This document shows positions 1 through 41,004 of a DNA stretch of 41,004 nucleotides, piece by piece (position 1 is the first letter of the stretch; each line of letters begins with the position of its first letter). The stretch is from NCBI GenBank assembly GCA_000934665.2, contig JYFJ02003480.1, forward strand, positions 1 to 41,004, written 5' to 3'. Below the pieces are notes generated by a model that had not been told where the DNA came from, made no database searches, and was given only the letters and a program-made list of their open reading frames with translations. Source of the DNA: Catajapyx aquilonaris (lineage: Eukaryota). Position numbers and translations under genes: made by a program.

Positions 1-359
1 AATCACATTCGAATGGCTGATGGTTGGATCTGCAGATGGGGGCTGAATGGGAGTTGACAATATTTAGGTACGTTCAGAACGGTTCAGAAGTCGTCTGCCC
101 GAATGCGATTTGGTACAGCGCTCCACATCCGGGGATAGAGAACTTGAAGCGCACGCAAAAAGAGAGGGAGTTGCAGGGGGCTGGTGTACCCTTTCCCCAA
201 TTATTCTCAAAATTTCTTATCTTATCCTTGGGCTGGAAATGCCTAGAAGCCCCTCTTATATGCCATTGTTTAAAGGGAGAAAATGATAGCATACCATCCA
301 ATAAAATAAGTCCCTTGACATGGAACAGAAAACAATGGACAGGAACAAAGTTACCATGA

Positions 360-1320
360 ATTACTATGTGGCAACTTTTCAAAGATGATTGTAACTAATG
401 TAAGGATTTATGGCACTGTTCCAATTTTAGTATATGTACTGCCTAAGTGATAGAACTGCAGGAGATGTACGCTCAATTTCACCAACATGTTTAAATATTA
501 TGTAGATGTGCAGGACTGAGATCACATTTTTGTAATAACGAGGAATGTCATGCGTGCTCCAAGACACATCAGCTGCCTAACTGCAAAAGACGGGAGTTGA
601 ATTTGGGGAGTGTACCTTCAGTTCTCCTGCCCAGCTGGTACTTGGCGGGTACACTTGGGAACTGCAGTACCACCTTGATGCAGGATGGTACACAAAGTTT
701 CCACTGATGTTAATATGGGCTCAAATCTGAAACACATTGAATACATCACTTCCAGGTTTCAAATTGCAACCATATGGTACACTACAAATGTTCAAAAAAT
801 TATATAACAGTAAAAACACAGATTGAGGCAGGATAATCTGTAAACAACTCCAAGGGACAATTTTCATTAAGTTGGATCAAAATGTTCTACAAGTATTTCA
901 AACTGAAATTCAGTGAAAAGGTCACTGTTGGGTAGGTGCTTCACTTGCAATACGTCATATTTGAAGCAGATGAGTTATGTAAGTAATATTGCAATACCAC
1001 ATAACTCCATCCTTGTCCGTGACACTGAATATTCAATGTGCATTCCAAACAAACCATTCATTGAGGCCTACTTACAGACAGTTTGTTCAATAATAAGTTG
1101 CTCTGCATTAGCTACTGAGACTAACCACCAGGTCTTAAATGTAATTGAACTGTAGCCTACCATCCAGATGACCAGAACATTGATCGGTATACCACTATTC
1201 CACATGTATCCTGCAAAATATTACTATTCCAGTGAAGTCTGGCAGAAATACCAGAATGCGTGGCACATTCCCATCGCATCACTGGTATTTGGTGTACAGA
1301 ATTTCTGCAGAAATGTCGGT
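360..1320 (+). mobile_element. Decayed THAP-domain DNA transposase relic (possibly Kolobok-type)
   Basis: Frame from 504 reads RCAGLRSHF...KRRELNLGSVPSVLLP, like the THAP C-terminal HF...RxLxxxAVPS signature with similar spacing. It is followed by SLLGRCFTC (CxxC, ORF 913..1155), PNKPFI...IISCSALAT and KYYYSSEVWQKYQ...LVFG in the order expected for THAP-linked transposases. Broken by stops and frameshifts; boundaries approximate. Confidence 0.4.
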
Positions 1321-1399
1321 ATCCCATTCGCAAATATTCGATTCTGACTTCGAGAATTAGCCACTAATATGGTCCACTCCCCCTTCTACGTACACCCCT

Positions 1400-1780
1400 T
1401 TTCCACACCTAACATACCCCTCCTCCTACCCGAAGAATATGCCATACCACTACTCTATCCAACCAACAATACCTGAAGAAAACCCCAGCCCCAACCGGCT
1501 CTTGCCCACACCTTGGCGCCTCAATATCTCTTCCTCGCCCGTCACCCAGCTGTGGAATACTTCGCACCACACGCAAGTACGGCCACTTCTTTATACGTAT
1601 CACACCTGACGTTGTACCCCGGGAGGTGTCTGGCAGTCAATCTTCCACCAACGCCTGTCCGTGTTCGATTATTCGATTGCAGACTCCCTAAAATCCCGGC
1701 TGCGGCGGAAGGGAGGAGGAGTAGAAGTGGGGAGGAGAAACAATACACGATACTTGTAGTGTTGACGATACCGTCTGTCT
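1400..1780 (-). mobile_element. Possible decayed non-LTR retrotransposon APE endonuclease fragment
   Basis: Minus-strand reading HLPGYNVRCDTYKEVAVL resembles the LPGY..RxDR..GGVAxL motif of LINE endonucleases; frameshifted, with no further support. Confidence 0.25.
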
Positions 1781-3322
1781 AACTACGCAACTTGGAACCG
1801 CCGTTTTTAACAGGTGCTGTACGTACATGTGAAGCGTAATGTAGCTGATGTATTGAGAGAGTTAGTTACATATCACTTGCCAGTTTTTTCCACTTATTTT
1901 CAATGTACGCTCTTGCATGCCTGTAGCACAGGGTCACGAGGTGTATAGTCAAGGACAGCGCGTGATATTGCTGTTCAAGGACTTTCGTTACGGTGTGACG
2001 CGTAATGGGAACTGTTGTCACGGTGGGATATACCCGGAAATGATTGTTGTAAGACGTTGAACTTGACTGGGAACAATGTCGGAGCCGGTGCGAACAAATG
2101 CGATGGTCCCAAAAGAATGCGATATTGTAGGGACGATAGTCCCTATAAGTAAGATCCTCGTGCAAAAACAACAATGAAAATTTTCCTTGTTGTTGGGAGG
2201 ACGTTTTTCTGTCAAGCATATCTCAAAAACCGTTGCAAGTACAGCCTTCATATTTTGAACACGTATCCGGCCCGACGTGCTGCAGTGCCCGATCCCCTAC
2301 ACAAAAAACCCAAGGACGTAATAGAACCCCGAAATAAAATTATAAGTGAATAATTCATTATGAGCAGCGATGCGTGCAACTGGAATCCATGTGTCACAAT
2401 AGTCACACATTATTTAGAATATTATTTTGTGTAAATATCATCTCTACACTTTATGCGGAATTACGTACGATAACTGCTTAAATAAATATATGCTTTACCT
2501 TATTTTCATTACATTATTATTAAATAAACATTTCATTCATTCAACTTGTTATTATATTTCATTCAGTTTCCACGGTATCCTCCTTAGGTCAACAATTGAG
2601 TGACTCGATTATGACTGTGTTGTTGCCAACCATCAAATATTATTGAATTTGTCTTAGATACGATAACTGTATCATGTTCGTATGAATTCCATTCGATCTT
2701 CGTGTCATCAGTCCTCCTGCACCCTTCAACCACTTAAACTAACTAAACTGAAACTATCTTGATTTTGGTAAGTTAATGGATTTATAATTCACGCAGGCTT
2801 AGTAAACCCCTGCGGTTCGTCCTTGCCGGTATATACGTAGCCCAACCAGTATAAGACTTTGGTGTTGCCCCCTTTCTCCTCCCGCTGATTCGAACGGCAA
2901 CCACTTACCACATAGGCATACGACGCCCGTATGATATATGACTTTAATGTTATTCTCACTCCCAATAACCGACTTTCTTCCCTTTCTCTCACCATCATGT
3001 ACCAGGATGATGAGAGAGGCCATGATCTTATTTTTTTTGTCCCTGCAATACTAGAGTAGTATTTTGAGGAGACTTGTGTCCACATGGGAAAGTGATTGAG
3101 TGGGCATGGGTATAGGACCCGAACAACACGACCACCTCCACGTGGTGGGTCCTGGGTACAGCCGGGTAGCGAATAATTACTTCTAACCACCTCATACATT
3201 TGAGAACTTAGACAGATGTCATGAAGAAGGGACTTGTGATAATGAAATTTGGTCGGAAAGAAATTAACCAAGCAACCAACTATAAGCAGCCATCTTTCAC
3301 AAGATAAAACTAATCAGAAATC

Positions 3323-3650
3323 ATCTCTCTCCTCTCAACTGTGTACGAACCTTAACCCCTTCCAAAAAATCTTTCCAACGCCCAAGAGATGAAGAGGTAA
3401 GGATCCGCTCCTCTCTCTGTACCATGACAATTCCCACCATGCCTTTTCTACGTAGGTCCAGAACTTATATGACAAAAGTCGTTGAGACTCTCAACACTTC
3501 CTGACAATCCTGCCTGCCACCTCAACATCTCCATAAACTCTATCTCCACTCTCCTCTCAACTGTGTACGAACCTTAATAAAACCGACCAAGAAAATCTTC
3601 TCCCCGCCCAAGATGTAAAGTATCCGCTCCTCTCTCTATAGTCTGTACCA
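3323..3650. repeat. Diverged ~100-bp direct duplication
   Basis: ctcctctcaactgtgtacgaaccttaa ... atccgctcctctctct ... ctgtacca occurs at ~3328-3425 and again at ~3550-3650. Confidence 0.75.
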
Positions 3651-3701
3651 TCCTATGAGTATAACTGCATGTTCAGGTTGCTTTGTCAAAAAATAGCTGC
3701 A

Positions 3702-4434
3702 ATTATCACAAAAACTAATTCCCTACGGAATTGTAAAAAAAAGGAAAGTAAGATCCAAGTAACGGATAGAAATTACTGAAACAAGACTGGGCTGCGTAAG
3801 ATCTTCAACCTTATGGATAAATGTCACCCAGAGATCTTACTTCCGCATTTTACACAATAATTAGATTTGTATCATGGGGATGATCAAAGCGTCTTTGTTC
3901 ATCAAGGTATAGTTGTGCAATTTGGGATTATTAATGCTTATTATAATAATATAATATAATAATAAATAATAATAATATGATAATAAGAATAAACGATTTA
4001 AAAATGTTATTAATTGGTTCATCGATTAGCTGAGTGGCTGGAAGGTTAAATGTTTCACATTATAATAATTCACATATAATAATACAATAATATAATATAA
4101 TATAATATAATATATTTAATAAGGATAAAGGATAAATATTATCCTTGAATTAATTAATTTGTTCATCGATTTACTGAGTAGCTTGAATGTTTAGTGGTCC
4201 ACACAGATTGCCTTATTAGCATTAGAACGGCTGATGGACAAAGACGCTTTGATCATCACCATGATACAAATCTAATTATTGTGTAAAATGCGGAAGTAAG
4301 ATCTCTGGGTGACATTTATCCATAAGGTTGAAGATCTTACGCAGCCCAGTCTTGTTTCAGTAATTTCTATCCGTTACTTGGATCTTACTTTCCTTTTTTT
4401 TACAATTCCGTAGGGAATTAGTTTTTGTGATAAT
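3702..4434. mobile_element. Foldback-like element / long inverted repeat
   Basis: Arms 3702-3904 and 4232-4434 (203 bp each) are reverse complements with 2 mismatches seen. The 327-bp AT-rich spacer holds (ATAAT)n-like tracts and a diverged ~49-bp direct repeat (~4011-4059 / ~4155-4203). No clear TSD. Confidence 0.8.
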
Positions 4435-5581
4435 CTCAATTTGTATGCGTATGGGCAGGACGAGCCGTTGTTACCCTAACAATCACAAACATTTTTAAAA
4501 TTCTGAAATAAAAAATATCTACGATGAAGAGAGAGAAAACGCATTCTTGTCATATCCCGGTGCGTACAATACAGTACACAAAAATATATGCAAATTATTC
4601 AAAATAGATAGGTCAAAGAACAAATAAGTAGGCCTACGATAGATAACTGAATTGAACGTAGGACCTTTATGTGACTCATGAGTCATGACATAAATCATGG
4701 ATTTTTTCTGTCACAGCACAAAAACAGAAAGGTCTAACATGCTCATGCGTGTGCAGTAGAGTACGTGCCGGTACGTACGTGCTATTCATAACAACAATTC
4801 GCTCTGGTAGGCAGCTCAACAAATGCGCAGAAAACCCCCCAACAGACCTAAGGATTACTGCGGGAAAAAATCATCAGCAAATTAAATAGTATAAAATAAT
4901 ACACAATGCATCTGAAGGAGAAGGCTGAAATCGGTGTGATATAGCCTATTGCGATATTATAGCCTATAATAGAAAGAGGTTTTTAGATAGCCATAGGCTG
5001 CATGCTATAATAATTAACGATTATGGTTGCGTTTTTAAAGCTCCTGTTATCTCGAGAGTCGTGTCTGGTGATGTAACTACCTGATTTAGGCGAGTTCAAG
5101 TGTTTAGAGGTGGAAAATGCCCTTTGCCCTGTCTTAAGTTGCCAGCTATTACCACATGAAGGTCGTAGATCCTTCAGGACAAAATCACCGGAATCGTTCC
5201 TAATTTGGTCCAGGTCCTTACACTCTCTCAAAAAAGTACTCAAAAAATATAACACAAGGTCCCAAAGGCTACCAGCTCATGACAATCTTCTGGAAAAGAG
5301 GACAGCAGCCGTCCAGCTATACGATAAAAAGTGAAGAATACGGTAGGCTATAGTTAATAATATATTTTCAGAAATACTACCATCCATTAACATTTGTAAT
5401 GAAATATATTTTTGTGCGTTTCTTAATGCCGTATATTAAGTTATGAATTCAAAATTACGCCGAAAGTATTGTCTTTACAATATGGGCATCTGCAATATAT
5501 TGAATAAGCGGCGTACATCCGAAACGACAGCTATTACATACAAATGGCGATTTTTGAGTTGGAAAATGGCATAGTCTATAG

Positions 5582-5797
5582 CAGTACGTGGTTTCCAACC
5601 TGGGGGTCGCGGGCCTTAGTTCAACTTTTATTTTTGCAATTTCTGTGTAAATTGAACCATTTTTGCGGCCGTACAGAGTGTATGTTTTCTGGAAATGGGT
5701 CAGTTGTATAGAAGGGGCCGGGGGGAGGGGGGGGGTCGCACATTTATGGAAACATGTTTAGGGGGTCGCAGTTGTGGTAAAAGGTTGGAAACCACTG
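5582..5797 (+). mobile_element. hAT-type MITE, copy 1
   Basis: TIR GTGGTTTCCAACCT...AGGTTGGAAACCACTG (left end has a small insertion); 8-bp TSD gtctatag at 5574-5581 and 5798-5805; closely similar copy at 32838-33066. Confidence 0.9.
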
Positions 5798-6186
5798 GTC
5801 TATAGGATTTTGGGAGTTGAAAGGGGCTTGACATGATCACTGTAGAGACCCGCATATTTTTGTCCAGTCCGCTTGTGATGAAAACAACCTTTGCATATAG
5901 TTGTATGTAGAGGATTGGAGGTCGGCAGGTGGCTTAAATCAAACCAAGGCAAAACTGCGTATAATATAAAACACGGATATGTTGACAGCAAGTTGAATCC
6001 CATGCCAGCAGTCAGATATGATACAACACATTATATCTGCTGCAGGTCAGAGTGAAGATTTGTGATAAATTGGCTCTAGAAATGATGGACCAATAGAAAG
6101 TGATCGTCCAATCAGATGATGCATGACCAGGTATAATTTGGCTACGTGACTTTCAGTGTATGGCCTAAACCTTACTCTGCAACAAT

Positions 6187-8282
6187 ATGGCAGACGATAT
6201 TTCCTTTTGGGAGGAGAAATGGGCCAAGAGTGAGGCTCATTGGCACATGTCCGACGTACATCCAATGCTGAAGCAGCACATCGAATCACTTCAGCAGGAT
6301 GGAAAGAAACCCATCAAGATTTTTTTCCCATGCTGTGGGAAAGCCGTCGACATGAAATGGTACGTTATACCTTCTCACAAAAAATGTCCTTTCTTGTCTC
6401 ATCCCGGATGTTGCGTCACTGACACCTGCTGCCAAAAATGACGCGAAATGCACGTGTTTTCTCTCAGCTGCGCCATTTACCGAGATGCGTGATGCAAAGG
6501 TTTGACAGAGTTATCTTGAGTTGCTCAGTTGGCAATTGCGTCGTTATAAAGAACAAAGATGTCATCTAGTGACGCATTTGTTTCTCATTCCAGGCTGTAT
6601 GACAATGGGCATTGTGTAGTCGGAGTGGATGTTATTGAAAAGCCATTGACCGATTTCATGTCTGAGAATGATCTCGAATATGAACAAGAGCTGTTGCCAA
6701 ATGGACAAGGGAATGTATTGAAAGTAGGTGCATTATACGAGATATTTGCGGGGGAAGGCGAAAGAATAGACGCAATAATGACTTCGAATGCATGGTTTGT
6801 TTAAATGTACTTAAGTAAGTACAATCGAATAAAGGCATTGTTGTGTCTTTTCTCTTGCCTTCCCCCTCTATCCAATGTCACTCCCTGCTTCCCGCCCTTA
6901 TGGACCTGCAGCTATTTGAAAATCTGCTCTCCTACCAACCACTCGAATGTGAAAGTAATAACAATGGTAAATGAGATATGTCCTGATTTTTTGCATATTT
7001 TTACCTGAACTTATTTGCAAACATGTTTACGTACAGGTGAGTGGCTCACCTTCATCTGAGTGGACCTTGTAATGTGCACTTCTACATGTAATGTACCGGT
7101 ATGCATCATGAACAGAATTTTTCACAGTGAGGCGGCCGAACGTACAAATAAGCCGCAGGTTTATATGCTCATTCCATAATAATATTCAATTAGGACTGAA
7201 AGTGTGGATTACCGTCATTAACTAGGTAAATATTGATATTGTAGCTGCAACTTATCTGTACCAAATAAGAACAATGTGTTGACAGCATATTCGCCAAAAG
7301 ATGGCCTTAAAATGCTTCCAGTTGCAATATTCCAGCCCTAGTTTTTAAAAACTTGCCAGACACCTTGGTGAATAAATAAGATATGCTACAGCACATGACT
7401 TATTAAATTTGCATTTAATTATAGAGTAGTGACTTACAAAAGCCTGTCTTAGCAAAGACCTTCACTCCACCCTGACGATTGCTGTGCTTTAATAACAAAT
7501 TACAACATTCATCATCATAAATTATTGCAGACAAAAGATGGAAGACTTCAACTCTACAACTGCGACCTGCTCAAGTTTGGTCCGGATTATTGCGGAAAAT
7601 TTGACTTGATATGGGACAGGGCTTCTCTGGTCGCCCTTCCTGTCGAAATCAGGAAACCGTAAGTTAGTTGGCTCTGCTATAAGGCAAATGTATATTGTTG
7701 TAATGTGTACAGTGCTCCAGGAGGCCTCTACATTATTGCGAGCACAATCACCTGGCAAAAGAAAACAGTAAGCTGCAACTCAGATTTGTTAAAGAATACT
7801 ATATTTTTTTGAGAAGGTACAGTAAATAACTATAGAATTGAATCTACGTATTTCGTGCTTTGCAGCTAATGTGCGTGTGCTAAAAGTCAGGACCGGTGTG
7901 TATCATGCATCAATATGCCTGTACTTATGGGTCAATATTTCAGATACGCCGATGCACTGATGAGTCTGATGAGTCCTACCTCCGAATACTTGGTGGTGGT
8001 GTTCGACTACGATCCACGTCTCCGTAAGGGACCTCCCAGATCTGTTCCCAGAAGCTCAATGGATCAGTTGTATGGTACGTATATGGTCCTTATGGAACGA
8101 TTGGCCGTCAGTCGTGTCAAATTGCAATAAAGCTATATGATTACGACATTACAGGTGGAGCATGTGACTTGAAGATGGTGCACGAAGCCGACAGCGAAGA
8201 GGAGTTCTCGCAACTGAATGTGCCAATCATTCCAGGTTGCATGACCCGAACGTATCTAATCACACTCAAATCTATGAATTAG
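6187..8282 (+). CDS. TPMT: Thiopurine S-methyltransferase (SAM-dependent), 229 aa, 5 exons
   Basis: Exons 6187-6359, 6594-6723, 7531-7658, 7944-8074, 8155-8282; all GT-AG with consistent phases; 690 nt. TPMT-family motifs: FWEEKW...WH..DVHPML, FFPCCGKAVDMKWL..GHCVVGVD, GKFDLIWDRASLVAL, YDP...GPP.SV. Confidence 0.95.
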
Positions 8283-8721
8283 ACAATGCGAGAGGCCGAT
8301 ATTGAGTGATCTGGGTCGCGACACTGCGTGTATACATGTCTAAAATAATAATCATCTCTGGTTAATTTTGGACATTGGATATTAAAAAATAATATTGGAC
8401 ATTGCAAGTACTTTTTAATTAACCTTTCCCCAGCCAATTAACAAGGTCAAAGTCAGTAGGCACTGATTTTCTTGATCTATACTCTCGGAATTAATAATGC
8501 AGTACCGTATCTGAAAAGGAGAAGCAGCTGGAAGATATTTTTACTTTACACATTGCTTAAAACATGGCATCGCATAATGTAATGTTTAATCTTCAGGCCC
8601 ACTTCTAGAATTTTATCGGCGAGGGAACTGTCTGCAAGCAATTGGTTTTTTATTGCAGTAGCGGAGGCAATAGTAATTCTTATGCTAGTCTAGAACGCGA
8701 TCAACATGGTTATCAACAATA

Positions 8722-9419
8722 AAGGGTGATCGAAAAAGAATGCGCGTGTTTTAAAGCCCTATAACTCGAAAACTTGTAGACATAATTATATAAATGATTT
8801 AAGTTTTGAAATTCCACGAAATGTCTAAAGTTTTGATCTCGCCTTATTTTGTTTCCATATGAGCTTCAGTTGTAGTTAAGCATATAAAAAAGGCGGTATT
8901 CGGTCTCTTGACCAACCCGCTCAATCAGATTTGTAGTTACAGTTTACAATCATATCCCGTAGGTCCTGGATATCTCGGATATTTACACCACACATATTGT
9001 TCTTGATGATTCAAATAAAAAGTCGCCTCATCCATGAAACAAACCTGCCGTAGAGAAGTTTCATTTGTTTAGCCTCCCAGTGTGCGAAGTCTTTAATGAG
9101 AAGTTTCCCCATGCCTAGACCTCCCAGAAGCCCAGATCTTACCCCGTTGGACTTTTTTGTGGAGATACATGTACTACATGGTGAAAAGATTGGGAATCTT
9201 CAGCACACACGTGATGAGATTGCAACGGTAACGCCAGATATGACTGAGCGGGTTAGGCATTTCTCTAGCGACACATGGAGTTCATATCGAAACAAACCAT
9301 GGGAAGACCAAAACCTTAGACACTTCTTAGCGTTTCAAAACTTAAATCATTTAGATATGTGTACAAGTTTTCGAGTTATAGGGTTTCAAAATCCACGCAT
9401 TCTTTTATTTCTTATACTA
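8722..9419 (+). mobile_element. Non-autonomous Tc1/mariner deletion derivative, copy 1
   Basis: Starts TA|aAGGGTGATCGAAAAAGAATG; long imperfect TIRs; internal residual transposase motif PPRSPDLTPLDFF (ORF 9096..9422); homologous to 35525-36231 in the opposite orientation. Right end degenerate. Confidence 0.85.
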
Positions 9420-11628
9420 TAGGGAGAAGAGATTAGTCTCGCTGTGTACTGTATTATTTTAAAGGCCTACATGAAATGATTTGTTCTCACATTATCGTGA
9501 TGTACTGATGTTGTAGAACATAGTCTGTTCCATCCCTTATTAGCGTTCCTGACTCCAGGTAGAGTAATATTATTTATCATGCACATTCAAGAATATACTT
9601 ACACGATGCTCCCGTTATCTTTTTGATATATGAGGCACGGCATTTTTTGGGGTCAGAAAAGAGAAAACAAAAGTACGAGAATGGAACGTGTCACATTTAC
9701 AAAACAAATCACATCCATTTTATCTGCCTTTGTGTAAAAAAAGTTCTCCTTGTAGCCTATACCGGTACTATCCTGTTGTCTAGGCAACCCGACTATCATG
9801 AAAGTTAGCTGAGTAATCTGATGGTGAGAGCATTATTAATGACCACAATGCATAATTGAAATATTTTTCCATGCATGTAACTTATAAGAATTGTAATGAC
9901 AATATTCTTTTTGGCATGTTCATATACAGTCAATAATTTCTAGAGCACATCTGATCATTCAAGGTTACACAATATGTGAAGACTTTTTTCTGCTTGGTTG
10001 ATAATAAAAAAGTCGGGACGTGATCCAGTCATTTTTTGTCTAAATTCCGGATGGCTGCGAGATTCATTCACTGCGGAGGGCGTTGATTACACAACTGTCG
10101 GCATGCAAAGTGAACTGGCGACTTTGAGTCACCTTACTACACGGTGCATTACTCTTACAATCTATACCTTCTAAGACCGTGCTCTATACTGTATAATCAG
10201 CCTGCGTATCTGCTGACTCTGTGTGCTTTTTTTTGCACAAGATTGAGAAGGGCGGTCCGGTAAATTCTCCATAGCTATCGTAAGTGCAAAACCAAAGACA
10301 AAGTCTGCTTATGATATGAAATGTACAAAATAAACTGTGATGAGATGTGATTTCCGCTACGATATAAGTGTGTTACAAAATGTTCATTCTCCTTCAGAAT
10401 TTCTACTGTGATGAAAAGCCAGTCCAGATGACAGCAATCGAATGATTAAACTGCAGTTCCGAAGAATTCCCTAATTTTCATTGTCGCTCATGCAACCTAC
10501 CAATATAATTTTCCAGATGTACTGTACTGTATAATTAGAGACAAATCTTATTCTTTAAAAAAAATCTGCACTCAGAGCCATCATATACTGTATATCAATA
10601 ATAATCGTTGTCATCAAGGGAATGTGTCATCTGACACGGAAATGCCGTGTATGATAGATAGTCGCTATATCATACTATATCATTATTTTCTAACGTATGA
10701 AAGGCGCCGACACGACCAATATGCAATAATTTCTATGATGATACTGCTCTCTTTTATTATGTAGATTTTTGCTCCTTTAGAAACCACTTGCCCCCATTGC
10801 AGCCAGAAAACCCTTTCTTGATTGCAAACTCATTTTTTGACCAAAATGTGACTCTACTCTGCATTCCAAGCCTTCAATTACTTTTCTCCCCCTTCTCTCA
10901 TTTTCCATTATGGAAAAGGGGTTTTATGGTATAGGAACAAAGAGGTGTAACCGGCCCCTAGGCAATAATCGGTGTTGATTTTCGTATCATTACCCAAGTG
11001 AATAACAGGAAACACGCTGCAGGTTGAGCCTCCATGCAACTATACCCGTCCTCGATTAGTAGTCAAACTGTAATTTATATGCATAGAAAAACAATTTAGC
11101 AAGCGATTATATGCGTAATGGATCCGAAATTGCAAACAACTACTATCTCGAGGGAAATTTTATTAGTGGAAATTATTGGCAATCACCCTTCAGGTAGGCC
11201 TAAACGCGAGAAGACACCTTTTGAAGCCCCCTGTGTGATGTTAAAGACTGTCATGGGGATTGAAGGCTCGAATATAACTTATCTCAGTTTACTTTGTATA
11301 AGTAGAGTAGTTCACCCATTATAATCCGTCTTGGATAAACGCAATGCAGCAACCTTCAAGCAGGAGGACAATGATTGATAATAATCTGAGCTTTTTTGCG
11401 CAACAAGTTTGAAAAGCCAAAAAATATTCCTCTAAACCCTGTTCATGTCAGGTATAAGTGATGCACTACCTAACATACCGATAGTCGGTCAATTGCTACA
11501 GTTAATATCTCTACGTTTCCTCAGTAGTTATATGCGCGAGAATTATTTTCTTGCAAAAAAAAAAAATTACAAATAATATCGGTCGCTCACTTTTATCACC
11601 GATAATGTAATCTATTCTTGAGGAGTGG

Positions 11629-11634
11629 TCAGTC
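11629..11634 (+). promoter_or_regulatory. Candidate initiator (TCAGTC) for the ANL-like gene
   Basis: Arthropod Inr-like TCAGTC about 30 nt upstream of the first in-frame ATG at 11663 (in-frame TAG at 11654). Short motif, could be chance. Confidence 0.3.
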
Positions 11635-11662
11635 GTTCTTGGGACGGGCCAGGTAGTACAAT

Positions 11663-14600
11663 ATGACAAATGAAGATGGTCAACTTTCATCAACTAGCAG
11701 ATTTGGAGGTGAATATTCAAATGCTATGTCTTCAAGCAAAGTGAGTTCAACCGGAGCATCATATGGAAAAGATGGAGAAGAGTAAGTGCTTTCTTCACCA
11801 GCAAGTATACTGTAGGATTATTGTCGAAGCACAATGCTGTTTCAGGGAAGTACCCATTTCGCCTGCAAAAAAACCGCAATATTTGAGGCTGCTATCCTCT
11901 CCGCACGAACAGTGTCTTCGAGCCGTACCAGAAATTTCAGTAGCTAATTTAATACTACAAGAAGTGGACTACGTTTTGGATCAGCATGGCGATAGGATAT
12001 GGGTGGTAAGCCTATGCATTCCCTTGAATACTGTATTTTATATAATTCTCCTTTTGAAGGGGTTGGCAGCAAAAAATTTATCTCCAAAAATTCGATTGCC
12101 ATAGTGTTTAAAATGTAATTAGACAATCAGTTGTAGAGTTTCCCAGTTAAAAATCAAGAGTTATCGACCTAAGTTTTTCTCGATTATCTCGGAAGTGTCA
12201 AAAATGGATGCAAATAAATTTTTCCGTCAATTGCTTTATTTACTGTAGAATATCTCGTATATCAGGTCAAATTAAGAGAAAATCTCCTATTATTCTGACT
12301 GTAGTTTTTCTGTATGTATCATAATGCTGATACTCTTATTTTCTGTACATTGGTAATTTCCAGACAGATGCATCAACGGGAGAGTCTGTGACCTATGAGA
12401 GAATAAATGAAATGTCCAAACGCGTGGCAAGTGCCTTAGCCAAGAAAGATTTCAGGAGCCAGAATGCAGTCATGTTCTGCTGCAAACACACTGCTTTCAT
12501 ATACCCTATTATGATAGGCGTTTGGCGTCATAATGGAATCGTCCGAACAATGAATCCAACATACGATGATGGTGGGTATTCCAAAATGTACCATGTCATC
12601 TGCTATAAAACTGGATTTGCCAGAAGTTGTTATTTACTAATTGAACACAAAATGACTCTCTTGTAGGCCTACTGATCGTATATAATCCATAAGCTTGATT
12701 TGAAATGATTAACAGTATGTGCTGTTAATCTTTAAAACCTGTTTTACAGACATGATACAGAAAGCTATAGAGGAAACACATACATCGATTATCTTGTGTG
12801 ACTTAGACGACGCTTCAAGATTTCTCAAGATGTCCCGATACGTCCCCTGGAAAATAGACGTTTTCGTTTTCGGAAGCGCTGATGGCTGTGGATCTGCATA
12901 TGGCTTGTTTTTCGACAACGGTCATGGTATAAAAAAATATCTATCATTTTACGTGTAACCATCAGCTATCACGGACCTATACATTACAATAACTTAGGTC
13001 TTAGGATATACTGTACCTTACAAAGGTTCCACAGATAAAGGACTTTTCTAATATTTTGTCAATTAAGATTTGATGCTCTTCATAGGGTTTCATCAAGGAG
13101 GTAACCACTTCGTGGAACCGGTGTACAGGGTCACTGTGGAGCCGTCTTGGAACCGGGTGGATCCATATGGAACCAGGTGGAACTGGGTGGATCCAACTTG
13201 GAACCTGTGGAACCACCTGGTTCCAGGAACCGATGTACACTTATTTGGGGAGTGGTTACCCCCTGGGGGGGGGGGGGGGTGTTTCATGGTAGTGCATGGA
13301 TCTCAGTAATTTATTTGCTTAATCACATGTAAAGAGATTGCTTAATTATTGACATATTCAAACACTTGGTAGACCACGCTTCAGTGATATGCATGTACTG
13401 ACAGATTGTCCCGACATAAGACCAAATGTAAGATCAGACACAGCCATCATATTCTGCGTAGGAAGACACGGAAATACATTACGACAAGTGGCCTACTCTC
13501 ATTTAGGATTGGCCAACTCCTTCATTCACATCAGGTAAGTCTTACCAAAAAATTTGCCCATCTGAAATCTAGTGTCAACATGTTACACCTAGAAGAGACG
13601 CATTGCCACAACAATTACCGCTGTCAGCATTTCCATCCCCTCTTTACATGATGGAGAGTGTCATCCAAGGATTTCTTCACCTAATGAGAGGTGAAACAAT
13701 GCTGACATTTTCAGAATTAAAGCGAGAAAACCTAGTGAGAGATCTGAAGAAGTATAAGGTACACGAATATTTTTGACATTAATTAATTGCGCTAATAACC
13801 TTTTTACAGCCGACCATCTTGATGGGCTATCCAACTTACTTAAGATGGCTGCTAGACGAGTCTGATGATGCCTTTCCTTCCATCAAGTATGTCAAGATTC
13901 TCGGACAGGGCCTTCGGAGTTATGAAAGTACAGCTTTGAAAAAAAGGCTTAATTCATTGACAACAGTATTCAAGGTATGACTGTCTTCTGGAGCAAATGA
14001 CTCTTTAAAACCTGTCATAATGTTATATAGGGCCTATAAAATCTTTCTTTGCGCAGTTGTATGGTTTTCCTGAGTGTTTCACTGCAATATCTTCCCTGGA
14101 CCAAGGCTCTGTTGGACAAGAAATGCAAGAATATCAAGGTCAGTTAAGCAACCTCATATTGCAAATTTATTGCTAGTCAAATACAGTGTTGCTGAACTCA
14201 TTAATGCATTTCGGGGATTATCAAATACTGCAGGGAGATACGTATTGTACAGAACCTGGATATCAAAATGCTGCAATGATGACATTGTCCTCTATTTGAC
14301 AAATGCCATGTACAATATCAGATTAAAATCCTTGCGGACTATGACCGAGACCTCTGATTAGTCCTCCGCTTATTGTTGCCACCACCGCTTCCGATTGGCC
14401 CACGTTCTACGCATGCGCAATGGGGTAGAGGAACCCCTCAGTAGTTTGCTGGAGGTCGACGAGTCAACACCCCATCTCCCGTGAACACCTCTACACTTCA
14501 TCCCTCTCCCATCCGCACGCGCCGTGTTCTAATCACAGTGACCTCACAACAGGGGAGCAGGAGCGGGGAGAGGGAGGGGGAGGGAGGTATGGAAATCCGT

Positions 14601-17473
14601 AAACAAACCGAACCTACTCTACGATCGGAATCTGTTGTTATCAGTGCAGTGGTGACATTTCCATGGCACTCAATAAGCGCTTTATAAATAAAGTAAAATA
14701 ATATTTCAGTTTTTTAAACGAGGTCCTTACTACAGCACCCCCGCGCCCCTGGCGGGAAGAGTTGGTACCGGTAAGCAGGATTGGGCCAGATTTTCAACAC
14801 CGCCGAACCCTGGGATAGGCCGAGTATGTCAAGAGAAAGGGTTGGGAAGAATGAAACCAGTTTTTTGAGCATCTAATACAAACACTGTAGAGTTCCATGG
14901 ACGTTTATAATAAAGGTACTATAATAAAGGGGAGTTATGAGCAGTCAGAAAACGTGGCCGGAAAGTGAGCTAATAGCTGCTGGTAGAGGTGATGAATTTC
15001 CGTTAATGCATTTATAATTTTGTTATCATTCAAAAGTTATCGGTATGTTGAGGTGGGCAAATGCATATGTCTCAGTCAAGGCAAAGGTCGGGTAAGTCTG
15101 GAGTGATTTAAAATAGTGTTCACTGCAGGCCGTAGGCCTAGAAAAACGCTAGTGGAGTGAGTGGTTTTCTACGCCTGCGCCATAGAAAAATCCCAGCGTA
15201 GCGAGGGTTTTTATAGTGCAAATTTTAATCTTATTGAGCTCTTCATTTACAGATATTCCATATGCAAGTTACGGGAAAGTAACACCCAGAATTAAGGCCA
15301 AGGTAAGCCTGCTGTAGATATTAATGCCCATCATTCATAATCACCAAAATATGGAATATGCACTTTATAGGTGGTGAGTATTGAAAATGGGGACATTTTG
15401 GGTCCTAACAAAGTTGGAGAACTGTGTCTTAGCGGATCGCCTCTCATGAAGGAATATTTTGGAGACACGGAAGTAGGTTTGCATATTTTATTTTTTAATA
15501 TGATCGACAATCTATGTGGCAAGGGATACCGGGACAATAGTCAATGCTATACTGCTATGGCCGATATAAACCAAGAATATTGTTAAAATACTGTTTAAAA
15601 TACCCGCATCAGTACAACCAGGGTCCCCTACATGGTTGCCTCCCCCACCCTAACCAGGGTATTGTCTTCACGTAGTCCTTATGCAATCTAGCTCCAATAT
15701 GGCCGCCCCATGCTGCAGGATAGGGAATTGGCAAGCGATTCGTTTTTGTTTTTTTCAATTGTTTTTTTTTCACTGCATGTAGCTCCTATGTGAATTAGCT
15801 CCAATATGGCGGAGAGACAATACCCTGTCTAGGTGGGGGAGGCACTCACGTAGGTGACCCTGAGTACAACTACTCGTATAGCAGTTCTTACTTCTTAGTA
15901 ATCAAAAATAGCAATAATCATTTTCATCTCACTTGCATCAACGTTGAATCAAGAAAGTTCGATGTGTTGTTATGGCACCAATAACAAATAATATTTATTG
16001 ATAAATACAGGATAGTGTCAACTCAACTTGGATTTCTTCTTCTCGGAGCTCATGTCATACGAGGAGCTCGAAAGCAAAAGCACAGCTAAGTCCATAATAA
16101 GAGATTTTACAGTAGAACTGAAAAACTATTTGTCATCTGGAAACGGTTGCAAACTGAAAGTAGATGATAGAGGGAATCGTGAGATGGCATTTTTTTGCAT
16201 TTTTAAATGTAAGTTTTGAAAATAGTGGATTGGTAGTCTAGCCACAAATTAGGGGGTCGGTTTGGATCTAGCTGGTTTTGCTTGGGAGCTCTTCTTATTC
16301 TCACAGCATACTGTATGCAGCATCACGTGCATACAACAGGTGCAGCGTCTTTTATATCACGTAATGGAGAATACAATAGTTCGCTTACAAAATTAAAACT
16401 TTACTGATATGCTGACATTATGGGCTACATGGATTATAGGAAAACATCTGACAGGTTCAATTAGTTAACATATTTTACTCAGAACATACAACATGCAGTC
16501 AATGGGCCCCAAACTAAATGATTACACCCCCTCCCCCACCCTCATGAGATAATTATGTGCACCTTCCTTAACATCATCATGCCAGGCATATGTTGCAACT
16601 GCGCCAATTATCATTAGCATATTGCCTGATTTGCAACACAATAATATGCCTGCACATTGCATTGGCACAAAAAATGAATGACATAGAAATGAGATGAGAC
16701 ATATGTCTGAAATTCGATATCAACAACTGGTCCCTGTGTGCTGTGTCCGTCCTCTGCTGTGTAATAAATTATAGGGCCCTGTAAATCCGTATTTTAAAGT
16801 AAGGCTTACATGTCGTAACACTGTTACAGAATGTTGAAGACCCTTTTCAAGAGGGCTGGTACCATACTGGTGACCTTTTTCATTTCGACGACGACGGTTT
16901 CCTGTTCTTTGACGGCGTCAAAAAGGACGCCATATACATCGCAAATCGATATGTAAGAGCTGTGTCTGAATAGCTTTGGAGGACTGAATAATTCAACAAC
17001 ATTATCATGACTGTGCAGGTGACTGGGGAACACATTGAGGAAATCCTTCTGAAACATCCGGCCATATCAGATGCTTGCGTCATTGCTGTCGACAGTCAAC
17101 TAAACGACGGAAAGTCTGTCCACCGAGCCTACGTCACCGTATGTGCTGAAGACGACTGGGTCTTGGGTGTCAAGTATATTAAATCATTTGTAGAAGGTAT
17201 GCACTTCGGAAATAATTGCAACCTACAGCATCCTTATTAATCATTTGCAACATAAATGCAGAAAGGGCAGGTGCAGCGTGCGACCTCTCAGGTGGAGTTA
17301 TCTTCATGGACACAATGCCCCTAACTACAGTTGGAAACCGCTCTAGAGAAACTATCAGAAACATGCGAGCATCTGGATACGACTTGAAAGTGCACCATAA
17401 AGTGTATGTATACACAAAAATAGTCACAAAGCGTCTACACACTAAACGCTGTAAGACCGCTGCAACTCACTGA
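11663..17473 (+). CDS. Firefly-luciferase / 4-coumarate-CoA-ligase-like ANL adenylating-enzyme homologue with degenerate catalytic motifs, 623 aa, 13 exons
   Basis: Exons 11663-11781, 11846-12005, 12364-12571, 12750-12926, 13405-13534, 13593-13758, 13810-13974, 14057-14138, 15253-15302, 15371-15472, 16830-16952, 17019-17196, 17262-17473; all GT-AG with consistent phases; 1872 nt, no internal stop. Family motifs: TDASTGESVTY, MNPTY, LYGFPE, LGPNKVGELCLSGSPLMKEY, GWYHTGDL.HFDDDGFLF, IEEILLKHPAISDACVI, LSGGVIFMDTMP. Confidence 0.9.
13097..13263. repeat. Small inverted-end element with internal GGAACC/GGATCC array (MITE-like)
   Basis: Ends ggaggtaaccactt (13097-13110) and gagtggttaccccc (13250-13263) are imperfect inverted repeats around repeated tggaacc(a/g)ggt / ggatcc units; followed by poly-G; in intron 4 of the ANL gene. 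Confidence 0.5.
15619..15862. mobile_element. MITE with 8-bp TSD (hAT- or P-type)
   Basis: ~50-bp imperfect TIRs CAGGGTC(C/A)CCTAC...GCCTCCCCCACC...CAGGGTATTGTCT; perfect TSD agtacaac at 15611-15618 and 15863-15870; in intron 10 of the ANL gene. Confidence 0.9.
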
Positions 17474-17582
17474 CATATATGAATTGTTTTACTAGTTATC
17501 AATACGCAGCTATAGGCGGCTGAAAATTTTCCACTAATGGGTTATCAGAGGCGCATAAGGGATCCTAGAACGAGAAAGCTTC

Positions 17583-18427
17583 TATTATTGATTCAACCCG
17601 GGAATAGTAGTAACGTCACAATGGGCAACAACGGCTGTTAACAATGGGCCGTATTCAGAGTCGTTCGCTAATGCAGCGCAAAAGTCCACACTAACTAGTG
17701 CGACGCTAGGTCCGCATTAGCGCCACACTAGTTGCTCCCATTCAGAGTCGCCTCACTGCCTGCTTAGAGGAGCGCACTAAGTTCGAACACTGCACTAGCG
17801 AGACGCGGTGTTGCCACGATTTCACAGGCAGGTTTTCGGACACCGTCTGTGCGATAAATGGGCTTTTAAATATTGATGCATGTCTTTTTCGATTTTAGTA
17901 CATTTTATAGACCTGAAAACACATTTTAGATGATTAAATAATTAGTAATGACGAATTTACGCAAAAAAAAATCGGAGCTGGGGTCGGCGGGTGACGATCT
18001 TCATTCGTGCTTCATTTAATCTTGATTTAATCCCCAGTGCGATGATATTCATTTGTTTCCCCAGGCTGGGGAAACAAATGAAGATTGAGAGCCAAAAATC
18101 GATTAGCAGCAGTTTAAAAAGCTGCTAAGTTATTTTCAAACTACCGCCACTGCCTAGTTCGATGTTAGTTCGACGCAAAAGAAGGGGGTCCCCTTCACTA
18201 AGTTTTGCCTTAGTGCACCGCTTTAGCAGGATCACACTAAGTCCGCACTAGGCCCGAACTAGGCCTAAAGCGCGACTCTGCATGCGACTTTTCTTAGTGA
18301 ACTGGGTCACGTGGTTTAAAGCACTGCACTAAACTCTTGTTGTTGAGAATATGGCCCAATGTCAATTATGAACATAGCAATTAAAGGCACGTGACGTCAC
18401 TACCATTATCTTATTGAATCAATAATA
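17583..18427. mobile_element. Outer MITE hosting a nested insertion
   Basis: Perfect 14-bp inverted termini tattattgattcaa / ttgaatcaataata, extending imperfectly to ~37 bp (aatagtagtaacgtcac / gtgacgtcactaccatt). Confidence 0.6.
17646..18357. mobile_element. PIF/Harbinger-like MITE
   Basis: TIR GGGCCGTATTC / GAATATGGCCC (10/11 match); 3-bp TSD AAT on both sides; many subterminal GCACTA/TAGTGC motifs. Confidence 0.75.
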
Positions 18428-19146
18428 ACAAACTAATGCTCAGTATTCAAGCCAAACAGTAAAATATATATTTTGTTTTCAACTGTGAAATGTTCAGGTA
18501 TTTACCATCATTATTTTATCCAGGGAGAAAATTTTAATGCTAATATTCGGTGTTACAAAAAAAATAGCCAAACAACGATTATTTCTTGGCAAGGTCATTT
18601 TGTGAGCAAGTGCTGTATACATGTCAAAGGAATAGGTATACATTTCTGTAATACCCAAATTGATTGCCAATAAGACAATACTCTTTCTCAGAACGTAAGG
18701 TCGAAGTATAAAATATTAATATCGTGGGGATTTCTCGCATTACTGGTTTACACAGTACCGCCGTACCGGTACCGGTACTTACAATGTACGAGGTGATATG
18801 CTTCCTAAGTTGGCACCTTCAAAACTTACGCGGCGTATTTTTAAAATGCATACTACATCCCACCGATAGATCCAGATGTGCACGCAATGAAATGCACATG
18901 ATGGTTGGAACAAGTTTTTATCTGCCTGATTGTAGGAGGTGTAAATGTAGGCAACACACTATCCCATATTCAAACACATGTTAGTGAAAATAGTGTAGTA
19001 CTACAGTACGCTGGACCTCTCTGACTTAGAGGTTCTTAAATATTTCTAACACAGATTGTGGTGATTTCGTTTCCATTATGGAGATAAGATAATATTAATT
19101 TTCGTTTCGTCGCGAAGAAAAATAGTACACAGTTACTAGAAAACTG

Positions 19147-19194
19147 ATGGTGGTGTGCTACCCCCCTAAAAAGGCTCCGCCTTATCACGGGGTA
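19147..19194 (+). mobile_element. Remnant 3' tail of the SINE/LINE family seen at 40329
   Basis: atggtggtgtgctacccccctaaaaaggctccgccttatcacggggta aligns with the SINE tail atggtggtaatccacccccctatagacgaaacaggtcatcacggggta. Confidence 0.55.
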
Positions 19195-20214
19195 ACGTAG
19201 GCTAAATACTCGTAAATAATTAAAAAAAATCGTTTCGTCACCCTCATGATTCTATGAACATCCTTCTGGTCATGCTTATGCCCCATACTACCAGTGATAT
19301 CCGTGTTAATAAGGGCTGGTGAGAGGTTGTGTTCTTCTTCGTCAGCTTCAATTGCAGGCCCCGAAACATACGATATTATTTTTTAAATCAGGCATGTAGT
19401 ACCTTCAGGTAGTAGTAGTATATAGTGAAATTGCAGTGTACTTATTAGCACGTAAATCAGCTGTTCATGATTAATATTTAACTCTTCATGCCACAAACCT
19501 CACAGAGACCTGTTGCATAAGGTGGTGACCTTGAAACGCTAACCACGTGACATTTGATGAGTTATTCAATGTGTCACGTGCGTGGGCGACGTTTCCATGG
19601 CAGTACACAGTGTTGCTAACTGTCAGATGAGTGAGTTAGTAGCTGCTTAATTGCGTCAGGAAGTTGTACATATTGCAAATAAAATTGATCCAATATTTAA
19701 TATTCATGTCCTTTCCAGGAAACCTCGTCGTAAGGCGTTTTTCTCTCTGATGTGTGGATGTAAATAAAAGGGGCAGCAAAATACGACGTCATCCATAATA
19801 ATTAATGCCAATTTGTCGCATTAAAATGTTTAACCTAATCGTCCTAGTTTGCTGAAATTATTCAATCCTACCTTATACCCTTTGCACCTTCACAATATGG
19901 GAATGCCCTGGAAGCAAATGCCTCATCACGCCACATTAGTCGTTCATTGAACTACCAAAGTAACAATCTGTAACCTTGACCACATTTGCAATAGACTTTA
20001 GCAGTTGCTATATTAGGTTGAACAATGCACATGAATATTCTAATTTGACCTGCACACGACCACCAGACGTCCTGATTGTGAATTGCAAAAAAAAAATAAT
20101 AATTTAATGTATCCTTATAACGGTAGCGGGTTTTTGAAATAAATACTATATCGCTCAATATTGAACATATATACCTTATAGTAATAATTTGTAGCTACAA
20201 AGTATTGCATAAAA

Positions 20215-20705
20215 TCGTAGTTCTATAAAACCTAAAATTGCCTATTTCGGGCGTTGGGACCTAAATGGCCTATTAGCGCCTATTTTCATCTATTTACGCC
20301 TTTTGACGCCTTTTCGTAATATTTTCGGCAGCTTTTACGTGCTTTCAGTTCAAATCATCCCTCCCGGTTCAACCTGTGAATAGTGAAGAAGCTATAGCCT
20401 AATAGACATTGCCGGATGAACTGGCTTTTTTTTATCCACTTGCTTTGTGTGATATCGAAAGGTCATTTTCAGCGTACAAAGTTGGACCGTCACACACGCA
20501 TCGCCGACAAATAATAATAATAAACTAAACTATGGAACAACTGCTAATTTGTTACTCTGTTGCAGAATTACATGGTCAAGAGTTTACTGAGGACCTGCTC
20601 GATTTTTAGTGCCTATTTAAGAGCATATTTTAACTGTTTTCATGATCTAAATGCCTACCTATTTGAGGTTTTTTTTTTAAATAACCTATAGAAATCCGTT
20701 CTGTG
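20215..20705 (+). mobile_element. Decayed hAT-like element with transposase C-terminal remnant
   Basis: 20448-20480 reads CDIERSFSAYK, like the hAT-type S.DVERSFS.YK motif; both ends carry repeated gcctattt / cctaaa subterminal motifs. Boundaries approximate. Confidence 0.55.
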
Positions 20706-20997
20706 TTCATAATATTCATGATGTGGTGTTTTATCATCCCATTAAATGCCCATAAATGGCTACACTGTATACATAATACATTATGTGCTGCTGTATTATC
20801 GCTCTCTAAATTGCCAAAAGCTTCTGGTGGATTATGTTTTAATAACCAGCAAAATAAATAAAATAAAGTGCATATTTCGTAAAGTGGATAAGCAGCGGAT
20901 TGGGTGTTAACATTAGACTATTTACTCGTGATGTTAATGAGACTAGACCTAAAACAGTTAGCCTTATAGTTGTTTTGGCATCCACACACTCACTAAA

Positions 20998-21009
20998 TCA
21001 ATCACTGAC

Positions 21010-21046
<37 letters not shown>
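20998..21046. repeat. (TCAA)n microsatellite
   Basis: Run of tcaa units, degenerate on the 5' side. Confidence 0.9.
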
Positions 21047-21837
21047 GAAAAATGGCTAAGTTTTGGATGTCCCCTTTTAGAGATTCGAGAATCCAAAGGT
21101 GCATAAATTTCCTCCCTTATAAGAGCAGTAATTTTTACCTTACCAGAACTTTCCTCCTCTAAGCAGGGTCATAATACTCATAAAGGACAGGGACGCCCTT
21201 ATTTCCTGCTATTTCAATTCAATTATTAAGGTCATTAAAAGCAGCCTTACAAGTCATTTTACTGCGTTGTAAACTTTATATTTCTCTCTTTGAATGTATA
21301 TGCTGCGTAAAATTTGCATCGAGTTTTCCAACACCATTATTTTGTAATGCGAGTAATCACAACACAGTTGAACTGTAATGAGAGAAATCCTCAAAATACG
21401 ATTTCACTGTCAGCCTTTTATTCTAACTGTATTGAGAGTGTTTTAAATATATACAATAATCTCCTCTCGAATTCATTTTAAATATAGTTTGAATGACATG
21501 AGTATGGAAAATAGCTCTTAATAACCTTGCCAGTACAGCAGTACGTATCTATCTATAGGTAAATAACGCATTCCAAGGGAGGTACCTTCACCTATTCACT
21601 TTTGCACACAATTCGAATTAAGTACCCCGACCTTGGCCTTGCTCCGAATGAAACCAAGGCAGAAGCCATAAACAGGAAACATCATTTACTATTCCATGTT
21701 CCAGTGTGCACCTTTCACTGCGATATTGGCCTATGAATAAAATAGAGAAATATTGCGCTTCCCGGATCAAAAGCTAACAAATCCAATGGGAACTAATGTC
21801 AGACTCGAGGATGCGTGTCGGTATAGCCAGGATCACG

Positions 21838-21951
21838 TCAGTCGGTGAGGGTAGCTGCAGGTGCTAACAGGTGTGTGGGATACGTGTGGGCACGTGTATG
21901 TGTAATACACTAGGGATTACTATCGACGTCTCGTGTTCATCAGCAACCCAG
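21838..21951 (+). other. Candidate non-coding first exon (5' UTR) of the SLC6 gene
   Basis: Inr-like TCAGTC at 21838 and strong donor CAG|gtaagt at 21951/21952. The ATG-containing exon has a strong acceptor ttttcag at 23920, which implies an upstream exon. Confidence 0.5.
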
Positions 21952-23933
21952 GTAAGTCAAACCAGCTCGTTAAGTCACAATGTCAAGAAGGCATTATTGT
22001 GTATTTCTCATCGCTTAAAGCCCACTTTTGTTCCCCATTATCATTTATTGTGCTAGCAAGAATGGATCAAAGGGTATGCTGGTAAGTGACGATTTGGAAT
22101 ATTGAACTTGTCTTTTTGATGGCACTAAATGTATCATTTAATATCTCAGTACTAAATATCTACCAATCACTTGTTGTTGTTGTTTTTACTGAATTTTTGG
22201 CATTTGAATTACGTGTGAACAATTTTATTTTCAATGTCGTAACGAGCAGAAATTTGTGGTTTTACAATGCTACGCATATTACATTTTACTGCATTTTCAA
22301 AATGTGAAAATTTTAATCCTGATGAGTTCATTACCAACTCGTTTTTCATATCACGAGTTTTAAAAATGTACATATGGTGTGAATTCTAAACGTTTGAAAC
22401 GTCCATTAAATATTTAATCAGCATTAGAAACTAGTAAAATGACATCCCCCGCTTTTGGAATTTCAAGACTTCATATCCTCCTCTCTTTTACTAAAAGTTA
22501 GTCCGCATCCCGCCTTGCGCATAGGCATCCCAGTAAGCTCCACTACCTTAGGGCTGGATAGATGTGTCAGTGCAGGGTCAGTGTGAAATTCGCTCCCCAT
22601 GAGAGTATAATTTTTGTTAAATTATTTAATGTCCATTCGATGATAATAATTATGATAACTCAATAATGTGATTACTGGTCTTGTTCAGGCATTCGAATAA
22701 AAATACACGCCATCATAACTTCTAACGTATAATCGCGCCAAAAGTTATGGAGTGTAACCTAAAAGAAAAAATTGCGAAAGAAATGTAAATGATATCAAAA
22801 CATTTGATTAAATGTTTTCTCTGCTTCATCAAGTAGCCTTGTAAACGCCAGTAACCTTCATAAACTCACTCGCTAGAAAATTATTTTTTATCACCAGTTG
22901 CAGATTTTTTTTTGTGTATAGCTTATGGGTAAAAATTGCTATGAAATGCTTAGTGATGCATTCAGGTTTTTAAAGGCTACATACTTCCCCCTACATACTG
23001 CAAAATGTACAAGTCATTGCCATAGTACAAGTAGTTCGCCGTACTTGATCTGCACAGCAATACGAGGAAAAGTATTAGCATTGATGTCATTCACCCACAA
23101 GCTCTATAGGTTGGTTTTATACCAGGAAATATTTAAACATATCACCAAAGAATATCAAAATTGTCCCGTTGAGTCACCAATTTGACTCGCCTTGAATGAA
23201 TTTGCCTGCCTTTACGATACATTCCAATTGCACCCTGTATGCGACTGATCTTTAAAATAATACTCGCATCCTTATAGGAAGATGATAATAAAATCTTTTA
23301 CAAAAAAGGCCTACATGAACGCAAATTAAGAAGAAAATCGATTTTGCAGCATTATGCATTGTGAATACTTGTATTCATAAACCGAGATTTGCTGTCATAC
23401 AACCTGACCTAAGTGAACACTAATAACATGAAAAAAATGAACACCTGCTCAACGCCTATCTTAGCACCACTTACCTCCTTCATGTATAGCACCGCTCAAT
23501 TGATGTAGCCTACACAAATGTGAATCACTGTCAAGTCCGCATAAAAGCAGTTCCTACTCCCTCAAAATTCCCACCAAGGTATTCAAAAGTCGTCATCTCG
23601 AGACCTTGACACACGGAACGTGTGTAAGTAGTGAAGTTAACATTTCCTGAAATATTTATGGCTCAATGGGATAAAATTCGAACCGGGGGCCTCGTGCCAT
23701 CAAAAAGGACTTGTTACTATTTACAATGGCGTAGTCAATAGATTACGATGCATTGCATGCACATCCATTTAATCGTGTGGCACTTTAATGCATCGGATGG
23801 ATGGCTCTATGAAAAATAAATTGATGTTTTGCATGCACACTTGTATAGACTTTATATTAATTAGTGTTTAAAATAGGTAACATGGTCAACATTCCGTATA
23901 ATAGTTTAATGAATTTTCAGGCAAGGAAGCGAC

Positions 23934-26900
23934 ATGGGAGCAAAGGAAGAAAAAGAAGAAGAGTACGACCGTGGCCAATGGGGCTCTAAAGCGGAATTCC
24001 TCCTATCTTGCATTGGCTACTCGGTTGGAATCGGAAACATTTGGCGATTCCCATACCTGGCCTACGAGAATGGAGGAGGTAAGCCCATACAGTACATCCC
24101 AACCACAATTCACGCTCTTTCCCTCAAAAGTCCTCCCGTCCGAATAATCCAGGTAGTGCTTTAACATGGGATGAGACTATTATGTCAGGATATCCTAGAT
24201 GACCTTTGTACTTGTACTAAACATCCAGGTCCATGGGGGTGAGTTCCTCATGTGGTTAGTCTATTAGTGTCAAGAAATCCCACCCCAGACAAACCCAGAG
24301 GCTACCCAACTCCGAGCTTGCTGAAGAGGGAAAACCCAGGATCGAACCCAGGACCCTTCCATCCGTGACGTGACGCCATTCTGCCTCCCCTGCCCTGTCC
24401 AAATATTTAGCTTAGAATTGACGCGCGCACATTTACCAGTGTGTGCGAGTGTGGAGGGAGGTTGGCCATTGACTTGTTTGTTCAAACTTTGTGAACACTG
24501 CATGTGTCGGAACATCGAACATTAAAGAGGTCTGATAAGCTGCACTATCATTTTTCGGTGCTAAAAAGAGGTTGTAAATGGCTGGGATATGACTATCAGA
24601 ATGAAACCGTCAGTGACAGGTACGAGGCGGTACTTCATATTGCTTGCAAAATTATAGACGAGAGCCTTTACCGCAAAAAAAAAATTGCAGACCAAGGTGA
24701 TAATAAGCAGCTGAAAAAAAAACTGTAAGCTCCTTTGCAGACACGAAATATAAACGTAATTCAGAGAATAGAAAATTCCATGAATTCAGGTGTTTTTTTT
24801 TTTCATTTTTACAGTTACACAAGAAGCTATTTATAGGTTGCAGCTGTGAATAGCAGTGGGCTTTTTATCGTGTCTATAATATTCTACTAAACGATATTTG
24901 ATATTTTTAAAAAAATGCTTCGTACTTGCGTGTACTATGTCATAGCAGGGGTTATACGTGAAAACCTATAAAATTTGCACTTTTAAATATTTCCTCAAAA
25001 TCTGTATCAAAAGCTGGATTTCTCAGCTGAATTCAATAACTACTATAGCCTACATGTCACATTATGTAATAACGAGGCATGGTGAAACATGTGTCGTGAA
25101 ATTGGATCGCATCATTGATTTTAAAGCATACATGTAGGGTTTGACTAATGCTATTATCACAGTAGCATGTATGTTATACATGCTACTGTGATAATAGCAT
25201 TAGTCAAACCCTACATGTATGCTTTAAAATGAAGATGGAAAACCTGGCGTAACTAGAACAAATTTGTCTCATTGTTAACGGGCACGCTCAATTTCATCAA
25301 ATTTGGTCATACATACCCATCAAAGGAGCCGACAAGCTCACTGCACACATAACCTTCAAATTCCATTATTTCGTGTGTGCAGGATGGTGAGAATAATTCC
25401 CATATAAGTAGGCATTTATTACTGACTTTTTTCCCACACGGTCAAGTGCAAAGGCGCAAATTCCATGTTTGTTGTTAGCGACTTTGATACCTGATGACGA
25501 CAGGAATTTCTTAATACCGAATGGTATAGACTATTTCCGGACTATTTCTGGATATACTTCGTGTTGAAAGGGAATACCGAGAGATGAAAGCGCTATTTGG
25601 CAATTGCAATAGTATACAGTTGTGGCTTAATCTCCGATTATGCTGGGTAATGTATCTGAGAACCTGGCATAATCGGACATTTTCTCTCGTTAAATGTCAT
25701 AAATGGAAATTACCGGTAGAGAAAATCTCCGATGCAATGTATTACGAATATAATTTTATTGTTTAATTTTTCAGGAGCATTTCTGCTACCCTACATAATC
25801 CTGCTCCTTTTGGTGGGTAAGCCCATGTATTACATGGAGCTGGCTTTAGGTCAGTATTCCCAGCAGGGTCCACTCAACGTGTGGAAATTGTATCCAGCTG
25901 CTAAAGGTACAGTATCTTCACTACATTAACAACTAAGTTATGTAATCTAGTAGCCTGTTATGTAAACACGCAAAGGGAATAACGCGAATAGTTCCGGATG
26001 AAAAATATTACACAAAATAACACGAACGACACTGTTGAAAATGAATTCCGTTATTTAATCCACACTATTTTTTTTGCAGGTGTTGGATTTGCTATGTTGA
26101 CGGTGTCATTCATATGTGCAATATCGTACAACGTGCTAATGGCATACAGCGTATTTTTCATGGCTGCTTCATTCACGTCCGAGTTGCCATGGACAGCTTG
26201 CAGTGAATGGTGGGGAGCAGACGAAAATTGCTACATAAGAGACAACACCACTGTCAACCTTCCAGAATGTAACGACACAACGACATTCTCCACACCTGCG
26301 ACACCGATATTGTGTCTCAAGAAAGACAGAGAGACAGCTTCGCAACAATACTGGCAGTTCGTGAATTTTTCTATTCATAACTGATTGTTGTTGGCAATTT
26401 GTCATTGTAGTTTCTTATTATCAGGAAGTATGTCCTTGGATTTCGACAAGGTGGAATTGGTCCCCTTGGAGACATCGGTATTATCAAGTGGGACCTTGCA
26501 TTGTGTCTTCTGCTGGCCTGGATTATAGTCTTCTTGTGCCTCATGAAAGGAATCAAGAGTTCTGGAAAGGTAAGGCACATCCTGCTGTCTGTCATGGTGT
26601 GGTCATTGACTGCTCAACCAACAAATTTTTTGACCACCTGTTCATTCTAAAAATATAATAAACCTAAAATAATATAATGTAATTTTTAAATGCCTGTAAA
26701 ATAATTATCAGGGATGCCATTGGACATTTTTAAATGTAAGGCTGAAGGTGTCATGTGAATCATGTCCCATTCCCTCGGCATGCTTTTGGTGGTTTCTCGG
26801 GCTTATCATCACTTAAGAAATTCAAGCTCTTTGCCACATAATCACTTGGATTCTCAGAAACTTTTTATAGACCCTGTCTATTAAGAAGCTTGGACTATTT

Positions 26901-29900
26901 GTTTCAAATATTTCTTTGTATCCCTTTTCAGGTCGTGTACTTCACTGCCACGCTTCCCTACGTCGTCCTGTTAATTCTTCTCATTTTGGGACTGACTCTG
27001 GAAGGGGCTGGCACAGGACTCTATTATTTCTTTGTGCCTCAATTTGACAAGCTAGCTGACATAACGGTAAGTCCATAGCCACTCAACATGAAGTACACTA
27101 CAACGAATTGATCACCTTTGGAAAAATCTGGTGCAATGATCTTTTCATGTGCAGTAAAACATCCCTCAACAGGCAAGGTTGTAAAATGTTTTGTGTTTAC
27201 AGGTATGGCGTAATGCTGCCACCCAAATGTTCTACTCGTTAGGTATATCATGGGGAGGAACTATTATGTTTGCATCGTACAATCCTTTTCGCAACCGCGT
27301 CAATACAGACGCCATGATCATCTCCTTCATGGATACCTTTACCTCCATCATTGGCGGAATGGTCATCTTCAGCATCCTGGGAGCCATGGCCACTGAACTA
27401 CATGTGCCCATTGAAAAAGTTGTCGCAGGCGGTACGTAACCAGCTTGCATTAGGATTAAATTTGTCCCCAATTGAGCAGGTTGCCTACACTGAAATTGCC
27501 ACAATGCAACAAGCATTTAGGTGATTTCCTGATGACAGTTCATTATTAAATATACTCTATTTTATCTTTCAATTTCCTCTGGTTTAGTATGTCATATTAT
27601 AATATGACCACCCATCTTTATAAAGATGGGTGGTCCACATTTGCTTGTCGTATGTGTGGGCAAGGGGTTGTGGCCCAAAGTGTAAGTGTACTGCACAGAA
27701 CATGGGTTCAGGGGAGTTCAAAGGGTCATTCAGAAATTCCCCAATAAACCAGATCTGTCTTATGTAACTTATCCAGATTACTCTGACATGTGAATGACCC
27801 TTAAAGGGTGTGAAATCAGCAAGGCTTATTTTCTGCACGACCCATTTTATCTACTCAAGCCGCTCTAAGCATAATATGCATTTAGCCTTTCAGGTACAAA
27901 TATTGAATATATTCTTAAAGTGTGTAACATAAATGCATTAAAATACATTTATTTTAGGTCAAGGTCTGGCCTTCATAGTATATCCAGAGGCCCTCGCAAA
28001 GCTACCAGTCCCTCAACTGTGGACATTTATATTTTTTGCCATGCTTTTCTTTTTGGGATTGGATAGCGAGGTAAGATAAACCCACATGTTGTAGATGCAT
28101 GTTCAAGTTGCTTGTACAGTATGGTGCTATGACTGTCCTGCAGTCCTGCACATAACCTAATGACCAGCAAAAAGCATGTTACTTTTCAAAAGTTATGTGA
28201 TCAATTAAGTATTGCAATACTTAATTGATCACATAACCTTTGAATTTAATTACCTAAAAATTAATTAATTAATTAAACATTAATTTAATTAATTACCTAA
28301 AAAATAAATCATATGGTGTGAATTCTGAAGTGGCTGGAATTTGCGTAACATATAAATTGTTAATTCAGCTGGTGAACATTGTGTCTTTTGTGTTAACAGT
28401 ACACATGTCATTTGTGATCACCAACTTAGTCATGTATGCAGTATTTTCTGGGACCTTAAATTTAAGCAATATTATTAATTTTACTAAAAAATCCTTTTCA
28501 GTTTGCCCTGCTGGAAGCTGTTTTGACTGGTCTGTATGATGAATACCCTCGTACTCGCAAGTACAAGATCTTATTCACAGCAGCACTATGTGCATTCTGT
28601 TTCCTCATAGGCCTCCCATGTGTGTCAAATGTAAGTACAAGCACTATGACAATGTAATGATGCATTATTAATTCATTTTGCAACTCGCCTCCTGATGTAT
28701 AGTCTGGCGCATATGTTTTCCACCTGATGGACAACTTTGGTAGCAGTTTTGGAGTAACAATCATCGCCATTTGTGAGGTGGTGGCCATCATGTGGGGATA
28801 TGGCATGAGGAGATTCACCAAGGACATAGAATTCATGCTTGGAATCAAGGTGTCATGGTATTGGCAGATATGCTGGGTCTTCTTCTGCCCAGGGTTGCTC
28901 ATCGTAAGTATTATTCAAGCTGTTTTGGCAGCAGTGTCAATAGATGTACTGGAGGTCAACTGAATAATTGATAACTTGAATTGTTATTTTAAAGGATCCC
29001 TTCTATGGTGTACCACAATTATTTCTGTTGGAGGTCGTTCTTAATAATACTGTAGATGAAAAAGTGAAACTCCCTTTTGAAATAGCTTTCCTGAAGAATG
29101 GAAAATCTAGGGTTTAAAGTTGAGAATTTGCCATTTAAAAAAATTTGCAATGTCCAAAAAGCGCTAGGAACATGTCATAATTTTAATTTTTATGACTATT
29201 TGCAGATGATGGCCAATTTTTGTGTCGCATATTGTTCACCAACAATTTTAATGAAATTAAAACATGCTCAAGCAGGATTCTCCACCTAATGCCCTATTTC
29301 AGCTGTTGCCACTTCAACTAGCATTTATTTTATTAAAATAATATCAGTTTAAGTGAAAAATGTGTGCGTGCAACCTTAATAATTGGCCATCTACTATTGT
29401 CATAAATATTAAAATCAAAGTTTTGGCAGGTTTGTAGTGCCTTCCGTGGCCAAATGAAATGCAAAAAATTGCACATTTTAAATGATGAAGTCCAGATTTT
29501 AATTACTCAGAGAACAGGTATTTAAAAACTGGGTTTCACCTATTTATCAAATTAGGAACAACTTTCACCATAAAATCCACCCTGAAAGAGATCCTTTCGA
29601 ATTTTGTGTATAAATAGCATTAGAAAATCAAAACTAGCTAGTATTAATTCTCTCTTGAACCATACATCACAGGGGATATTCCTGACTTCAATCATATCAT
29701 GGGAGAACCCGCAGTTCGACAAATTCGAGTACCCAGGGTGGGCACTCGGTTTTGGCTGGTTCCTCACCGCTATTGCCTGTATCAACATTCCCATTTGGTT
29801 CGTCATTACAGTCGTCTATTACTGGAGAAAAGGGGTAAGCGGATCATTTTACAGGGTATCCACAATCAAACACAGCTGTAGTACTCTTAAAGTTGACACA

Positions 29901-30236
29901 GGGTTCACTCTAGTGCAGTATAGGCCTATATTATCCACCTATGATTAGACAGTGATTTTGATTATTTCTAACAATGACATGCAGCCTCAAATGAAAGAAA
30001 AGACAAAAGATGTCCTTGTTCAATTCCGATACTAATAAGCATGGTGATAACAATGAAAACATTTTTGGTGGGCTGTGCTAATTATTTATTTGAATTAGGA
30101 TGTGATGCAGGCTTTTCGACCCCTTCCATCATGGGGCCCTGGAGACAAAGCTGCTCAGCTGGAGCTTCTCCAGCGAGACAAGGAGGTTCCCATGGAAAAG
30201 GTGGGGCACGAAAATCCAATCGCCACTGTAGAGTGA
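23934..30236 (+). CDS. SLC6/NSS sodium-dependent amino-acid transporter (NAT / glycine-proline-transporter-like), 601 aa, 11 coding exons
   Basis: Exons 23934-24078, 25775-25906, 26080-26356, 26425-26569, 26932-27066, 27203-27431, 27958-28070, 28502-28630, 28703-28903, 29673-29834, 30099-30236; 1806 nt with consistent phases. Motifs: [96 protein letters not shown]. Confidence 0.96.
24200..24390 (-). mobile_element. Old diverged copy of the tRNA-derived SINE
   Basis: Minus strand reads ggggaggcagaatggcg...cggatggaagggtcctgggttcgatcctggg, colinear with the head of the 40329 SINE, including the B box. 3' boundary approximate. Confidence 0.65.
25118..25230. repeat. Perfect palindrome, 55-bp arms with 3-nt loop
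   Basis: 25118-25172 is the exact reverse complement of 25176-25230; loop gtt. Confidence 0.95.
28185..28244. repeat. Perfect loopless palindrome (23-bp arms, extending to 30 with one mismatch)
   Basis: gttatgtgatcaattaagtattg|caatacttaattgatcacataac at 28192-28237. Confidence 0.95.
28993..29595. mobile_element. Possible Kolobok-type MITE
   Basis: Left end TTAA|AGGATCCCTTCTATGGTG versus reverse complement of the right end AGGATCTCTTTCAGGGTG; right flank reads TTCG rather than TTAA; fills most of SLC6 coding intron 9. Confidence 0.4.
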
Positions 30237-30448
30237 TTTATATTTTAGTACTACCTACAGCATCAGTATTCTCATGTCCACCATGTTCAACCAAGTCGAT
30301 CTACTTGTACGAAGCAAATGTCGTTCCTATGATCATTTGACAAAGGTGACAACTGTTTTAATGTTTTATGCAAATGCTAATTTTTTAATGACCGGTGAAA
30401 TTGTCTCATCAATCACTGACATAAAATATGAGATTGTAAGTTTGAGTT

Positions 30449-30454
30449 AATAAA
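30449..30454 (+). terminator. Candidate polyadenylation signal of the SLC6 gene
   Basis: AATAAA about 210 nt after the TGA at 30236, followed by GT-rich sequence. Confidence 0.45.
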
Positions 30455-31144
30455 GTGTTACTCAAGACTTTGATTGGATTGTATTCCCTGAGAAGCAGAA
30501 TGTTAGTAAAATACTAGTATTATGGTTTACATAGTTTGGTCATGCTCACATTATAGGATGCAGTTTGCACTGTTATGATCAAAGCTGACAAGTGGACGGA
30601 TGTACAGTACATGATGCTATTTCTATACTGCCTTATGTCGTGGGCATGCAAAAGAAACACACTAAAAATGCAGTTTCAAGGTATAATGCACTCCCGATTA
30701 TCCATGCTAATAAAAGGTGTGCCTTGACAATAGGACATGATCCAAAAACAGTCCTAGATATTGTAAAACCAAGCTATTTGGAAGTTATAATTGAACTACT
30801 GGACACACTGCATGCTGCTAAATAAAGTTTAATCAAAATAATAAAACTTACCATAGATTTTTAGTTTGTCTTCTGGAAGAAGTCTTGTACTGTACAGCTG
30901 ACTCTGATTATAAGAGCCTCGGCAATAATAGATTCTGTTATAGCAGACTGATTTCCATGGTTCCTTGAAGTGTGTGATATGCAGAGGCTACTGTACTTCT
31001 TTGTTTGCAAGACATAACATTCACTTGGACGTTTACTCCTTTCTTTTTTATTGGCATTGCATGGATAATCCACAACACTGATAATAATAATCCGCACCTG
31101 GATAATCAGAAGTACAGAACCGTTCATAAAGAATGATACGACTC

Positions 31145-31434
31145 TATGGTCGGGTTGCACCGGCTCCCGGAAAATTTACCTGGCCAAAGAAGAGCCAGAA
31201 TAGTTTGTTATTCATTGTTGACAGAATTGTTGACATTTACGTTGAGCCGGGAGGGAGCGTCATTGAGCGTCAGAGAAGCCGGCTGGTCACCTACTCGAGC
31301 CCAGCAGTCATACATCGAGGGTGAGATGTCAACACGAGCTTGTAACTATAAAGCCTGTCAGCATGTCTGAGTAAATAAACAGATTGTTCTGAGACAATGA
31401 GTTTTGGTTCTGTTTCCCACTACGCTCTCACCAC
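31145..31434 (+). mobile_element. Possible degenerate LTR
   Basis: Starts tatggt and ends accaca (degenerate TGTGGT...ACCACA); internal TATAAA and AATAAA; followed by gTGGC (PBS-like). No TSD or second copy seen. Confidence 0.25.
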
Positions 31435-32219
31435 AGTGGCAAGATCACAGGTACAGCAGGTAGGAGCCTAACTAGGTCCTACTTGAACGGAATAGTGGCC
31501 TAATGCCACAAAACTACTAAGTGGGCCCCATTTATGACAACATTGTTCTGGTTTATTTTGAAAATTGGTCTCCATTACAGAGATAATTGACCATGTAATT
31601 AACTGTCAATTTTAGTTTCATCATTGAAGTGAATAAGGAATGCCATACTGTTAAATCACTCATGTACTATATCACTGAAAAAGATGGGAGACGATTTTGC
31701 ATTTGGTTTCAATGCACAATAGTCTCCAGTTTTCTGAGGGATATAGTACAACAAGGGCATAACTAATAGATTTTTCCAATCATTCATGTTAATTATTCAC
31801 ATGACTAACTTTGAGTCATCAGTCTGGGACCATATGGACCCTTTCTGGCTTGTACTGTGTTGGACATTAATTGAGAAATTTGAGGCACTGGTTGCTAGTG
31901 ACATTTTCCGAATCGGCAGAAGGAATTGAAGATAATGATACTGCGAGCCGGATTCCTTCTTCTACTGCTTCGGAAAACGTCGCTAGCAGTATGCCTCGAT
32001 TTATGTCCAACACTGTACAGTATTACTGGAAGAGGAACAAGGTGTTTTGAAATTTCTAAAAATATTTTGCTTCCTTCATACCTTCTGCCCTTCCCCAGTC
32101 AATGTGCACTCATCACCAAGGAACTGGATCAAAAGGGAGGTAGGAGAGAATTAAATGATTGATTGGTCACTCCAGCATCTAGGTTTTTAACAAAAGCTAT
32201 AACAACAATAAATTCAGAT

Positions 32220-32288
32220 AATGGTGGTATCCCACCCCTCTAAGAGGGCCCATGGCTCTAGCACGGGGTACAAATTGTATTTTTTAAA
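32220..32288 (+). mobile_element. Severely 5'-truncated retroposon (SINE/LINE 3' tail) with 19-bp TSD
   Basis: aacaacaataaattcagat is repeated at 32201-32219 and 32289-32307 around aatggtggtatcccacccctcta...gcacggggtac, which is homologous to the 40329 SINE tail. Confidence 0.8.
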
Positions 32289-32837
32289 AACAACAATAAA
32301 TTCAGATGACAGATCAGATGGATGCAAAACTGTGCAAGTAATGTATGCTGCATTTTAAAACAAGACCAAAAACATACATTCCAGTATTTTTTTAAAAAAG
32401 TAGTAAGACCTCTGTGGCGGAATAAAAGTACAGGTCAAATATCGTTACAACAAAACCAGCAGGACCGGGCAGATGTTTTCGTAATAACGGAATTTCGTTA
32501 CATCGAGATCAGTTACTTTAATTCCCCACGCAGGTATGTCTGAATCTGTCAACTACTGGCACACTTGTACGTCGTCATCTAGCGCTACAAAATGGTGGAA
32601 GGTTACTTCATCTGGCACACCGGTGCTTTCAGCGACGGACCTCCACACAGACAGGTCGTCACGGTCATCTGAGTTTTTGGCGTCCTGGTCACTCCCAAAA
32701 ACAAACACTGCCGACCCTGTGATGCAACTTTTACTCCCAACATTTCACGATTGTTGACTGTGTTACACACGACCATGCTGCAGTGATCATGTCAATGGCT
32801 TGCTTGATGTTTACGGTGCACTCGCTTATCGCTAGAC

Positions 32838-33066
32838 CAGTGGTTTCCAACCTGGGAGTCGCGGGCAGGGTCGCGAGCCTGCAGTTAAATTTTTCTTTTT
32901 TGAAATTTTTGTGTAAATTGAACTATTTTTGCTGCCGTACAGAGTGTGTGTTTTCTGGAAATGGGTCAGTTGTAGAAGGGGCCAGGAGGGGGGGGGGGGG
33001 GGGNGGTTGCACATTTATGGACACATGTTTAGGGGGTCGCAGTTGGTAGAAGGTTGGAAACCACTG
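32838..33066 (+). mobile_element. hAT-type MITE, copy 2
   Basis: TIR CAGTGGTTTCCAACCT / AGGTTGGAAACCACTG; 8-bp TSD cgctagac at 32830-32837 and 33067-33074; internal poly-G contains the only N (33004). Confidence 0.93.
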
Positions 33067-33360
33067 CGCTAGACAGTGTTGGAGCACGTGTGACTGAACA
33101 TTGCACTAGTGAATATTTCGTTATATCAGGTTCAATACTAGCCGGGGAACCACCTTTCGTATTTGTTGTATTGAAAATTTCGTAGTAACGCATTTCGGAA
33201 TAATGGGATTACAAATACATTGCTCTTAGGGCTGGCCAACCAAAAATATATATTTTTTTTGCTTTCTATTGAAATTGTGGCATTGGTATTTGCTAAAGCG
33301 AGATTTGACCTGTACTGAAACACGGTAGGTGCACAAGACCTTCACCAATTGATTTAAGCT

Positions 33361-33480
33361 GTATCAACAGTTCAAAAAGAAAGCGTCAGGATGAAAGGAA
33401 CCAGTTAACTGGTTCCTTTCATCCTGACGCGTGGCTGCCCGCTCGACGCGACGGGACAATTCTTTTTGAACTGTTGATAC
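33361..33480. repeat. Nested palindrome
   Basis: Inner perfect loopless palindrome 33383-33430 (24-bp arms) plus outer perfect 21-bp arms 33361-33381 / 33460-33480, with a 29-nt GC-rich insert on one side only. Confidence 0.95.
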
Positions 33481-34939
33481 CATATGTCTTACTCAGGCAA
33501 TTCCAAAATTAATTCTGATAAAATATCCTTTCTAAAAAGGGTTCCATGAGCCACTCCATGTAAATGTTTTCTGAAATTAGGAACTTCAATATTGAGTATA
33601 CTGAATTTCTAAATGACTGGTGAGAATTTTGTTCCATGAAACATTCATGCACAATCGTTGCCTCCTCTAGATACTGATTTTAACTGTAATGTTTAATTTT
33701 TTCACATGTAGACGTAAATTGGTGAATTTCTGAAGGTATTTTTTGATGGGATTCTGCATTTTCAAGAGCGAAAATTTCAATCTGTCAATCCCCCCCAAAT
33801 AAAACCCTGCTTGTGTCATGTAGCTCAAGCATTCTTCTCGTAGAGAAAAACCGTAGACAACACGGGGGGAACAGATTTTCGTGGACAATCGCCAGGTAGA
33901 CTGGTAGAACACGCAAAATATAGGGATGTGCAAGAATTTTTGGGCGCAGTTGCGTAGTTCATGTACCCGGATTCTTACTCCGAAGGGATTTGAATCACCT
34001 ATTGTACGAGTATATTATTGACCAACATGGACAATGAGTTAGGGGACCAAGGCCAGATTATTCAGCGGCAGACGAGCTGGCTTTTGCTGCTTTGAAGCTG
34101 GCAGAGCAAAGGTGATGTCACGGAACTTAAAAGGCGCCTTACTCATTAACTACACAACTGCACCCAAAATGCTTGCATGTCCCTATATTAGTTTTAAGAG
34201 TAGGCTACTATCAGTTACCTGGCGATTGTCTGCGAAAATTCCTTCACCCTGTATATCTATAGCCAATCCTTCACCAGGATGTCTTTTCTGGAACAATAAT
34301 TTAAATATAGGTGTAACAAATGATTCATTCTTGGTCATACATGCAGAACATACGCAGATATACAGCACAAAGGTACATCAAAATTTATTACCGAAGGTTG
34401 CTTACATCCAGCTAGTCTTTAAACTTCAGTGCGCTTCTGGATAACCATTTAATTAAGAAATATAAACTTCCCATGATCAGTCGGAAGAATTACAACAACT
34501 TGTTGACATCTCGGAAGATGGGCTCTATACCAACAAGCAAGTAGAATAGCAAGATTGACTAAAATTGAATCACAAGGCATTTTGCTTCACTGTAACACAC
34601 AGACTGCAGGCACTTTCAACAGTCTTTGACAGAAGCACTTTGCATAGCTAAGGTTTATTTTTTATCATCCTGAGAAATTCTTTCAATAATTGATATTGCC
34701 ACCAGGGCAATTTGCCTCTCCAACATGCCATCTCATTTTCTATTCAGTCTAAGTTTTGCCATTGCCTGCAATCAATATGAAAATATCGGCATACTTTTAT
34801 GTACTTAATATAAATTAAGAGATGTTCACAGCAAAATAGCTCTAACCATCTATAGGTAACGGTACATCTCTAGCGCTCTCTCACTCTCACACACAATGCA
34901 TAAATTAATATCACAGGCCCATTCAATGGTAAAGTAATA

Positions 34940-37445
34940 TCACAGCTGATGAATAAATTTCTTCCCACTGTAGAAAATATCATTATGACACTCTACATCA
35001 ACCCTCCAGCGTTCTTTCCCCTTCTTTACAAGAATTTTGGATACATCATCCCCGAAGTTCCAGCTGTCAACTGCTCCAATTGTCTGCAGCTTTTGGCAAT
35101 TCAGCATTAGCATGTCTAATGTCTGTAATCCCAGAGAAGGGGCTTCCATCACAGAGAATACTTCTAACTCCATCAAACCCTTTCCACAAAATATATTTGC
35201 CATTTCAGAATCACCTAGTGAAGAAGTATGCCTCCAATACAGTTCCTTCAGTCCTGCAGCTGACTCCAACAGTGGGCACAAAACTCCGTCATCAATAATG
35301 TCGAATGAAATCAGATGTACTAGCGAGGGAAATGCAAGAGGTAATGTTGAAACCTTCTTTCGGACTTCGTACAACAGAAGAGATTCCAGTCCTGGGCAGG
35401 TTTTGGAAAGTCTAGATAAATCCAGGACACCAACCATATCCGAAATTTGCAGTCTCTGTAAAGGAAAGCCCAGTAATTACACACTAGAATATGAATCCCT
35501 GCCTTGATTTTATTCAGGGAAATACAGGGTCATCGAAAAAGAATGTCCCAATTTGAAAACTCTTTCACTCGAAAACTTGTAGACATATCTAAGTTTTGAA
35601 GTTTTGAAATGCTCAGAAGTGTCTAAGCACTCTAAGGTTTCGGCCTTACCATAATTTGTTTCGACATGAGCTCTGTTTGTCGCTCGAAAAATTAAAATAC
35701 GGTAATTGGTGTCTTGCCAAACCTGCTCATCAGTTTTGTGCCCACTGTTGGCGTTACCTTTGCAATCTTATCCCGTGTGTGCTGAAGATGCCCAATCTTT
35801 TCACCATGTACATGACTCCACAGAAAAGTCCATCGGGCTAAGATCTGGGCTTCTGGGTGGGCTAGGCATGGGGAAACTTCTCATTCAAAACTTCGCACAC
35901 TGGGTGGCTAAACAAATGAAACTTCTCTATAGCAGGTTTGTTTCATGGATGGGGCGACTTTTTATTTGAATCATCAAGAACAATGTGTGTGGTGTAAATA
36001 TCCGAGATATCCAGCACCTACGGGATAGGATTGATAGGGTTTGGCACAACACCGATTACCGCCTTTTTTATCTGCCGAGTGACACATGAAGATCATATTG
36101 AAACAAACTATAAGGTAAGACCAAAACTTTAGACCTTTCTTAGCATTTCAAAACTTAAATCATTCAGATATGTCTACAAGTTTCCGAGTCGTAGGGTTTT
36201 CAAATTGGGACATTCTTTTTCGATGACCTTGCATAATAACCAATCAGTTTAGTGTTTAAATAAAACTTGCTGAGTATTTACAAAATTTTCATGGTGGGTA
36301 ATTTTGAGCCTTTGAGAAGGCTTACATCAAGTGGGAGATTCCAATTTTCCCTCCATTATTATTATTATATGCATGCAGTGTACGAGGAAATGGAATAGGT
36401 GAATGTGACTTTTAATATGCATTGGAACTTTCAGTTTCAGCACTTAAAACATCCCTAACCATAGTTCTCCAAACTGAAAAACATTTACAAATGGCTTGTC
36501 ATAATGCAAGTAATGTATTTGTGCACAGAGTGTAATGGTGTCTAACTGCAAGTGGCAATGTGGCAATCAGAGCAATTGCATTTAAAATTGTGCCCTTGCA
36601 GTGAAATCCTGGAAAATTTCAGGCAGGTAGCCAGTACAAATCCTATCTTTCGATTTTCGAAAATGATGCCACACTCTGATGACAGGCTCAAGATTTGGGG
36701 GGTGGGGGGGGGGAGGAGGGAAAGGAGGAGTAGGAGAGAGAGAGAGGGGAGGGAGGAGGAGGAGAGTACACAGCATGCAGGCAACATTGCCTTTCACTTC
36801 TGGGCAAAAAGTTCTTTGCTACAGTTATGTCTTCACAAAAAAAGCATCATTTTCAATTTCCTGTATATAAAATTTCCACACAGCAGTTCCCCGAGGCTTA
36901 AAGCCGCAAATGTTAATTGGCCCTACATTTAATTCACAATTTGGTACCAAGCAGGGATCTTGCACCATGCTGGCAAAGAACAGTCTGGAACAAGCAGAAA
37001 ACCTATTGTAACATCTTTGAACTACTGGATAACAGCTGTATGCCAATAGTGCCCTGGAAAGCATCTTTGAAGATGCAAGTGGTGGGTGGTCATAGTTTTA
37101 GTGTAAATATTTTCTGACTTCTCCAGCCTCTTCTTTACGTACAATGCTATAAACAAGAACTCAAACAAGTTAAATATTGTCAATCCTGAGAAAAAATAAT
37201 GCCTTTACCTTCAGGTTGTGTCCAACTTTTCCCAGTATAGCAGACAGCATATTCCACCTGGTGCCAATCAGCACCAGAGTAGACAGGTTCCTCAGAAGAC
37301 CCATTCTTGCAGATGCAGAACTGTGTATATGGTACAAGGCAATGTGATTCAAGTTGGGGCAAAAGGATGCCAGCATCTCCAGCTGCTTTCCACTAGTTTC
37401 CATGCCGCTGATCCTCGTCAATGACAATTCCTTGGCCTTGATCAT
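34940..37445 (-). CDS. Leucine-rich-repeat (F-box/RNI-like) protein, last two exons, 5' partial
   Basis: Exons 37445-37209 (preceded by acceptor ttctag, donor AAG|gtaaag) and 35455-34940 (acceptor tttacag, TGA) join in phase 0. Repeats LASFCPNLNHIAL, LRNLSTLVL, LSKTCPGLESLLL, FPSLVHL, LMLNCQKLQTIGAVDSW. Confidence 0.8.
35525..36231 (-). mobile_element. Non-autonomous Tc1/mariner deletion derivative, copy 2
   Basis: TA|CAGGGTCATCGAAAAAGAATGTCCCAATTTGAAAAC...TTTTCAAATTGGGACATTCTTTTTCGATGACCTTG|CA; imperfect TIRs over 100 bp; minus strand encodes PPRSPDLSPMDF; lies in the last LRR intron. Confidence 0.9.
36698..36765. repeat. Purine-rich low-complexity tract (G/GA/GGA)
   Basis: Poly-G followed by (GA)n and (GGA)n. 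Confidence 0.85.
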
Positions 37446-37843
37446 CTAGAACATCATTTGTAAAATGAAATGAAAGTTACATTGTGGTGCATCAGTTCCT
37501 AGTTTCCCTTCACACTTTTTCCCCTAACTGAAACCTGATTTTGCCCTTCATCATAAAACCAATGAATCGATCCACCCATCAAGAAATTTCCCTATAAAAT
37601 GGGGAGTCAGCTATGAAACTGGTGATGTTAATTCACAAACATTGCAATCATAATCATCTCAACAACCCAAATCTAGCCATACCACTAGCCCACCCCCAAA
37701 CATGCATATGCACTACAGTTCATGCGACCATGTCCAAGGCGGAACTTGATACACATCTTAAATGCCAATTGTGTAATTGATCTCAACACAAACTGCATTC
37801 ACCTAATAGCAATGGCTTGCTGAATAATCCAACCAGCCCTTAA

Positions 37844-39303
37844 CCCTTTGAGGCCTACAAACATCATAATAATTATGATGTCTTGCTGGTTTTTGAACTG
37901 GGCGCACTCGAGTTTAGACAGAAATGGACCAGTATGACCATTAGCTCTTGGTATGACTTGAAAACGTTCACGTCATACCAAGAGCTAATGGCCACACATT
38001 TTTTTGTATGTAACATTTTCGTATGTCATGCATATTTTAGCATGTCATGTGCATTGTCCTTATTAGTAGCTTGCTGACATGATTGATGACGAATGTATAT
38101 TTTTGGTTTAAATTATGACCCTCCATTACAGTGTCCATTATTAGTAAAAAGAACATATAATGTAACCTGTTTCATTTACCAAATCACATTTAAAAAATAT
38201 ACTGAGTTGATGATGATGATATGTATGCCACGCACAGTACTTCGAATCGACTTCTGACGCCTATTTAGTAAGGTGTTGTTGTGCCCGTGTCGATCTTATA
38301 ACGTCTGTAATGCAGGAACATTTGTTCATTGTTGTCGAACTATGGCTGCAATTGCTCCACGAGTCAAATCATTATACAAACACACTGTTCTTGCAATGGA
38401 CCCTGTGGAAAAAAGTGTCATAACCTTACATAATTCGTAGGAATTTCATATACTTAACCCCCCTCATATTAGGGTGTTCAAATCATATAATGTCCGCAAC
38501 GCGCACAATAACCTGACTGTCCCTCTCGTGTGTATATGTAGGATGTCGGTTCATGGTGTATATGAAAGTACACATCCTTATTGTTCCTTTGGCCATATCC
38601 ATTTCATCATCAAGGATGCACCATCGTGGAAGCGGACATCTTTCCCCCTTTGTGCTTGCAATAAATTATAACTTCCATAACTCTGGAATTGCTCACATGT
38701 ACAATACTGTACTTGGCCTGATATTAAAACTCTTGGATGCCTGAAGAAGATTTATGCCTATTAATGACTAAAATATAATTGCACATTACGCAGTGCAAAA
38801 TTACGCAACCGTCTGTCAAGCTACGAAACCTGGGAACTTGAACTTACAACTGACAGAAGGAAACATTGCACAATTCAGATGCCGCTACTTTCGAGTATGT
38901 TTTTGCGGTACACCCTGTATCGCGGGTTCAAAAATCAAACCGGCTTGGAAATGTCATTCTGCCACCATGAAAACATGAGGCATACGCTGGAGTAAATCCA
39001 GCGGTTTTTCTGCCTTCCCCCCCTGTTGCGTTGGTATGCTGGCCCGAACCAAGCTCCAAACCTCCCTCCGAACCAGGTTCAACTCCGGAGGCATTGGCCC
39101 AAACCAAACGCCGAACCCGTTCCGACCTTGGCTCCACCCTCCCCCCGAACCGGCTCGAACCCGAACCAAGCTCCGACGCTCGCTCCGAACCCGGCTCTAC
39201 TCCTCCGGAGTGACTCCGCTGTTATCGGGTTTCGCGGAGCAAGGTTCGGTTCGGTTCACAACCCTGGAAAAAAACCGTCCAAAAAAACTCTGCCATCAAA
39301 GGG
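37844..39303. mobile_element. piggyBac-like non-autonomous element
   Basis: TTAA|CCCTTTGA...TCAAAGGG|TTAA (TTAA at 37840-37843 and 39304-39307); subterminal CCGAACC/GGTTCGG array at ~39040-39260. The TIR match is short, so pairing of the two ends is inferred. Confidence 0.6.
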
Positions 39304-40328
39304 TTAAATATTGACAGATTGTACGTGACGAGAGTCGTATGCAAATCATACATTCAGACCTTGTTTTACCAGCAACATCCAAATATTTCAGCTCAATGAA
39401 CCTAATTGCTACTAGAGCCAATAATTAATGGCTGTCAAACACCTATTACAAGACACTAAAATGGCACTCTAAAACTGCATGGGCATCATAAAGGCTAAAA
39501 CTCTGGTGATATATCATTACAGCCTCAGTTATACTTCGGCATTTTTGCGATAGAGCGGACATGAAGCGACGATTATTTTTTTCGTTGAATACCGCATTTG
39601 ATCACACCAATCGGATGCTCAACATCTCTACTAAACATTGCCAACCTTAAAATTGGCCAGTGTTGCTGTTCTTTGGCACCAGCTGCTCATACGTTCAACT
39701 GTGCGCGCCAAAGGCCTTTTGGTGTCTGGGGACACGCGCGGCTTTTGGCGCCTCTGTAAGCATTGCCATTCATTCGATCACTTCTCAAGTGTGTCTGTTG
39801 GATGCAGCTTGATGTCCTCTTTCGATTGGTGTGCTTAAATTGTCGGAGGGTGATCTCTGTGTGCTTCAGTTTCAGTAACTAACCAGAGTCATCCGAAAGC
39901 CTTGGTTCGTTACCAAAAATTACAAAAAATTCCTGTACACACCTTATGCCAATGATTTGGAGCGTCAAACTTGGAAACCTCTGTGGGAGTCGCGTAATAC
40001 ATCAGTGTCCCAAGATTCAGCCCAATTCCATACCTCCATGTATTTATTTGGACGGTAACGAACCAAGCCATTTTCCTGCCGCCGAGCGTGCTCCCTCCGA
40101 TCTCGGCTCAGATAATAAGCAAATCCACGCCCAATAATGCGGAAATTTTTATGTAATGGTTTTCAGTGGCGCTGATTTCAGATCCGATGTCAGAAATTCA
40201 AAAATCAAAATGGTTGATCCAATATGGCAGACAGCATGTGCAGAGAATTGGACAGATATACAGTATTAGCGTCAAAATTAGTTTACGGCGGCTTTAGAGG
40301 GCTCTGATTTCAAATTCAATGTAAAAAG

Positions 40329-40675
40329 GGGAGGCGAAGTGGCGCTGCGGTAACGTATGCGCCCGCGGATGTTAAGGTCCCGGGTTCGATCCCAACCCGG
40401 GGTTCCCCCCTTCATCTCGCGCAGAGTAAGACCGTCTGTGGCTTCGTTTCGGGTGGCGATCCTTCCACATATGCCACCCGGGGGAGTTCACAAAACGGCA
40501 CATCAACGTCTGTGCACATGCACTTTGCACATCCCCTCCCAGTTTCCCTGCCCTTGGGTCCGGGCGTATTCAAAAATAGACAACAGCCCTTTCCCTCCAA
40601 TGGTGGTAATCCACCCCCCTATAGACGAAACAGGTCATCACGGGGTACTTAAAAAAAAAAAAAAAAAAAAAAAAA
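40329..40675 (+). mobile_element. Full-length young tRNA-derived SINE
   Basis: A box TGGCGCTGCGG (40340-40350), B box GGTTCGATCCC (40383-40393), pure A25 tail (40651-40675), perfect 13-bp TSD tcaatgtaaaaag at 40316-40328 and 40676-40688. Confidence 0.93.
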
Positions 40676-41004
40676 TCAATGTAAAAAGTTACAAATCAAA
40701 GTGGCGCGATGTGTTATCCGGACATGCCCTGATGCTACCCCCGCTTTTATTGGGAGGAAGGGGGAGAGATGCAGCTCTTCAATAGTTCTTATTTATGATG
40801 CTGAAAAAAATTTTCACGAATCCTTCATGTCATAAACAGTTGCCTCTATTTACAATGCCACTGCAAGATGGGTGGTCCGGAAGTTAACCCCTTCGGCCCC
40901 AGATCGACCCGAACCACACAGTTTTTGGCTTACGCGTACTCCGAAGATACGGACAAGATATTTTGCAAATAATAACAGCTATACTTACGAGATCTGGGAA
41001 AACC

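Follow-up and report, generated by a model that had tools for sequence, protein, structure and literature searches.

An intact 13-exon gene of Catajapyx aquilonaris as a candidate ANL-superfamily pseudoenzyme

Gene structure and open frame

Within the analysed window, a stretch of 41,004 nucleotides of contig JYFJ02003480.1 from the Catajapyx aquilonaris assembly GCA_000934665.2, positions 11663-17473 are occupied by a gene of 13 exons, all on the plus strand. The gene model was rebuilt and agreed with the original prediction, with GT..AG borders at 12 of 12 introns and a spliced coding sequence of 1872 nt for 623 amino acids plus the stop codon. An in-frame stop lies immediately 5' of the ATG, and across its 624 codons the model frame contains the terminal stop only; for comparison, reading this coding sequence in its two alternative frames gives 43 and 34 stops over 623 codons, and in the introns 68-75 stops were counted in about 1312 codons. 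An open frame of 623 codons did not arise by chance, and the 13 exons belong to a real animal gene.

Exon 1 (11663-11781, residues 1-40) holds the start codon and encodes a Ser/Gly-rich N-terminal extension, which has no counterpart among the relatives and stayed unaligned in the MAFFT alignment; it is followed by exon 2 (11846-12005, residues 40-93), and the colinear match to relatives begins at residues 57-87. The N-terminal ANL domain starts in exon 3 (12364-12571, residues 94-163), with GVWRHNG at 12517-12537; for exon 4 (12750-12926, residues 163-222), the best tblastn match was P0058 (E = 4.5e-6). A degenerate phosphate loop, VGRHGNTLRQ at 13458-13487, is encoded by exon 5 (13405-13534, residues 222-265), and exon 6 (13593-13758, residues 265-320), with PLYMMES at the A4 position (13639-13659), shows 13% identity to the four nearest relatives. 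Exons 7 (13810-13974, residues 321-375) and 9 (15253-15302, residues 403-419) were delimited from the gene model and alignment; between them, exon 8 (14057-14138, residues 376-403) has YGFPE at the A5 position (14060-14074). The A6-type VGELCLSG (15413-15436) is kept in exon 10 (15371-15472, residues 420-453), and exon 11 (16830-16952, residues 454-494) comprises the retained A7 motif GWYHTGD (16854-16874) and an altered start of A8, DGVKKD. The C-terminal ANL domain begins in exon 12 (17019-17196, residues 495-554), and exon 13 (17262-17473, residues 554-623 and the stop) carries PLTTVGNRSR (17318-17347) and a basic C-terminal tail. The product starts without a signal-peptide-like segment, and both its Ser-rich N-terminal extension and its basic C-terminal tail were gained.

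Start and stop codons are in place, and the product is colinear with its relatives without exon-sized gaps. The gene is free of N, the single N of the window being located at 33004; a run of 15 G was observed in intron 4 (13265-13279). Within 1.5 kb past the stop there is no AATAAA, only ATTAAA at 17933 and 18380. Alternative exons with canonical motifs, which would have contradicted the original prediction, were absent from positions 10500-18500: tblastn with 15 relatives returned outside the model exons only noise (E of at least 2.6), and five canonical motif patterns had 0 matches in six frames of that interval. No paralogue was found elsewhere in the window.

Family membership and nearest relatives

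The ANL superfamily unites acyl-CoA synthetases, NRPS adenylation domains and luciferases. Pfam scans were done with single exons, eleven in number, and exon 3 matched PF00501 (E = 1.8e-8; 34.1 bits, cut-off 29.9) and exon 12 matched PF13193 (E = 2.7e-5; 25.4 bits, cut-off 24.5). Exon 10 matched PF00501 positions 358-384 under the cut-off (E = 0.0062, 15.8 bits), and for the remaining 8 exons scanned Pfam gave no ANL match. The spliced product aligned as one domain per target, over residues ~57-592, to nearly the full length of 9 relatives (E = 1e-65 to 1e-31), so that both lines of evidence for the superfamily, the two profile matches and colinear full-length homology, were obtained. The best match was P0055 from Orchesella dallaii (543 aa; model residues 87-580 to target 42-533, 214 bits, single domain); four relatives scored 194-214 bits and canonical 4CL-like proteins 109-133 bits. 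Colinear ANL relatives of the 4CL/luciferase-like type came from springtails, mayflies, horseshoe crab, slug and coral.

Against solved structures, P0055 matched 4-coumarate-CoA ligase 3a9u (E = 2.6e-64), with which it aligns motif for motif, followed by beetle luciferases at about 1e-53 to 1e-60. Exon 11 retrieved 79 ANL chains from the PDB at E ≤ 10 (best 3ivr, E = 9.3e-6), and exons 5 and 13 gave 0 matches there at E ≤ 10. The homology to luciferase/4CL-like ANL enzymes noted in the original prediction is thereby borne out by Pfam, the alignment and the match of P0055 to 3a9u, and from its sequence we assign the product to the 4CL/luciferase-like ANL branch as a very diverged member. With 4CLs and beetle luciferases (3a9u, 5bsm, 1ba3/1lci, 6k4c; PF00501 and PF13193) it has the superfamily and two-domain layout in common. 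It is not specifically luciferase-like, as 4CL and fatty-acyl-CoA ligases score equal or better. Identity as a beetle-type luciferase was considered and rejected: arthropod 4CL-like proteins stand nearest to the product, 3a9u outranks luciferases for P0055, and the A10 Lys and K489 are lost.

The alignments place as closest relatives an uncharacterised arthropod subgroup from springtails and mayflies, marked by GVWRxxG, which the model carries as GVWRHNG. Its members include Orchesella dallaii CAL8086990.1 (P0055), Orchesella cincta ODM96288.1 (“4-coumarate--CoA ligase-like 2”), Allacma fusca CAG7728489.1 (P0056) and “luciferin 4-monooxygenase-like” proteins of Cloeon dipterum and Ephemera danica. 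They resemble the window protein in GVWRxxG and in an Asn within the A8 segment, provide its best full-length matches (194-214 bits), have exon-like ORFs ending at the end of exon 3, and are its neighbours in the tree. There, the model stands beside the springtail clade with an SH-aLRT of 92 that was not starred; its branch is long, and the placement is unsure. Seven exon-like ORFs from other animals have WR..G and the end point in common with exon 3, and the intron position after exon 3 is common to the exon-like ORFs of relatives. Unlike the window protein, every subgroup member has TSG(T/S)TGxxKG and an A10 Lys, and GYGMTE is retained as well in the springtail clade and in one Ephemera protein. 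The window protein is further set apart by an identity of 23-25% to the subgroup, a branch ~5.5 times the median and the extra N- and C-terminal tails. The search for orthologues found none, with no close relative among 1.84 billion representatives. The bacterial A-domain-like P0068 carries GIWRAGC, and the GVWRxxG motif by itself is not diagnostic of the arthropod subgroup.

Catalytic and structural motifs

Motifs were assigned by MAFFT alignment with 14 relatives. All motifs and coordinates quoted in the original prediction were verified, including the P-loop position, where 13440-13502 translates to TAIIFCVGRHGNTLRQVAYSH, and the A8 motif DGVKKDAIYIANRYV at 16911-17021, which spans intron 11. 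Where the model reads VGRHGNTLRQ, relatives read TSGTTGxSKG or SSGTTGLPKG; likewise, GYGMTE is replaced by YGFPE, DRxKE..K by DGVKKD and GK(I/V)xR by GNRSR. A canonical phosphate loop was present in 37 of 37 relatives retrieved (P0050-P0086), and the model keeps none of its 7 near-invariant residues.

The further replacements claimed earlier, of A5 Thr, A8 Arg and A10 Lys, were likewise seen in the alignment. In A5, the Thr of 12/12 relatives is Pro in the model (T380P), with Gly and Glu kept; in the A8 hinge, Arg483 is changed to Val and Lys489 to Tyr (R483V, K489Y), with Lys485 kept. At A10, Lys of 11/12 relatives is replaced by Asn (K579N; AAC, 17336-17338) at the position that we take to correspond to the catalytic K529 of Photinus luciferase. 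Fold-type motifs are retained, namely A6 GEL..G, A7 GWxHTGD with its Asp (the TGD of which had been predicted as kept), the A5 Gly and Glu, a single Lys of A8 and, in the C-terminal domain, core residues.

Near-invariant columns, defined as those in which 11 or all of 12 relatives have the same residue, numbered 52, and the model keeps 28 and has lost 24. The loss had been called “targeted”, and catalytic columns were indeed lost preferentially (2/13 kept, as against 26/39 of the others; Fisher p = 0.003, with the columns labelled from general background on ANL enzymes and split once the data had been seen); the word is nevertheless overstated, as the 24 lost columns include several structural glycines outside the catalytic motifs, and the low identity to all relatives and the long branch described below weigh against it too.

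Established ANL enzymology makes adenylation dependent on both the phosphate loop and the A10 Lys. Because both are absent, acyl-adenylate formation is predicted to be impossible, and the protein would be dead as ligase or luciferase, differing from 4CLs and beetle luciferases in the lack of the phosphate loop, of Thr in A5, of Arg in A8 and of Lys in A10. The gene probably encodes a non-catalytic “dead enzyme”.

Evolutionary history and possible role

The window protein shows 19-25% identity to every relative, down to 13-20% in exons 5-8, and its end branch measures 1.88 changes per site against a median of 0.34 (~5.5-fold). Neutral decay was simulated with 1000 copies per level, scoring the frame and 48 splice-site bases and ignoring indels; frame and splice sites stayed intact in 25.8%, 6.0%, 0.8% and 0.0% of copies at 0.01, 0.02, 0.04 and 0.08 substitutions per base, and the open frame alone survived in 42% at 0.01. 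With so long a branch, the unbroken frame and splice sites therefore exclude long neutral decay, in agreement with the earlier suggestion of selection rather than pseudogene decay; very recent gene death is compatible with the data. Since 24/52 near-invariant columns are changed and identity is so low, particularly in exons 5-8, it is not certain that the product adopts a stable ANL fold.

We consider it somewhat better than even (about 0.55) that this intact 13-exon gene encodes an ANL pseudoenzyme that diverged under selection as a translated protein, because frame and splice sites are intact on a very long branch; the reasoning proceeds from a single sequence, and selection for a non-catalytic role, proposed in the original prediction from that one sequence, has weaker support than was claimed there. 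Divergence while the translated protein was under selection would then have produced the pseudoenzyme. Alternatively, a protein that stayed functional through a long divergence may since have lost its expression or have become a pseudogene too recently for a stop, frameshift or splice-site loss to have arisen. At 0.01 substitutions per base, 42% of the simulated neutral copies keep the frame and 26% keep the splice sites with it, the canonical AATAAA is missing within 1.5 kb past the stop and close relatives are lacking among the 1.84 billion representatives, which would all fit such a history, but nothing in the gene is broken, with 12/12 GT..AG introns, ATG and stop present and colinearity free of exon-sized gaps, and we regard recent death or silencing as unlikely though worth serious weight.

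Less probable still is that the protein remains an enzyme, performing adenylation or a different reaction with non-canonical residues on the ANL fold. Arg248 would be a conservative swap for the loop Lys, other basic residues near A10 are possible stand-ins, Arg582 after A10 is kept along with the A7 Asp, A5 Glu, A6 motif and hinge-region Lys485, and the coral relative cluster P0062 lacks the A10 Lys yet has the loop. Against these points, the loop (0/7) has disappeared together with the A5 Thr, A8 Arg and A10 Lys, and adenylation needs the loop, kept by 37/37 relatives, as well as the A10 Lys. An artefact of the model, by which other exons, splice sites or a misassembly would conceal a real product with normal motifs, seems very improbable: the G run in intron 4 may signal local assembly trouble, but the degenerate motifs lie within exons whose in-frame flanks align with relatives, the canonical motifs occur in no frame of 10500-18500, the window holds no paralogue and the gene no N.

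If the gene does encode a pseudoenzyme, its product may serve in the cytosol for binding or as a scaffold; speculatively, a ligand of carboxylate or acyl type might sit in what is left of the pocket between the domains, or the protein could alternatively partner an active paralogue. Any such binding or scaffold role is speculative. Pseudoenzymes and enzyme-derived lens crystallins retain the fold and an intact gene with catalytic residues lost, and the window gene is likened to such non-catalytic proteins in its intact structure and lost catalytic residues. A different parallel is offered by the photophore crystal proteins of the firefly squid (Watasenia), which are described as ANL-superfamily members whose crystals still catalyse an ATP-dependent light reaction (PMC4899746). 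They present the animal ANL fold as bulk structural or crystalline material, showing that it can serve beyond soluble metabolism; the window protein, likened to them by this description and not by sequence, differs in having lost the ATP-handling motifs. The literature search found no paper with both “pseudoenzyme” and “ANL superfamily” and, among the results listed, no title pointing to a described non-catalytic ANL member. Somewhat short of an even chance, in our judgement, is the fuller proposal of an expressed, selection-maintained ANL-fold protein devoid of adenylation and recruited for ligand holding, paralogue scaffolding or a bulk structural role, which would be the first described animal ANL pseudoenzyme.

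Although significance is limited, this being one gene of one genome, a maintained dead copy would show that the two-domain ANL fold is reusable for binding or scaffolding, and would supply a natural variant with all catalytic motifs removed for studying the fold without chemistry. The enzymes of this superfamily, acyl-CoA ligases, NRPS adenylation domains and luciferases, are among the best studied. Automatic annotation would name the product “4-coumarate-CoA ligase-like” or “luciferin 4-monooxygenase-like”, as for its relatives, and the organism would thus be wrongly credited with an enzyme. Relatives of such an ANL pseudoenzyme may occur in other invertebrates (cf. P0017). This exon-like fragment has several derived residues in common with the window protein.

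Structure and openness of the ANL gene

The ANL gene model was rebuilt by script from the sequence of positions 11400-17700 and its translation in the three forward frames. It comprises 13 exons on the forward strand (11663-11781, 11846-12005, 12364-12571, 12750-12926, 13405-13534, 13593-13758, 13810-13974, 14057-14138, 15253-15302, 15371-15472, 16830-16952, 17019-17196 and 17262-17473), separated by 12 introns that are all of the GT..AG type, and its coding sequence of 1872 nt holds 623 codons and a stop. Re-translation of the window found all coordinates and peptides quoted for this gene in the original prediction to be correct: positions 13440-13502 translate to TAIIFCVGRHGNTLRQVAYSH, the codon at 17336-17338 is AAC (Asn), and PLYMMES, YGFPE, GWYHTGD, DGVKKDAIYIANRYV and PLTTVGNRSR are each present in the model. 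The terminal stop is the only one among the 624 codons of the reading frame; stops number 43 and 34 in the other two frames of the coding sequence, and 68-75 per approximately 1312 codons in the introns. The openness of the frame far exceeds chance. Furthermore, the spliced product was aligned with its relatives by MAFFT without any exon-sized gap, and homology thus supports the exon model.

No exon with canonical motifs was detected in the vicinity. Searching the window with 15 relatives (tblastn) returned, outside the model exons within 10500-18500, noise alone (E of at least 2.6), and five motif patterns had no match in the six frames of the same interval. A second ANL gene or paralogue was not found within the window. 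A compensated frameshift as the origin of the altered phosphate loop was rejected, because the canonical loop peptide is absent from every frame.

A run of 15 G occupies 13265-13279 in intron 4. Within 32988-33004, another homopolymer run, 16 nt of G or C, directly precedes position 33004, which holds the window's single N; both runs are outside the ANL exons and may mark trouble spots of assembly or polishing. Intron 10 harbours, at 15619-15862, two overlapping pairs of inverted repeats, whose arms (25-31 nt, with 84-87% complementarity) are approximately 150-180 nt apart, a pattern that resembles a foldback or MITE-like insertion of small size.

Family membership and relatives

Single-exon peptides of the model (11 in total, exons 1 and 9 being left out) were scanned against Pfam. 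Exon 3 matched PF00501 (E=1.8e-8) and exon 12 PF13193 (E=2.7e-5), both over the cut-off; exon 10 matched the end of PF00501 under the cut-off (E=0.0062), and the other eight peptides had no ANL match in Pfam. Comparison of exon 3 with 1.84 billion representative proteins yielded 49 matches at E<=0.001. Most of these were long proteins aligned in several stretches, many of them apparently multi-module synthetases; the two that were inspected, P0030 and P0032, proved to be repeat proteins without relation to the gene. Seven matches were short ORFs of 74-158 aa with 26-43% identity. The mayfly Ephemera danica supplied one of them and metagenome assemblies the others; they look like counterparts of exon 3 in other animals. 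All seven share with exon 3 the invariant W-R..G of the motif GVWRxxG, and several stop exactly at the end of exon 3, as would be expected if the intron position is shared.

A profile built from these eight exon-3-type sequences retrieved 21 longer proteins. Springtails of the genera Orchesella and Allacma are represented in this set, as are the mayflies Cloeon and Ephemera, a horseshoe crab, a slug and, as cluster look-up showed, a coral; two entries are metatranscriptome-like JGI records. Where their sources give a name, it is “4-coumarate--CoA ligase-like” or “luciferin 4-monooxygenase-like”. The whole spliced product was then compared with the relatives by local scripts. The nearest one, P0055 from Orchesella dallaii (CAL8086990.1), aligned at 214 bits as one colinear domain (model 87-580 to target 42-533), and three further springtail-type proteins (P0054, P0056 and P0058) did so at 194-208 bits, likewise as one colinear domain; canonical 4CL-like proteins were weaker, at 109-133 bits. 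Among solved structures, P0055 matches best to 3a9u, a 4-coumarate-CoA ligase (E=2.6e-64), and to beetle luciferases. A quick maximum-likelihood tree was calculated for the model and 18 relatives, excluding the fused P0050, the NRPS protein P0059, the garbled P0067 and all of P0001-P0049. In this tree the model adjoins the springtail clade (SH-aLRT 92, a value that is not starred), a placement that is unsure because the end branch of the model, at 1.88 changes per column, far exceeds the median of 0.34.

In three annotated Cloeon dipterum proteins of 1213-1577 aa (P0050, P0076 and P0079), two or three ANL units follow one another, with phosphate-loop and A7 motifs repeated; these proteins share a cluster with single-unit RefSeq models of approximately 540 aa. 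They are either annotation-fused tandem genes or true multi-unit proteins.

The searches brought up no orthologue of the gene. In word-index protein searches (longer proteins), neither exon 3 nor exon 11 had a scored match, and none of the 49 exon 3 representative matches was of orthologue grade, the single-stretch ones having at most 43% identity. P0012, at 51% identity, was rejected, as it is a repeat protein that matches over a 14-residue stretch. Scanning JGI metagenomes with exon 12 produced one locus, which was considered spurious because the match spans 17 residues alone and the rest of the model is unmatched (L001). An exon-3-like fragment of 78 aa from an ENA metagenome assembly (P0017) matches exon 3 of the model at 41-42% identity and has several of its unusual residues where other relatives keep RG(F/L/M) and KGD. 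For example, both have Asp at the near-invariant Gly122, lack Asp127 and Gly150, and carry the pairs CC and NP; P0017 may come from the same diverged lineage in another organism.

Loss of catalytic residues and its interpretation

In the MAFFT alignment, the A3 phosphate loop of the relatives reads TSGTTGxSKG or SSGTTGLPKG and that of the spliced product VGRHGNTLRQ. The corresponding pairs are GYGMTE and YGFPE at A5, DRxKExxK and DGVKKD..Y at A8, and GK(I/V)xR and GNRSR at A10. Columns were taken as near-invariant when at least 11 of 12 relatives had the same residue (P0067 and P0068 being dropped from the count); of 52 such columns the product kept 28. None of the seven near-invariant loop residues is retained, and further losses include T380P, R483V, K489Y, K560C and K579N. 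Kept are the Gly and Glu of A5, the Gly-Glu of A6, GW..TGD of A7 and K485, as well as C-terminal-domain residues that include P573, G578 and R582 around the A10 position. By pattern match, the canonical loop was present in all 37 relatives (P0050-P0086) and the strict A10 pattern in 22 of them, individual viewing of the misses being confined to a coral-type cluster. Among solved structures, exon 11 matched the A7 region of 79 ANL chains and has Val where these carry the hinge Arg; exon 3 had weak matches (best E=0.063), and exons 5 and 13 had none at E<=10.

The coral-type 4CL-like cluster consists of P0062 (Stylophora pistillata XP_022787178.1) and the Logan transcripts P0084-P0086. These proteins have a long C-terminal tail, keep the loop as SSGTGGLPKG and carry Glu at the position of the A10 Lys of other relatives, so that ANL catalytic residues have been lost in part in other invertebrates as well.

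The original prediction had described the loss as targeted, and this stands in part. Thirteen positions, namely the seven loop residues, T380, E381, D468, R483, K489 and K579, were those we take to be catalytic or ligand-contacting. Two of these 13 are kept versus 26 of the 39 other near-invariant positions (Fisher p=0.003, by these assigned labels and with a post hoc split), and catalytic positions are therefore the hardest hit. On the other side, the protein has diverged fast in general and the active site is not cleanly excised: one third of the non-catalytic near-invariant positions are lost as well, including glycines 122, 126, 150, 286, 447 and 470. Per-exon identity to the nearest relatives is low throughout and lowest in exons 5-8 (13-20%); this profile did not cleanly single out the catalytic exons because exons 6-7 are poorly conserved family-wide.

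To weigh decay against selection, neutral evolution was simulated with 1000 copies per level, by substitutions alone and with indels excluded, and the frame and the 48 splice-site bases were scored. Random substitutions in the coding sequence create a stop in 4.25% of cases. Frame and splice sites remained intact in 25.8% of copies at 0.01 substitutions per base, in 6.0% at 0.02, in 0.8% at 0.04 and in 0.0% at 0.08. At 0.04, 8.6% of residues had changed, as compared with the 75-81% of aligned positions at which the product differs from each relative. We infer from this single sequence that most of the divergence, including the catalytic losses scattered over exons 5, 8, 11 and 13, probably accumulated while the frame was kept.

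Overall, the intact frame, the homology and the missing catalytic residues were borne out, and the gene appears to be a real, intact and extremely diverged 4CL/luciferase-like ANL homologue without the residues needed for adenylation. Its best reading would be that of a pseudoenzyme maintained for binding or as a scaffold, to which we assign a probability of about 0.55. A gene silenced so recently that its frame has not yet been broken is rather unlikely, even with the frame alone staying open in 42% of the copies simulated at 0.01 substitutions per base. With the residues for adenylation missing, a non-canonical enzyme is distinctly improbable. An artefactual gene model is hardly credible given the homology across exons without exon-sized gaps. 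Crystals in squid photophores are reported to be made of proteins of the ANL superfamily that retain catalysis of the light reaction (PMC4899746). Regarding precedents for the maintained pseudoenzyme, “pseudoenzyme” and “ANL superfamily” never occurred together in one paper in the literature search, and none of the literature matches listed concerned, by title or beginning of the abstract, a non-catalytic ANL protein.

Neighbouring genes

An exon-like ORF at 6169-6441 (+) matches PF05724, thiopurine S-methyltransferase (E=8.4e-14, profile 4-56). It lies upstream of the ANL gene and probably represents the initial coding exon of a TPMT-like gene. Downstream, exon-like ORFs at 25992-26384 (+; E=5.4e-14, profile 79-144) and 29586-29948 (+; E=4.2e-6, profile 474-522) match PF00209, the sodium:neurotransmitter symporter family, and point to an SLC6-type transporter gene. 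A link of the ANL gene to these neighbours was rejected, there being nothing to connect them. On the minus strand, 34940-35476 and 37170-37445 are long stretches free of stops (178 and 91 aa) that had no Pfam match at E<=0.01; they are leucine-rich with a repeat-like look and may be exons of an unrecognised gene.
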